Shown: in pieces, positions 1 to 64,000 of the stretch
Layout: each line of letters starts with the position of its first letter
Numbering within the stretch: the first letter of the stretch is position 1
Source of the DNA: Dehalococcoidia bacterium
Lineage (GTDB): Bacteria; Chloroflexota; Dehalococcoidia; WHTO01
Length of the DNA stretch: 64,000 nt
NCBI GenBank assembly: GCA_040902555.1
Contig: JBBDXC010000008.1
Coordinates: 34,629-98,628, forward strand
Direction of reading: 5' to 3'
Notes under the pieces: model-generated
Told to the model about the DNA's origin: nothing
The model's database searches: none
Seen by the model: only the letters and a program-made list of their open reading frames with translations
Made by a program: the position numbers and the translations under genes

Positions 1-2162
1 GCAAGGTCCAGGCTCATGAGCGAGGCCCAGACCAGGTCGCGCCGCTCGCCGATCAGCTCAAGCCCTTTTTCGGCCAGGTTCCAGGCGAAGGGCGCCCAGC
101 CGATGATCCACAGCGCGCTGGCCGCTTCCTCGAGGTAATCCGCGGCCGCGGGGTTACCCTTCTGGGCAGCGATCAGCTGCGACGCCTCCATCGCTGTTTT
201 GCCGGCGTCCTCGAACGGGTTTGTCCAAATCTGGGCTATACCAAGCCTTGGCAGGATGTCCGTCCGCCGCTCGTCCCCATCCGGCATCAAGTCGAGCGCC
301 ATCCGCAGGAAGTCGACCGTCTCGTCCCAGGCATAGGCTTCCTCGGAGCGGTCGGCCGCGGCGATGGCGTAGCCGGTGCCCTTTTCGGCGCCGGGCAGCA
401 CTGCGCTTTTGTAGTAGTGGTAAGCCAGCTCTGGCGCATATTGGTCGGCGCGCGCGCCATAGACCGACTCCATGGACTCGGCGATGCGGCGGTGGAGGCG
501 GACCTGCCGTGACGGGCTGACCTCGCCGTAGAGCGTGTGCCTGAAGAGGGCGTGCGCAAACTCGTAGGTATCCGCCTCGGACCCAGCTTTGAGCACCTGC
601 GCCTCGAGGGCCTCGTCGATCGCGTCCAGGGCATCCATCTCGTCGATGGCACCGACCGCGGCAACCACGCCGAAGGGGAACGGTCCATTGAAGGCGGCCG
701 CCGCGGCCAGGAACTTATTGGCGGTCTCGGAAAGCCGGGCGAGGCGGCTGGCGATGACCTGGCGCACACCCTCGGGGATGCCCATGTCCTCGATCGCCAC
801 GTTGGAGGTCCAGCGCCCGTCCTGGCGGAAGATCTTGCCTTCCTCTATCAGGTGCAACAGGACTTCTCGGATGAAGAAGGGGTTGCCGTTCGTCTCGCCG
901 CCGATCGCCTCGATCAGCGCCGGCGGCACGTCGCGATCGGCCATCTGGCGGAGGAGCTCGGCAATCTCCTCGCGGCTCAATCCCTTCAGCTGGATGTGCT
1001 CGTAGGATGTCTCCCTCGGCAGCGCGCCCATGGCCTCGGTCAGCGGGTGCTCGCGGCCCACGTCAGCGTTGCGGTAGGTGCCCAGCATTAGCAGGCGGTT
1101 GCGCGGGGCGAAGCGCGAGATGTGCCGCATCATCGTCACCGTCCCCTTATCCGCCCAGTGCAGGTCGTCGAGTACGAGGAGCAGCGGATTGCGGGCGGCG
1201 GCCGCGATCAACAGCTGAGATACCGCATCGAGAAGGCGGAACCGCTCCTCATCCGGCTGCAGGTCGGTCGGCTCGTCGAACTCCGGGACACGTAGCCGGA
1301 TTTCGGGTACGAGCCGGGCTATGGCCCCGCCGCCCGGCCCCAGGTCGGCCTGCAGGTCCTCCTTGCGCTGCGCTTCGGCGTACTCCTTGATGGCTTCGGC
1401 GAAAGGAGCGTACGGTGGCGTCCACTCGCCCTCGTAGCAACGGCCCCAGAGGACAGTGAAGCCCTCGTTGCGCGCGTTCTCGGCAAACTCCTCCGAGGTC
1501 CTCGTCTTGCCGATTCCGGGTTCGCCGGCCAGCATGCTGAGGCCGCCGCGCCGGGCGCGCGTCTCCTGCAGTCTTGCCGTCAGCCGGGCGACCTCGCCCT
1601 CGCGGCCCACGAACGGGGGGTGGGCTAGGATCGCCAGCAGCTGCTCGCTCTCATATACCACCTCTGAGGCGGGCACCAGCGCGGTGATGCCCTTGAGCTC
1701 CAGAGTGCCGATCTCGTTGAAGGTGAAGGCCTGCCGGCCCGAGAGGAGTCCTGTCACAAGGTTGCTGCAGAGGATCTGGCCGGCAGCCGCGCGGTCGCAG
1801 AGGCGTCTGGCGACGACGACCGAGGTGCCAAAGTAGTCCGTTTCATCAACGAAGGCATCGCCGACGTTGAGGCCGGCGCGGATCTCGAGCTTCTCGCCGG
1901 CCGCCGGCCGGCGTGATGCCTGCTGCATGGCTATGGCGCAGCGAACGGCGTCGGCAGTCGATGTAAACGCCACCATCAGGCCGTCGCCCAACCACTTAAC
2001 TTCGTGACCTCCGTGCTGGGCGACGGTGTCGGTGAGCAGCCTGTGGTGCGCCTGGAAGATGCGCTGAGCCCGCTCGTCACCGGCGCGTTGTAGCAACTCG
2101 GTGGAGCTCACAAGGTCCGTGAAGAGGATGGTTACGGTCGATCCCCGCACCTGTGTCGACAT
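1..2162 (-). CDS. Class III adenylate/guanylate cyclase domain fused to AAA (STAND-like) ATPase; 3' end runs off the window
   Basis: Manual translation from ATG 2162 (GGAGG RBS): ILFTDLVSST, VKWLGDGLM, RAGLNVGD cyclase motifs, then FVGREGE...LAGEPGIGKT Walker A and LLVLDDLHWAD Walker B. Absent from the ORF track because there is no stop in the window. Confidence 0.9.
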   Translation of the reverse strand, partial: MSTQVRGSTVTILFTDLVSSTELLQRAGDERAQRIFQAHHRLLTDTVAQHGGHEVKWLGDGLMVAFTSTADAVRCAIAMQQASRRPAAGEKLEIRAGLNVGDAFVDETDYFGTSVVVARRLCDRAAAGQILCSNLVTGLLSGRQAFTFNEIGTLELKGITALVPASEVVYESEQLLAILAHPPFVGREGEVARLTARLQETRARRGGLSMLAGEPGIGKTRTSEEFAENARNEGFTVLWGRCYEGEWTPPYAPFAEAIKEYAEAQRKEDLQADLGPGGGAIARLVPEIRLRVPEFDEPTDLQPDEERFRLLDAVSQLLIAAAARNPLLLVLDDLHWADKGTVTMMRHISRFAPRNRLLMLGTYRNADVGREHPLTEAMGALPRETSYEHIQLKGLSREEIAELLRQMADRDVPPALIEAIGGETNGNPFFIREVLLHLIEEGKIFRQDGRWTSNVAIEDMGIPEGVRQVIASRLARLSETANKFLAAAAAFNGPFPFGVVAAVGAIDEMDALDAIDEALEAQVLKAGSEADTYEFAHALFRHTLYGEVSPSRQVRLHRRIAESMESVYGARADQYAPELAYHYYKSAVLPGAEKGTGYAIAAADRSEEAYAWDETVDFLRMALDLMPDGDERRTDILPRLGIAQIWTNPFEDAGKTAMEASQLIAAQKGNPAAADYLEEAASALWIIGWAPFAWNLAEKGLELIGERRDLVWASLMSLDL

Positions 2163-2200
2163 CGTTACCTGCTCCTCCACACGTGGCTCATAAGCAGCCG

Positions 2201-3355
2201 TTAGCCGTTGACGCCGAGCTCTTCGCGGATCGCCTCGCAGACCTCGAAGGTTGGGCCCTCGGCCTGCAGCGTGTTCTGCATCTTGTTGATCGTCACAGCG
2301 ATGCCAAGGCCGACGTCGGGGTCGGCGAAGGCCGTCGAGCCGCCGGCGCCGCTATGGCCAAAGGCGTTGAGGCGGGGGCCGTTGACTGACTTCATCGGTC
2401 CAATTGGCCCGCCGAGCATGAAACCGATCCCTTTGCGCAGCGGCAGGCCGAGGAGGACGCGGTCGGGCGCATCCGTAACCATCGTCCCCATGTTGCTCAC
2501 GCGCTCCGACGAGACAAGGCGGACGCCGTCGATCTCGCCCTTGTTGGCCAGGGCGCCGTACATGCGAGCCAGGGCGCGGGCGCTGAAGTGGCCGTTGGCG
2601 GCGGGCAGGCAGGCCTTGCGAACCCGGATGTCATCGAAGTTGACCTCCGACTCCTGGGGCATGGCCTTGAAGAAGTCGTGGTCGGGCGGGACCTGCAGCT
2701 CCTCCGGCGTCGCCATCAGCGTCTGCAGGGTAGCCAGCCTGTCCTCGACGCCGTCGGGGATGCCGCAGAACATTTCGTTCTCCACGCCCAGGGGCTGAGC
2801 GATCTCTTCGCGGATGAAGTCCTTGATGTGCCTGCCGTCGGCCCCCTGGACGATGGCGCCCACGATCCAGCCGTAGGTCAACGCGTGGTAGCCCGTAGCT
2901 GTCCCTGGCTCCCAGCCGGGAGTGGCCCCGGCGATCCAGTCGAGCCCTTTCTGCCATTCGGTCACGAACTCGACCGTCAGCGGGCTGGGTACAGCATGCA
3001 CCCCTCCCTGGTGGCTGAGCGCCTGCTCCACGGTGATCTTGTCCTTGCCGTTCTGGCCGAACTCCGGCCAGTAGCGGGTGACGGGCGCCTGGTAGTCGAG
3101 TTTGCCGCGGTCGGCCAGCATGTGGATTGCCGTGGCGGCCACGCCCTTCGTGGTCGAAAAACAGTTGAAGAGGGTGTCGAGCTGGACCGGGCGCGGGTCC
3201 TCGGGGCCCATCTCGCCGGCGACGGCGTCGACAATGACCTCGCCGTCCTTGTAAGCCGAAACCTGGACGCCGAGCTGGTCGCCCTTCTCGACCTGGCGGT
3301 CGATCAGCTGCTGGATGCTGGTGTTGATGCTGGTGCTGGTACTGGTTGCTACCAA
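2201..3355 (-). CDS. Serine hydrolase, beta-lactamase/EstB-like esterase family
   Basis: SxxK (FSTTKG), TGYHALTYG, FGHSGAGGS motifs. Confidence 0.9.
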   Translation of the reverse strand: MVATSTSTSINTSIQQLIDRQVEKGDQLGVQVSAYKDGEVIVDAVAGEMGPEDPRPVQLDTLFNCFSTTKGVAATAIHMLADRGKLDYQAPVTRYWPEFGQNGKDKITVEQALSHQGGVHAVPSPLTVEFVTEWQKGLDWIAGATPGWEPGTATGYHALTYGWIVGAIVQGADGRHIKDFIREEIAQPLGVENEMFCGIPDGVEDRLATLQTLMATPEELQVPPDHDFFKAMPQESEVNFDDIRVRKACLPAANGHFSARALARMYGALANKGEIDGVRLVSSERVSNMGTMVTDAPDRVLLGLPLRKGIGFMLGGPIGPMKSVNGPRLNAFGHSGAGGSTAFADPDVGLGIAVTINKMQNTLQAEGPTFEVCEAIREELGVNG

Positions 3356-3468
3356 GGGAGTCTCCTTTGCGCTAGTGGCGACGGGGCAGATTTCTCAATT
3401 GTGCACGATCAGGCAGGCGGCGGCCGGTTCGGGTCTGTAGCGTGGATGATGGAAGCAGGAGGCGCCCA

Positions 3469-4332
3469 GTGGCCAACGCGACTCTGAACGGCATATCGAT
3501 TCACTACGAGGTCTTCGGTCCCGCCGATGGCACGCCCATCATCCTGTGCGCGCCCGGCGGCTTCGACTCCACCATCGAGAAGTGGCGTACCGCCGGGGTC
3601 TGGCCCGAGGCCGACCCCCTCGACGCCCTACCCGCGGCCGGCTACCGCGTCGTCGCCTATGACCGGCGCGAATCCGGGGAGTCCGGCGGCCGCTTCGAGG
3701 CCCTGTCGTGGGACCTTTATGCCCACGAAATAGATGGGGTCCGCCGTGAGCTAAGCTTGGGCAAAGTCTGGCTCCTGGGCGGGTGCATGGGCTGCTCGGC
3801 CGCGTTCTCCTACGCCGTCCGATATCCAGACAACGTGGCCGGTCTGCTCTTGCACTGGCCCATCGGCGGCGAAGCCTTCTACGACCACGCCCGAGATGTC
3901 TGGTTTGGCAGTGCCATCGCTCATGCCCGCGAGCAGGGGATGACTGCCGTCGTCGAGCTTGCCCGCGAAAAGGGCTCGATGATGGCGGATGTGAAGGCGG
4001 GGCCGTGGGCGCCTGTCATCGCCCGCGATGAGGCCTTCGCCGAGATGATGGCCAGCCTGGAACCGGAAACCTACATCGAGGCTCTTGAGCGGACGAGGGA
4101 CAATCTCTTTCCCCGCGACCATGAGGCGCCGGGCGCCGAGCCCGAGCAGCTGCGTGCCCTGGACGTCCCGGTCTTCATCGCGCCTGGTGATGATCCCTTC
4201 CACGCGCCCTCGGCCGCCGCTTACCTGGCCGAGCAGCTTCCGCGCGCCGAGTCGTGGGTGCCCCGGCTGCAGCAGGACGGGAAAGGACTGATCGCCGAGA
4301 TGCTGAGCTTTCTCGGCCGGCACGCCTCCTAG
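3469..4332 (+). CDS. Alpha/beta fold hydrolase
   Basis: GTG 3469 with AGGAGG RBS; YDRRESGES, atypical nucleophile elbow GGCMG, DDPFHAP. Confidence 0.85.
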   Translation: MANATLNGISIHYEVFGPADGTPIILCAPGGFDSTIEKWRTAGVWPEADPLDALPAAGYRVVAYDRRESGESGGRFEALSWDLYAHEIDGVRRELSLGKVWLLGGCMGCSAAFSYAVRYPDNVAGLLLHWPIGGEAFYDHARDVWFGSAIAHAREQGMTAVVELAREKGSMMADVKAGPWAPVIARDEAFAEMMASLEPETYIEALERTRDNLFPRDHEAPGAEPEQLRALDVPVFIAPGDDPFHAPSAAAYLAEQLPRAESWVPRLQQDGKGLIAEMLSFLGRHAS

Positions 4333-4502
4333 CCGCGATCAACACTCAGCCCTTGTTCCTCTCTCCCGGCCGGGCGGGGGGAGATTGCCCTGTGCGGTGG
4401 CCAAAGCGTGCAAACGGCCGACAACGGCTTCGCACCATCGAGCGGCCTCCTTAAGCCGCATCTAATTACCGAGGAACTCTGCCGATACTTCCTACAGAGT
4501 CC

Positions 4503-4856
4503 ATGCCTGAACTTGTTCCAACCCAGCAGTCGTTCTCCCGCCCTGTCATCGCTCTGGGCGACGTTAAGATCGACAAGCAAAACCGCGAAGTGACGATCGG
4601 CGGCAGCCGCGTCAACATGCGGACCAAAGAGTTCCAGCTGTTGACGACGCTCGCCGAGAACTTCGAGTGTGTCCTCAGCCGCGAGGAGCTTCTCGAGATG
4701 GTCTGGGGCTACAACTTCTACGGCGAAACCCGCACCATCGACGTCCACGTCCAGCACGTGCGCCAGAAGATCCACAACAGCGACCTCCAGATCGAGACGG
4801 TGCGCGGCGTGGGCTACAAGCTCGCCGCCACCCACAAGACCCGCCTCAGCGCCTGA
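4503..4856 (+). CDS. Stand-alone OmpR/PhoB-type winged-helix DNA-binding domain protein (no receiver domain)
   Basis: KEFQLL...VLSREELLEMVWGY...RTIDVHVQHVRQKI...IETVRGVGYKL, the Trans_reg_C signature. Confidence 0.88.
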   Translation: MPELVPTQQSFSRPVIALGDVKIDKQNREVTIGGSRVNMRTKEFQLLTTLAENFECVLSREELLEMVWGYNFYGETRTIDVHVQHVRQKIHNSDLQIETVRGVGYKLAATHKTRLSA

Positions 4857-4908
4857 CAGCGTCCGCCCGCCACTTCGCCGGGGTTCAGCCGGCGGAGCCC
4901 GCGTGGCC

Positions 4909-5109
4909 GTAGGAGCGGATTTCGAATCACCACAGCGGTGAGAGCATGTCCAGCCCGGAATCCGCCTCGGTGCGTCACTCAACCAACGGCCGTGTGTTCG
5001 TAATCGGGAGCTCGTCTTAGCAGTGGGCTTTCTACTGCATCGCTCCACCTTGCGGGCAGATTCTCAGGTCGTCAAGGCAAGCCTCGTTGCAATTCGAAAT
5101 CTGCCCTAC
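4909..5109. repeat. Inverted pair of GTAG-type REP-like palindromes between convergent genes
   Basis: 4909-4968 (+) GTAGGAGCGGATTTCGAAT...GAATCCGCCTC and 5054-5109 (-) GTAGGGCAGATTTCGAAT...GAATCTGCCC. Confidence 0.65.
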
Positions 5110-5193
5110 CGTAAATATCTCGGCGGCACAACACAGGCCTGCCTGGTGACGCGTGTCCGGGCAGAAGCGAGGCAGTGGGCTTGGCGGTTGGCC

Positions 5194-5544
5194 TTAGGCC
5201 GGCTGCAGTTCCAACTGGTCGCCGTCAGCAACGCCTGCTCGCCCGAGGCTGCCTGCAGATAGCTCCACCACGGCGTGCGCGCCTTTCGCCCCCATGAGCA
5301 CCCGCCAGGGCTTGACCGCCTCGGCCACTTTGACCACGCGGTTCTCACGGTCGACAAAAGCCACGTCTATGGGGAAGCGCATGAAGAAGGTGTGGATGGA
5401 TGAACAGGGGGCGATGTAGAGAGCTTCGCCCTCATCCAACCCTTTGCGGCCCATTAGGCCCATGAAGCGACTGAGAAGGTTGTCAGCCTTGCGTGTTCGG
5501 CCGGCCAGCGGCCGGCCGCCGCATGTCAGCGCGAAATTGGCCAA
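5194..5544 (-). CDS. DUF192 family protein, last gene of the Tad operon
   Basis: SRFMGLMGR, SIHTFFMRFPIDVAFVD, VVELSAG. Confidence 0.9.
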   Translation of the reverse strand: MANFALTCGGRPLAGRTRKADNLLSRFMGLMGRKGLDEGEALYIAPCSSIHTFFMRFPIDVAFVDRENRVVKVAEAVKPWRVLMGAKGAHAVVELSAGSLGRAGVADGDQLELQPA

Positions 5545-6456
5545 CTAGCCGCCGATGCCGTTGCCGCTAATCAGCGTGATCGCCGCCGGTCCGAGGATGA
5601 TCATCATCAGTGTCGGGAAGACCCCGAAGACCAGCGGGAAGACCATCTTGACCGGGGCCTGCATCGCCTGCTCCTGCGCCTTCTGGCGGCGGCGGATGCG
5701 CAGCTGCTCCGACTGGACGCGCAGCACCTGGGCCAGCGAGACGCCCATCTGCTCTGCCTGGATCACGGCGCCAACGAAGGTCAGCAGCTCCGGGACGTCT
5801 GCCCGCTCTGCCATCTCCTGCAGGGCCTCGCGACGCGAGCGGCCGATGGCCATCTCGCGCAGCGCCCGCCCGAGCTCCTCGGCCAGCACGCTCTGGCTTT
5901 TCTCCGCCACCTTGGCGAGGGCGGCGTCGAGTCCCAAGCCCGCCTCTACCGAAGTTGTGATCAGGTCCATGGAGTCCGGCAGCGCCTTGAAGATCAGTTT
6001 GCGGCGGCGCTTGGCGGTCGTGTTGATGAACGAATAGGGCAGGAAAGCCGACACGACCAACAGGCCCAGGACGATGAGCGGGCCGAAGCCTGAAGAAAGC
6101 ACTCCTGTCGTCGCCAGGGCAAACGTGCCACCCCCGCCGAACAGGACGAAGACGACGAGCCACATGGCAATGAACTTGCGGAACTTCATCGGCTCGCCGG
6201 CCGTGATTAGCATGCGGTTGATGCGAGCGGACATGCCCGCCGGCAAGATCGAGATCACCCGGTCCACCAGGCCCTCGGTCAGCGGGTAGAGGACGCGCTC
6301 GAGGAAGGGCATCGAGTAATCGACGCGTCTGTCATCGGGGTCATAGGTGCTCATGCCTCGCAGGCGCTGCCTGAAGGTGTCTTCGCGTCTGCCAAGCAGA
6401 GCAAAGAGCAAGAGAGTGACGGTTATGCAGGCGAAAGCGGCAACGAGCAAAGGCAT
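5545..6456 (-). CDS. tadC: Tad pilus inner-membrane platform protein TadC (T2SSF family)
   Basis: LPDSMDLI...VEAGLGLDAAL, Q AEQMG...LRVQSEQLR..R..KA.E.A..APVKM. Confidence 0.92.
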   Translation of the reverse strand: MPLLVAAFACITVTLLLFALLGRREDTFRQRLRGMSTYDPDDRRVDYSMPFLERVLYPLTEGLVDRVISILPAGMSARINRMLITAGEPMKFRKFIAMWLVVFVLFGGGGTFALATTGVLSSGFGPLIVLGLLVVSAFLPYSFINTTAKRRRKLIFKALPDSMDLITTSVEAGLGLDAALAKVAEKSQSVLAEELGRALREMAIGRSRREALQEMAERADVPELLTFVGAVIQAEQMGVSLAQVLRVQSEQLRIRRRQKAQEQAMQAPVKMVFPLVFGVFPTLMMIILGPAAITLISGNGIGG

Positions 6457-6457
6457 G

Positions 6458-7419
6458 TTATATCTCGATATCCAGGATTTTCTTGATGACGAAGAAGCTG
6501 GCGATCTCCATGAAGCCGGCGACCACCAGGATCACCTTGCCCAGCGGCTCATTGAACATCGGCGACATGTACTCAGGGTTAACGACGGTGATGAACCCGC
6601 CCACCGCGATCGGCAGGACGCCGACGACGATACCCGAAAGGCGCTGCTGTGCCGTCAGAGCGCTGATTTCGCCCTTCAAGCGCTCGCGCTGGCGCATCGT
6701 CTCGCCCACTGTGTCGAGAATCTCGCCCAGATTACCACCGACCGTGCGCTGGACGAGGATGGCGTTGATGACGATGTCCAGGTCGGGTCCTGGGATGCGC
6801 TGGCCCCAGGCCACGATCGCGTCCTCCATGTTGGCGCCCAGGGTGACGTCGCGGATCATCCGCGTTAGCTCTCCCGCCATTGGCTGCGGCGCCCGGTCGG
6901 CTGCGGCCTCGAAGGCCTGCAACAGCGCGAACCCTGCCTTCAGCGAGCTGGCGACCAGTTGGATCGCCTCCGGCAGCTGGCGGTTCAGTTTGTTGATGCG
7001 CCCGTTTTTCTTGAACGAAAGCCAGAAGCGCGGTACGAAGTAGCCGACCCCAGCAAAGATCCCGGCGATGATCGGCGAAGCACCCATTACCGTTGCGCCG
7101 GCAAAGAAAACGACCGGCATCATGATCCGCAGCAGGACGAATTCGGAGCCGCGCATCGGAATCGCAGCCTGCGCCAGGTCCATCTCCAGCCGGGCCGCCC
7201 AGCTCCGCGTCTGCACCAGCATCTCCAGCATCGGCAGGTGCGCTTTGCGCCGCGGGCGAAGCAAGTCGGGCTCCATCCAGATGGGAACATTCCCGGCATA
7301 GCTTCCGCCGATTGCGCTTAAGCGCGCTCGGGCAGCCGACCCGGCTGTCTGCCGGCCCATCAGACCGAACGTGAGAAGGGCGACCGTCGCCGCCGCGAAC
7401 ATGGCGACCAGTAGGGGAA

Positions 7420-7423
<4 letters not shown>
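6458..7423 (-). CDS. tadB: Tad pilus platform protein TadB (T2SSF family)
   Basis: QLPEAIQLVASSLKAGFALLQA, QRTVGGNLGEILD, LTAQQRLS. Confidence 0.92.
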
Positions 7424-8838
<1,415 letters not shown>

Positions 8839-8863
8839 CTAGTGGTTCCTCATCTGGTCGGCT

Positions 8864-10054
8864 CTAAACTCGCAGCAGCCGGCGCATAAAGCCGCGGTTG
8901 CCGGCCTGCCGGATACCGGCGAGCAGCCGGGCCAGCTCGGTGACGTTCTGGGAGACGCGCGCGCCTGGCTTCGCGATCACGACGGGCTGGCCCATCTGAT
9001 TGGAAGTCGTGACCGCGCGGTCGTAGGGGATCTGCCAGAAGATCTCGCGCGACAGCGCCGTCGAGAGGTCCTCGGGCTTGATGCCGTTGGCCTGCGACGA
9101 GTGGTTTACCGCGATCTTCAGCTTCTCCTCGGGGAACGACCAGCTGCGCAGCAGATCGAGGGCAACGATGGTGTCTTTGATGCTGGCCATGTCCATACTC
9201 GTCACCATCAGGACCAGGGATGCGGCCTCGAGCGTGGCTGCGACCACCTCGTTGAACGCGCCCGGGGTGTCAATGACCAGGTAGTCGTGGGTCTCCGCCA
9301 GGAGGCGGATGACCTGCTTCACCTGGTGCGGCGTGATGTTCGCCCAGTCGGCTGGCGAGGCTGGCGCGGGCATGACGTTCACGCCGTTCGAGTGGCGCGT
9401 CAGGAACTCGCGGATGTTGCCGCGGTTCAGGAATTCAATGTTGTGGATAGCGTCGGCCAGCGTCCGCTCGAACGGCATGTCCATCAGAGTGGTCACGTCG
9501 CCGAAGCTGGTGTCCAGGTCCATCAGGCACACCGTTTGGCCGGTCTCGCGGACGAGGGCACTCGCCAGGTTCACACTGATCGTCGTCTTGCCGACGCCGC
9601 CCTTGGCGCCGAAGATCGTCAGCGTTGTGGCGTGCCCCTGCACTTCTCCCATCTCGCCCGACAGCCGCATGCGCTTGCGCTCTTCCTGTTCCAGGACGAT
9701 GTAGAGCGACTTCGCGAGGTCGGATGAGCGGACGGGCAGCGCCAGGTAGTCGCGCGCACCGGAGAGCATAGCTCGGCGCACCGAGCCGGCGTCCGTCAGC
9801 GTCGAGTAGACAGCCAGCGGCGTTGAAGGCAGCGCGTTGGCCAGCGCCTCCGAGGTCTGCAGGGGCCGCGAGGAAGGCTCCTCGACGTGGACCATGATGA
9901 TGTCGGGCGCGACCTCGCGGGCGGTCGCCACGGCTTCCATGCCGTAGGCAGCCTCGCCGGCGATCTCGAACCCTGCGCCACGAAGCGACTTGGCCATTTC
10001 GGCCCGGGCGCTCGTGTCCTGGTCCACGATCAGAACTGCAGGTGTCTTAGCCAT
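8864..10054 (-). CDS. cpaE: CpaE/TadZ-like protein: receiver-like domain plus MinD/ParA ATPase
   Basis: N-terminal receiver fold, GAKGGVGKT deviant Walker A, position in the tad operon. Confidence 0.9.
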   Translation of the reverse strand: MAKTPAVLIVDQDTSARAEMAKSLRGAGFEIAGEAAYGMEAVATAREVAPDIIMVHVEEPSSRPLQTSEALANALPSTPLAVYSTLTDAGSVRRAMLSGARDYLALPVRSSDLAKSLYIVLEQEERKRMRLSGEMGEVQGHATTLTIFGAKGGVGKTTISVNLASALVRETGQTVCLMDLDTSFGDVTTLMDMPFERTLADAIHNIEFLNRGNIREFLTRHSNGVNVMPAPASPADWANITPHQVKQVIRLLAETHDYLVIDTPGAFNEVVAATLEAASLVLMVTSMDMASIKDTIVALDLLRSWSFPEEKLKIAVNHSSQANGIKPEDLSTALSREIFWQIPYDRAVTTSNQMGQPVVIAKPGARVSQNVTELARLLAGIRQAGNRGFMRRLLRV

Positions 10055-10110
10055 TACTCAAAAAACTCTTTCAGCGCGTTTGGCGGGTGATGCCTGGGAA
10101 TGGGATGTAG

Positions 10111-11064
10111 CTATTCGCCTTCCTCCGAGCTAGCGGCCGCGGCTGCCAGGTTCGCCTCCTGCTGCAGCTCACAGAGCTGTTCCTCGCTGAGAGCGGCCCG
10201 GCCCTCCGGGATGTCGCCGTAAATAGTGCTGTCGAGCGTGTCGCCACAGTGGCCGAAGACCGGGATGAATGCGGGGAGGAATGCAATGCCGTGGTCGGCG
10301 GTGCGGCGCAGGAGGAAGCGGAATTCCGCATCCTCGCCGAAGTCGGCGGCGAACACCCGCTGTGCCTCGGCCGGCGTTACCGCCACGACCAGGTAGAGGG
10401 CGTCAGGGTTCTCTTCGCCGACGAGTGGCACGCCGTTTTCGCGCTCGCTCTGGTCCAATGGAGCGCCGTTCTCATCGAGCTCGTACTTGATGAGCTCTGT
10501 GGTGCGCTCGACGGCAAGTACCTCCGAGTTCTGGGCCAGCGTTGCCGTGACGTTTAAGTCGGGGTTCGCGGCCCATTTGAAGATGCCGACGATGTCGACG
10601 AAGTCACCGGGCAGGATGTAGCCGCCAACTGCTTTGACCGATGTAGCGTTGACCGCGATGGCGCGCATCCCCTGGGGGACGATGAACGAGAGGGCAGCTT
10701 CCGCCCCGAACTCCGATACATTGGTAGCCAGTAACTGCTGGCCGGCTACGGCCGGGTAGATGGCGACCGTGCCGACGACCTCCTCGACTGTGCGGAAGGC
10801 GCCCGGCTGGAGCGCTTCTATGGGGACCTGCTGCAACTGAACCATGTCCGCGGTGATGATCTCGCGGGACGGGATGTCAACGATCGTCGTGACCACCGAT
10901 TCTGTAGCCAGCACCGGCGTCGTTTCCGCCGTCGCCGAGCTGTTTTCGGATCCGCTAGATACCGCCACGTAGGCCAGGACCGCCGTGATCAACCCGAACA
11001 TCAGGGCGAGCACGAGGATGGCGCGGTTGGAACGGTGACGAGGGGCTGCGACGCTGGTTGCCAT
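10111..11064 (-). CDS. cpaB: Flp pilus assembly protein CpaB (SAF plus RcpC domain)
   Basis: ATG 11064 with GGAGG RBS; TM helix, SAF domain, VPQGMRAIAV..VGGYILPGDFVDIV. Confidence 0.92.
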   Translation of the reverse strand: MATSVAAPRHRSNRAILVLALMFGLITAVLAYVAVSSGSENSSATAETTPVLATESVVTTIVDIPSREIITADMVQLQQVPIEALQPGAFRTVEEVVGTVAIYPAVAGQQLLATNVSEFGAEAALSFIVPQGMRAIAVNATSVKAVGGYILPGDFVDIVGIFKWAANPDLNVTATLAQNSEVLAVERTTELIKYELDENGAPLDQSERENGVPLVGEENPDALYLVVAVTPAEAQRVFAADFGEDAEFRFLLRRTADHGIAFLPAFIPVFGHCGDTLDSTIYGDIPEGRAALSEEQLCELQQEANLAAAAASSEEGE

Positions 11065-11348
11065 AGGGCTTTCCTCCAGGGATGTGGCTAGTGAGTTGTC
11101 TGTGGTGATCATCGGCAGGTGACTCGGGCAATACAGTATTGGAAACGGTCGCCGCCGGGCACCGATTTGGTTGGCTTCAGGGCATCGTCGAGGGCATCTG
11201 TGCGGTGCCAGTCGCCGCGGTGACTCGGGAAACTGATTTCCTAAAGGAACCGCCCCCACACAGGATGGGCGCGGGTTTACCTCTAAAGCGCTCTAATGTG
11301 GGAAAACGGCGTGGGCCGGCCCAATTCCGGGTGTCTCAGGGATCGCTG

Positions 11349-11771
11349 CTACTCGAGACGCATGTCTGAGGAGCTGGAAAGCCCGATCGACGTGCCGAGG
11401 CTGCCACCTGTGAAGGTCGACAGCATGGCGCCCAGCGGCGTGATCATCTGGTACTCGTAGTCGACGTCGACGATTACGGAATCGCCGGAGTCCTGGCCGC
11501 TGGGGAAGCTGACGACGATCGTAACATCGTCGCCGAAATCGCCGGCCGCGGTGCGGACCTTTTGCTGGATGTTGCCCGAAGGGCTGATCGAGCCGAAGCG
11601 GGCACCCTCACGAGACGCGTTGTTGATCGTGATGTAGGTCTGCAGGGCCCGCCCGAAATCAATAATTCCGAAAAGCATGATCAGCAGAAGGGGAAGGACG
11701 AGGGCGAACTCGACCAGGGCCTGGCCGCGCTCACCGCGCCGACTACCTGGTCGTCTGATCCGCATTTTCAA
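11349..11771 (-). CDS. tadE: TadE/TadG-like pseudopilin
   Basis: ERGQALVEFALVLPLLL...NASREGAR. Confidence 0.93.
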   Translation of the reverse strand: MKMRIRRPGSRRGERGQALVEFALVLPLLLIMLFGIIDFGRALQTYITINNASREGARFGSISPSGNIQQKVRTAAGDFGDDVTIVVSFPSGQDSGDSVIVDVDYEYQMITPLGAMLSTFTGGSLGTSIGLSSSSDMRLE

Positions 11772-11794
11772 TATGTGCCCTTCCTGAAAGAGGT

Positions 11795-11828
11795 AGAGGG
11801 CGGACCCGAGGCATCAGGTCCGCCCTCT
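11795..11828 (-). terminator. Strong stem-loop between flp and tadE (terminator/attenuator or mRNA stabiliser)
   Basis: AGAGGGCGGACC-N10-GGTCCGCCCTCT perfect 12-bp stem with a weak U-tract. Confidence 0.6.
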
Positions 11829-11842
11829 TGCTTCGTGACGGT

Positions 11843-12013
11843 TTACGCGCCGCCTAGGGCGGTCGTGACGTCGGTGAAGACCGTGTTAACCTCGTCGCCC
11901 AACAGACCCATGGTCGCGATGACGGCGATCGAGATCAGGACGAGGATCAGGGCGTACTCAACGAGGCCCTGGCCCTTTTCGCGGTTGATGATGTTGTACA
12001 GAAGGTTGGCCAT
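11843..12013 (-). CDS. flp: Flp family type IVb pilin (56 aa; missing from the ORF track)
   Basis: MANLLYNIINREKG|QGLVEYALILVLISIAVIATMGLLGDEVNTVFTDVTTALGGA; AAAGGAG RBS; G|xxxxEY motif. Confidence 0.95.
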   Translation of the reverse strand: MANLLYNIINREKGQGLVEYALILVLISIAVIATMGLLGDEVNTVFTDVTTALGGA

Positions 12014-12642
12014 TTTGGGGATTCTCCTTTGTTATGCGATGGGTTCAAGAGCTTGCTTCGGCTCCCGGTGCTGCTGCCATCAGTGGCCCGGTTGCCTCTT
12101 ACGTGCCGCGCCTCCGCCACCATGTGGTGAGCGTCTTGACGCCGCAGCAGGCGGGAATTCAGCGCGTTGCGCTGTTTCGAAACTTCTCCAGCCCATCACC
12201 TCCTCGTGGTCCCCTTGCGGGGTCGGGCTCTGCCGAGCTATTGCCAGGTTCCGGGGTGGCTTTTGAATCAACCCCTCGACCATTCGTTGTGATAGTCGGA
12301 GGCGGCGTCGGAAACTTTAGGCCCGTTTGTAAACTCTTTCCCCGGCCCCGAGTGCGGCGAGCCTCCCGCGCAGCGGGGTTTGTCCTGCCGGGGGAGGGTT
12401 GTGTGGCGTGCTTCCATAGGGAAGGTTGCCCGGGTTTATCGGCCGCAGATCTTCGAGCCGACATCGCAAACCTCCCGGCATCGGTGTTCGCGCCCGCCTT
12501 GGGACCGGCAATAACGCCCTCGAGTTCTCCCACTTGCGATCCGATCCGTAAGCGAAGGCCACTAGAGGGCGGCTGCAAGACGCCGCTACCCGAGATCCGT
12601 TGCTGTTGTCCGCCAGGCTCAGGAAGCGTGCTTGGCGCGAGG

Positions 12643-14670
12643 CTAGGAAGCCGGCGCGCCCTGCGCCGCGGCACCGCCATATGCCGGTGAGGACACCGGC
12701 ACCTCGAAGACGAAGAGGTGCTCACCGATGCGAATCTCATCTCCGCCCTCCAGCACCGCCCACTGCACTTCCCGGCCGCCGACGGTAACGAGGCCGGCGG
12801 CGACCTGGTGGAACATGTATTTGTCGTCCCGTGCCCAGATCCGCACCAGCTCGGGAGCTGTCTTCCAGCCCGGCAGGGCGACCTGTATAGTGGCGTCCGC
12901 CGTCGTGCCGATAACGGCCGAGCCGTTGCCAAGGAAGAAGGTCTTGCCGCGCAGCGGGCCCTCGACGGCGCGCAAACGGGCGGTCGCCCCGCGGGCCTGC
13001 TCTTCGTGGATCGACGGCAGCTGCGCAGGGGCTGCGGCCGGCGCCACGGGCTCATAGCTCTCGCGCATCCCCGGCGTGTATTCTTCGGGCCTTGCCGCGG
13101 CGCGCCTTCGCTGCCGCTTGTAGACCAGGTAGCCAACGACGGCGATGATCAGCAGGCCCACGGCCACGAGGACGAAGGGCATCATGCTTGCGCTGGCCGC
13201 CGCTGGGATGAATTCGAATGAGGCTTCGGCACTGATCTCCTCGCCATCGACCTCGGAGGACACCACCAGGTCGTTGCGGCCCTCGGCCAGCGTCGCCGGT
13301 ATAGCGAACACGTATGGCGGGCCGGAGAGCTGGTAATCCTCGCCGTTTAGGGTGACCTTGACGTACTCGGCATCCTTACCCTGGGCGAGGACCTCGACGG
13401 TCACCTGGTTGCCGGCGCGCAAGGTGCCCTCAGCACCGTCGACGATTAACCGCGGTGCGGCCTCGGGAATCTCGACAATGACCTCATAGCGCGCACGCCT
13501 GCCCTGGTCGTCAACCGCCTCGAACTTCAGGGCGTGGCGGCCGGGAGGGAAGCGCGCTGCGTCCAGCTCGTAGCTGAACGGCGCCTCCGTGAAGGACTCC
13601 TGCGAGGCGCCGTCGACATAGACGGTGACCTCGCTGATGCCGGCGCCTTCGACATTAGGCGATAGCGTCTGCTGTTCCACGGTCATCGCCCCGGGCTCGA
13701 AACTCGGCAGGGCGACCTGTGGCCCGCCTTCGTCGCCCGATGTCGAGAAGAGGACCTCAAATGTCGATGATGCGCTGAAGCGCCCGCCGGGCGTTTCTAC
13801 ATCGAGCGTGATTTCCTGGTCACCGACGCCCGGAGGCGCCTGGTAGCGAATGATGTACTCGCTGTTGAGCTGTTCAGCCACGGCGTCGTAGAGGCCGGGA
13901 AGCTGCGAAGGATCATCGGCGACAAAAGCCCGCCCGCCGCTCGCTTCGGCGATCAGCTCAGTAAAGGTCGTGTCGGCGCCCGAGCCGAGCGCGACGGCGA
14001 AGACAGGGATACCGACATCTCGTGCCTTGCCCAGGACTTCCTCGGGCTCGGGACCCCCGTCAGGGTCGTCATTGGCGCCGTCGCTGAGGAGGACGATGGC
14101 CTGGCGCGTCAGCCCCGATTGCTGGGCGAAGTCAAGCGACTGAAAGGCAGCCTCGTAAAGCGCCGTGTCTCCGCTTGGCTCGAGATTCTCGATCACCGCG
14201 CTGGCCGCAGCCTTGTCAGTGGTGAAGGTCTGCACTAACTGGACTGTGTCCGAAAAGGTGACGATGGCCACGAGGTCCGCCGCGGAGAGACCGGAGACGA
14301 ATTCAGACGCCGCCGCCTTCGCCGCCTCCATGGCCTCGCCCTCCATGCTCCCGCTGACATCGATAACCACGACGACTCCGGCGCCGACGTCGCTGTCGAT
14401 CGCCGCCTCAACGGAATCGACCGCCACGGCCTGGCCGTTCTGCGTGATCGTGAAGTTCTCCGCGGCGAGCCCGCTGACCGGGCTGCCAGCCTCATCAAGT
14501 ACCGGCGCATTGATCGTCACCGTCGGATAGGCCGAGGTGTCGATGTGCTCGATCTCGACGCCGCTGGCCGCGCCATCAGCGCCCGCGACTGAAACGACGA
14601 ATATAGTGAGGGCCGCGGCGACCGCCAGCCACCTCTTCATAGACAAAAGACTCCAGCCAGAAATGGGCAC
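12643..14670 (-). CDS. Membrane-anchored vWA domain / Ig-like / FHA-like protein
   Basis: Signal peptide, MIDAS DVSGS, T and D (GDTALY, LLSDG), Ig-like beta domains, TM helix with KRQRRR, C-terminal FHA-like fold (LEGGDEIRIG). Confidence 0.85.
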   Translation of the reverse strand: MPISGWSLLSMKRWLAVAAALTIFVVSVAGADGAASGVEIEHIDTSAYPTVTINAPVLDEAGSPVSGLAAENFTITQNGQAVAVDSVEAAIDSDVGAGVVVVIDVSGSMEGEAMEAAKAAASEFVSGLSAADLVAIVTFSDTVQLVQTFTTDKAAASAVIENLEPSGDTALYEAAFQSLDFAQQSGLTRQAIVLLSDGANDDPDGGPEPEEVLGKARDVGIPVFAVALGSGADTTFTELIAEASGGRAFVADDPSQLPGLYDAVAEQLNSEYIIRYQAPPGVGDQEITLDVETPGGRFSASSTFEVLFSTSGDEGGPQVALPSFEPGAMTVEQQTLSPNVEGAGISEVTVYVDGASQESFTEAPFSYELDAARFPPGRHALKFEAVDDQGRRARYEVIVEIPEAAPRLIVDGAEGTLRAGNQVTVEVLAQGKDAEYVKVTLNGEDYQLSGPPYVFAIPATLAEGRNDLVVSSEVDGEEISAEASFEFIPAAASASMMPFVLVAVGLLIIAVVGYLVYKRQRRRAAARPEEYTPGMRESYEPVAPAAAPAQLPSIHEEQARGATARLRAVEGPLRGKTFFLGNGSAVIGTTADATIQVALPGWKTAPELVRIWARDDKYMFHQVAAGLVTVGGREVQWAVLEGGDEIRIGEHLFVFEVPVSSPAYGGAAAQGAPAS

Positions 14671-14730
14671 AAGCCCTCTGTGGATATGTTCGGCAGGTTG
14701 GCCGTGCGCTAGCAGCCCGCTGAGCGTTCG

Positions 14731-14768
14731 TCAGGCCGAAGTCAGGCCGAAGTCAGGCCGAAGTCAGG
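14731..14768. repeat. 11-bp tandem repeat (TCAGGCCGAAG x3 plus partial) overlapping a stop codon
   Basis: Read directly at 14731, 14742, 14753 and 14764. Confidence 0.9.
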
Positions 14769-15282
14769 GCGTCGCCGTGGGAGTTATCTCGGAGGGCGCG
14801 TCCTCGGGCTGGACGATCGTGACGCTGACTTCCGCCGGGTTGGCGACCGTCCCGTCGGTAGCCGTGGCTTCGGCGACAAGGACGAATTCGCCGGTTTCCT
14901 CGGGTATGAAAGGAAACTGGACGACGGTATCAGTTACGGCGTCTCCGTCGCTGCCGGACACCTGGCTGTTCAGCACCTCGGTGCCGCCCTCGACGAAGAA
15001 GCGCACCTCGGCCACACCCTCGGGGTGGCTCACATGGACTTCGATCACCTGCGGCTCGGCCGCCAGCATGTCGCCGTCCTCGATCTCAACAAACTCGATC
15101 TCTGGCCTGACGAATTGCGCGGCGTCATCGTCGTCGCCGACGATGGGCAAGGCGTTGACAACGTCGTCATCGTCGTCCGTCAAAACAAAGCTGACCAGCA
15201 GGGCCGCCGCCGCGACGGCCGCAGCCAGGCAGATGAACATCAGGACAAGCCAGGGCAGACTACGACCGCTCGATACTGTCAT
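14764..15282 (-). CDS. Membrane-anchored Ig-like domain protein
   Basis: N-terminal TM helix, acidic linker, beta-sandwich (VAEVRFFVEG...FVLVAEATATDG). Confidence 0.7.
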   Translation of the reverse strand: MTVSSGRSLPWLVLMFICLAAAVAAAALLVSFVLTDDDDDVVNALPIVGDDDDAAQFVRPEIEFVEIEDGDMLAAEPQVIEVHVSHPEGVAEVRFFVEGGTEVLNSQVSGSDGDAVTDTVVQFPFIPEETGEFVLVAEATATDGTVANPAEVSVTIVQPEDAPSEITPTATP

Positions 15283-15356
15283 GGGGATAGATCCACTCTA
15301 GAAGCGCCCCTTCGAAGGGTCTACGCGCAGGAGCCAGCATCCGCCGCCGGTTAGCA

Positions 15357-15935
15357 TTGGCTGCGAACGTGGTCAGGATCAATCGCGTCTATACCCGCGC
15401 TGGCGACAAGGGCGACACCGCCCTCGGCGGAGGCCAGCGCGTCCCCAAGGACTCCCTGCGCATCGACGCCTACGGCACCGTTGACGAGCTCAATTCGGTC
15501 GTCGGCCTGGCCATCACGTCCGGCCTGAACGAAGAGCTCACGGCCGCTCTGCTGATTGCTCAGCAGGAGCTGTTCAACCTCGGCTCCGACCTGGCGATCC
15601 TGCAGTCCGACAAGGAGCGCTTGCAGGTCCCCACGATCGAAGCCCGGCACGTCAAGCGCCTGGAGACGTTGATCGATGGCTGGAACGAAAAGCTGGAGCC
15701 CCTGACCAGCTTCATCCTCCCGGGCGGCTCCCCAGGCGCCGCCTATCTCCACCTCGCACGCACGGTCTGCCGGCGCGCCGAGCGTCGCGTCATCTCCCTC
15801 TCGCGGGAGGAGCCCGTCGGCCCCTATGTGATCCCCTACCTCAACCGCCTCTCCGACGCGCTGTTCGTCATGTCCCGCTTCGAGAACCATACGCGCAGCA
15901 TCGCCGAGCCCCTCTGGGACAGCCGCGCCTTTTAG
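15357..15935 (+). CDS. pduO: ATP:cob(I)alamin adenosyltransferase, PduO type
   Basis: [43 protein letters not shown]. Confidence 0.95.
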
Positions 15936-16805
15936 TCAGGGCAGCCCCAGGCTATCCATCAGATCCCTGATCCCTTCATCCACGTGCCGCTGGCCCCCGC
16001 CATAGAGCCCGTAATGAATCTGATGCATCGGCCGAATCCAGCGGTCGAACTCGACGCGTTGCAAGAGCGTCGGGTCCTGCGGGCCTCGATACAGGCCGAG
16101 CACGCGGCGACGGAACGAAGGATCAAAGCCGGCGAAGTCAAGCGCTATGTCGCCGACTGTCGCGTCGCCCCAGTCGATAACCGCGGTCACGCGCCAGCTT
16201 GCATCCATCAGGATGTGATCGAGGTTCAGGTCCGCGTGGATAAGCCGCAGGTCGGTCGGAATCTCCATCGCCTTCATGAACTGGTCCCAGCGGTCCTCGA
16301 TCGCCACGCGCTCCTCGGCCTCGAAGATCGGGAACATCTCGATGCGCCAGCGGTCGCGCAATAGCCAGTAGCGACCATCCTCCGGCCTCCGCGCGCCAAT
16401 CAACCCCTCAGCCTGCTCTAACGGAAAGTCGTGGAGTGCGCTGAGAAAGCCGGCGATGTCAGCCGCTGCCCGCTCAACCTGGGCCCCGGAAAGACCAGCG
16501 GTCGAGAAAGGCGCGCCCGGCAGGAAGTCGTGGGCGATGAAGCTCGGTACTGCGCCGCTCTCGTCGATTGCAATGTATCGTGGCACCGGCACGGCCAGCG
16601 GCAAGGCTACCCCCAGCTCCGGTAGCAGCCGCGCTTCCTTGAGGATCCGCTCGTGGCCCCCAGCCTGAAGCGTGAAGCGAAAGACGAGGGCTTCGTTGAC
16701 CAGCCAGGCGTCGCTGTCCCATCCCGCGCCCAGGTGCTCGACTGTGGCGATCTCGATCTCGGGATACGAGGCCAGGATGCGGGCGCGAACCTCTGCCGCT
16801 TCCAT
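15936..16805 (-). CDS. Aminoglycoside phosphotransferase-family (APH/choline kinase-like) protein
   Basis: LGAGWDS, Brenner motif LIHADLNLDHIL, VIDWGDA. Confidence 0.85.
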   Translation of the reverse strand: MEAAEVRARILASYPEIEIATVEHLGAGWDSDAWLVNEALVFRFTLQAGGHERILKEARLLPELGVALPLAVPVPRYIAIDESGAVPSFIAHDFLPGAPFSTAGLSGAQVERAAADIAGFLSALHDFPLEQAEGLIGARRPEDGRYWLLRDRWRIEMFPIFEAEERVAIEDRWDQFMKAMEIPTDLRLIHADLNLDHILMDASWRVTAVIDWGDATVGDIALDFAGFDPSFRRRVLGLYRGPQDPTLLQRVEFDRWIRPMHQIHYGLYGGGQRHVDEGIRDLMDSLGLP

Positions 16806-17080
16806 CAGAGGCCGTGCGGCCGCTCGGGCAGCCCCGAGAGCCGGGCATAGAGGGCGTCCCGCACCTCTTTGATCACCGGATCGCGGCCGGCCGCGTGACG
16901 CGAGAAGATCATCTCGTCGTCAAGTTTGATATCGAGAACTCCGCCTGAACCGGGGACGATCATGACGCCGGCAATGTGGCCGGAAAAGGTGTGCAGAAGC
17001 TCCTGCGCCAGCCAGGTCGCGCGGGCCTCGAAGCGGCAGAGCGTGCAATAAGTAATGGTAAGGGTGGGGCGTGGCTCCAC
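16805..17080 (-). CDS. Rdx (SelT/SelW/SelH) family thioredoxin-like protein
   Basis: ITYCTLC..RATWLAQELL, PGSGGVLDI. Confidence 0.9.
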   Translation of the reverse strand: MEPRPTLTITYCTLCRFEARATWLAQELLHTFSGHIAGVMIVPGSGGVLDIKLDDEMIFSRHAAGRDPVIKEVRDALYARLSGLPERPHGL

Positions 17081-17138
17081 GAACTAGAGTCTATTGCAGC
17101 GCCGCCGGCCGGGCGGCGACGAGAGGAAGAGGCAGTCC

Positions 17139-18311
17139 GTGACCGTTGACCTTGACAAGGCTAAGAAGCGCGCGGCGTCGGCCGTAGAGGGCGAGCGCAA
17201 GCGGCTGGTCGAAACCAGCCTGGCCATCCACGAGGACAACGAGCTCGGCTTCAAGGAGGTCCGCAGCTCGGCCCGGCTTGCCGACCTGCTCAAGGATTGG
17301 GGCTTCCGCGTCGAGAAGCCGGCCTACGGCATGGAGACGGCCTTCCGGGCCGAGTGGGGCGAGGGCCCTTTGACCATCGCCTACTTCTGCGAGTATGACG
17401 CCCTGCCCCAGATCGGGCACGCCTGCGGCCACAACCTGATCGCCACCTGCGGCGCTGCCGGCGCTTTGGGGCTCAAGTCGGCTCTCGACCCAAGCGCGGT
17501 GCGCATCATCGTCTTCGGCTCACCGGCCGAGGAGGGTGGCAGCGGCAAGGTCAAGATGATTACAGGGGGTTGCCTCGAAGGCGTCGACGTGGCCCTGATG
17601 GCCCATCCCAGCGCCGTGGACATCGACACGCCGACGATGTTCGGCGTGGCGCGCCTCGACGTTGACTACCGCGGCAAGTCGGCCCACGCCAGCGCCGCCC
17701 CGGAGGCTGGGGTCAACGCGCTGGACGCCTTCATGATCGGCTACCAGGCCGTCGCGGCCCTGCGCCAGCACATCCGCCGCGACGCCCGCATCCACGGCAT
17801 CATCACCGAAGGCGGCGCCGCCCCCAATATCGTCCCCGAGCACACCGCCGGCCGCTTCTATGTACGCGCCCTGCACCCCGGCTACCTGGAGGAGCTAAAG
17901 GAGCGTGTGCTCAACTGCTTCCGCGCCGGGGGCCTGGCCACTGGCTGCGAGTTCACCTACGTCTGGGCCGACGATTCTTGCGACCCCGTGCGCAGCAACA
18001 AGCTGCTCGCCGGTATCTACCGCGAGAACGCGGAGGCGCTGGGCCGCAACTTCATCGACCGCGCCCGCGACATCAGCGGCGGCTCAACCGATATGGGAAA
18101 CGTCAGCCAGCTCGTCCCCTCGATCCACCCGATGTTCGGCATCGGCGGCAGCGCCATGAACCACACGCCCGAGTTCACGGCCGAAGCCGCCGCACCCCAG
18201 GCCCAGGAGGCGATGATTGCGGTCGGCAAGGCCCTGGCCATGACAGGGATCGACCTGGTCCACAAACCCGAGCTGGTCGACGCGGCGAAGGCCGAGCTCC
18301 GGGGAATGTAG
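17139..18311 (+). CDS. M20 family amidohydrolase (PM20D2/AbgB-like)
   Basis: EYDALPQIGHACGHNLIA, GSPAEEGG, HASAAPEAGVNALDA, GSTDMGNVS. Confidence 0.92.
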   Translation: MTVDLDKAKKRAASAVEGERKRLVETSLAIHEDNELGFKEVRSSARLADLLKDWGFRVEKPAYGMETAFRAEWGEGPLTIAYFCEYDALPQIGHACGHNLIATCGAAGALGLKSALDPSAVRIIVFGSPAEEGGSGKVKMITGGCLEGVDVALMAHPSAVDIDTPTMFGVARLDVDYRGKSAHASAAPEAGVNALDAFMIGYQAVAALRQHIRRDARIHGIITEGGAAPNIVPEHTAGRFYVRALHPGYLEELKERVLNCFRAGGLATGCEFTYVWADDSCDPVRSNKLLAGIYRENAEALGRNFIDRARDISGGSTDMGNVSQLVPSIHPMFGIGGSAMNHTPEFTAEAAAPQAQEAMIAVGKALAMTGIDLVHKPELVDAAKAELRGM

Positions 18312-19219
18312 TGGATGTCTTCGATGTCTCTCTCCGTCTCTTCGCAGCCTGGCTGAACGACCGCGAGGGCCGCGAGGCAGGTCCCCATGAACAAGCCGGG
18401 GACCTCTATCGAGTCCCCTCACCCGCAGGCGACCTGGCGGTAATGGTGGAGCCTCTATTCGAGACAGGCGGAGATGAGTGGCGAGGAAAGAAGGCCAGCG
18501 TCGAGGAGCAGCTTGGGGCGTCGCTGGAGAATGGTTCCTACGCTCTCTGGGTGCCACCCGGCGCGGATCTTCCGCTCGACGAGCCGGGTCGCAGTGAGTT
18601 CATCTTCCGCGTCAAAATGGCGGCCGCCCGCCTGCAGGCCGGCAAGCGCGTTGATCTAAAGGTCCCGGTGACGCTGGGCGTCCGCAAGCAAGACGACGAG
18701 GGCTCCTATGTGTCGGCGCTGGGTGGTCTCCAGCCGGTCTGGTCGTGGTTCACCGGCCAGGTCAGCGGCGTCTATACGGTCGACGCCCGCTCGCTGACCC
18801 GCCTGCCGGAAGACAAAGCGGAGCGGGAGCAGATCGTTGCCGCGATCACGGAAAGCATCGCGGGGATGAAAAAGGACGACCGACTTGAGGTAGCAGCCGA
18901 GGATTCGTGGACGCTGCAGCGCCTCGCCGGCGCTGCCGGCTTCGCAATCGTGGCGCAGCCGTCCGCTGCACCCGGCCCTGAACACGAGGTCCGCAAGCGT
19001 GTGCGCCGCCTCCTGGCCACCGCCGCCGAAAAACTCACGGGCGTCGAAGGGCAAAAGGCCCTGGTCCTGCCAGCCCTCTATCTCTACGCCGCGGAGGAAA
19101 ATGTCAGCACCGCCGTCAGGGGCTTCGACCCCGCCCTCTACGCCGCCCTGGACTACATCGTCCTGGTAACCGACGGCGCCGTGAAACCGATAATCGCCCC
19201 ACCCGCGCCGGCCCGGTAG
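18311..19219 (+). CDS. Hypothetical protein overlapping the M20 gene stop codon
   Basis: GTG 18311 overlaps the upstream TAG; host-like codon usage; no recognised motif. Confidence 0.7.
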   Translation: MDVFDVSLRLFAAWLNDREGREAGPHEQAGDLYRVPSPAGDLAVMVEPLFETGGDEWRGKKASVEEQLGASLENGSYALWVPPGADLPLDEPGRSEFIFRVKMAAARLQAGKRVDLKVPVTLGVRKQDDEGSYVSALGGLQPVWSWFTGQVSGVYTVDARSLTRLPEDKAEREQIVAAITESIAGMKKDDRLEVAAEDSWTLQRLAGAAGFAIVAQPSAAPGPEHEVRKRVRRLLATAAEKLTGVEGQKALVLPALYLYAAEENVSTAVRGFDPALYAALDYIVLVTDGAVKPIIAPPAPAR

Positions 19220-19403
19220 GGAAGCAAGCCGTTATCCCCTTTCGTCCTCCAGGGAGGTGGCGCCGGCCATAGCCAAATCGCGCGCCACTCCGCGTGGTGA
19301 ACCCGCGTAGTCCGCTCGGCCCGCGGGCAAACCCGCACCGCAACTTCTCTCTTTACCTGCCGATAATCTATGCGCCCGCCACAATCTGGTATTTGTAGAG
19401 CAA

Positions 19404-19595
19404 GTGAATATGCTCCGCATCTGGCAAAGGCAATCGCAGGTAGCCCAGAAAGCCGCCAGGGCCGCCACCCTCCCCCGCCGTGTCTTCAGGGCCGGCCGCG
19501 ACGTCGTCGCTGCCGTAGGGGCCGGTGTCGTCCTCGGCGCTATCGGCTGGGAGCTGCTCGAGCAGAAGACCCGCGGCTACTGGACCAACCTCTAG
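19404..19595 (+). CDS. Possible small membrane protein
   Basis: Basic N-terminus, one hydrophobic segment ([16 protein letters not shown]); GC-rich third positions in the 3' half. Confidence 0.4.
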
Positions 19596-21292
19596 AGCGA
19601 GCGGATCGCCAGGTCCAGAACCCGCAACGGGGTCAGGGCGACGTCGTCCACGTCCTCCGTTGTCCGCAGTAGGGCCGATAGATTGGCGTCGAGGTCCTGC
19701 TTCAGGATCTCCATGACCCGCACCGTCGCTTCGGCGGGCTCCGATGGCAGGTTGGGTGTCACTCTCAGCGCGTAGCGCATGATCGGCTCGTCAATCACGG
19801 GGATCAGCGCCGGGCGCTTCTTATGCAGAATCTTCGTCGCCCGCGAGAGCCCGATGCCCGGCGCAACCGTTGCCCTGATCAGGCTGCGCACGGCGTCCCA
19901 GGGAATCTCCGCTGCCGGCTCGGACAGGGCGGCGCCGGCCTTGATGCCGTTCAGCGCTTCGCTGATTTGGTGATCGCGCTGAGCGAGGATGTCGATGATC
20001 TGCGGCGAGAAGCCGGGGATTAGCGGCGCAGCAGCCTGCAGCTCCGGCGAGCGCAGGGCGTTGTCGGCGCCCACGCCGACCAGGTCGTACTGCGCCAGCT
20101 CCGGCTGCTTCTGGTAGGTTTCGCGCAGCGCGTCGAGCAGGTTGCTTATGCGGGCGCCGGTCTGCAGGGTCAGCGAGCCGCGCCCAATCTCGGCCGAGAG
20201 CGGCGCCGGCTCGCCTTCGGTCGCTGAAGGTTCGGCCTCCGTTACGGTTGGGATCACGCCCGGCCAAGGGCGGACGGTTAGCTCATCGCTCGGTGCCTCG
20301 GTCGGCAAGCCCTCCGCGATTGGTGACTCGAGCGAGTCGTAGACCGACTCCGGCGCGGAAGCTGCGCTCTGCCACGAGTCTTCTTCGTCCGCCTCGAAAG
20401 ACTCTTCCTCTTCGCTGTCAGCGATGCCGGCGGTCGTCGCTTCCTCCAGGTCGTCAGCCTCCGGCGCGACATCGGCTGCGGGTGGACCGGGCCCGGCGCC
20501 AGCGTCGTCCGGGTCAAACCCGGCCTCGCTCGGCAGATCGATGGCGACCTCCGTCCACTCAACGGTGGGCGGCGAGACTTCGTCAGCTGGCGTTTCAGTG
20601 GCGGGCGACTCCTCTCCCGCCATTTCGAGGGCCGCCGCAGCCTCTGGCTGCAAGCCCTCGTCGTCGCTCGCCACGGGGCTCCACCCCGCTGCCTCTTCCG
20701 CCGCCGGCTCCTCCTCAGCGGGCTCCTCGGCAGGTTCATCCCCGTCTGGCTCTTCCTCGGCTGGCTCCATGCCTGCCGGCGCCGCCAGGGGGATAGCTTC
20801 GCTCTCGGGCCCATAGCCCTCGGCGAAATAGTCGCCCGAGCGGCCTCCCGACTTGGCGAGGAGGCGAATGTCGCCAATGCGCATCGCGCGGTCGGAAGAC
20901 TTCAGCATGTCGTAAACCGTGAGCGCTGCGACGCTGACCGCCGTCAGCGCCTCCATCTCGACGCCCGTCTGGGCATTGGTGGCCACAGTTGCCTCGATGA
21001 CAATGGCCGAGTTGTCGGCGTCCGCTTCAACGCTGACATCAACCAGCGTCAAAGGAAGTGGGTGAGTGAGCGGGATCAACTCCGCGGTGCGTTTGGCCGC
21101 CATGATCCCCGCCAACCTTGCCGTGATGAGGACATCGCCCTTGGCAGCCGTACCCGAGGTGACCAGCGCGAGGGTCTCGGCGTTCGTCTGGACGGTGCCG
21201 CGGGCGGTAGCCCGGCGCTGGCTCGCGGGCTTGTCCGAAACGTCGACCATTCGCGGCGCGCCGGACTCATCAAGGTGAGTCAGCTCGGTCAT
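19592..21292 (-). CDS. moaC: MoaC (cPMP synthase) fused via a long acidic linker to a DUF6308-like C-terminal domain
   Basis: [43 protein letters not shown]; then about 250 aa E/A/P-rich; then [23 protein letters not shown]. Confidence 0.85.
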
Positions 21293-21515
21293 CGGCTCGA
21301 TTATACGTCGGGAGCATTCGTTGCTTTTAGGTAAATCAAGGAGATCCTCGGTTCAAATCTCTTTCGTCATTGCCGGGGCGCCGTCGACCCCGCCGCATCA
21401 GAGAGAGCAGCGTTGAAAAGCATCGCGCCTGCCCCTTTGAAGGCGAGGCAAGGGTGAGGATGATCGGCGTTGGTGGGGAGTAATGGTGCCCGAGACCCAC
21501 ATAGGCGTAGGCGTT

Positions 21516-22470
21516 CTATACCCGCCGCAGCGCCGGCCTGATCGCCGCCAGCAAGAGCACGCCGAGGATCGAGGCGGCGCCGCCGAACGCCACTGCCGTG
21601 GGTGTGCCCGCCGCGTCCGCCAGCCCGCCGATCGCCAGTGCCCCGATCGGCGTCAGGTTCCACGTCATCATGTAAGTGCTGATGACGCGTCCTTGCAGGT
21701 GACGCGGGGTCAGCGTCTGCACCAGGGCGTTCGTCATCGTCCCATACATCGCCCCACAGGCGCCCATCAAAACCAGGAGCCCGAGTGAGAGCGGGATGTC
21801 GCGCGAAGCAGCGAACAAGACAACCAATATTCCCGAGCCAACCGCACTCGCCACGGCGATGTCACCCTTGCGGCTATGGCCGGACAGGTAGGCCACGCTG
21901 AGCGATCCAAAGACTGCGCCGAAGCCTGATGCAGCCAGCATCCAACCCAGTGTCGAGGCATCACCGTTCAAGACGTCGCGGGCGAAGATCGGCATTAGCG
22001 CCTGCAGCGGCCCTGTCAGCATGTTGGGGATGAGCGCCAGCAGCATCAGCGGCAGCACCATCTCGCTTCTCAGTACCCAGCGGAAGCCGCCGATCATGTC
22101 GCTCCAGACCCCGGCCCGCCCCTCCGCGGGCGTCGCGTGCGGCGGTATCGAGATGGCGGAAACCGTAGCGGCGAGCGCCACGTGGCAGGCCGCCGTGATG
22201 TAAAAGCAGGCCGAGACTCCGGCCGTCGCGATGAGCAGCCCGCCGATCGCCGGGCCTACAATGCGGGTCGCCTGGATCGCCGTCGACATCAGCGCGACGG
22301 CGTTCGTCAGGTCCTCCTGCGGCACCAGGTCACGCACGAGCGCCTGCCTCGTCGGCAGGTCGAAGGACCAGGCCACACCCATCAACAGCGAAATCGCGAT
22401 CAGGTGCCAGACGGCGATGACACCGAGGCCGCTGAGGACAGCCAGCGCAACCGCACCCGTCGCTGCTCTC
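21516..22470 (-). pseudogene. MFS transporter (EntS/DHA3-like) apparently lacking its first TM helices
   Basis: MFS homology begins at AVALAVLSG..WHL..SFDLPTRQALV; the upstream in-frame sequence is unrelated and lower in GC. Confidence 0.6.
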
Positions 22471-22651
22471 CACTCGCTAGCGGCACGAGGCCCCCAGGCC
22501 AGCGTTTGAGAGTTAATGTTCCCATTTGGATGGCGGGAAACCAAAGTTGGCCGGGTAGCAATTCTATCTCCAGCGACGAAACCGGCGCCCTGCATTGGCA
22601 CCCACATTCCTCATCACAACGCGAGGTAGCGAGCCTGCGTGCCCAACCCCT

Positions 22652-22720
22652 TGTAGGGGCAAGTGTCGTAGGCAATCCAACCGTTGAATCAGCACCGTCC
22701 CAAGACACCTGCCCGCCCCA
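22652..22720 (+). repeat. Long GTAG-REP-like element, copy 1 (copy 2 at 56667-56734 on - strand)
   Basis: GTAGGGGCAAGTGTCGTAGGCAATCCAACC-spacer-CCAAGACACCTGCCCGCCC. Confidence 0.8.
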
Positions 22721-22866
22721 TCCCGATTTCCACGGAGCCGGCATTTACCGCGATGGTGCTGTTGGAGAACCCCGTCTGGAAGCCGGGCCGCTAGAACGCC
22801 CGAAGAACATAAGGAGAAAAAAGACGGTTTTTGCTAGGCTTACTTTGCTAATTCGGGGGGCACTCT

Positions 22867-23508
22867 TTGCAATCAACCCGCCAGGGGATTCTCGACCACC
22901 TTCACCGGCATGGCCGCGCGACCGTAAAAGAGCTCGGCCAGGCTCTGGCCTTGACCTCGACTGGTATCCGCCAGCACCTTACGGTCCTGGAGCGCGACGG
23001 CCTGCTACGCGCGCACGAGGAGCGGGGCCGCGTTGGGCGGCCTGCCCTCGTCTATGGCCTGACGCCTCGGGCCGAGAGCCTCTTTCCCAAGAACTATGAC
23101 CAGCTGGCGATCTCCCTGCTCGACGAGACTCGCGCCATGACAGGCGGCGAGGGCCTCCAGTCGCTGCTCAAGAGGGTTTCTGGCAAGCTGGCGGCCCCGC
23201 TCATGGACCGCGTCGAGGGCAAGACGCTGGAGGAGCGGGCGGACGAGACTGCCGCCATTCTGCGCGAGCAGGGCTGCCTGGCCGACGTCGAGCCGAGCGG
23301 CGACGACCTCCTGATCCGTGAATACACCTGCCCCTACGACAGCGTCGCCCGTCATAACAGCGCTGTGTGTGTCCTGCACGTCGACTTCGTCAGCCGCCTC
23401 AGCGGCGGGGACGTTAAGCTGATAACCAGCCTCCTGCGCGGCGACCGCTCCTGCACCTACCGCATCCGCCCCCGCGCCGAAGCCTCCGGTACCGCCCCCG
23501 CCGCCTGA
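22867..23508 (+). CDS. HTH metalloregulator, SufR-like/ArsR-type
   Basis: TTG start; N-terminal HTH (GIRQHLTVLERDGL, GRVGRPALVY), C-terminal CPY...C...C. Confidence 0.85.
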   Translation: MQSTRQGILDHLHRHGRATVKELGQALALTSTGIRQHLTVLERDGLLRAHEERGRVGRPALVYGLTPRAESLFPKNYDQLAISLLDETRAMTGGEGLQSLLKRVSGKLAAPLMDRVEGKTLEERADETAAILREQGCLADVEPSGDDLLIREYTCPYDSVARHNSAVCVLHVDFVSRLSGGDVKLITSLLRGDRSCTYRIRPRAEASGTAPAA

Positions 23509-23549
23509 GCGGTTCTGCATCCGGCCACGGATCGCCGCGATTGAATTTT

Positions 23550-23840
23550 GTAGGGGCTGGTTGCCGGGGTTACCCGCCGAGGTCCCACGAGTCCCCGTCA
23601 CAACCTGCCCCACCCGTGGCATCCAAGACGAATCTGCGTTGTCCGGATTCAATGCCCCGCCTGACGTCGGGTTAGTGGCGTCTTGCAGCCGTCCTCTCGT
23701 GCCTTTCACCGAGGCCCCTTGGAGTTGAAGATCGGAGGATTCGAAAGAAGCCGAAGTGGCCACGACCACCAATACCGGGGAGGGTTGCGGCGCTGGATTT
23801 CGAAAGTTCTGTGGCGAAAGCATCTGCAACCCTCCCCTAC
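23550..23840. repeat. Inverted pair of GTAG-REP-like palindromes between convergent genes
   Basis: 23550-23611 (+) GTAGGGGCTGGTTG...CAACCTGCCCC and 23777-23840 (-) GTAGGGGAGGGTTGC...GCAACCCTCCCC. Confidence 0.7.
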
Positions 23841-23890
23841 AAATGATGCATGCCGCGTGTGTCTTCCAACGAACGTCGGGGGCGGACATG

Positions 23891-25135
23891 CTACTGATTC
23901 TGGCTGAAATTTGGCTCCTCGCCGATGACCCCGCCGGCGCGGAGGGACTCCATCTCCCCTTCGTCCAGCCCCAATAGCTCCCCAAATACATAGGAGTTGT
24001 GCTGGCCGAAATTCGGCGCGGGTAGCCTGATGTGTGCCGGCGTACGCGACAGCTTCCAGGGCACGCCATCCATCTCCCACTCGCCGGCCTCGACCTGGCT
24101 GACGCGCTCGAAGAACCCGCGGTCGCGCAGGTGCGGGTCGGCCGGCAGGTCGGCCACGCTGAGCACGGGCCCCGCCGTGACGCCTGACGCCTGGAGTGAG
24201 TGGAAGAGCTCGTCGCGGTTGCGCGACTCCGTCCATTGGCCGATCAGGACATCGAGGGCATCGCGGTTGCGCAGGCGGTCCTTGTTGGTGGCGAACCTCT
24301 CATCCATAGCGAGCTCCGGCCGCTCTATCGCCGTGGCCAGCGCGTGGAAAGCGTCGTCGTCCTCGGCCGCGATGGCGATCCATTGGTCCTCGCCGCTGCA
24401 CGGATAGACGCCGTGCGGGGCGTAGACTGCGCTGGCGTTGCCCAGCTGCGTCTGGATTGGGGCCCCAAGGCTGTGGCCTACCACGTACTCGCCAATGACG
24501 GAGACGAGCGCCTCCCGCTGCGGCACCTCGATGCGCGCCCCGAGCCCCGTCATGCGCCTGCGGTGCAGGGCCATGGCGACGGCCGCCGCCGCGTGCAGCC
24601 CGGCCACAGGGTCGCCGTAGGAGATGCCGCTCTTCTGCGGGCCACCGTCGGGGTAGCCGGTGAGCGAGACGAGACCGGCGAGCTGTTCGACGTTTGTCCC
24701 GTAGGCGACGTAGTCCTTTTCCGGGCCGCTCTTCCCGTAGCCCGGCATGGAGACCAGGATGATGTCGGCCCGCGCCTTGCACAACTCCTCATAGCCCAAC
24801 CCAAGCTTGTCCAGCACAGCCGCGCGATAGTTCTCGACCACGGCGTCCGAGATTGCCGCGAGCTTAAGGAGAAGGTCGCGCCCGCGCGGGTCGGCGAGGT
24901 TGATCGTGCAGCCCAGCTTGTTGCGGTTGTTGTGGTTGAAGTAGGAGGAGCGGTTGTAGGGCCGCTCCGTGCCGGGGGGAAGCTGATGGAGCGAGCGCAA
25001 CAGGTCCCAGTTGTCCACGGCCTCAACCTTGATGACCTCTGCGCCCATATCGGCCAGCTGGCGGGTGGCGTAGGGGCCCGCCCAGACCATCGACAGGTCG
25101 ACGATGCGGTGTCCCGAAAGCGGCAGGCGGTCTAT
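23891..25135 (-). CDS. CaiB/BaiF family III CoA-transferase (start uncertain, probably ATA at 25135)
   Basis: PLSGHRIVDLSMVWAGPY, LADMGAEVIKVE, NRNKLG, DAVVENYR. Confidence 0.9.
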   Translation of the reverse strand: MDRLPLSGHRIVDLSMVWAGPYATRQLADMGAEVIKVEAVDNWDLLRSLHQLPPGTERPYNRSSYFNHNNRNKLGCTINLADPRGRDLLLKLAAISDAVVENYRAAVLDKLGLGYEELCKARADIILVSMPGYGKSGPEKDYVAYGTNVEQLAGLVSLTGYPDGGPQKSGISYGDPVAGLHAAAAVAMALHRRRMTGLGARIEVPQREALVSVIGEYVVGHSLGAPIQTQLGNASAVYAPHGVYPCSGEDQWIAIAAEDDDAFHALATAIERPELAMDERFATNKDRLRNRDALDVLIGQWTESRNRDELFHSLQASGVTAGPVLSVADLPADPHLRDRGFFERVSQVEAGEWEMDGVPWKLSRTPAHIRLPAPNFGQHNSYVFGELLGLDEGEMESLRAGGVIGEEPNFSQNQ

Positions 25136-26322
25136 ATCACACCCCGATCCCGCATCGCAGCCATCTCCTGGCCGCTGACGCCGATGTCGCTGAGGACTTG
25201 CTCGGTGTGCTCGCCGAGGAGCGGCGCCGGCCCGTACTCCACCGGGGCATCCTCGAAGCGGATGCCCGGTAGCGGGTGAAGTGCTCGGCCAGCCTCGGGG
25301 TGATCCACGGCCTGGAAGAAGTCGCGGGCGTTGAGGTGCTCGGAGGCCAGCAGATCGTCGAGGGTGTGGATGAAGGCCACGGGGATCTTTCGCCTCTGCG
25401 CCTCGTGGTAGAGCTCGGTGCGGTTCTGCGTGGCCGCCCAGGCGAAAACCATGGCCAGCAGCTCGTCGTTGTTAACCAGCCGCGACTGCATGTCCTTGAA
25501 GCGCTCGTCCTCGCGCAGCTCCGGCCCGGCCAGCTCGGTGAAGCGCGGCCATTGCGGCTGCATGACGTGGATGCCGATGTGGCCGTCGGCGGCCGGGAAG
25601 ACCCCCATCAGGGCGTTAGTCTGGTTGCCGCGGCGGGCCCCCTGGCCCAGCCCGAGGTACATGTGCCAGGGCAGGGCGAACTCCAGCATGGTTGCCTGGC
25701 ACTCCTGGGCCGAGATGTCGATCCACTGCCCGACTTCCTGGTGGTTGCAGCCGTAGATGCCGACGCAGCTGGCGGCAAAGGCGTGGAGCCCTGCCTGGTA
25801 ATCGGCCTGCTGCCCGGCGATGAGCAGGGGCTCGCGGTCAGGATCCCCCGTCATGAACATCTCGCCGCCGGAGGCAAACGAGACCAGGTTGTTCGCCTTG
25901 TAGGAGGAGTAAGGCCCCGTCTGGCCGAAGGGCGTGATCGAGGTCATCAGGAGCCGCGGCTTGCGACGGCGTAGATCGGCGAAGGGCAGGTCGATGGCGG
26001 CTAGGTAGCCCGGCGGGAAGTTCTCGACGATTGCCTCGGCCTCGAGGACCAGCCGGCGAATGACGTTCTTGCCATCGTCGGACTCGATGTCCAAGGTGAT
26101 GCTGCGCTTGCCGGCGTTGAGATAGAGGAAGAGGGCGCTCTTCTCGGGGTGGGGCTCATCGCCCGGGAAGGGGCCCATGCGCCGGGTCTTGTCGCCGCTG
26201 CCCGGCTTCTCGACCTTGATCACGTCGGCGCCGTAGTCGCGCAGGAGCTTGCAGCAGAAAGCGGCGCTGACACCCTCGCCCAGCTCGAGGACAGTTATCC
26301 CGTCGAGGGGCAGCTCAGACAC
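25132..26322 (-). CDS. CaiB/BaiF family III CoA-transferase
   Basis: LPLDGITVLEL, YGADVIKVEKPGSGD, LNAGKRSITLD, APLLGEHT. Confidence 0.93.
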   Translation of the reverse strand: MSELPLDGITVLELGEGVSAAFCCKLLRDYGADVIKVEKPGSGDKTRRMGPFPGDEPHPEKSALFLYLNAGKRSITLDIESDDGKNVIRRLVLEAEAIVENFPPGYLAAIDLPFADLRRRKPRLLMTSITPFGQTGPYSSYKANNLVSFASGGEMFMTGDPDREPLLIAGQQADYQAGLHAFAASCVGIYGCNHQEVGQWIDISAQECQATMLEFALPWHMYLGLGQGARRGNQTNALMGVFPAADGHIGIHVMQPQWPRFTELAGPELREDERFKDMQSRLVNNDELLAMVFAWAATQNRTELYHEAQRRKIPVAFIHTLDDLLASEHLNARDFFQAVDHPEAGRALHPLPGIRFEDAPVEYGPAPLLGEHTEQVLSDIGVSGQEMAAMRDRGVI

Positions 26323-26441
26323 GGAGTTGATTGTAGGGAGAGCCAGGGTCAGGCGATATCGCCAATGGCGACGCGCCGCAAGCCTCGCCTTCGCTCATCC
26401 GTGAAGCCGTAACAACTGTTGATTTCTTACGCACTAAACCT

Positions 26442-26564
26442 CCTTAATTGGCCTTAATCGGCGCTATTTGGCCTTAGTTGGTCCGGGCGGATCGCCTTAT
26501 TTGGCGTTATCCGTCGCTATCGGGGCTTATTGGCTGTTATTCGCGCTTATTCGGGCTTAGCTGC
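26442..26564. repeat. Degenerate 10-bp-period repeat array (about 11 units, consensus similar to SCTTATTGGS)
   Basis: Units at 26442/52/62/72 and 26495/505/515/525/535/545/555. Confidence 0.75.
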
Positions 26565-26647
26565 GCGCGGTTTTTGTTTTCGGTCTTTTGAAGGGTCGAG
26601 GCGTTGGTTAAGGTGCCGGAGGTAAGGCGCCCCGCCGCCCCGCCCCG

Positions 26648-26709
26648 CCTCACCCCCTAGCCCCCTTCTCCAAGGCGAATCTTCGATCTCCGCAGGCAGA
26701 GAGGGGGAA
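26648..26709 (+). repeat. CCTCACCCC-N-GCCCCTCTCC...GAGAGGGG dispersed palindromic repeat family
   Basis: Related copies at 30564-30629, 30638-30678, 34650-34695, 50170-50223 (-), 51266-51304 (-), 51370-51416 (-) and 55973-56035. Confidence 0.75.
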
Positions 26710-26721
26710 CGGATGGACGGG

Positions 26722-26766
26722 AATTGAACCAATTGAACCAATTGAACCAATCGAACCCTTTGAACC
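26722..26766. repeat. 9-bp tandem repeat AATTGAACC x5 (last two degenerate)
   Basis: Read directly from the sequence. Confidence 0.9.
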
Positions 26767-26880
26767 TCGAGGCTCCGTTTAGGGCCGCCAGCGGGCGGGT
26801 TGCGGCGCATAACCGCTCCAGCCCGCGACGAAGCTGAGGCAGTGGTCGCAGCGCGGGGTTCGGCGTGACGGGGAGCAAGC

Positions 26881-28542
26881 ATGGACATCTATCCTAGAAC
26901 AGATGTACTAATCCTTCAACGGCGAGAAGCGACAGAAACGGTCGCTGGATGGAATCGCCGCCGGCGCAAGCATTGCCGCATCCTTGATACGCCGAAGATC
27001 GATGGTTGTTATCCAGACAACAAGACTGTCGATTATTCCTACGATCCGGCTGGCAACCTGACCAGCGTGACTGACTGGCTGAGCAAGGTGACGGAATACA
27101 CGTACGACGAGGTTGGGCGGTTGACGCAAACAGAACTGCCGAACGACGCGAAGACGACCTACACCTACGACGGCGCCGGGTGGCTCGATAAGTTGACCAA
27201 TCTTGACTCGGCCACGCCAGCCAACGTCGTGTCCAGTTTTGACTACACGCGGGATGCCGTTGGCAACGCCCGCTGGATCAAGGACAAGAACGGAGTCAAC
27301 GAGCTCTACCAATACGACAACCTTTACCGGCTGGTCGAAGTGATCTACCGCGACAGCAGCGAGGTCGACTACACCTACGACAAAGTGGGGAACAGGAAGA
27401 CGATGGTAGCTGGCCGTGTGACGACCAGTTACACCTATGACGACGCCGACCAGCTGACCAGCGCCGGCGGTGTCAACTACACGTACGACAACAACGGCAA
27501 TCTCACAGGACGGGGCTCGGATACGTTCTCCTACGACCACGAGAATCGGATGATCAGCGCCACCGTCGGCGGCACCACTAGCAGCAACGTCTACAACGGT
27601 GATGGCCTGCGGACGAGCCAGACCGTCACGCCCACAACCACCAATTACATCTGGGATGTCAACCGCGGGCTGCCAGGGATCATCCAAGATGGAGCGAGGA
27701 GCTACGTCTACGGCCTCCAGCGGATTTCGCTGACGACGACGAGCGGCGGCCGGAACTACTTCTTCTACGACGGGTTAGGCTCGACCAGCGAAGTGCTTAA
27801 CAACGCGGGCACAGCCATAGTCCCGACAGACTACCACTACCAGTACGATGTTTTCGGCGGGTTGCGGAGCACGAACCCCGGTACGAACTACTGGCGGTTC
27901 ACCGGGGAGCAGAGCGACAGCGCAACTGGGCTCCACTACTTGCGGGCGCGGCACTACGACCCGGCGAGCGGTCGGTTCATTGAGAGGGATCCCTGGCGCG
28001 GTTCGCCGATGGAACCGCTGACGCAGACGCCCTATCCATACGTTGTGAATAACCCCACACGGTTCGTTGATCCGTCCGGCTTATGCGGGGTGTTGGATCC
28101 GGTGGACTGCGCAGAGGACCTCGGTGAGTGCATTGGAAACAACCTCGATTGCGTGACCGATCCGGTGGAAGACGGAGCGGACAGCGTAGTGGGCGTATTG
28201 GCAGACAGCTATGTCGATATCTCGTATTCGATTCCGCTGGCGCCGAATGTCGTGCTAATCATCGGCGTTCGAATATCCCTATCGGACGGGTCTGTTCATC
28301 CTTACACTGCGCTGGGCCTAGGAAGCAAGGGCACTTCGGTGTCAATTGCCCCTGATCAATCGATAAGCGAAGGGCGCTTCTGCGCAGGTCAATTTGGTTC
28401 TCGCGGTCTGTTCGCGCAGGTCGGGGCGGGTCAGCTCGATGACAAAGAGGGCGCGAACCCGTTCGGGGAAATCGGTATCGGGCCCCCAGGGGGCGGGTTG
28501 TCTTGTGGCTACATCTTCCCAAGCGTTGGCGGGGTCTACTAA
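26881..28542 (+). CDS. Rhs/YD-repeat protein, N-terminally truncated, with Rhs core and a novel C-terminal toxin tip
   Basis: YD repeats from about 27010 (YSYDPAGN, YTYDEVGR), FTGEQSD..TGLHYLRARHYDP..GRF, PYVVNNPTRFVDPSG cleavage motif. Confidence 0.9.
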   Translation: MDIYPRTDVLILQRREATETVAGWNRRRRKHCRILDTPKIDGCYPDNKTVDYSYDPAGNLTSVTDWLSKVTEYTYDEVGRLTQTELPNDAKTTYTYDGAGWLDKLTNLDSATPANVVSSFDYTRDAVGNARWIKDKNGVNELYQYDNLYRLVEVIYRDSSEVDYTYDKVGNRKTMVAGRVTTSYTYDDADQLTSAGGVNYTYDNNGNLTGRGSDTFSYDHENRMISATVGGTTSSNVYNGDGLRTSQTVTPTTTNYIWDVNRGLPGIIQDGARSYVYGLQRISLTTTSGGRNYFFYDGLGSTSEVLNNAGTAIVPTDYHYQYDVFGGLRSTNPGTNYWRFTGEQSDSATGLHYLRARHYDPASGRFIERDPWRGSPMEPLTQTPYPYVVNNPTRFVDPSGLCGVLDPVDCAEDLGECIGNNLDCVTDPVEDGADSVVGVLADSYVDISYSIPLAPNVVLIIGVRISLSDGSVHPYTALGLGSKGTSVSIAPDQSISEGRFCAGQFGSRGLFAQVGAGQLDDKEGANPFGEIGIGPPGGGLSCGYIFPSVGGVY

Positions 28543-28545
28543 GGG

Positions 28546-28842
28546 GTGGATCCGCTCTGGCTCTTTTTCGGCTTCTTTTGCCTCGCCGCTGCGATATTCA
28601 CCTATCTGGGGCGACGAAACGTCGTAAGAAGCTTCGAGCGCGGTTCGCATTTCGGTCCCTTTTGGAATACGCCGCCGTCTTCCCCGAGAGCCGCGCGCGC
28701 ACTGTTCTGGCTTGTGCTCATCGGCTTCTTGGGTTTTGCGATCTTCGCCTTCGTGTTAGGGGTCACGGGCGCTGCCCGCAACGCGCCGAACAGGATGTCC
28801 GTGGGTGTTTACGACGCATGGCTGTGGCTTGTCGCCATCTGA
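28546..28842 (+). CDS. Small membrane protein, putative Rhs immunity protein 1
   Basis: 3 nt after the Rhs stop; 2-3 hydrophobic helices. Confidence 0.65.
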   Translation: MDPLWLFFGFFCLAAAIFTYLGRRNVVRSFERGSHFGPFWNTPPSSPRAARALFWLVLIGFLGFAIFAFVLGVTGAARNAPNRMSVGVYDAWLWLVAI

Positions 28843-28869
28843 AGGCATCCGCTCGGACAGCGGCGAACA

Positions 28870-29033
28870 TCGTATGCGCTAGGGATCCGGGGCCAGATGC
28901 GTGGGAGATTTATGGTCTCGACGGCCCGCTTTCCCACGGAAGCTATCATCGCCGCGGAGGCAACTTCGGGGAGATAGGACTCATGACGCCTGGGGCGTCG
29001 GCGGTTTGTGGCGCGATCGTAGGGATCTGGTGA
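28870..29033 (+). pseudogene. Orphan remnant of an alternative Rhs C-terminal tip
   Basis: GGNFGEIGLMTPGASAVCGAIVGIW* resembles the Rhs end GANPFGEIGIGPPGGGLSCGYIF. Confidence 0.55.
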
Positions 29034-29257
29034 GCGGGGGGTATGTCGCTGCAGCACTTTGTTTCCTGTTCATCGCAGCGTTCGGCGTGGTAGTCCGTCG
29101 TGCAATATACCAGCATTTTGAGCACGATTTCATGCGCTGGGGTCCGTTCGGACGTGAAGCTTTCACGCCAGAAGGTGCCCGTCAAGCGACCTGGCTAATC
29201 ATAGCCGGAGCGTTTTTCCTCGGCGTCGGGCTGGGGATTGCGGCCTTTGTGGATTAG
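29030..29257 (+). CDS. Small membrane protein, paralog of 28546-28842 (putative immunity protein 2)
   Basis: GTG 29030 overlaps the TGA of the orphan tip; shared RR..FE..[FW]GPF..P..AR..WL..G pattern. Confidence 0.6.
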   Translation: MSGGYVAAALCFLFIAAFGVVVRRAIYQHFEHDFMRWGPFGREAFTPEGARQATWLIIAGAFFLGVGLGIAAFVD

Positions 29258-29311
29258 CGAGGGCTAAGGGCTGAGAGGTCGTATGGCGATGCGCCCCTAC
29301 AGCGAAACTGG

Positions 29312-30496
29312 CTACTCCTCCTCCGGCGAGCCCACGGGGATCAGCGAGCCGACGATGGCGGTGGCGCCGCCGAAGATGACCATGAAGAGGCCCGGCTCGT
29401 AGCTGAACGAGATGTCCTCGGGCACGGCGTCGCGCACGTAGAGCAGCTCCACCACGCCTAAGGCGCCCACAGCCAGCCCGCCCAGCGCCGCGAAGATCCG
29501 CCCAACGGCCAGCCGGCGCAGGATGAAGTACTCGACCAGGAGGAAGAACAGCCCGGCGCCGGCGATGGCGATGACCAGGAAGGCGTCGACGCGGGTTGTG
29601 CTGTCGAGGGCGTCCTGGACCTGGAAGGGGAACGTGCCCTCCACCGACTCGCCCCGAATCTCGGCCTGGATCGTCTCGTCCAGCGCCTTGACCTCGGTCT
29701 CCTCGATCGATACCCAGGCGAAGAAGACGCCGGCGATCGTCACGGCGAAGCCAATGGCAGCCATCAGCATGCCCGGCCGCAGCGAGAATCCGCCCGCGTC
29801 GTCGTCGTAGTAGGCGGGCGCGATTGGGCGCGTGGTGTGAATGTCCTCCTCGACCGGCATAGGGCCGAGATCTTCCCGCCGGATCTCCTCTTTGGTGTCG
29901 TAGTGGCGCGTCTCGACCATCTCCCCCGACGAAGTTGGCGCGGCTGGATAACCAGGAACTTGCGTCTCCGCCGTGAAGTCGGCAGTTGCCGGCGACACCT
30001 GCGTCTGCTCCTGCCACGACTTCGCGGGCTGGATATCGTCCACCCACACCCTCCTCTGCTCGGCCTCGGGATCAAGGGCTGGCTCTGCCGTTACCAACGG
30101 CTCCGGGAATGCCTCGGGAGGCTCGGCGGTTTCGGACTCGGGCGGCCCCCACGACGTTATTGGCGCCGTATCGTGGCTGGCCGCCGGCGAGATTTCGGTA
30201 GTTTGTTGGGCGCCCACCGGCGACCAACTGGGCGGCTCAGCGGGGGCTTCGGTCTCGGTGCCAGGCGGCGACCACGCGGACTCCATAGCCGGGGCTTCCG
30301 TCTCGGCGCTAGGCGGCGACCACGCGGACTCCATATCCGGGGCTTCGTTCTCGGCGCTGGGCGGCGACCAGGCGGATTCCGTAGTCGGGCTTTCGCTCTC
30401 GGCGACGATCACGCGCGTCCCGCAGACGTTGCAGAACTTGGCCGCCGCCGGAAGGCGGGCGCCGCACTCGATGCAGAAGATCATCTCAGAAGCCAT
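29312..30496 (-). CDS. Zinc-ribbon protein with low-complexity repeat linker and C-terminal TM domain
   Basis: FCIECGARL..AKFCNVCG; 3 x 16-aa repeats (30243-30386, 48-nt period); four C-terminal TM helices. Confidence 0.85.
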   Translation of the reverse strand: MASEMIFCIECGARLPAAAKFCNVCGTRVIVAESESPTTESAWSPPSAENEAPDMESAWSPPSAETEAPAMESAWSPPGTETEAPAEPPSWSPVGAQQTTEISPAASHDTAPITSWGPPESETAEPPEAFPEPLVTAEPALDPEAEQRRVWVDDIQPAKSWQEQTQVSPATADFTAETQVPGYPAAPTSSGEMVETRHYDTKEEIRREDLGPMPVEEDIHTTRPIAPAYYDDDAGGFSLRPGMLMAAIGFAVTIAGVFFAWVSIEETEVKALDETIQAEIRGESVEGTFPFQVQDALDSTTRVDAFLVIAIAGAGLFFLLVEYFILRRLAVGRIFAALGGLAVGALGVVELLYVRDAVPEDISFSYEPGLFMVIFGGATAIVGSLIPVGSPEEE

Positions 30497-30699
30497 TCAC
30501 GCCGCCCCTCTCGCGCTGCGGTTGTCGTCCTTCGGTAATCCTATATGCCTTCTTGCCCGCCAACCTCTCCCCCTGGCCCCTCGGACGAGTCGCCTATGGA
30601 GACCTCCCCTTGCCAAGGGGAGGGGGAAATCCGCAACTCTTCCCCTGGCCCCCTCCGCTTGCCAGGGGGGAAGGGGAAAAGGAGCGAGCTCTCATATGG

Positions 30700-31800
30700 T
30701 CAACGATGCGCGCTCCCCATGGCTTCAACGATTAGCTTTCCCATCTCGGGGGTTCCAACCGCCGGCTCGCCGCTGGCAGCCAGGTCCGGCGTCCGCCGAC
30801 CCGCGTCCAGCACGGCCGCTACCGCCCCCTCGACCGCCGTGGCCTCAACCTCAAGACCGCAAGACAGACGCAGCATCATCGCCAGCGAAAGGATCATGCC
30901 TATCGGGTTGGCCTTGCCCTGTCCGGCGATGTCGGGGGCGCTGCCGTGGATCGGCTCGTAGAGCCCGACGCCGGTGCCGTCGCGGCGCAGCCGGCCGACG
31001 CTGGCCGAGGGCAGCATGCCCAGCGAGCCGGCGAGCATCGAGGCCTCGTCGGTCAGGATGTCGCCGAACATGTTCTCCGTGACGATCACATCGAAGTCAG
31101 CGGGCCGCCTTATCAGATGCATGGCGCATGCGTCGACCAGCAGGTGCTCGGTAGTGACGTCGGGGTACTCAGCGCTCATCTCGGTGGCGATCTCACGCCA
31201 GAGCCGGCTGGAGTCGAGGATGTTGGCCTTGTCGACGCTGGTCAGCTTGCGCCGCCGGATCCGCGCCAGCTCGAAGCCAAAACGCAGAATGCGCGCGATC
31301 TCGCGTTCGCTATAGCGCAGCGTGTCCACCGCTTGCCGGCCTCGGGAGTTGGTCCAGCGTCGTTGCGGGCGGCCGAAATAGAGGCCGCCGGTAAGCTCGC
31401 GGATGACCACGAGGTCAACACCGCGTAAGACCGAGGCCTTGATCGAGCTGGAGTCAAGCAGCGATTCCGTCGTGCGCACGGGGCGGACGTTGGCGAACAG
31501 CTTGAGCGCCTTGCGGAGGCCGAGGAGCCCTTGCTCGGGCCTGACCTTCGCCTGGGGGTTGTCCCATTTCGGGCCGCCCACGGCCGCCAGGAGAACGGCA
31601 TCGGCCCGTTTGGCCAAGTCCAGGGTCTGGGGCGGCAGGGGATTGCCCGTCTCGTCGATGGCGATGCCCCCGACCAGACCTTCGGTCTGGACGAACTCGT
31701 GGCCGAAGCGCTTGCCTACCGCATCGAGCACGCGCCGCGCCTCGGCCATCACCTCGGGCCCGATGCCGTCGCCCGGCAGGACCAGGATCTTGAACTTCAC
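30700..31800 (-). CDS. leuB: 3-isopropylmalate dehydrogenase
   Basis: [59 protein letters not shown]. Confidence 0.97.
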
Positions 31801-32555
31801 GCCGGCGCCGCCACGGTGGCTGCGCGACGCAAGGCCTGGATCTCACGGTTCTTGAGGTCGCGCCAGCATCCCGGCTGCAGGTCGGGGTCGGAGAGGGGGC
31901 CCACGGCCACCCGCCGCAGGCGCACCACGTCCAGGTCGAAGAGCGCGAGCATTCGCCGTATCTGTTGCTTGCGGCCTTCGCGCAGCTTCACCTCAAGCAG
32001 GGTAGTCCCTGCGCCGCCGGCGATGATCCTGAAGACCGCCGGGATCGTCTTCTTGCCCTCCAGCTCGACCCCCTCGCTTAGCTCGCGCAGTACCTCAGGG
32101 TCGATTCCCCCAGCGACCTCGACGACATAGGTCTTCCATACGCCGTGACGGGGATGGAGGAGCGACTCAGCCAGGTCGCCATCGTTCGTGCAGACGATCA
32201 GGCCCTCCGAGTCGAAGTCGAGCCGCCCGACGGGATAGACGCGCTCGTTAACTCCCGCCAGTAGCTGCTTGATCGTCGGCCGACCCTCGGGATCGCTGAG
32301 CGTGGAGACGACGCCGCGTGGCTTGTAGAGGAGCACATAGCGCTTCCTCTCGGCCTTGAGCGAGAGGGCGGCACCATCGACCTCCACGCGGTTCTTGGCC
32401 GCCACAGTCATGCCGATCGTTGCAGGGGCCCCGTTAACCGTTATCCGCCCCTGCCGGATCATTTCTTCCACGGCCCGGCGTGAAGCGACGCCGGCGCGAG
32501 CAAGCACCTTCTGAATCCGTTCGCCGTCTTTGTCTTCCGACGATTTAGGAGGCAA
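31797..32555 (-). CDS. rluB: rRNA pseudouridine synthase, RluB/RsuA family, with S4 domain
   Basis: [46 protein letters not shown]; probable TTG start at 32555. Confidence 0.9.
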
Positions 32556-33252
32556 AGGCGCAACTGCCCTCGTTCGACGGGCAGCTGAACTCGTAAACGG
32601 GGATCCGGCGGGAGCCCCCATCGGGCGCCCGCACGACAACGAAAACGCTGCCCTCGGGCCCCGGGAGACTCCCCTTGAGGCGGACGCTGAAGCGCTGCTC
32701 GCCGGGCAGGCCGGGCCCGCGCGTCACATCCATGTGCGTCGTCGGAAAAACCAATCGAGCACCCTCCGCGTCCGCTCCTGAGACCTTCAAGGTCTGCGGT
32801 CCATGGAAGCGGCAGAGAGCCAGGATCGATGGGCTGATTTCGAGCTTGATCGCCGCCGGCTTCGCCGAGGCGGCCGGACGTTCGTGCTTGCCCGAGGCGA
32901 CCGTCCGTGCCCTGGCCAGCCAATCCTTCCATTGGATGGTGCGGCCCTCCTGCTTCGTCGGCGCCGGCGTTGATCTTGGCCGCGGTCGACTCGTCGTCTG
33001 GGTCCGCGTCCGCGCACGGCTCGGCGAGGGTTCGTTCGCTGTCCTCGCCTTCGCTTTCACCTCGACGCGGCGGCGGCGACAGCCCTCAAGGTCTCGCGCC
33101 AGCAGGTCGTAGGCGCTGTTGATCTCGGCCATGCGCTCCGTGCCACCGCCGGCGTCCGGGTGGTGCTGGCGCGCCAGCTCGCGGTAGCGGGCGCGGACCT
33201 CGTCGCGCGTCGCGCTTGACGGCAGACCGAGGACTTCGAATGGGTCGCGCAT
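32545..33252 (-). CDS. J-domain (DnaJ-like) protein
   Basis: DPFEVLGL...YRELARQHHPD...MAEINSAYDLL. Confidence 0.88.
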   Translation of the reverse strand: MRDPFEVLGLPSSATRDEVRARYRELARQHHPDAGGGTERMAEINSAYDLLARDLEGCRRRRVEVKAKARTANEPSPSRARTRTQTTSRPRPRSTPAPTKQEGRTIQWKDWLARARTVASGKHERPAASAKPAAIKLEISPSILALCRFHGPQTLKVSGADAEGARLVFPTTHMDVTRGPGLPGEQRFSVRLKGSLPGPEGSVFVVVRAPDGGSRRIPVYEFSCPSNEGSCAFAS

Positions 33253-33372
33253 AGCTTCGGAATTATAACTGGGCCCGGCCCGGCGATTTGACACGCCTTT
33301 GTCATGTGGCGCCCGCTTGTTTGAGGCTATTCAGGCCGCTCGTCCGCCACGCTTGAGCAAGGAGGACACACC

Positions 33373-33495
33373 ATGTTGGAGCTCATCAAGCAGCTATTAA
33401 CGGACGAGAAGGGTCGCAGCCGCGTGTTTGGCGGCGGCCTCAGCACAGTGCTGGTCATCGTCCTGATCGTCATCCTCGTCCTGATCATCCTTTAG
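33373..33495 (+). CDS. 40-aa single-TM protein (missing from the ORF track)
   Basis: AGGAGG RBS; MLELIKQLLTDEKGRSRVFGGGLSTVLVIVLIVILVLIIL*; followed by the stem-loop AGCGCCCTC-GACTG-GAGGGCGCT. Confidence 0.75.
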   Translation: MLELIKQLLTDEKGRSRVFGGGLSTVLVIVLIVILVLIIL

Positions 33496-33595
33496 GGGAG
33501 AGGCCCCAGGACCGAAAGCGCCCTCGACTGGAGGGCGCTTTCGCTTGTCGAAGCCGCGCCATGGAGCCAGCCCGCGGGACACCTAGCCTGAAAGC

Positions 33596-34648
33596 GTGAA
33601 CCCCGAGGCCAACACGCGTGTCATTGAGGAGCTCAGGCGCATCGCCCACCTCCTCGAGCGCAAGCTCGCCCCCTCCTACCGCGTTGAGGCTTTTCGCCGT
33701 GCCGTGGCCGCCCTGGCCGTCGTCGACATCGAGGGCCTTGCGCGGACCAACCAGCTGCGCTCGCTGCGCGGGGTCGGCGAGAAGATAGAGGCTGTCGTCC
33801 TCGAAGCCCTCAAGGACGGCCAGAGCACCTACCGCCTGAAGCTCGAAGATGAGCTGGGCGAGCAGGCCGATAGCTCCCTGCGCATGGCCCTCAAAGGCGA
33901 CCTGCACGTCCACACCAACTGGAGCGACGGCGGCGCCACGATGCTGGAAATGGTCGAGGGCGCCATCGCTCAGGGCCACCAGTACGTCGCTATTACCGAC
34001 CACTCGCCCAGCCTCAAGATCGCCCGCGGGCTGAGCATCGAGCGGCTCGAGGAGCAGTTCAAGCTGGTCGAGGACGTGCAGCGCCAGGTCGGCGACCGCA
34101 TCCGCATCCTGACCGGCAGCGAGACCGACATCCTCCTTGATGGCTCACTCGACTGGCCCGAGGACTACCTGCGGCGGCTGGACATAGTCGTTGGCTCGGT
34201 GCACAACAAGCTGCGCATACCGCCGGAGGAGATGACGCCGCGGCTGATCGAGGTCATGCAGAATCCCTACCTCGACATCCTTGGCCACCCGACGGGGCGG
34301 ATGAGCGGGGTGGTGCGCAGCAACTACGACCACGAGCTGGTCTTCGCCGCGGCGGCGAGGTTCGGCGTGGCGCTTGAGATCAATTGCAGCCCCGCCCGCC
34401 TTGACCTCCAACCGCACCACGTGGTCACCGCATCCGCCCTGGGCTGCCGGTTTTCAATCGACACCGACTCCCACGCGGTCGGCCAACTGGACTGGCAGGG
34501 CTACGGGGTGCTGATCGCCGAGGAGGCCGGCATCGGGGCCGAACAGATTATTAATACTTACCCGGTTGAAGAGCTCCTGACGCAGCGCGAGCGACCGGAC
34601 CTTAGCGACACTGTCCTGCCGGCCCCCAGCCCCAAAATGCCCGTGTAA
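33596..34648 (+). CDS. PHP domain protein with PolX-like N-terminal HhH domain and no polymerase core
   Basis: SLRGVGEKI, GDLHVHTNWSDG, ITDHS, SVH, HPTGR, DTDSH. Confidence 0.9.
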   Translation: MNPEANTRVIEELRRIAHLLERKLAPSYRVEAFRRAVAALAVVDIEGLARTNQLRSLRGVGEKIEAVVLEALKDGQSTYRLKLEDELGEQADSSLRMALKGDLHVHTNWSDGGATMLEMVEGAIAQGHQYVAITDHSPSLKIARGLSIERLEEQFKLVEDVQRQVGDRIRILTGSETDILLDGSLDWPEDYLRRLDIVVGSVHNKLRIPPEEMTPRLIEVMQNPYLDILGHPTGRMSGVVRSNYDHELVFAAAARFGVALEINCSPARLDLQPHHVVTASALGCRFSIDTDSHAVGQLDWQGYGVLIAEEAGIGAEQIINTYPVEELLTQRERPDLSDTVLPAPSPKMPV

Positions 34649-34695
34649 CCGCCACTCGCCCGGCCCTCTCCTTGCTAAGGAGAGGGAGGGGCCGC

Positions 34696-35766
34696 CTAGA
34701 GCTGGCCATAGGCAGCCAACTCCTCTGGCGTATTGAGCGACTGGAAGGAAGCCAGCGTAGGATCCATCGACGCCGCCTGCTTCTGGCTCAAAACGACTGT
34801 GTCTACCTCCGCTGCAAGGTCGTAAAGCGGCCGGCCCTCGCGGGCAATTCCCTCAAGCGGCTCCAGCGATCCTGGGCCGAAGCACCCAGGTAGCGGGTGC
34901 AAGCGGCCTTCGATGGCGAAGCAGACAAAATCCGCGCCCGACGCGTCAGCCTCTGCCTCCAGCCGGCGCAGGACCTCCGGCCGCAGTCCCGGGATGTCGC
35001 AGGGGATGGCAATGACGCCGCGCCCGCTGTCGCGCAACGCGGCGACGATCCCCCATCCCGGGTGCGCCTCCGGCGAATCATCCTCGAGGAAGCCGGCGCC
35101 CGAGGATTCGGCAATCTGCCGATGCAGCTCTGGCCAGCGCGAGACGACCACGACGTCGGCTGCGACCTCCCGGCCCACACCGATCGCCCGCTCCAGCAGT
35201 GTCTGCCCGCTCGGCAGGGTTGCCGTTGCCTTGTCCCGTCCCATGCGCCGGCTCATCCCCCCGGCCAGCACGGCGACCGGCGTGCTGAGGCCCTTCAGGA
35301 AATTGGTCACGAAGGTGGCGATCTGCTCCACGTCATCGCGCAGGAAGAAGGGCAGCCGGCAGGGCTGTGGCTCGGGTCCGACGACCGCGATTGTCCCCAG
35401 CGCCAGGAGCGGGGAATCTCCCTCCCCCACAACCTCGATCCGCGTCAGCGGCCCGGACTTGAAGCCCTCCACGATGAGCAGGTCGCAGGCCCGCAGCTCC
35501 GGCGACGTGGCCCTGTCCAGATCCTCGCCACCCGAGCGGGACACCGTCGTTGTCGTCTCGGGCCCGAGCACCTGCACCGCTGCGGCCCCCGCCTCACGAA
35601 AGCGCCATGAGTCCTTGCCCGGCGTGTCGAGGGAGGCGTGGCCATGCGGGTCATGCTTGACCACCCCGACCCGGCGCCCCTTCGCCACCCAGATCGGGAT
35701 CAGGCGCTCGATCAGCGTCGTCTTACCCGCGCCGGAGGGCCCGGAGAAGGCGACCAGCCTCTTCAC
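34696..35766 (-). CDS. mobB/mobA: Bifunctional MobB-MobA molybdopterin-guanine dinucleotide biosynthesis protein
   Basis: GPSGAGKTT, VKHDPH, DSWRFREAGA, VEGFK; then VLAGGMSRRMGRDKA, PCDIP, LNTPEEL. Confidence 0.92.
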   Translation of the reverse strand: MKRLVAFSGPSGAGKTTLIERLIPIWVAKGRRVGVVKHDPHGHASLDTPGKDSWRFREAGAAAVQVLGPETTTTVSRSGGEDLDRATSPELRACDLLIVEGFKSGPLTRIEVVGEGDSPLLALGTIAVVGPEPQPCRLPFFLRDDVEQIATFVTNFLKGLSTPVAVLAGGMSRRMGRDKATATLPSGQTLLERAIGVGREVAADVVVVSRWPELHRQIAESSGAGFLEDDSPEAHPGWGIVAALRDSGRGVIAIPCDIPGLRPEVLRRLEAEADASGADFVCFAIEGRLHPLPGCFGPGSLEPLEGIAREGRPLYDLAAEVDTVVLSQKQAASMDPTLASFQSLNTPEELAAYGQL

Positions 35767-37979
35767 GGGACGCCGGCGAGAGCCGGGGCGGTAGCCGCAA
35801 CCTCCGGCTTCGCCGCCTCGACGGTGACCAGGGTCGACTTGAAGGCCGGCGTCCCCGACTTCGGGTCAACCTCGCTGGACACCAGGGCATTGGCCTCGGG
35901 GTAGTACATCAGGGCGTTGCCGGCGCGAATGTCGAAGGGCCGGGCGAGCACCGGACCGAGCTGCCCGGACGCGGAGGTAACGACCACCGGTTGATCGGGC
36001 TCCAGTCCAAGCCATTCGAGGTCCGCCGCGTTGAGCAGGATTACGTCCCGCCGCTCCTGCCCGCGATAGATGTCCTCGTCCTCGTAGACCACCGTGTTGA
36101 ACTGGCCCTCCGAGCGCACCGTCATCAGCCGCAGGTGACCATCTGTGGGCGGTTCGGGCAGCGGGAGAATGCTGAACCGCGCGCGGCCGTTAGGTGTCCC
36201 GAAAACGGCATCGGGGAACGTCCGGCCGGCGACGTGGAACTCAGTCTTCGTGGCGTCGATCTCGCCGACCTGTGCATAACCGGGGATGACGCCGGCGATG
36301 GCGGCGCGGATGTTGCCGTGCTTGCGCAGGGCCTGGAAGTCGACCGGCGACTCGTCAACGACGCGCAGCGCCAGCTCGGAAATCGCCTGCACCTCGCTCA
36401 ATGGGCCCGGGTAACGCATCTTGCCGCCGTCGCTGAGCCGCACGTAGTTGAACATCGACTCCTGGGTGGTCGGCTGCGGCTCTTCGTCTCGCGGGAGGAC
36501 GGGCAGGACAAGGGTCTCATTGCCGCGGCCGTGGACGTGCCCAAGGTTCAATGACGTGCTCAGGTAGGCGACGAGGTCGACCGAGGACAGAGCGCGTGAG
36601 GCGAAGGCGGAATCGGGGTTGGCAGCGTAGAGGTTGCCGCCGAGGCAGAGGGCGAAGCGGATGTGGCCGGCGTCGGCGGCGCGCATGGCGCCCATTGTGT
36701 CGAGGCCGGCGGAAGACGGCGCGCGGACGCCTAGCTTGGCTTCCAGCGCGTCAAGCACAGCCTGCTTCAGCGCAGGAGCCACGCCCATCGAGCCCATGCC
36801 CTGGACGTTGCTGTGGCCGCGGATGGGGAGCAGGCCGGCCCCCGGCCGCCCCACCATACCCCGCAGCAGCGCCAGGTTGACGATGGCCCGGACGTTGTCG
36901 ACGCCGTGCAGGTGGTGGGTGATGCCCATCGTCCAGCCGAAGATGACGTTGCGGGCCGAAGCGTAGACGCGCGCGACCTCCTCGATTTCGCCGCGTGAAA
37001 CCCCGGAGGTCCGTTCGATCATCTCCCATGGGGTCTGACGTGACTGTTGGAGGAAGCCATCGGCGCCTTCGGTGTGCTCGTCAAGGAAAGCCGAGTCAAC
37101 CGCACCCAATTCGTCGGTGGCCTTAGCGATGCCGACCAGCAGGGCGATATCGCCCCCGATGTGCGGTTGCAGATAGTGGCTGGCGATCTCCGACCCGAAG
37201 AGGAGGCTGCGCACGTCGGAGGGCACGCCGAACTTGACCAGCCCCGCCTCGCGCACCGGATTGACCACCACCACCGAGCCGCCCCTCCGCCGCACGTTGA
37301 GCAGGTTGCGCATCAGCCGCGGGTGGTTGCTCGCCGGGTTGCCGCCGATCAGGAAGAAGAGGTCGCACTGCTCAACATCCTCCAGCGTTACCGTCGCGGT
37401 GCCGCTGCCGATGGCCTCCCCCAGGCCGACGCCGCTGGCCTGGTGGCAGTAATAGGAGCAGTTGTTGACGTTGTTGGTGCCGTAGACGCGGGCGAAGAGC
37501 TGCAAGAGGAATCCGGCCTCGTTCGAGGAGCGCCCGCTGACGTAGAAGAACGACTCGTCCGGCTGGATCGCCCGCAGCTTCTCTGCGCAGAGGTCGAGGG
37601 CGCGGTCCCAGGTGATGGGCTCGAAGTACGTGCTTTCGGGGCCGGCGTAGAGTGGGGTCGTCAGGCGGCCAAGGGCCTCGAGCTCCCGGGAGGTCAGGCC
37701 CGAGAGCTGTTCAAGGCTGCGCTCGGCAAAGACGGTCGTGGCCACCGGCGGCTGCATGTCGGCGACCAGCGCCTGCATCGACTTCTTGCAGACCTCGGGG
37801 AAGTGGCCGGTCTCATTGACCATGCCGCCCTTTTGGCCGCCCATGCCGAGGGCGCAGGTGCGGCAGGTGTTCTTGCTGCGCAGGGCCTTCCAGAGGCGGA
37901 TCGGCCCGCCGGCGCGCCGGGCCGCGCGGAGCGCATACCAGACCGCTCGCCACCCCCCGCCGGATACTGGTTTCGCCAT
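35763..37979 (-). CDS. FdhF/YdeP family molybdopterin oxidoreductase
   Basis: CRTCALGMGG, EVCKKS, SGRSSNEA, NNCSYYCHQAS, GHSNVQG, TVRSEGQFNT. Confidence 0.93.
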   Translation of the reverse strand: MAKPVSGGGWRAVWYALRAARRAGGPIRLWKALRSKNTCRTCALGMGGQKGGMVNETGHFPEVCKKSMQALVADMQPPVATTVFAERSLEQLSGLTSRELEALGRLTTPLYAGPESTYFEPITWDRALDLCAEKLRAIQPDESFFYVSGRSSNEAGFLLQLFARVYGTNNVNNCSYYCHQASGVGLGEAIGSGTATVTLEDVEQCDLFFLIGGNPASNHPRLMRNLLNVRRRGGSVVVVNPVREAGLVKFGVPSDVRSLLFGSEIASHYLQPHIGGDIALLVGIAKATDELGAVDSAFLDEHTEGADGFLQQSRQTPWEMIERTSGVSRGEIEEVARVYASARNVIFGWTMGITHHLHGVDNVRAIVNLALLRGMVGRPGAGLLPIRGHSNVQGMGSMGVAPALKQAVLDALEAKLGVRAPSSAGLDTMGAMRAADAGHIRFALCLGGNLYAANPDSAFASRALSSVDLVAYLSTSLNLGHVHGRGNETLVLPVLPRDEEPQPTTQESMFNYVRLSDGGKMRYPGPLSEVQAISELALRVVDESPVDFQALRKHGNIRAAIAGVIPGYAQVGEIDATKTEFHVAGRTFPDAVFGTPNGRARFSILPLPEPPTDGHLRLMTVRSEGQFNTVVYEDEDIYRGQERRDVILLNAADLEWLGLEPDQPVVVTSASGQLGPVLARPFDIRAGNALMYYPEANALVSSEVDPKSGTPAFKSTLVTVEAAKPEVAATAPALAGVP

Positions 37980-37999
37980 TTTTAGCTGTTTAGCAGGTC

Positions 38000-38164
38000 C
38001 TAACCCGACTCGCTAGGCGCACCCCACGGCTCAAGGCGCTCGCTCAGGGTGGCCACGGGGTCGGTGAAGCCGGCGCCTTCGAAGTTCGCGAAGGTGTCGG
38101 CGACGAAGCTGGTGATGCGGAACTCCCCGTTGAGGCAGACAAGCAGGGCGATCAGCGAGCGCAT
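38000..38164 (-). CDS. Possible small hypothetical protein (54 aa)
   Basis: GAGAGGAG RBS before ATG 38164. Confidence 0.45.
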   Translation of the reverse strand: MRSLIALLVCLNGEFRITSFVADTFANFEGAGFTDPVATLSERLEPWGAPSESG

Positions 38165-38237
38165 GGAAACTCCTCTCGGGGCTGCCTTTAGTGTATGACG
38201 GCCCGGATCGATCAAGAGGAGCGAGGTTGATACGACG

Positions 38238-38984
38238 TCAGTCGCGGCGGACGCGGTAGCGGGTGTATATCTCGCTTGTTTCGGGGTTCGCGTGGGCGGA
38301 GACCAGCTCCAGGTGCCTGACCTCCGAGAGCGAGAAGGCACGGGGACCCTCGACCGCCGTCAACGTGTCCTTGCCGCCGACGATCACCGGGCCGAGGCTG
38401 ACAAATATCTCGTCGACGCAGTCGCGGGCGAACAGCTCGGCGTTGAGGGTCGGGCCGCCCTCAACCAACAGGACTTCGGCCTTCAGCTCTTCCCGCATGT
38501 GCCTCAGCATCTCGTTGATGTGGTCGGTACTGGACAAAACGTAGACAGGCAGCCCGGTCGCCCCTGCTTCTTCCACCCGCTCGGCTGGAGTTGCGCTGGT
38601 CAGGTAGACGATCGCCGGGAAGTCGCGGGCTGTGAAGAACAGGCGGTCGTAGGGCAGGTCCCCCGATTGGCTGATGACGGCCGCGATAGGGCAGTCTGGC
38701 TTGCCACGCTCGCGCCGCAGCTTCTCCAGCGACTCGTCGCCGAGCCGCGACGACGTCCCGCTCGCGCGCAGCGTCCCCGCCCCGTTCATGACCACGTCGG
38801 CGTTGACCCGCAGCTCGCGCATCAGGCGCTGGTCGACCTTCGAGCCTATCCCCTTTTCCGTGTCCTCTATCACCACCTTGCCATCGACGGACATGACCAT
38901 GTTGACGAGGACGTACGGCCGGTGGCCAGGCGCTGGGGGAAGGTCGAGGTTCGTGTAGTCCGGCTTGCCGGTGGTAAAGAACAT
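38238..38984 (-). CDS. RibD C-terminal (pyrimidine reductase / DHFR-like) domain protein
   Basis: RPYVLVNMVMSVDGK, VMNGAGTLR, LLVEGGPTLN, VDEIFV. Confidence 0.9.
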   Translation of the reverse strand: MFFTTGKPDYTNLDLPPAPGHRPYVLVNMVMSVDGKVVIEDTEKGIGSKVDQRLMRELRVNADVVMNGAGTLRASGTSSRLGDESLEKLRRERGKPDCPIAAVISQSGDLPYDRLFFTARDFPAIVYLTSATPAERVEEAGATGLPVYVLSSTDHINEMLRHMREELKAEVLLVEGGPTLNAELFARDCVDEIFVSLGPVIVGGKDTLTAVEGPRAFSLSEVRHLELVSAHANPETSEIYTRYRVRRD

Positions 38985-39310
38985 CAGCGCTGCGAGGCTG
39001 CTTCGGTCAGCCGCTTATTGAGGTCCGAGCGGGCCAGGCAGGGCCCACAGAGAAACGACGCAGTGAGGACATCGCGGCGCATCGCCCGGATCGGCCGGGC
39101 AATGAAGCTCTCGGCTGGCGAACCGCAGATGCCACAGACGCCCGACTCCGGGCGCAGCTCCAGGTTGTCGATGACCCCCCGCAACCCGGCGCCCTGTAAC
39201 GCCGCGGCGTGGCTGTCGCACAGCCCCAAAACCCGCGCCGGCCCGCCGAACAGCGCCAACCAGACCTCCCGTCGCGCCGGCTTGCTGCAGGCCCCACACA
39301 ACTCATTCAT
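38984..39310 (-). CDS. Small protein with two Cys/His clusters (probable Zn binding)
   Basis: CGAC...CDSH and CGIC...CGPC; overlapping start/stop with both neighbours. Confidence 0.7.
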   Translation of the reverse strand: MNELCGACSKPARREVWLALFGGPARVLGLCDSHAAALQGAGLRGVIDNLELRPESGVCGICGSPAESFIARPIRAMRRDVLTASFLCGPCLARSDLNKRLTEAASQR

Positions 39311-39908
39311 CTGTCCCTACTCCCGCGATGTAGACCCACCAGTCTCGATAGTCGCCGGAATCGACGGCGCAGTGCGCAACGCCGATACCGGTTATCCGCG
39401 TATTCAGGATATTGGCGCGGTCAGGGCGTTTGTCGATCCAGGCCGCGAAGGCCCTCTCGGCGGTGGCGTAGCCCCAGGCCAGGTTCTCAACGAGGTCAGC
39501 CCCGGTGTAGCCAGCATCGAGTGCCCGCTGGGTCCAGTCCCGCCCGTCGGGGCCGACGTGGTCGCGCCACTGCAGAGGGGCGATCTCGCCGCAGTATTCA
39601 CTGGCCGCCGTCGACAGTACTGGCTCGACATAGACCGGCAGCAGCCCCGTCTCGACCCGGAGGTCGTTGATCAATCGCACCATTGTCTCTGGTGCCGGAT
39701 CGGGCTCGTCGGCGGCAAGGCCAAGCGTTTGATCCGCGGCCCCGGCGTCCACCGTGGCCTCGATCCGGTCGGCCTCGGTCAGCACAGGCCCCGGCGCCGA
39801 GGCTGCATCGTTTGGCTCACCGCCGAAGTGGTCCACGGCCAGGAAAACGGCAAACGCCAGCTCGGCGACGAGGACAATGGCGAGCACACGAATGATGAGA
39901 CGCTTCAT
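39303..39908 (-). CDS. CAP/SCP domain protein with N-terminal TM anchor
   Basis: LINDLR, HVGPDG, ENLAWG, IGVAH. Confidence 0.85.
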   Translation of the reverse strand: MKRLIIRVLAIVLVAELAFAVFLAVDHFGGEPNDAASAPGPVLTEADRIEATVDAGAADQTLGLAADEPDPAPETMVRLINDLRVETGLLPVYVEPVLSTAASEYCGEIAPLQWRDHVGPDGRDWTQRALDAGYTGADLVENLAWGYATAERAFAAWIDKRPDRANILNTRITGIGVAHCAVDSGDYRDWWVYIAGVGTDE

Positions 39909-39911
39909 GGT

Positions 39912-40868
39912 TTAGCGCTGTGCGACAGGCTCCCGCAGCCCGCGCGAAAGCTCGCGGGCCGCGCTCCGCGGGTCGGTCTCTCGTCCGGCCACGCGGCTCA
40001 CAGTGTCTTCCAGGTTTTCCTGGCCGCCGGAGCGGGCGATCGCCTCGCGCAGCAGCTCGTCCTTGAGGATGTTCTCTATCTGGTGGCGGGCCTGCCGGCG
40101 GCGCAGGTTTGCCATCTCGCCGCTCTGCTGGAGATAGGAGCGGTGCTGGGCCAGGGCCGCGGCCAGCTCGTCGATGCCTTTCCCAGTCCGACCCTCGACC
40201 TTGACGACCGGCACCTTCCACTCCCGGGCTGGCCCCATCGAGAGCAGCGCGGCCAGCTGGGCTGCCAGCGTGTCGGCACCCGGCAGGTCGGCCTTGTTGA
40301 CGGCCAGGACGTCGGCCACCTCGAGGATTCCCGCCTTCATGGCCTGGATGTCGTCGCCGGTCGCCGGCGTGTTGATGACCACCGTGGTGTCGGCCAGCCC
40401 CGCGATCTCGACTTCATCCTGGCCGGCGCCGACCGTCTCGACGATCACGATCTCCTTGCCGAAGGCGTCCAGCACCAGGGCCGCCTCGAAGGTGGTCGCC
40501 GCCAACCCGCCTATCGCCCCGCGCGTCGCCATGCTGCGGATGAACACGCCCGGGTCCGACCAGTGCTCCAGCATGCGGATGCGGTCGCCCAGCACTGCGC
40601 CATGAGTGAACGGGCTGCTCGGGTCCACGGCGATGATCCCAACCGGGATGTCCTGCTTGCGGTAGAAAGCCGTCAGGGCGTTGGTCAGGGTGCTCTTGCC
40701 CGAGCCGGCAGGCCCGGTGATGCCGATGACGTGCGCCCGACCCGTATGGCGGTAGAGGGCTTTGAGCAGCCTATCGCCCTCGGCGCCGCCATTCTCAACC
40801 CTCGTCAGGGCCTGGGCCAATGCCCGACGGTCGCCCTCCAGCACGCGCGCTGCGAGGTCTTCGCTCAA
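39912..40868 (-). CDS. meaB: Methylmalonyl-CoA mutase-associated GTPase MeaB/ArgK
   Basis: [50 protein letters not shown]. Confidence 0.96.
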
Positions 40869-41281
40869 GCAGTCCCCACGCCCGCGTTCTGGCGCACGAA
40901 CTCGATGATGTCCTCGGTTGAGGACCCGGGCCCGAAGATCGCCTTGAAGCCCAGCTTCTTCAGCTCGACGATGTCGTCGCCGGGGATGATGCCCCCGCCG
41001 AAGAGCAGTACGTCGTCGGGACCAATGCCGCGGTTCTTGAGCTCGGTCACCACGCGGGGGAAGAGCTCCATGTGCGCGCCCGACAGGATCGAGAGGCCCA
41101 CAACCCCCACGTCCTCCTGCAGCGCGGCCTCGGCGATCATCTCCGGCGTCTGGCGGATCCCGGTGTAGATGACCTCCATGCCGGCGTCGCGCAGGGCGCG
41201 GGCCACCACCTTCGCGCCGCGGTCGTGGCCATCGAGGCCCGGCTTGGCGACGAGTACTCGGATTTTGCCTTCGTCGTTCAT
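40865..41281 (-). CDS. Methylmalonyl-CoA mutase C-terminal cobalamin-binding subunit
   Basis: [12 protein letters not shown] (DxHxxG), [15 protein letters not shown]. Confidence 0.95.
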
Positions 41282-41353
41282 TTCTGCCTCGTCATTCTGA
41301 AGCTGGGGCGGGGGCCGATTCCTGATTAATCATAGGTAGCCGGGAACTGACGC

Positions 41354-41770
41354 TCAGCCCGGCTCATGCTCCGCGGCCAGCGGCTGCGCGTATTCGATCA
41401 GCACGCCGTTGTTGGCGCGGGGATGCATGAAGCATATACGTCCAGCCACGCCAATACGTGGCTCCTTGTCGATCAGCTCCACGCCGCCGGCGTTCAGCCG
41501 GCCCATCTCACCCTCGATGTCGTCGGTGAGAAAGCAGACGTGGTGCAGGCCGCCCTGCTTCTCGAGGAAGCGCGCCACGCCGGTATCCGGCCTGACCGGC
41601 TCGAGGAGCTCCAGCTCGTTGTCGCCCAGGCGCAGCAGCACCGCCCGTACCCCCTGGTCCTCGACGACCTGATCGAGCGTGACCTCGAGCCCGAGGGTAT
41701 CCCTGTAGAAAGGCAGAGCCTCGTCAATCGTGCGGACGACGATACCGACGTGATGAATGCGCTTGATCAA
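41354..41770 (-). CDS. mce: Methylmalonyl-CoA epimerase (VOC family)
   Basis: TTG 41770 with GAGGTG RBS; IHHVGIVV, LELLEP, GGLHHVCF, FMHPRANNGVLIE. Confidence 0.92.
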   Translation of the reverse strand: MIKRIHHVGIVVRTIDEALPFYRDTLGLEVTLDQVVEDQGVRAVLLRLGDNELELLEPVRPDTGVARFLEKQGGLHHVCFLTDDIEGEMGRLNAGGVELIDKEPRIGVAGRICFMHPRANNGVLIEYAQPLAAEHEPG

Positions 41771-41980
41771 TGAGTCACCTCGAAGAAGAGGATGGGCGAT
41801 CCAGCGCCCAGCGGCGACCGGACGCCACCCATCCCAGACATCACGCGCGCCTAGCCGCAACGGTTCGAGAGACGCGCCCCCCGCCACCATTCAACCTCAC
41901 CCTGCCCTCTCTTTGCCCCCCGGCGGATTCGCAAACCGCGCGGGGACCCCGAGAGGGTTTTTGGGTTGAAGAGCAAAGGG

Positions 41981-42011
41981 TTGACGTTGGGTTGCCAAAA
42001 AGGTGCATAAT
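41981..42011 (+). promoter_or_regulatory. Possible sigma70-type promoter for the tRNA-Ser pair
   Basis: TTGACG at 41981 and CATAAT at 42006 (19-nt spacer, suboptimal). Confidence 0.4.
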
Positions 42012-42130
42012 TGCGCTGCGGGCTTGCCCGTGGCCGGAACTGGTGACTACTCGCACCTCGTACCCAGTTCCGGCCTCATTGCGTCTGCCCCTGGGGCCGG
42101 CTGCCGGCTCACGTTGCTATATTGGTGAGC

Positions 42131-42220
<90 letters not shown>

Positions 42221-42269
42221 CGCAACCCTCTTCCCGCCCGGGTAGTCCGCGGCGGCCGGCGCCACACAC

Positions 42270-42360
<91 letters not shown>

Positions 42361-42396
42361 CACTAGGTGGCAAGCGCGACGGATCGCTACCGGGGC

Positions 42397-42807
42397 CTAG
42401 GTGTCGTGCTTGTCCTTGTCCAGGTCTCGCCCCTCGCGCATCGCGAGGTACTCTGCCCGGGCCTCGATGACCCCCTCGTCGTAGCCTTCACGCGCGGCCT
42501 CGCGCGCGTCCCGGATGCGCTCCTTGACCGAGTCCAGTACGCCCCTGGGCGCCGAGGTCGCGCTCTCCAACGTGGAGGAGGCTGAGTCCCTGGCGTGGGT
42601 AACAGCGTCGGCGGCCTGCGCTTTGACCTGATCGACGAGCCGGGCGCCCGCGAGCGTCTGGTCGCGTCGTTTGAGGGCATCTGCGAGCGTCTTGCGTCCC
42701 GAAGGCTCTTGCATCTCCGCCCGGCCGCCTCGCCTCTGAATCAGCGGGCCCGCCAGCCACGTTGCCCCGATGCCCACGGCAAAGCCCACAAGCGCGCCGA
42801 AGATCAC
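42397..42807 (-). CDS. YtxH-like protein (TM helix plus helical tail)
   Basis: FGALVGFAVGIGATWLAGP followed by a charged helical region; downstream of the DUF948-like gene. Confidence 0.6.
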   Translation of the reverse strand: MIFGALVGFAVGIGATWLAGPLIQRRGGRAEMQEPSGRKTLADALKRRDQTLAGARLVDQVKAQAADAVTHARDSASSTLESATSAPRGVLDSVKERIRDAREAAREGYDEGVIEARAEYLAMREGRDLDKDKHDT

Positions 42808-43121
42808 GTCTTCCCCCTGTTCCGCACCATCCCCAGGACGCGCCGCGCCCCCATGGCCAGCGTGAACGCCCTGGCCGCGTTGCCCCCGGCGGCGGCAGCC
42901 CCAACGGACGTCGCCATGCCGGCGGCGCCGCGCACCGAGTTAACGCTGTCGCGCACGGCGTGGAGCGTCGGCTTCACCTCGTCGTTGACGAGGCCCTTGA
43001 TGTCGCCGATGAAGCCCTTAACCGAGAGGGCGATCAGGAGGAGGGAAAAAATCAGGATCGCGAAGAAGACTATCCCGAAGACAGACACAAGGATGATCAG
43101 GATGTCTCGCGCGTCGTCCAT
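42804..43121 (-). CDS. DUF948/YtxG-like membrane protein
   Basis: Long N-terminal TM helix followed by an amphipathic helix (IKGLVNDEVKPTLHAVRDSVNSVRG). Confidence 0.6.
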   Translation of the reverse strand: MDDARDILIILVSVFGIVFFAILIFSLLLIALSVKGFIGDIKGLVNDEVKPTLHAVRDSVNSVRGAAGMATSVGAAAAGGNAARAFTLAMGARRVLGMVRNRGKT

Positions 43122-43163
43122 ATATCCCCCGAATCAGCAGTATACGCCCGCGTCGGCGCGATC

Positions 43164-43769
43164 TCAGGATAAGGCGCGCGGCAGCACAATCAGCCGCCAG
43201 GCCACGGTGAACAGACAGAGGGCGGCAATGACCCAGAGGGCGAAGTAGGCCAGGCCGACCACGGCGGCGATCGCCGCTATGAATAGCCGCACGTCCCGCG
43301 AAGCCAGCCCGAACAGCAGGTCGGAGGCTTGAGCAGTCGTGCTGGCCTCGATCCTGGCTCGCGAGTAGCTCACCAGAAGCGCCCCCACCACCGCCAGGAA
43401 CCCCGCCACCGGCGCCAGGTCCCAGCCCTCATGCTCTACCGCCCACAGCGTCATCCCCGAGAAGATCAGCACGTCGGCCCAGCGATCGAGGGCCGAATCT
43501 AAGACCCCACCAAACACGGACGTCATCTTCTTGGCGCGGGCCAGGTCCCCATCCACGCCATCGACCACGGACGAAAGGTGGATCACCAGACCGGCTGCGA
43601 TGTTCCAGCCCAGGGCAAAGAGCCCGAACGCCGCGCCTGCCAGCGCCAGCGCCGCCAGCGAGACCTGGTTGGGCGTGAGGAAGGTCCCGGCGAGGAGGCG
43701 CGCCGTGGGGCGCGACAGCGGCCTGTTCAGATAGCGGGAGACCGGCCCTTCATAGGACTGGTTGGGCAC
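43164..43769 (-). CDS. CDP-alcohol phosphotransferase, DIPPS-like
   Basis: GPVSRYLNRPLSRP, TPNQVS, DGVDGDLARAKKMTSVFGGVLDSALDRWAD, SYSRAR, SRDVR. Confidence 0.9.
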   Translation of the reverse strand: MPNQSYEGPVSRYLNRPLSRPTARLLAGTFLTPNQVSLAALALAGAAFGLFALGWNIAAGLVIHLSSVVDGVDGDLARAKKMTSVFGGVLDSALDRWADVLIFSGMTLWAVEHEGWDLAPVAGFLAVVGALLVSYSRARIEASTTAQASDLLFGLASRDVRLFIAAIAAVVGLAYFALWVIAALCLFTVAWRLIVLPRALS

Positions 43770-44469
43770 CCGCCGCCCCCATCGTCTGCGCCAGGTTGTA
43801 GTCGGCCAGCGTGTCCACGTCCATCCAGAAGGCGCCGCTGATGTCCACGGCGCGCAGGGCGCTGCCGAGGGCGACGTGGCGCTGCAGGATGGCGCTCAGC
43901 TGGCTGTCGTCAGGCAGGTCATCCATGGCCTCGAAGACGCGTGGCGTCAGGTGGAAGGCGCCGGCGTCGAGGCCGCTCCATGGGTCGAGGTCCTTACGGA
44001 TGGCGACGACGTAGTTCTCCTCGTTGACCAGGACGCGCGTCGCCTCGGCGATGCAGTCGAGGTCCTTGGGGCTGTAGTCCACGGCCACGGCGTCCTGGCC
44101 CAGGGCGCCGCGGGCCAGCCGGTCGAGCAGCTCGGAGCTCAGCATGTGGTCGGCCATCGTCAGGATGAACGAGTCGTTGCCGATGGCCCGCCGGGCGCGG
44201 CGGAGGGAATAGCCGTTGGCCCGGTGGTAGTCCGGGTTGTGGGCGAAGGTGAACCTGACGTCGCGCCGGCGCTCGCGCAGGTCGCCTTCGAGCGTCTCGG
44301 CCAGGTAGCCGCTGACGACGATTATCTCGTCAACGCCGGCCTCGAGCATGCTGTCGATCGTGTAGTCGACCAGAGGGCGGCCGGCGATATCGAGCAGGGC
44401 CTTGGGCACGTTGGCCGTCAGGCCGCCAAGTCTGCTGCCATTGCCGGCGGCGAGGATTACACCCTTCAA
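43750..44469 (-). CDS. NTP transferase, IPCT / phosphocholine cytidylyltransferase-like
   Basis: GVILAAGNGSRL, VPKALL, NGYSL, MADH, LDAGAF, WMDVDT. Confidence 0.9.
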   Translation of the reverse strand: MKGVILAAGNGSRLGGLTANVPKALLDIAGRPLVDYTIDSMLEAGVDEIIVVSGYLAETLEGDLRERRRDVRFTFAHNPDYHRANGYSLRRARRAIGNDSFILTMADHMLSSELLDRLARGALGQDAVAVDYSPKDLDCIAEATRVLVNEENYVVAIRKDLDPWSGLDAGAFHLTPRVFEAMDDLPDDSQLSAILQRHVALGSALRAVDISGAFWMDVDTLADYNLAQTMGAAGAQPVL

Positions 44470-44572
44470 TCAGTACCTACCTCTCCCTCCATCCCTCTCG
44501 GGGTCCCCGTGCGGTTCAAAATCCGCCGGGGGTCAAGGAGAGGGAATGAATTCGGATTTCAGCGGCCGAAGG

Positions 44573-44605
44573 GCAACAAAACGGCCAGAGGCTAACCCCC
44601 TGGCC
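44573..44605 (-). terminator. Intrinsic terminator, expression platform of the riboswitch
   Basis: Minus strand GGCCAGGGG-GTTAG-CCTCTGGCC followed by GTTTTGTT. Confidence 0.7.
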
Positions 44606-44629
44606 TTGCCAGCGCTAGTCCTCTTCCCA

Positions 44630-44775
44630 TATTGCCTGCGAGGTTAGCTGTCGGGTTCGGCGCGGGAAGAAAATCTCGTTACGCCTACGTCTTCGGAAGA
44701 AGGACGATTCACCCCATCCAGATGGGTCCCCCGCTCTTACCGCCGGCCTGCGCCGGCGGATCGATTCGGCTGCTG
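44630..44775 (-). ncRNA. c-di-AMP (ydaO/yuaA) riboswitch
   Basis: Minus strand GCCGAATC...AGAGCGGGGGACCCATC..GATGGGGTGAATC...GTAGG...CCGAACCCGACAGCTAACCTCGCAGGC matches the conserved ydaO blocks in order. Confidence 0.93.
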
Positions 44776-44797
44776 ATGTGTCCCAGGTTCCCGCTGG

Positions 44798-44827
44798 AAG
44801 ATATGCGTCCAGCATGAGCCCTGTCAA
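44798..44827 (-). promoter_or_regulatory. sigma70-type promoter upstream of the riboswitch
   Basis: TTGACA (44827-44822), 18-nt spacer, TATCTT (44803-44798). Confidence 0.65.
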
Positions 44828-44853
44828 CAAGCCAAACGTCGCGGGTCACGCCC

Positions 44854-44980
44854 CGGTTCCCCGCCGCGGGTGGTTCGCTCTGTAGGCTTCCCCGCGCGGG
44901 AGCCCTGACGTCAAGCCTGGATGCCTCGGTTCCCCGCCGCGGGTGGTTCGCCCCTGTAGGGGCGCATCGCAATGCGCCCT
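44854..44980 (+). repeat. 33-bp direct repeat pair ending in a GTAG-REP hairpin
   Basis: CGGTTCCCCGCCGCGGGTGGTTCGCYC at 44854 and 44927; GTAGGGGCGCATCGCAATGCGCCCT at 44956. Confidence 0.75.
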
Positions 44981-45280
44981 CCTGTCGACTTGTTTACCGT
45001 CAAGGTAGGCCCGTTCGCCGTCGGCTAGCCCCCGTCGGGCCCCAGGTTCAGGCATGTGATCCGCAGCTCGACAAAAAGAGCGTTGGGCGGGTTCTGCCAC
45101 GAGATCCTCGCCGTACCCAGGTCGATCGCCCACGCGGCGCGCAGCTTCGCGGCGGGCGTCAACCCTCCATACCCGATCGCGGTTACGATATCGCCGGCGA
45201 CGCAAGACAGGGGTGAAGCTGGGATGCCCCCCGCTCGACTGTACGGAGAGTGAGTAAGTGTCCTTCTGCGAGCACAGCGC

Positions 45281-45421
45281 CTAAGACGGGGAGCTGGTCA
45301 CAGCCTCCGCGCCATCGCTGGCCTCGCTTACAACCTCAATCTCGTCGTCGAGGGCTAGAAACATGCGCAGGCCCTGGCGGACGACGCTGTGGTCGTCGGC
45401 GAGCAGCACGCGTATCGGCAT
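45281..45421 (-). pseudogene. Truncated NarL-family response regulator (first 46 codons of the receiver domain)
   Basis: MPIRVLLADDHSVVRQGLRMFLALDDEIEVVSEASDGAEAV then an early stop; RBS present. Confidence 0.85.
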
Positions 45422-45654
45422 AGCTGGATGCTACCTCTCACTGGGTCGGCATCCGCGCCCTTAACACCTGTAGGGCGCTCCTAACCAACGCTCGCCTTGT
45501 CGCGGAGATGGGAACGGCGCTAGCCACGCGCGTGCGGAGGCTGGACGGAGCTGGCATTCATCTCGGATGCGCCGAGTTCAGTACCCCCATTTGCGAGCAC
45601 AGACGTCCGGAGCGGACGACAGTTTTTGTCGTCCGAACGTGTTTCACTTCAAAC

Positions 45655-46947
45655 ATGAGCGGGTTCTCTCGACTCCACGTCCGCAGCGTCGAAGCTAACC
45701 GAACCATCAAGGACGAGCTTCAAGCGGCCGTTGTCCGCGTCAGTCAGCGAAAGAACATTACCGTCACCGATCTAGTCAATCCTCGTCAGGCCTTCTTTCG
45801 CCGCCGGCACCCGGACATAAGCCCCTCCCTCGATCGCGTTCAGGTAATGTGGGCGGGTTCGGGCTTTCACGAACAATTTGGGAAGGCTGCATCAAGCGAG
45901 GAGTACGTAGAGCAGTACATCGAATGGGAGAGCATCGTCGGCAAAATCGACATCTATGAAGAAGTCCCAGCGGAACTGAAAACGACTTCGGTTCACCCGC
46001 TTGACCTTCACCAACGGCCCTCTTGGATTGACCAGCTGGGGATGTATTGCGCCATGACCGACAACGATAGGGGCAACCTGCTGGTCTATCAGCGGGCGGA
46101 GTTCGGGAGGACGCCATCCCTCAGGGCCTATGACGTCACCTTTCTTGATATTCCCGGAATCCAAACCGATTTGCGTTTGGTTCGCGATCTTTTCGTAAAT
46201 GCCTTGGAGAACGACGATCCTGGCCTGCTGGATCGTTGCGAATGGTCCGGCCGGTGTGATTACGGTGCCGTCTGTGGCTGCGCCCAGCTGCCGGAGGCAT
46301 CAGCGCTCGTCGGGCGCGCCCGCTGCGCTATCGCGGAGAACACGGAACTTGCAAGTCGACTGAGCTCGTTGCTTGGCGAGCAGCCTGCGCCGCCGGGGTG
46401 GCGATTGACCGATCTCGTATTTCCTCGGAAAGCACTGCTCGAGCGCACCACCTCAAAATCGCAGAGTGAACGGGAGCAGGAGGACGAATTCAAGTCAATG
46501 CAGCGACAGGGCTTCCAGCAGGCATTGTTGCAATCTCTCTACTACGGAGTGCGGGGAGCCTTCCGAGGGCAGCCGATCGCGCTGGGGGACCTGAGCGGCG
46601 TGGTCCGCCTGTTCCGGGATGCACCCACGCTGTTCCGGGTTAGCCACTTTAAGGAGATGGTTGAACGGCATCGGCTGGCAGAGGCAATGCCCCATTATCT
46701 CGATCGCCTAGCATTCGAATGCGCTCTTACTGACCTCGACAAGGGACGCATCGTGATCCATCTCGACCGACTTGCCGGGGCCAAGTTCATGGTCTACGAC
46801 GTTGGTTTCCGGGATCTCCCCGGTATCAAGATTGAAGCAGAACGCCGACTCGCGCTGTTGCAGAGTGGATCGATCGACGGTCTCCCGAAATGTCCGTCGT
46901 GGATGGCGCGCTATTGCTCGTTTGCTCCAAAGTGTGGTTGTTCTTAA
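45655..46947 (+). CDS. Tandem-duplicated Cas4-like PD-(D/E)XK nuclease (solo, no CRISPR)
   Basis: Domain 1: GSGFH, GKID, ELKT, DQLGMY, CEWSGRCDYGAVCGC. Domain 2 is a degenerate copy ending CPSWMARYCSFAPKCGC. Confidence 0.8.
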   Translation: MSGFSRLHVRSVEANRTIKDELQAAVVRVSQRKNITVTDLVNPRQAFFRRRHPDISPSLDRVQVMWAGSGFHEQFGKAASSEEYVEQYIEWESIVGKIDIYEEVPAELKTTSVHPLDLHQRPSWIDQLGMYCAMTDNDRGNLLVYQRAEFGRTPSLRAYDVTFLDIPGIQTDLRLVRDLFVNALENDDPGLLDRCEWSGRCDYGAVCGCAQLPEASALVGRARCAIAENTELASRLSSLLGEQPAPPGWRLTDLVFPRKALLERTTSKSQSEREQEDEFKSMQRQGFQQALLQSLYYGVRGAFRGQPIALGDLSGVVRLFRDAPTLFRVSHFKEMVERHRLAEAMPHYLDRLAFECALTDLDKGRIVIHLDRLAGAKFMVYDVGFRDLPGIKIEAERRLALLQSGSIDGLPKCPSWMARYCSFAPKCGCS

Positions 46948-46982
46948 CTCGACCCCGCGGAGACGCTAACTGGCGCCCGGCT

Positions 46983-47207
46983 CTACTTGAGCTTCCGGTT
47001 TATCTTCTTGATCTCCTGCCGCAATCGGTCGATCGATTTGTCGATCTCTTTCCCGGCGCTTCCGTCGCTCTGGTAGGTGACTCCGCAGGCTGGACAGTTG
47101 GAGTCCCCTCCGTCGAGAAGAGTTCTGCCGGCGATTTGGAAGCTCTGCCCACATCGTAGGCACTCCACCGTCAGTTGCCCTCGCGAGTTCCGTCCTATCT
47201 CACTCAT
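46983..47207 (-). CDS. Small Zn-ribbon protein with C-terminal coiled coil
   Basis: ATG 47207 with GGAGG RBS; CLRC...CPAC; IDRLRQEIKKINRKLK. Confidence 0.75.
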   Translation of the reverse strand: MSEIGRNSRGQLTVECLRCGQSFQIAGRTLLDGGDSNCPACGVTYQSDGSAGKEIDKSIDRLRQEIKKINRKLK

Positions 47208-47281
47208 TCGTCCCTCCGTGAATGGCTTCAAGTGAGGTATATCCGTTCGTGACGACGGTTCCTGTCGCGGCGGCTACAAAC

Positions 47282-50058
<2,777 letters not shown>

Positions 50059-50062
<4 letters not shown>

Positions 50063-50880
50063 CGCTTCCCACAATCTCGCACAGAAGCGCCCTCCCCACC
50101 GGACAGTCTTCGCCGTTTCCCCCCAACCCCACAGTCAATCCTTCTGCCGCCGGATCCAGGATCGGCCAATCTTCCCCTTCCCTCTCCTTGGCAAGGAGAG
50201 GGCCAGCGACAGCGGGGGTGAGGTGGGCGGGGGGCGGGGGGCGCCTTCTCCTCCGGCAGCGGTAGGCCCGCGAACGACCTACGCCTTGGGCTTCTGCCCG
50301 GCCCGTCCCTCCTCCGTCCCCCCAGCTCATCCACCACCCGCCTCACCAGCTCCCACTCCTCCATCGCCTCAGCCACACGCTCCTTGACCTCTCTCCGCGC
50401 GGCCTTGACCTCCTCCTCGGTAGCCCCCACGCGCCCCAGCTTCGCTGCCCAGCGCTGCCAGCCCAGGTACATCCGATACACCTTCTCCTCGTGACCCGTC
50501 AGAGTCACGACTGGCGGCGCCGGCGGGTCCTCCCCGTTCTCCAGGGCGGCCGCCACCGCCCGGATGTGCTCGATCTGCTTCCCTCGCTTCATGACCGCCA
50601 CGATCAGCACCGCCCGCTCCGTCCGCGACCAGCGCATCGCCGTCCGGAACTCCTCCTCCGGCGATACAGCGTACGCCGGGGCCTTCGCCAGGGCGCGCGC
50701 TACGCGTTTCGCCTCGCTCAAGCGCCGGCTTCGCCGCCCATGCTTCACAGCGTTCATGTTTCCCGCCGGCGCCCCGCGCTTCGGCCGGTCCTCCGGGCGC
50801 AGCAACTTGCTGAATTCCCGGATCATGCCCTCATAGCCCAGGGGCTGTCCTTCGCCGTCGTCTGTTTCTTCTTCGTCCAC
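50059..50880 (-). CDS. Hypothetical protein with GAPxGNxNAxKHG motif, ATGA-coupled to the R-M gene
   Basis: RGAPAGNMNAVKHGRRSRR; the C-terminus reads through a repeat element. Confidence 0.55.
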
Positions 50881-50991
50881 AACACCCTCCCGCCTTCGAC
50901 AGCGACATGGTGGTCCGTCTCCACGTCATTTCCAGTCGCCCGCCAACGCTGGACTAATAAGAACAAAGGTCCTAATATCTATGTCCGTCTC

Positions 50992-51219
50992 ATGCCTCGC
51001 CCTCTAACCGCCTCAGCCCTCGCCCTCGCCCGCGTTGTCTCCCCCGCCGACTTCCCGCGCGAGGAGGATCAACAGAGCGACGAGGATTACCAGGCGCTGC
51101 GCGCCTTCATCCTCGGGCGCATCGCCGATTTCGAGGTCCAAGCCAGCACGCAAACGCTCCCCACACCATACAAACCGGCTGCGCCCCCAGACTTGGAGTT
51201 ACAAACAAATGCCGATTAG
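50992..51219 (+). CDS. Possible small hypothetical protein
   Basis: Open frame with protein-like composition; weak RBS. Confidence 0.35.
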   Translation: MPRPLTASALALARVVSPADFPREEDQQSDEDYQALRAFILGRIADFEVQASTQTLPTPYKPAAPPDLELQTNAD

Positions 51220-51433
51220 CCAACCATCAAACCAACAAAGCCACGCCCAACAATTCGTCGACTGCCTTCCCCTCTCTGTTTACGGAGAGGGGCCAGGGGT
51301 GAGGTCGGTGGGGCGGTGGGGCATCCGCTACCTGACGCCGACAGCCCGCCAAGACGAATCGGCCTCTATTTCCATCCCCTTGGCAAGGGGAGGGCCAGCG
51401 ACAGCGGGGGTGAGGTCGTGTGAGGGCAAGCTC

Positions 51434-51463
51434 TTGCACCCCAAGATGGCCTTTCCGTAACAT
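51434..51463 (+). promoter_or_regulatory. sigmaA-type promoter of groESL
   Basis: TTGCAC, 18-nt spacer, TAACAT, immediately upstream of CIRCE. Confidence 0.65.
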
Positions 51464-51467
51464 CGAA

Positions 51468-51494
51468 TTAGCACTCAACTAACTAGAGTGCTAA
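51468..51494 (+). promoter_or_regulatory. CIRCE element (HrcA operator)
   Basis: Perfect TTAGCACTC-N9-GAGTGCTAA. Confidence 0.98.
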
Positions 51495-51536
51495 CCTCGC
51501 TTTAGCAACAGATTCACAGGAGGGACCCACCCAAAC

Positions 51537-51863
51537 ATGGCTTCGAAGCTCACACCCTATGGCGACCGCGTCGTCGTCACCGCCGTCAAGGACGAAGAGG
51601 TCCTCAAGAGCGGCATCGTTATCCCCGACACGGCCAAGGAAAAGCCCCTCCAGGGCACCGTCGTCGCCGTCGGCCCCGGCAAGTGGGAAGACGGCAAGCA
51701 GCGCCCCCTCGACATCAAAGAGGGCGACCGCATCCTCTACCGCAAGTACGCCGGACAGGAGTTCAAGCTCGGCACCGACGAGTTCCTCGTCATCGAAGAG
51801 AAGGACATCCTCGGCAAGGTCAAGGTAGACCAGGCCCGCGCCCCCGCAAAGAAAACGAAGTAA
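51537..51863 (+). CDS. groES: Co-chaperonin GroES
   Basis: PYGDRVVV, SGIVIPDTAKEKP, VVAVGPG, YAGQE. Confidence 0.98.
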   Translation: MASKLTPYGDRVVVTAVKDEEVLKSGIVIPDTAKEKPLQGTVVAVGPGKWEDGKQRPLDIKEGDRILYRKYAGQEFKLGTDEFLVIEEKDILGKVKVDQARAPAKKTK

Positions 51864-53492
<1,629 letters not shown>

Positions 53493-53525
53493 CCAACAGC
53501 CAGCAGTCCGCAAATCCGCAACCAG

Positions 53526-53560
53526 GAATCCCCCGCCACAAGGCGGGGGATTCTTTGCGT
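53526..53560. terminator. Intrinsic terminator between convergent groEL and moaD
   Basis: GAATCCCCCGCC-ACAA-GGCGGGGGATTC followed by TTTGCGTTT. Confidence 0.85.
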
Positions 53561-53583
53561 TTATGCCCGCGTTGTGGCCCGCT

Positions 53584-53820
53584 CTAGCCGCCGGCGATGC
53601 CGACCAGAAGCTCTACAGTGTCGCCATCGGCGATGCCCTGGTCGTGGGTGGCCTGGGTGCCGTTGATGACGGCCGTGATGGCTTCGGCGTCGGTGCCGCT
53701 GAAGCCCTCGCGGGCGATCACAGTACCGACGGTCAAGTCGGGCTGGAACTCCAGCTCAAGCTCCTGGGACTTCGACTTTGCCCGCTTGGCCAGCAAGGCG
53801 GTCATCTTGAGCGTGATCAC
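53584..53820 (-). CDS. MoaD/ThiS family sulfur carrier
   Basis: C-terminal GIAGG; directly downstream of AOR. Confidence 0.88.
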   Translation of the reverse strand: MITLKMTALLAKRAKSKSQELELEFQPDLTVGTVIAREGFSGTDAEAITAVINGTQATHDQGIADGDTVELLVGIAGG

Positions 53821-53892
53821 AGGCAGGCCCCAGCGCGCCCAATGGCATCAGCCGTAGCCGCGATCACGGGCACCAAGGTCTCGCGCCGAGCC

Positions 53893-55833
53893 CTAGACCG
53901 TGGCGGGCGCACCTACCCCGATGTACTGCTCCAGGCCCAGTTCGCGCAGCTTCGCCTCCGAGGGCTGCATCGTTACGGTGTCCCAGTCGCAGGCCTGCAG
54001 GAACTCGCGCTCCAGGGTGTCGGTGTCGAGGTCGAAGTCCTTGTGGGGACCCTCGTCCATCGGCATCGTCACCCGCTCGGGCACTGCGCGGGCCATGGGG
54101 TTGTCGCCCTCACGCAGGGCGAACAACAGTCTGAGGTTGGCGATGCGCTCGCCGGCCTTGAGGACCTCCGGGACGTCCATGTCCCAGCCCGTCGCGGCGT
54201 TGATCCAGGTCGGGATCTCGGCGGTGTTGGCCGCCATCATCACGAACTGGCAAAAGCCGACCGAGTTGACGACGTGCATATACTCCGAGGCGCCCTTGTG
54301 GTGCGCTCCGCGGCCCGCCATGATCGTGCGGTCGCCGGGGGGCGGCGGGATCACGCCCATGCGTCGGTTGCCCTCGTACTGGGTGTGGCGGGCCGGGGTC
54401 GGGTCGAGCTTGTAGGTCGTGTAGTACTCGGGCTGGAGGCGCGGGTCGTGCATCGGCAGCTCCGAGCCGCCCACGTGCATGGCGTACTGCTCGCTGCCCT
54501 TGCCGATGCGCTCGGCCGCGACCTTGACGCCGTCGGCCAGGACATCGCCGATGCCCTCGCGCTTACCCATCAGCTTGAGCAGCTCGATGATCGCCTTGTC
54601 GTCGCCCCAGCGCAGCTCGAGGCCGCCGGTGTCCTCGGTCGTGAGGATGCCGTTCTCGAAGCATTCGACGGCGAAGGCCGTCGCCACGCCGGCGCCGATG
54701 ACGTCGAAGCCGTACTCGTTGCAGAGGTGGTTGGCGTAGGTCAGCGAGTCGAGGTTGTTGTTGAGACTCATCGTGCCGAAGGAGGCCATCGTCTCGTATT
54801 CGGCGCGGTGGGTGTGCTTCGGGTAGGGGTAGTCGGGGTTGTCCGACTCGAAGCTCTCGGCACCGCAGGATAACGGGCAGTGCCAGCAGCCGTAGGTCTT
54901 CTCCATCTTCTTGTTGTGCTCGTCGCCCGTCAGGGTGGCGACGTCGGGGAAGTCGCGAGCGCCAACGCCGCCCCAGTTCTTGACCGGGGAGTCGCCGTTG
55001 TGGGCCGAGCCGGCGGTGATGCCGGGGGTGCCGTAGGTGTGGAAGAAGTCGGCCAGGGGCTTGATGAACTCGCCGAGGCCGGTCTTGGTCAAGGAAAGGA
55101 TGGCGCGGACCTGCTTGTCGTTGGCCTGGTTGGGCAGGCCGAGGGTGATCTTCTTCGAGGCCTTGACGGCCACGGCCTTGAGCATCTTCGAGCCCATGAC
55201 GGCGCCCACGCCCGAGCGGGCCGCCAGGCGGCCGTGGTCGTTGCAGATGCCGCTGATCAGCGAGAGCTTCTCGGAGGCCGGGCCGATGACGGCGGCCGTC
55301 GAGCCCTTACCATAGCGCTCGATCAGGGTCTTCTCGGTCGTGATGGCGTCGACGCCCCAGAGGTCTGAGGCGTCCTTGAGGGCCAGCTGGTCGTCGAGGA
55401 CCTCGAGGTAGACCGGCTTCTCAGACTTGCCGAAGAACATGAGGCCGTCCCAGCCGGCGTGGCGCAGGTAGGCGCCGAAGACGCCGCCGCAGTTGGCGTC
55501 GCCCCAGCCGCCGTGGAGGGGAGACTTGCAGACGGCCTGCCAGCGCTGCCCGAAGAGGGGAGTGCCGGTGAGGAGTCCGGGGAAGAGGCCCAGCATGTTG
55601 TCGGGGCCGAGGGCATCGGCGCCTGCGGGGATGCGGTCGAGGGCGAGCCTGGCGCCCACGCCGTAGCCACCGAGGTGCTGGCGGTAGAAGTCGTCGTCGA
55701 AGTGCTCGACGGTGATCTCGCCTGTGGTGAGGTTGATCGAGGCCATCTTGCCGCTGAAGGCCTTTTCGATAGGCCCCTCGATGGTCATGGTTGCGCCGTT
55801 GGTGCTGCCGTTGGTCCCGTTGCCGTCCGCCAT
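53893..55833 (-). CDS. Aldehyde:ferredoxin oxidoreductase family (tungstopterin) protein
   Basis: AARSGVGAVMGSKMLKAV, CWHCPLSCG, EYET, HLCNEYGFD, HDPR, GFCQF. Confidence 0.93.
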   Translation of the reverse strand: MADGNGTNGSTNGATMTIEGPIEKAFSGKMASINLTTGEITVEHFDDDFYRQHLGGYGVGARLALDRIPAGADALGPDNMLGLFPGLLTGTPLFGQRWQAVCKSPLHGGWGDANCGGVFGAYLRHAGWDGLMFFGKSEKPVYLEVLDDQLALKDASDLWGVDAITTEKTLIERYGKGSTAAVIGPASEKLSLISGICNDHGRLAARSGVGAVMGSKMLKAVAVKASKKITLGLPNQANDKQVRAILSLTKTGLGEFIKPLADFFHTYGTPGITAGSAHNGDSPVKNWGGVGARDFPDVATLTGDEHNKKMEKTYGCWHCPLSCGAESFESDNPDYPYPKHTHRAEYETMASFGTMSLNNNLDSLTYANHLCNEYGFDVIGAGVATAFAVECFENGILTTEDTGGLELRWGDDKAIIELLKLMGKREGIGDVLADGVKVAAERIGKGSEQYAMHVGGSELPMHDPRLQPEYYTTYKLDPTPARHTQYEGNRRMGVIPPPPGDRTIMAGRGAHHKGASEYMHVVNSVGFCQFVMMAANTAEIPTWINAATGWDMDVPEVLKAGERIANLRLLFALREGDNPMARAVPERVTMPMDEGPHKDFDLDTDTLEREFLQACDWDTVTMQPSEAKLRELGLEQYIGVGAPATV

Positions 55834-56047
55834 TTATGTGTGCCTTCCGTTCTGTTTCGGTTGTGCTTGGGGTATCGAGAGTATAGTGAGGCCCGCTTTT
55901 CAATGGCGACATGTCGCTGCCGGCACATCGGGTTGTGGCCCGGAGGTAGAGAACGGTCCCGCCGCCCGCCCACCTCACACCCTGGCCCCTCGCAGAGTCG
56001 CCTCTGGAGACCTCTCCGCAAGCAGAGAGGGGGAAAAGGCGGCGGAC

Positions 56048-56329
56048 CTAGACGTCCCGGATGGCGTCGAGGAGGCTCAGGTTCGCCACGCTGAACAGCC
56101 AGACGACGAAGAGGAGCTCCACGGCGGTGATCAAAATAGGCCAAGTCAGCCGGCAGGTACCGTCGGGGCAGGTGAGCGCGGTGTGCCAGCGCGAACCCGC
56201 CACGAGGGCGAAGAGGGCAGCCACGGCAATGGCAACGCTGACGAATACCAGGATCACGAGGGTCAACCCCAGGGCTGCGCAGAGCGTGGGGCGAACCCAC
56301 TCGGGTTGACGCGTGCTGGATTGAATCAT
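56048..56329 (-). CDS. Small membrane protein (two TM helices, CPDGTC loop)
   Basis: ATG 56329; hydrophobicity pattern. Confidence 0.55.
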   Translation of the reverse strand: MIQSSTRQPEWVRPTLCAALGLTLVILVFVSVAIAVAALFALVAGSRWHTALTCPDGTCRLTWPILITAVELLFVVWLFSVANLSLLDAIRDV

Positions 56330-56483
56330 CGGTAACCCACCTGCTTTACTGGTGCCATCTGTCGTAAACATCGGCCGGCTCTTTGCGTGAGCCGAACAAC
56401 CTGATTTGATCATCGGCTTGATTGCACGGAGTCTGACCCGCCGAGGGACGATTTCCTCGGAGCAATGGGTGCCCACCAATATC

Positions 56484-56734
56484 GGGGGCGGGTTGCGATT
56501 TGATGCCGGCCGCTTTGTGCTCCGAGATCGGTCTGCAACCCGCGCCCTACGTGGCAATCTGAACCCGCCGAGCGACCTTGAGAGGTGCTCGAAGTTAGGG
56601 CAGGTATCACGAGTTGGTTTCCCTCGGCTGGGCATCTCCGGAAATGCCATCGGGGTGGCAAACGCAGCAGGGCGGGCAGGTGTCTTGGCTCGTATTGAAG
56701 CGAGGGTTGGATGGCCTACGACACCTGCCCTACA
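56484..56734 (-). repeat. Cluster of GTAG-REP-like elements, including long copy 2
   Basis: 56484-56550 (-) GTAGGGCGCGGGTTGC...GCAACCCGCCCC; 56667-56734 (-) GTAGGGCAGGTGTCGTAGGCCATCCAACC...CCAAGACACCTGCCCGCCC. Confidence 0.75.
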
Positions 56735-56783
56735 TGGGATTGAAGCGCCACGCGGGATTGAGCGCTGCGCTGATCTGCGCTGA

Positions 56784-58133
56784 CTAGCGTCGCCGGCGCT
56801 GGCTCCAGCCGCGGGTCGCCGGGCGGCGTGGGGGCGGGGCGCTGGAGGGGCCGTCGCGGCGCAGCGAATCGGCCGAGAGTATGTAGCGGGAGTTCGAGCG
56901 CACGACTGCGGGAGGCGCCTCCTCGCGCGGCGGCTGCCACGAGGGGAGGTCGAGCAGGCGGGGGTCGTCCGAGGCCATCGCCACGATTTGCTGGCGGACG
57001 CCCTCCTGGCGGCGCATGCCACGCACCTCGGGGATCTGGCCGGGGAGGACGAGGGTGACCACCATGCCGGTCTCGCCGGCGCGGGCCGTGCGGCCCGAGC
57101 GGTGGAGATAGGTCTTGTTGTCCTCGGGCGGGTCGTAGTGGAGGACGGTGTCGATGGCGTCGATGTCGAGCCCACGGGCGGCGACGTTGGTCGCGACCAA
57201 AGCTACCACCCTGCCTTCGGCGAAGGCTGCCAGCGCGCGGTCGCGCTGGCCCTGGCCGAGTCCGCCGTGGATTGCCTGCGCCTTGAGGCCCTCGCGCTGG
57301 AGGTCGCGGGCCAGGCGGTCGGCGCCGCGCTGCGTCCTTACGAAGACCAGCGTCCGCGCCGAGCCGGTGCAGATTGCTACGGCAACGCGGAGCTTGTCGT
57401 CTTCGCGGACCTGGATGAAGCGGTGCTCCATCGTGTCGACCATTTCCGTCACCGAGATGACGGAGTGATAGACCGGGTCGTGCTGGTAGCGGCGGACGAG
57501 GGCGCCAACGGCGCCGTCGAGGGTGGCTGAGAAGAGGAGGGTCTGGGCCTGGTTAGGGACGAGCCGCAAGATGGCCTCGACCTGGGGCAGGAAGCCGATG
57601 TCGGCCATGTGGTCGGCTTCGTCGATGACTACGGTCTCGACGTCCGACATGACCAGCTCGCGCTGGCCGAGAAGGTCGTTGAGGCGGCCTGGTGTCGCGA
57701 TGACGATCTCGACGCCGCGCTGTAGCGTTGTGCGCTGATGGCCGAAGCCGACACCGCCGTAGACGCTGAGGCTGCGCAGGCGGCGTACCGCGGCCAGCGG
57801 TGACAGCACGGCCTCGACCTGCTGCGCCAGCTCGCGGGTGGGTACGAGGACGAGGGCGCGGGGCCGTCTGGGCGCTGCGCGTTCTGTGCGCTCGATCATC
57901 GGGATGCCGAAAGCCAGGGTCTTGCCGGAGCCGGTCTGGGCCTTGCCACAGACGTCGCGGCCGGCGAGGGCGTCGGGGATGGTGAGGGCCTGGACAGGCC
58001 AGGGCTCGTGGATGCCGGCCTTGTCGAGGGCGGCTACGAGGTCGTCGGAAACACCGAGGGAGGCGAAGCTGAGGTCATCGTCAGGGGCTTCGGGGGGGTT
58101 GCCCTTACCTATGGGAATGGTTTGGGTCGTCAG
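56784..58133 (-). CDS. DEAD/DEAH-box RNA helicase with non-canonical start (CTG 58133 or ATT 58118)
   Basis: Q motif FASLG..PWPVQ, AQTGSGKT, PTRELA, DEAD, SAT, HRSGRTARAG. The track ORF (from 57899) misses the Q motif and motif I. Confidence 0.92.
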   Translation of the reverse strand: MTTQTIPIGKGNPPEAPDDDLSFASLGVSDDLVAALDKAGIHEPWPVQALTIPDALAGRDVCGKAQTGSGKTLAFGIPMIERTERAAPRRPRALVLVPTRELAQQVEAVLSPLAAVRRLRSLSVYGGVGFGHQRTTLQRGVEIVIATPGRLNDLLGQRELVMSDVETVVIDEADHMADIGFLPQVEAILRLVPNQAQTLLFSATLDGAVGALVRRYQHDPVYHSVISVTEMVDTMEHRFIQVREDDKLRVAVAICTGSARTLVFVRTQRGADRLARDLQREGLKAQAIHGGLGQGQRDRALAAFAEGRVVALVATNVAARGLDIDAIDTVLHYDPPEDNKTYLHRSGRTARAGETGMVVTLVLPGQIPEVRGMRRQEGVRQQIVAMASDDPRLLDLPSWQPPREEAPPAVVRSNSRYILSADSLRRDGPSSAPPPRRPATRGWSQRRRR

Positions 58134-58267
58134 GGGTTTGTTACTCCGTTCTGGGGATGTGTGGCTGCCCTCGAGGCAACCAACACAAACGGACGGAGCG
58201 GCGAGGGTAGGCCCTGTACATAACAGGTACAGTTCGCTTTCAGTCTAACAGGTTGAGCTCGAGCGCC

Positions 58268-58792
58268 TTAGTTGCCCTTGCGCTTGTCGAAGTCCGAGAG
58301 GTCGAGGCTTTCGATGAAGTCGCGGAAGGCGGACATCTTCTTCAGCTCTTCCTCGTCGACGACGTTGGCGGATTCGGCCTGCTTCTCGTTCTCGTCGATG
58401 CGCACGCCGGCGGTTTCCAGGACGGACTCCTCGGCGAAGATCGGCACGCGCGAGCGGACGGCGAGGGCGATGGCGTCGGACGGCCGGGAGTCGATCTCGA
58501 GGCTGCGGCCATCGATGTCGAGGATGATGCGGGCGAAGAAGGTGTCGTTCGAGAGGTCGCTGACGACGATGTAGGCCACCGTGGCGCCCAGCTGGTCGAT
58601 GACCGCCCGCAGGAGGTCATGGGTGAGGGGGCGGGCCACGGCCACGTCTTGCAGGCGGACGGCAATGGCGTCGGCCTCGGCCGGGCCGATCCAGATGGGC
58701 AGGAAGCGATCGGATTCCTTCTCCTTGAGAATCACCACGCGCTGATAGTTCATCAGGCTGACGCGGATGCTCTCGATGGACATCTCGATCAA
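58268..58792 (-). CDS. Bifunctional nuclease (DUF151/BFN) family protein
   Basis: TTG 58792 with GGAGG RBS; LPIWIGPAEA, RPLTHDL, IDSRPSDAIALAVR. Confidence 0.93.
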   Translation of the reverse strand: MIEMSIESIRVSLMNYQRVVILKEKESDRFLPIWIGPAEADAIAVRLQDVAVARPLTHDLLRAVIDQLGATVAYIVVSDLSNDTFFARIILDIDGRSLEIDSRPSDAIALAVRSRVPIFAEESVLETAGVRIDENEKQAESANVVDEEELKKMSAFRDFIESLDLSDFDKRKGN

Positions 58793-58875
58793 GACTAGGT
58801 TTCCTCCCGCGGCCCCTCCGGGGTATCGGCAAGAATAGCTTAACCGACTAGCTGGGCGACATCGTTCGCCTATTA

Positions 58876-58907
58876 AACGGGGGCTGGCCGGCACGGCCAG
58901 CCCCGTT
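58876..58907 (-). terminator. Intrinsic terminator after the DUF11 gene
   Basis: Near-perfect 14-bp GC-rich stem followed by TTTAAT on the minus strand. Confidence 0.7.
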
Positions 58908-58923
58908 ATCGCTGCCGGCGGCG

Positions 58924-60169
58924 TCAGCCCGGTCCCAGCCCGACGAAGATTGAGACGGTGTCCTGGTCGTCCTCCATGGCGTTCTGGTTGTCCGGCGTCG
59001 AGTCCGGGTCGAACTCGTCCGACAGCACCACTTCGGCGGTATTGTCGATCGCTCCGGCCCCGGCCCCCGCCGTACGATTAGCAATAGGTCCCGGACAACC
59101 GCCGCCCAGCCCACGGAGCGCAGTCCCCGCGCCCTCGCACACTGTTCCCGTAATCGTCAGGGTGGCGCCAGCCCCACTGGCCAGGCTGCTGAGGTTCCAT
59201 TGCACTTCGCCTGTAGAGGTGGTAACCGTCGCGCTGCCAGCGGAGGGCGTGGCCTGGAGCGAAGCCCAGGTGAACTCTGATGGGATGAAGTCGACAACCC
59301 TGACCCCGTGCGCCGCGTCGGGGCCGCTGTTTGTCAGCGTGATCGTGTAGGTTACCTGGCTGCCCGCGTCCGGGGTTGAGTCGTCGACCTCCTTGGTCAG
59401 TGAAAGGTCGGCGATGGCCCTGCGGTTGCGGAAGCGGCACTTGACGAGCTCGCCCGGGTCGAGGTCGATGGACGCGGTGAAGGAGGGCGGGTCTGTGCTG
59501 CTCTCGGCATCGCGGTCCTCGCAGGTGATCAACTTCAGCGTCCAGCCGTCCACAGGTGCCTCGATGACGTTGAAGTCACCCGGTGTGAGGCCGGTGAAGA
59601 CGATACGTCGCGGAGGGTCACCGGAATCGCTCTCGTCGAGGGTGAAGTTTCCGAGGTCGCCGCTGAAGGAAAAGCCCTGGGTGTCGTCAGGCAAACTGTT
59701 CTTGCGGATGACGATTGTGCCCTTGGTGGAGCTGCGGAAGCGGCACTCCACGGTTTCCCCAGCCGCTAGATCGATTCGAAACCTGGAGGTTGGCGAGGTC
59801 GACGGTGGTGCCACCGCTGGGGTCCAGACAGCGGATGCTGATTGGACCCCAGCCCGCCAGCGCCGCCTCTGTGACGACGTAGGTGCCGTCAACGAGAAAA
59901 TCGAACCGGCGAGACTGCCGCGGCGTGACACTGGACGGGTCCTCATCGAGGGTGAAATTGCCGAGGTCGCCGCTGTAGGTGAAGTCCTGGGGGTCGTCGG
60001 GCGAGACCAGCTTGGCGATGATGATCGTGCCGCCGCCACCTGGGCCGCGTCCACCTGCCTCGGCTTTCTGGCTACCCATAGAGATGACGCCTGCCGAGGC
60101 GAGGAGCATGAGCGCGAGCCCGGCGAGGGATGCCAGGGCTGCGATTTTGGGGAGGGCTCTTCGTTTCAT
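58924..60169 (-). pseudogene. Secreted protein (two prealbumin-like/SpaA repeats plus DUF11) split by a +1 frameshift near 59776
   Basis: Signal peptide and repeat 1 in one frame (59687-60169); repeat 2 and DUF11 (ADLSLTK..VTYTITLTNSGPD) in another frame. Confidence 0.8.
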
Positions 60170-60217
60170 ATGACCACCGGGTCGCTCGACCCGCACCTCT
60201 CGTAGCGGGAAGGCTAG

Positions 60218-61576
60218 TCAAGGGAAGGCCTTCGCGCCAACTTCCTCGCGTCTGCGGATGAAGCGCCGCTCGACGAGGATGCTGATCGCCGCGGCGATGG
60301 CGATGATTCCCCCTACGCCGACCAGGACCACACTCACCCCCAACCAGTCGGTGATGCCGCCGACGATCAGAAGCGGCAGGATCGAGACGACGTTGGCGAA
60401 GCTCAGTTGCGTGGCGAAGACCTGGCCGCGGATCTCGGGGGGCGTGCGCTCGTGGAGGATGGTCTGGGCCGGGGAGTTGACCAGGGCGTACGCGAGCCCG
60501 ATCGGCGCCGCGATAGCCATGCTCAGCGCGGCGAGGATCGAAAGGCCCGCTAGCCGCTCCGGGTTCTCGCGATAGGGGTCGACCAGCTTCCACTCGGCCA
60601 GCAGCTCGCCAATTGGCTCGACCAGCGCGAGCAGGATCACGCAGATCCCGATGCCGGCGAGTCCGATTACGGTGACCCGCTGCTTGGGCAGGCGCGCGGT
60701 GAACCAGGGAAGGGCGCGCAGCCCGATGAGGGCGCCGATGCCCGTGGGCGCGAAGACGATCACCGCCTGGTCGGGGTCCAGGTCGAGGACGTCGCGCAGG
60801 AAGCGCGGGACGAGGATCGAGAAGAGAAGCACCAGCGTCGCGCTCAGCGTCAACTGCCCCACCGCCAGGCCCACCTCCGGGTCGCCCCGCAGCAGCTCGC
60901 CGCCGCGTCGCAGCTCATCGCCCAGCCGATTCCAGAGTTGTTTTGGTCCCGCAGCTGGGCCCTCCCGACGACGCTCGGCGTCCGGCACGGCGAGGCCCGC
61001 CAGGGCGGCGAGGGCGTAGAAGCCCGCCACCACGCCGAAGACGACGTCGGCGTTGAAGCTGATCAGCAGGAAGGGCGCCACGATCACCAGCCCGGCGAAC
61101 TGCGAGATCATCAGCGTGAAGTTGAAGATGCCGTTGGCGGAGACCAGGTGCTCGCGCCGCACCGCGCTGGGTATGAGCGATATCTGTGCCGGCGTGAAGA
61201 ACTGCGAGAAGGTCGAGAAGGCCAGCGTGTTGAGGTAGATCAGCAGCAGGTCGTCGCCAACCAGGATGTAGGCCGCGCAGGCCGCCCCGCGCAGGACACT
61301 GATGACCACGAGTACGCGGCGCTTGTTCCAGCGGTCGATCAGCAGCCCGGCGACGACGCCGAAGAGCAGCGAGGGAATGATGAAGGAGAAGACGAGGATG
61401 CTGGTGTTGAGGCTGGAGTCGGTCTCGCGCAGGACGAGGATCAGGAGCGTGAAGAGGATCGTGCTCTGCCCCAGCTGGGAGAGCGCTTGAGCGATGAAGA
61501 GGGAGATGAAGCGCGGGTTCTGGAAGAGGCCGCCGGTCTCGCGTGGGGCGTCCGGGGCCTCGGCCGGCGCGGTCAT
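60218..61576 (-). CDS. MFS transporter
   Basis: ATG 61576; 12 TM helices; GLLIDRWNKRRVL, FFTPAQISLIP, RGQVFA. Confidence 0.92.
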   Translation of the reverse strand: MTAPAEAPDAPRETGGLFQNPRFISLFIAQALSQLGQSTILFTLLILVLRETDSSLNTSILVFSFIIPSLLFGVVAGLLIDRWNKRRVLVVISVLRGAACAAYILVGDDLLLIYLNTLAFSTFSQFFTPAQISLIPSAVRREHLVSANGIFNFTLMISQFAGLVIVAPFLLISFNADVVFGVVAGFYALAALAGLAVPDAERRREGPAAGPKQLWNRLGDELRRGGELLRGDPEVGLAVGQLTLSATLVLLFSILVPRFLRDVLDLDPDQAVIVFAPTGIGALIGLRALPWFTARLPKQRVTVIGLAGIGICVILLALVEPIGELLAEWKLVDPYRENPERLAGLSILAALSMAIAAPIGLAYALVNSPAQTILHERTPPEIRGQVFATQLSFANVVSILPLLIVGGITDWLGVSVVLVGVGGIIAIAAAISILVERRFIRRREEVGAKAFP

Positions 61577-62616
61577 GGCGCGGCCGGCTGCTTCTCCTCG
61601 CTGGCTGCCCGCTCGAGGAAAGCCACGATCCGCCGCTCGACCCGCGTGCGGTCGAGCATGACGTGGCGGCCGCAGCTTGCGCAGCGCAGGCCGATGTCGG
61701 CGCCGATGCGCGTGACCTCCCACTCGTCTGCGCCGCAGGCGTGGGGGTTCTTCAGCCTGAGGCGATCGCCTGGACGCAGGTCCATCGGCGCCTTGACCTG
61801 CCGCTTGATCACCTGAGCGTCTCGAACAGCATTGATCGCGTCCCGGAGTTCGGTCGCCACGCGGCGTGCCGCTTCGGCGAAGTCGCTCCCGCTGGAAGCG
61901 TAGAGCACCTGCCGCGAAGCATTGAAGAGCCCGCCTGTCCCCCGTCTGTCCAGCGAGGCGGCGACCGCAGCCTCAAGCTCGCCGCCCTGGGGGCCGAGGC
62001 CAGGCACCAGGATGCTCAGGTCGGGGGCCAGCTTGCGGATGGCGCGGGCCTCTTCGGGGTAGGTGGCCCCGACCACCAGGCCCAGGTTGCCATCGATGCT
62101 GCGCGCGGCGGCCTCCCTGGCGACAGCTTCATAAAGCGGCTCGTCTCCCATCCGCAGATCCTGGAAGTCGCCCGCCCCAGGGTTGGAGGTACGACAGATC
62201 AGGAAGGCCGTTTTGCCCGGCCGCAGGAAGGGCTCGACCGAGTCGAAGCCCAGGTAGGGGTTCACGGTGACGGCGTCGAAGCCCCAGACGTCATACATGG
62301 CGCGGGCGTACGCGGCAGCCGTGTTCGGTACATCACCGCGCTTGGCGTCGCCGAGGACGGGTATGCCACTGGGGACCATTTTGACGGTCTCAGCGAGTGC
62401 CGCGTAACCCTGCGCGCCGAGCGCCTCGTAAAAGGCGATGTTGGGCTTGTAGGCGCAGACGAGATCTTTGGTCGCCTCGATGATTTCGCGGTTGAAAGCC
62501 ACGATTTCCTCGATGGGCATTTGCTCAGGGTCTGGGTCAAGGCCCACGCAGAGCAGCGAGCGGTTGGCGAGGGAGGTTTCGCGCAACTTTTGTTGGAAGC
62601 TCGTCGCGTCAGTCAT
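61573..62616 (-). CDS. pyrF: Orotidine-5'-phosphate decarboxylase fused to a C-terminal DUF951 domain
   Basis: CVGLDP, YKPN, DAKRGDVPNT, LVPGLGPQGG, NASR; tail LRPGDRLRLKNPHACG..WEVTRIGADIGLRCASCGR. Confidence 0.92.
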   Translation of the reverse strand: MTDATSFQQKLRETSLANRSLLCVGLDPDPEQMPIEEIVAFNREIIEATKDLVCAYKPNIAFYEALGAQGYAALAETVKMVPSGIPVLGDAKRGDVPNTAAAYARAMYDVWGFDAVTVNPYLGFDSVEPFLRPGKTAFLICRTSNPGAGDFQDLRMGDEPLYEAVAREAAARSIDGNLGLVVGATYPEEARAIRKLAPDLSILVPGLGPQGGELEAAVAASLDRRGTGGLFNASRQVLYASSGSDFAEAARRVATELRDAINAVRDAQVIKRQVKAPMDLRPGDRLRLKNPHACGADEWEVTRIGADIGLRCASCGRHVMLDRTRVERRIVAFLERAASEEKQPAAP

Positions 62617-63392
62617 GGGATGCTGTTCCCAGCACGCCGCCAGTGATCGAGGACGCGCGCGAGCTCACTGCTGTTCCCACTGGATAGGTATTCTACCCGA
62701 CCCTCCTCCGCATTTTCGTTGAGCAGGTCCGAGTCGGTCAGCAGCTGGCGGACGCGGCGGGCGACGGGCTCGGCGCTGTCGACCACCGTGGTGCCCGCCG
62801 GGACCAGGGACTCAATCAAGGGCCGGAGAAAGAAATAGTGGGTGCAGCCGAGGACGATCACGTCGCAGCCTTCTTCAAGGAGAGGCTGCAGAAACTCGTT
62901 CAAGAGAGGTCGTACCTCGGCTTCAGAGACGCCACGTTCGACAAGCGCTGCCAGGCCCGGCGCGGCAACAGTGCTGACAACCGAGCCCCGGGCAAACTCC
63001 TCGATCAGGTCGGCCAGCACCTCGGTCTGCGCCGTGCCTTCCGTGGCCAGGACGCCGACGCGACGCTTCTTGGAGAGGCTGCTAGCCGGCTTCACCGCCG
63101 GCACCATGCCTACAAAGGGCAGGTCGTAAGCGGCGCGCAGACTGGCCAGGGCCATCGTGCTGGCGGTATTGCAGGCGACGACGACCAGCTTGGCCCCCCG
63201 GCCGACGAGGACGTCGGTCGCCCGGCAGGCCAACTGCTGTATCTCACCTGCGGACCTGGGGCCGTAGGGGAAGTTGGCGCTGTCGGCGTAGTAGACCAGG
63301 TCCTCGCCGGGAAGCAACCGGGTGACCTCGCTGAGGACGGAAACGCCGCCGATCCCCGAGTCGAAGAAGCCTATCGGCCGGGGGTCGGTCAC
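62613..63392 (-). CDS. murI: Glutamate racemase
   Basis: FDSGIGG, FPYGPR, VACNTAS, LGCTHY. Confidence 0.96.
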   Translation of the reverse strand: MTDPRPIGFFDSGIGGVSVLSEVTRLLPGEDLVYYADSANFPYGPRSAGEIQQLACRATDVLVGRGAKLVVVACNTASTMALASLRAAYDLPFVGMVPAVKPASSLSKKRRVGVLATEGTAQTEVLADLIEEFARGSVVSTVAAPGLAALVERGVSEAEVRPLLNEFLQPLLEEGCDVIVLGCTHYFFLRPLIESLVPAGTTVVDSAEPVARRVRQLLTDSDLLNENAEEGRVEYLSSGNSSELARVLDHWRRAGNSIP

Positions 63393-63418
63393 AAGCCGAT
63401 GGTAGTAAACTGCTGCCG

Positions 63419-64000
63419 ATGATCATTCACGCGGCGCTGCGGCCGGGCTCGGGGACACAACCGGCACCGATTGTCATCGCGGTCGATACGCTGCGCGCCT
63501 CCACGACGATTACCGTCGCCCTCGAAAGCGGGGCTGAGTGCGTTCTTCCGGTGACGACGGTTGAAGATGGGCGCCGCTTGAAAGCAAGCCGGCCCGCCGC
63601 CTTGCTTTGTGGAGAGGAGCGAGCGCTGCCGCCGGAGGGATTCGACTACGGCAACTCCCCGCTGGAGTTCTCGAAGCTGGACCTATCGGGCAAGGTGATC
63701 ATCCTGGCCACCTCGAATGGCACTCCGCTTTTGCAGCGCTACGCCGACGCCGACCTGCTGCTGGTGGGCTGCCTGCGCAACGCCGCGGCAGTTGCGGCGT
63801 CGGCGGCCAACGTCAAGCGCGACGTCCTTGTGGCTTGCGCGGGGGCTGCAGCCAGCGGCGAGCCGGCCTTCGAAGACACCTTCACGGCCGGCGCGATCAT
63901 CAACGAGCTGATTCGCGACCAGGAGGGTTTTGAGCTTGGGGATGAGGCGCGCGAGGCCTTCGACCTCTTCCTGGCGCACGGCGGCGACGCAGCACAGGCC
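63419..64000 (+). CDS. comB: 2-phosphosulfolactate phosphatase (ComB family); runs off the window
   Basis: Manual translation from ATG 63419: VDTLRASTT, GFDYGNSPLE, ATSNGT, GCLRNA, EDTFTAG. Confidence 0.88.
   Translation, partial: MIIHAALRPGSGTQPAPIVIAVDTLRASTTITVALESGAECVLPVTTVEDGRRLKASRPAALLCGEERALPPEGFDYGNSPLEFSKLDLSGKVIILATSNGTPLLQRYADADLLLVGCLRNAAAVAASAANVKRDVLVACAGAAASGEPAFEDTFTAGAIINELIRDQEGFELGDEAREAFDLFLAHGGDAAQA

Follow-up and report, generated by a model that had tools for sequence, protein, structure and literature searches.

Organization of the locus

The locus lies on the minus strand of a 64-kb stretch of DNA (hereafter the window) from an uncultured member of the Dehalococcoidia. 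It comprises a promoter, a c-di-AMP riboswitch aptamer, an intrinsic terminator, a nucleotidyltransferase gene, a CDP-alcohol phosphotransferase gene and two genes for small membrane proteins (Table 1). A preliminary description of this DNA had named all of these elements, including the TTGACA-18-TATCTT promoter, and each was found in the place assigned to it, on the minus strand.

Table 1. Features of the locus, ordered 5' to 3' along the minus strand (positions in the window)
Feature	Position	Strand	Basis
Sigma-70-type promoter, TTGACA-18 nt-TATCTT	44798..44827	-	Consensus scan, 10/12 positions matching
c-di-AMP riboswitch aptamer, RF00379, ydaO/kimA class	44619..44781	-	cmscan, 81.0 bits
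Aptamer 3' strand AGCUAACCUC, candidate antiterminator partner	44640..44649	-	RNAduplex, inferred
Intrinsic terminator	44573..44605	-	Terminator scan and fold
Ribosome-binding site GAGGGAGAGG, 5' of the TTG start at 44469	44480..44490	-	Read off the sequence
Gene 1, IPCT-like nucleotidyltransferase, 239 aa, predicted CTP:inositol-1-phosphate cytidylyltransferase	43750..44469	-	Pfam, NCBIfam and PDB matches
Gene 2, CDP-alcohol phosphotransferase, 201 aa, predicted CDP-inositol:inositol-1-phosphate transferase (DIPPS-type)	43164..43769	-	PF01066, NCBIfam, PDB, AlphaFold
Gene 3, small membrane protein, 105 aa, weakly DUF948-like	42804..43121	-	Hydropathy, orthologue match
Gene 4, small helical protein with a membrane anchor, 136 aa, divergent YtxH-like	42397..42807	-	Positional orthologues

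The promoter sits 17 nt 5' of the first position of the aptamer, and the consensus scan found three promoter-like sites in this region, where 0.4 would be expected. The reading frames of genes 1 and 2 share 20 nt, genes 2 and 3 are separated by 42 nt and genes 3 and 4 overlap by 4 nt; the four genes are presumably co-transcribed. An independent Logan contig carries a near-identical copy of all four.

The leader RNA and its predicted switching mechanism

The aptamer was aligned by cmscan to model positions 1-134 of 134 of RF00379 with an E-value of 2.9e-17, its score being well above the gathering threshold of 38 bits, and the conserved core nucleotides were intact in the alignment, confirming the ydaO-type assignment. 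The terminator consists of the hairpin GGCCAGGGG/CCUCUGGCC at 44605-44583, with a stem of 9 bp (7 of them G-C), a loop of 5 nt and a folding energy of -23.2 kcal/mol, followed by the U-tract GUUUUGUUGC. Pairing of the aptamer 3' segment with the terminator's left arm and loop (GGGGGUUAGC, 44600-44591) was predicted by RNAduplex at -20.4 kcal/mol, and the leader is predicted to carry a terminator-type expression platform that competes with aptamer nucleotides. From this modelled duplex we infer that the aptamer 3' strand serves as antiterminator partner of the terminator left arm. Pairing between these two elements is used by the Dehalobacter c-di-AMP switch, where it was tested in vitro (White et al. 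2022, PMC9337991).

At high c-di-AMP, when turgor is satisfied, the bound ligand would lock the aptamer 3' strand, the downstream hairpin would form and transcription would end at the U-tract. At low c-di-AMP, as under hyperosmotic stress, the aptamer 3' strand would pair with the terminator left arm and RNA polymerase would read through. The leader is thus expected to respond to c-di-AMP as an OFF switch.

The full-length aptamer family and the terminator-based OFF platform, in which aptamer 3' nucleotides can pair with the terminator left arm, are those of the ydaO/kimA riboswitches (RF00379), as found at Bacillus subtilis kimA and in the ablA leader of Dehalobacter sp. CF. The leader described here differs from these in its host phylum, Chloroflexota, and in having no tandem Na+ aptamer. 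The regulated genes also differ, being an IPCT/CDP-alcohol transferase pair, YtxH-type proteins and, in relatives, ino1.

Gene 1 encodes an IPCT-like nucleotidyltransferase

The gene 1 protein matched the Pfam families PF12804 (NTP_transf_3, 78.7 bits) and PF00483 (NTP_transferase). Its N-terminus, MKGVILAAGNGSRL, is a canonical NTP transferase start, and the nucleotide loop GxGxRL is present as LAAGNGSRL. The best NCBIfam match was to NF041135 over its IPCT half (132.6 bits); the cut-off of that model (580) is set for the fused Thermococcales enzyme and cannot be attained by half a protein. Full-length PDB matches were obtained with 2xme (Archaeoglobus fulgidus IPCT, 91.9 bits), 4mnd (89.9 bits) and 4jd0 (72.4 bits). 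The preliminary description had proposed an IPCT-type enzyme, in agreement with the finding that the nearest solved relatives over the full length are two IPCT structures. The protein would activate L-myo-inositol-1-phosphate with CTP to yield CDP-inositol.

A LicC identity was not favoured: LicC aligned over the N-terminal half only, with 57 bits, against 91.9 and 72.4 bits for the full-length IPCT matches. The LicC alignment also bears on the idea that the pair adds phospho-inositol or another phospho-alcohol head group to an envelope polymer or glycan, in LicC/LicD or teichoic-acid style, with c-di-AMP acting in cell-wall homeostasis. The gene 1 family does hold a LicC-like SAR202 subclade with LicD downstream in place of the CDP-alcohol transferase, indicating that substrate switches occur within the family. 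Several homologues are named "choline kinase" or phosphocholine cytidylyltransferase family by JGI, and genes of the cell wall rank among the classic targets of c-di-AMP riboswitches (PMC9960051). Envelope decoration nevertheless appears improbable, given the full-length IPCT matches, an operon with no LicD, glycosyltransferase or flippase, the co-operonic ino1 of relatives and the inositol-phosphate-binding residues kept by gene 2, described below.

Gene 2 encodes a six-helix CDP-alcohol phosphotransferase

The gene 2 protein matched PF01066 (CDP-OH_P_transf). No NCBIfam equivalog cut-off was attained by gene 1 or gene 2; for gene 2 the scores, all below cut-off, were 110.8 bits with the AIPS model (cut-off 180), 98.5 with PIPS (170), 98.5 with the DIPPS half and 67.3 with the BT1523-type model (350), the AIPS model standing slightly above the DIPPS half. 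The family profile of gene 2 searched against the PDB scored 161.8 bits with AF2299, 117.1 with AfDIPPS and 85.3 with the Mycobacterium tuberculosis enzyme MtPIPS. An AlphaFold model (pLDDT 89.7) showed a juxtamembrane helix and six TM helices with no extra C-terminal helices, and gave TM-scores of 0.84-0.88 with AF2299, 0.82 with IPCT-DIPPS (4mnd) and 0.70-0.79 with PIPS. Phylogeny placed gene 2 with AF2299 and AfDIPPS, the actinobacterial PIPS being split off (SH-aLRT 95), in a tree that held no archaetidylinositol-phosphate synthase reference.

Three other assignments were not supported for gene 2. PgsA scored 19.8 bits, where its cut-off is 109, with a Foldseek TM-score of <=0.5; the PSS and CPT1 types likewise gave Foldseek TM-scores of 0.5 or lower; and PIPS/AIPS equivalog status failed on scores below the cut-offs and on lipid-donor contacts replaced by N, G and D.

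The catalytic signature D1xxD2GxxAR...GxxxD3xxxD4 is complete (D70, D73, G74, A77, R78, G87, D91, D95) and invariant in the family alignment. The preliminary description had taken GPVSRYLNRPLS as a DIPPS-type motif. This stretch is present (residues 8-19), but it forms the juxtamembrane helix common to PIPS and is therefore not diagnostic of DIPPS. Residues S134, R137, R161 and R192 align with S132, K135, R155 and R195 of MtPIPS, which bind inositol phosphate, and are invariant or nearly so across the family. On the other hand, the CDP-DAG contacts D31, M69 and P153 of MtPIPS are occupied by N34, G71 and D159, as they are in AF2299 and AfDIPPS. Judged by these matching residues, the donor pocket of gene 2 appears to resemble that of the non-lipid enzymes AfDIPPS and AF2299 rather than that of lipid-donor enzymes. 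According to Clarke et al. (2015, PMC4634129), neither AF2299 nor AfDIPPS processes lipids; the same authors tie the six-TM layout to soluble acceptors.

Gene 1 and gene 2 share with the A. fulgidus IPCT/DIPPS (AF0263, PDB 4mnd/2xme) an IPCT-like cytidylyltransferase coupled to a six-TM CDP-alcohol phosphotransferase with the full catalytic signature and the donor-site N/G/D, and ino1 is co-located with relatives of the pair. AF0263 is bifunctional, whereas the activities here lie on two separate overlapping genes; gene 2 is about 25% identical to the DIPPS domain, its product is a prediction, and its acceptor motif is SYSRAR (PIPS-like) in place of SYTSEK. The nearest solved relative is A. 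fulgidus AF2299 (PDB 4o6m/4o6n/4q7c; 33-34% identity), an enzyme of unsettled function crystallised with CDP-glycerol. It has the same juxtamembrane helix and donor-site residues but carries an N-terminal cytidylyltransferase-like domain that gene 2 does not have, and its inositol-phosphate site (AYTGDK) is without the Ser/Lys(Arg) pair. The fused AF2299-like layout occurs in some Anaerolineae operons (L010, L014) and not in the window. AF2299 is without an established physiological function, and the papers on it disagree, a point that weighs against assigning a solute product. With the PIP synthases (M. tuberculosis PgsA1, Renibacterium salmoninarum PIPS) and the archaeal AIP synthase, gene 2 has in common the fold, the size and the inositol-phosphate-binding S/K(R)/R/R, and it differs in the missing conserved CDP-DAG contacts, the NCBIfam scores and the separate tree branch of PIPS. 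PIPS and AIPS, unlike the paired gene 1 and gene 2, need no partner cytidylyltransferase.

We therefore consider the reading of the enzyme pair in the preliminary description to be supported, the substrates and product being predictions. Gene 2 would move inositol-phosphoryl onto another soluble alcohol that is itself phosphorylated, inositol-1-phosphate being the likeliest, giving DIPP, which would be dephosphorylated to di-myo-inositol phosphate (DIP); alternatively, the product would be a solute of the glycerophosphoinositol type.

The role that we rank as the main rival is synthesis of an inositol phospholipid, either by a PIP/AIP-synthase-type reaction (CDP-diacylglycerol plus inositol-1-phosphate) or by a Kennedy-type transfer from CDP-inositol to a lipid alcohol, with c-di-AMP tuning membrane composition. 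We regard it as rather unlikely. The AIPS and PIPS models score as high as the DIPPS half, and the acceptor motif SYSRARxEAS is nearly identical to the SYIKARAEAS of PIPS; the three replaced CDP-DAG contacts, however, are those of non-lipid enzymes, and the conserved phosphate-binding arginines would be superfluous for a lipid acceptor. Lipid-acceptor enzymes usually have extra TM helices (PMC4634129), and only six are modelled here. The PIPS reaction would leave no task for the cytidylyltransferase that adjoins, overlaps or is fused to gene 2. A route combining an NTP transferase and a CDP-alcohol transferase has been proposed for inositol lipids of Bacteroidetes (Heaver et al. 2022, PMC9246714), but that unconfirmed route involves a HAD gene absent here. 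In favour of a lipid role, envelope genes are frequent targets of c-di-AMP riboswitches (PMC9960051).

Genes 3 and 4 encode small membrane proteins

Both proteins are single-pass membrane proteins. By hydropathy, the gene 3 protein has an N-terminal TM helix and a Gly/Ala-rich tail. The preliminary description had called the two DUF948- and YtxH-like. The DUF948 (PF06103) part of this claim remained weak: neither the gene 3 protein, for which no Pfam match was found, nor four orthologues matched the family, one orthologue (L069) reached 15.3 bits where 37.2 are required, and gene 3 homologues had no precomputed Pfam domains. The position of gene 3 is kept in L007, L008, L062, L069 and L075. 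The YtxH (PF12732) part held through orthologues only. No match was found for the gene 4 protein itself, and among its positional orthologues L062 passed the cut-off of 37.5 with 52.6 bits, with L069 at 34.7 and L007 at 26.7 bits; L001 has a precomputed "YtxH (faint)" on record.

In B. subtilis, ytxG and ytxH are general-stress genes of the DUF948 and YtxH families under sigma-B control. The locus likewise has a side-by-side pair of small, N-terminally anchored helical proteins in a putatively stress-regulated operon, but its proteins fall below the Pfam thresholds and its control would be by riboswitch and not by sigma-B. Genes 3 and 4 may encode membrane-anchored YtxG/YtxH-style stress proteins made simultaneously with the solute enzymes, and YtxH-type partners point to a stress role rather than housekeeping.

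Recurrence of the riboswitch in related loci

Conservation of the arrangement was analyzed in 80 genomic loci encoding gene 1 relatives. RF00379 was found directly upstream on the same strand in 20 of them (48-109 bits): in 15 of 21 loci from Anaerolineae, 2 of 34 from Dehalococcoidia and none of 9 from Bathyarchaeota. These 20 loci are spread over several classes and their aptamer sequences have diverged. Covariation among homologous leaders backs the RF00379 structure, with double compensatory changes in 10 of 24 consensus pairs (RNAalifold). Of the 20 leaders, 13 gave candidates for a hairpin with a U-tract in the terminator scan; about six of the leaders (L008, L009, L010, L014, L030 and L037) have clean stems some 25 nt or less from the aptamer end, the other candidates being irregular, distant or overlapping the aptamer.

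These data bear on whether the aptamer is a relic, in decay or without regulatory function, or governs a short leader transcript only, with the four genes driven by other signals. The 100-nt gap from terminator to start codon, a weak promoter-like site within the operon (43167-43139, consensus scan), recovery of the stretch from DNA runs only (sediment metagenome) and the riboswitch-free orthologous loci L062 and L069 would all fit such a relic. We consider it very improbable, because the full-length, high-scoring aptamer retains its core, the promoter-aptamer-terminator-RBS order is complete and the layout has been kept, with divergence and covariation of the sequence, in 20 loci of several classes.

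About 60 of the 80 loci have genes 1 and 2 side by side, and one (L024) has them fused. Occurrence of the pair without an aptamer is common in Chloroflexota: 60 of the 80 loci were riboswitch-free, and no hidden RF00379 was found at E<=0.1 in the 11 of these checked. This distribution counts against a solute and would fit a role in membrane lipids as well. Several Chloroflexota are reported to contain phosphatidylinositol, e.g. Ktedonobacter, the genus to which locus L067 belongs, a further point for an inositol lipid. Yet no lipid-synthesis genes were found near the pair in other genomes, where the neighbours were unrelated housekeeping genes.

The ino1 gene (PF01658; TIGR03450, 528 bits) lies within the riboswitch operon in L014, L015, L037 and L042 and adjoins the gene pair in five further related loci, nine in all. 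Its presence in relatives' riboswitch operons links the gene pair to inositol. Within the 64-kb window neither ino1 nor a diadenylate-cyclase motif (GTRHR/DGA) was found, two points against the proposed reading.

A proposed c-di-AMP-controlled stress operon

On balance, we think it somewhat probable that a c-di-AMP transcriptional OFF riboswitch gates a four-gene osmotic or desiccation stress operon in this uncultured member of the Dehalococcoidia, by which stress proteins and a solute of the DIP or glycerophosphoinositol type would be made together. A wider proposal is plausible but falls short of probable, namely that mesophilic Chloroflexota (most pair-carrying Anaerolineae and some Dehalococcoidia) make DIP or a close inositol phosphodiester as osmolyte and that the riboswitch turns off the whole pathway of ino1, IPCT and DIPPS-type transferase. 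DIP is not known to occur outside (hyper)thermophiles and is viewed as a hyperthermophile hallmark. The organisms studied here, in contrast to those of the hyperthermophile DIP pathway, come from non-thermal sediments and soils, and the habitats of the MAGs (sediment, farmland, groundwater) therefore count against DIP.

According to the preliminary description, no c-di-AMP riboswitch was known to control de novo synthesis of such a compound. We found no report of a phosphodiester-solute or inositol-enzyme target, and in the literature searched the IPCT/CDP-alcohol transferase pair, ino1 and YtxH-type genes were not reported with an RF00379 riboswitch. Control of osmolyte biosynthesis by a c-di-AMP riboswitch, however, was demonstrated in vitro in 2022 for ablA, an osmolyte-synthesis gene (PMC9337991). 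Like ablA and kimA, the present operon would serve an osmotic-stress function. The novelty is thus limited to an added regulon for a known riboswitch class, the principle of control being already precedented. About twenty further uncultured Chloroflexota showed the same wiring, which, if the solute reading is true, would form a direct RNA-level link from a turgor messenger to de novo synthesis of a phosphodiester solute.

Organization of the operon and its leader

The promoter, aptamer, terminator and four genes lie on the minus strand of the window (table), all at the places assigned to them in the preliminary description. The c-di-AMP riboswitch was identified by cmscan against all of Rfam, with a score well above the RF00379 gathering score of 38. 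The match covered model positions 1-134 with the conserved blocks kept and was the sole riboswitch match in the 64-kb window; the window riboswitch is typical of its class. A single terminator-like hairpin, followed by GUUUUGUUGC, was found by the consensus scan that located the promoter. A 100-nt leader with an GAGGGAGAGG ribosome-binding site precedes the four ORFs; genes 1 and 2 overlap by 20 nt, genes 2 and 3 are 42 nt apart, and genes 3 and 4 overlap by 4 nt. Database matches assign the DNA to an uncultured Dehalococcoidia bacterium, and the only runs found to contain the operon stretch were four DNA runs of a sediment metagenome.

Features of the riboswitch-operon region (window coordinates)
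Feature	Position	Strand	Basis or remark
Promoter TTGACA-18-TATCTT	44827-44798	minus	consensus scan, 10/12 matches
RF00379 aptamer (c-di-AMP, ydaO/yuaA leader)	44781-44619	minus	cmscan, 81.0 bits
Aptamer 3' strand AGCUAACCUC	44649-44640	minus	candidate pairing partner of terminator
Terminator-like hairpin	44605-44583	minus	consensus scan
Gene 1	44469-43750	minus	ORF, 239 aa
Gene 2	43769-43164	minus	ORF, 201 aa
Gene 3	43121-42804	minus	ORF, 105 aa
Gene 4	42807-42397	minus	ORF, 136 aa
Two tRNA-Ser genes (CGA, GGA)	42131-42220 and 42270-42359		converge on operon end

Predicted switching mechanism

The aptamer 3' strand AGCUAACCUC is able to pair with GGGGGUUAGC (44600-44591), located within the terminator's left arm and loop, in a duplex of predicted energy -20.4 kcal/mol; the predicted folding energy of the terminator by itself is -23.2 kcal/mol. 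The same competition was described by White et al. 2022 for a Dehalobacter c-di-AMP riboswitch that shuts off ablA, an osmolyte-precursor gene, and that in vitro gave <5% read-through transcripts with c-di-AMP (PMC9337991). The pairing and this precedent suggest that the window leader is a c-di-AMP OFF switch, the aptamer/terminator competition shared with the ablA leader being a prediction in the window. For the window operon we infer that high c-di-AMP would lead to transcription termination and low c-di-AMP, as in hyperosmotic stress, to read-through, and that read-through would yield CDP-inositol, a DIPP-type phosphodiester and two stress proteins.

Gene 1 resembles inositol-1-phosphate cytidylyltransferases

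Gene 1 carries the NTP_transf_3 and NTP_transferase domains, and its top NCBIfam model by far was the cytidylyltransferase half of bifunctional IPCT/DIPPS (132.6 bits; runner-up 87.8). The three best solved structures were the A. fulgidus IPCT 2xme (91.9 bits), the corresponding domain of 4mnd, and the Thermotoga IPCT 4jd0 (72.4 bits), and all three aligned over the full length. In contrast, the alignment with LicC was confined to the N-terminal half, supporting the earlier assignment of gene 1 to the IPCT type and not to LicC. Since a tree of gene 1 with LicC and IPCTs had long branches and a base without resolution, the IPCT reading rests on full-length similarity together with gene context.

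Gene 2 fits a soluble donor

Gene 2 carries a CDP-OH_P_transf domain, and its NCBIfam scores were about equal on the AIPS, PIP synthase and DIPPS-half models, every one below the cut-off. A PgsA affiliation was also checked, and the PgsA model gave only 19.8 bits. The gene-2 family profile scored 161.8 bits on AF2299 and 117.1 bits on AfDIPPS, both from A. fulgidus, and 85.3 bits on the M. tuberculosis PIP synthase MtPIPS. An AlphaFold model of gene 2 (pLDDT 89.7) consists of a juxtamembrane helix and six TM helices, and its TM-scores were highest with AF2299 (0.84-0.88), followed by IPCT-DIPPS (0.82) and PIP synthases (0.70-0.79).

Six TM helices are characteristic of the soluble-acceptor enzymes of this class, according to Clarke et al. 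2015 (PMC4634129). Inositol phosphate is bound in MtPIPS by S132, K135, R155 and R195, CDP-diacylglycerol is contacted by D31, M69 and P153, and AF2299 and AfDIPPS, with a small and hydrophilic donor pocket, do not process lipids (PMC4634129). In alignments of 27 family members the acceptor positions of gene 2 (S134, R137, R161 and R192) were invariant or nearly so, and the three lipid-donor positions are occupied by N34, G71 and D159, residues identical in AF2299 and AfDIPPS. These acceptor and donor residues fit DIPPS-type chemistry, that is, the transfer of a soluble CDP-alcohol to inositol-1-phosphate.

The main alternative is an inositol-lipid role for the pair, which would be PIPS/AIPS-like or follow a Kennedy-type route such as that proposed, without confirmation, for Bacteroidetes (PMC9246714). 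Gene 2 does score alike on AIPS and PIPS and has a PIPS-like SYSRAR motif; its donor-site residues, conserved phosphate-binding arginines, six-TM size and obligatory cytidylyltransferase partner argue against a lipid product. The transferase-domain tree, which had long branches and included no AIPS reference, placed AF2299 and AfDIPPS among Chloroflexota and Bathyarchaeota sequences and split off the actinobacterial PIPS (SH-aLRT 95). The preliminary description had read GPVSRYLNRPLS as a DIPPS-type motif. As a DIPPS-specific motif it was rejected, since the profile alignment puts SRAAFARITTPIAR of MtPIPS at the same juxtamembrane helix, which is therefore not diagnostic.

Genes 3 and 4

The products of genes 3 and 4 each have a single N-terminal TM segment, and neither window protein had a Pfam match. 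Of their earlier description as DUF948/YtxH-like, the YtxH part was retained through the positional orthologues of gene 4, which match YtxH and in one locus (L062) exceed the gathering score. The DUF948 part was dropped, Pfam support for gene 3 being absent for the window protein, five orthologues and database homologues apart from one weak match. A weak promoter-like site (CTGAGA-17-TATACT, 9/12 matches) at 43139-43167 of the minus strand, in the region of the 42-nt gap before gene 3, might allow riboswitch-independent expression of both small proteins.

Distribution of the pair and of the riboswitch

An alignment of gene-1 relatives, used to query one genome per species, gave 80 loci from Dehalococcoidia, Anaerolineae, other Chloroflexota and Bathyarchaeota. 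A gene-2 relative directly followed the gene-1 relative in about 60 of the 80 and was fused to it in L024. Rfam scans of all 80 detected RF00379 in 20 loci (48-109 bits), in each case directly upstream and on the same strand. These include 15 of 21 in Anaerolineae and 2 of 34 in Dehalococcoidia, where the window is an additional case, and none of 9 in Bathyarchaeota. No hidden RF00379 was found at E<=0.1 in 11 riboswitch-less loci, including L062 and L069, which are syntenic with the window. The wide distribution of the pair without a riboswitch is a point in favor of the inositol-lipid alternative. Related aptamers were diverse, with compensatory changes, and several related leaders had a clean intrinsic terminator near the aptamer; a non-functional aptamer in the window is the less likely reading.

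The ino1 gene (PF01658; TIGR03450, 528 bits) adjoined the pair in nine loci and lay within the riboswitch-controlled operon in L014, L015, L037 and L042, whereas the 64-kb window contained neither a MIPS gene nor a DAC motif. In other genomes no lipid genes were found beside the pair, its neighbors being unrelated housekeeping genes (UvrB, SecA, YebC, PEPCK, P-type ATPase, GT4). A role of the pair in envelope decoration is also less likely than the DIPPS-type reading.

Eight Anaerolineae operons (L009, L010, L014, L018, L030, L037, L068 and L083; for example L010 4262-5608) encode, in place of the 200-aa transferase, a protein of 430-450 aa with an AF2299-like layout, a fusion of a degenerate cytidylyltransferase-like domain and a divergent CDP-alcohol transferase domain. 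In the transferase tree these proteins shared a very long branch with a Bathyarchaeota group. In four SAR202-type Dehalococcoidia (L065, L070, L073 and L077; for example L065 4310-5239) a LicD-family gene replaces the CDP-alcohol transferase, which suggests that the gene-1 family includes a nested phosphocholine-type (LicC-like) subclade.

Two loci showed further genes around the pair. In L025 a second RF00379 aptamer (2106-2237, 67 bits) lies downstream of the pair and precedes a 753-aa AAA/TPR-type regulator-like protein, giving two c-di-AMP switches in that operon region. In L017 two tandem metallo-beta-lactamase-fold genes (Lactamase_B_2, 2306-3849) directly follow the riboswitch-controlled pair and could provide the missing phosphatase or phosphodiesterase step.

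Place in the c-di-AMP regulon

c-di-AMP is the central turgor regulator in many bacteria, and the targets of its riboswitches known so far are mostly transporters and wall hydrolases. No paper linking the c-di-AMP riboswitch (ydaO) with inositol, di-myo-inositol phosphate or cytidylyltransferases was found in the searchable literature; the principle of osmolyte biosynthesis under c-di-AMP riboswitch control has already been published (PMC9337991). The pathway placed under this control appears new to the regulon, and it implies that non-thermophilic Chloroflexota have inositol phosphodiester solutes. If so, a conserved riboswitch before an inositol-phosphodiester pathway would extend the c-di-AMP regulon of this large and poorly cultured phylum by a biosynthetic branch, and would give the first regulatory hint to the role of the widespread IPCT/CDP-alcohol-transferase pair outside hyperthermophiles. 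As a functional label for the operon, the riboswitch argues for a role of both the pair and the small YtxH-type proteins in osmotic or desiccation stress physiology.

Surroundings of the operon

The synteny of operon and tRNA-Ser genes is conserved in L007, L008, L062, L069 and L075, only some of which have the riboswitch, indicating gain or loss of the switch at a locus that itself stayed in place. Beside the tRNA genes, at 39912-41890 (minus strand), genes for a MeaB-like GTPase, a B12-binding domain protein and a glyoxalase-fold (epimerase-like) protein form a methylmalonyl-CoA-type cluster that is syntenic in L001. The DNA directly before the riboswitch promoter contains two copies of a 29-nt direct repeat, GCC[C/T]CGGTTCCCCGCCGCGGGTGGTTCGC, 73 nt apart (44850-44878 and 44923-44951), with zero expected by chance. 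A Cas4-like nuclease gene (45508-46947) lies about 560 nt away, and the repeats may be a two-repeat CRISPR-like remnant.
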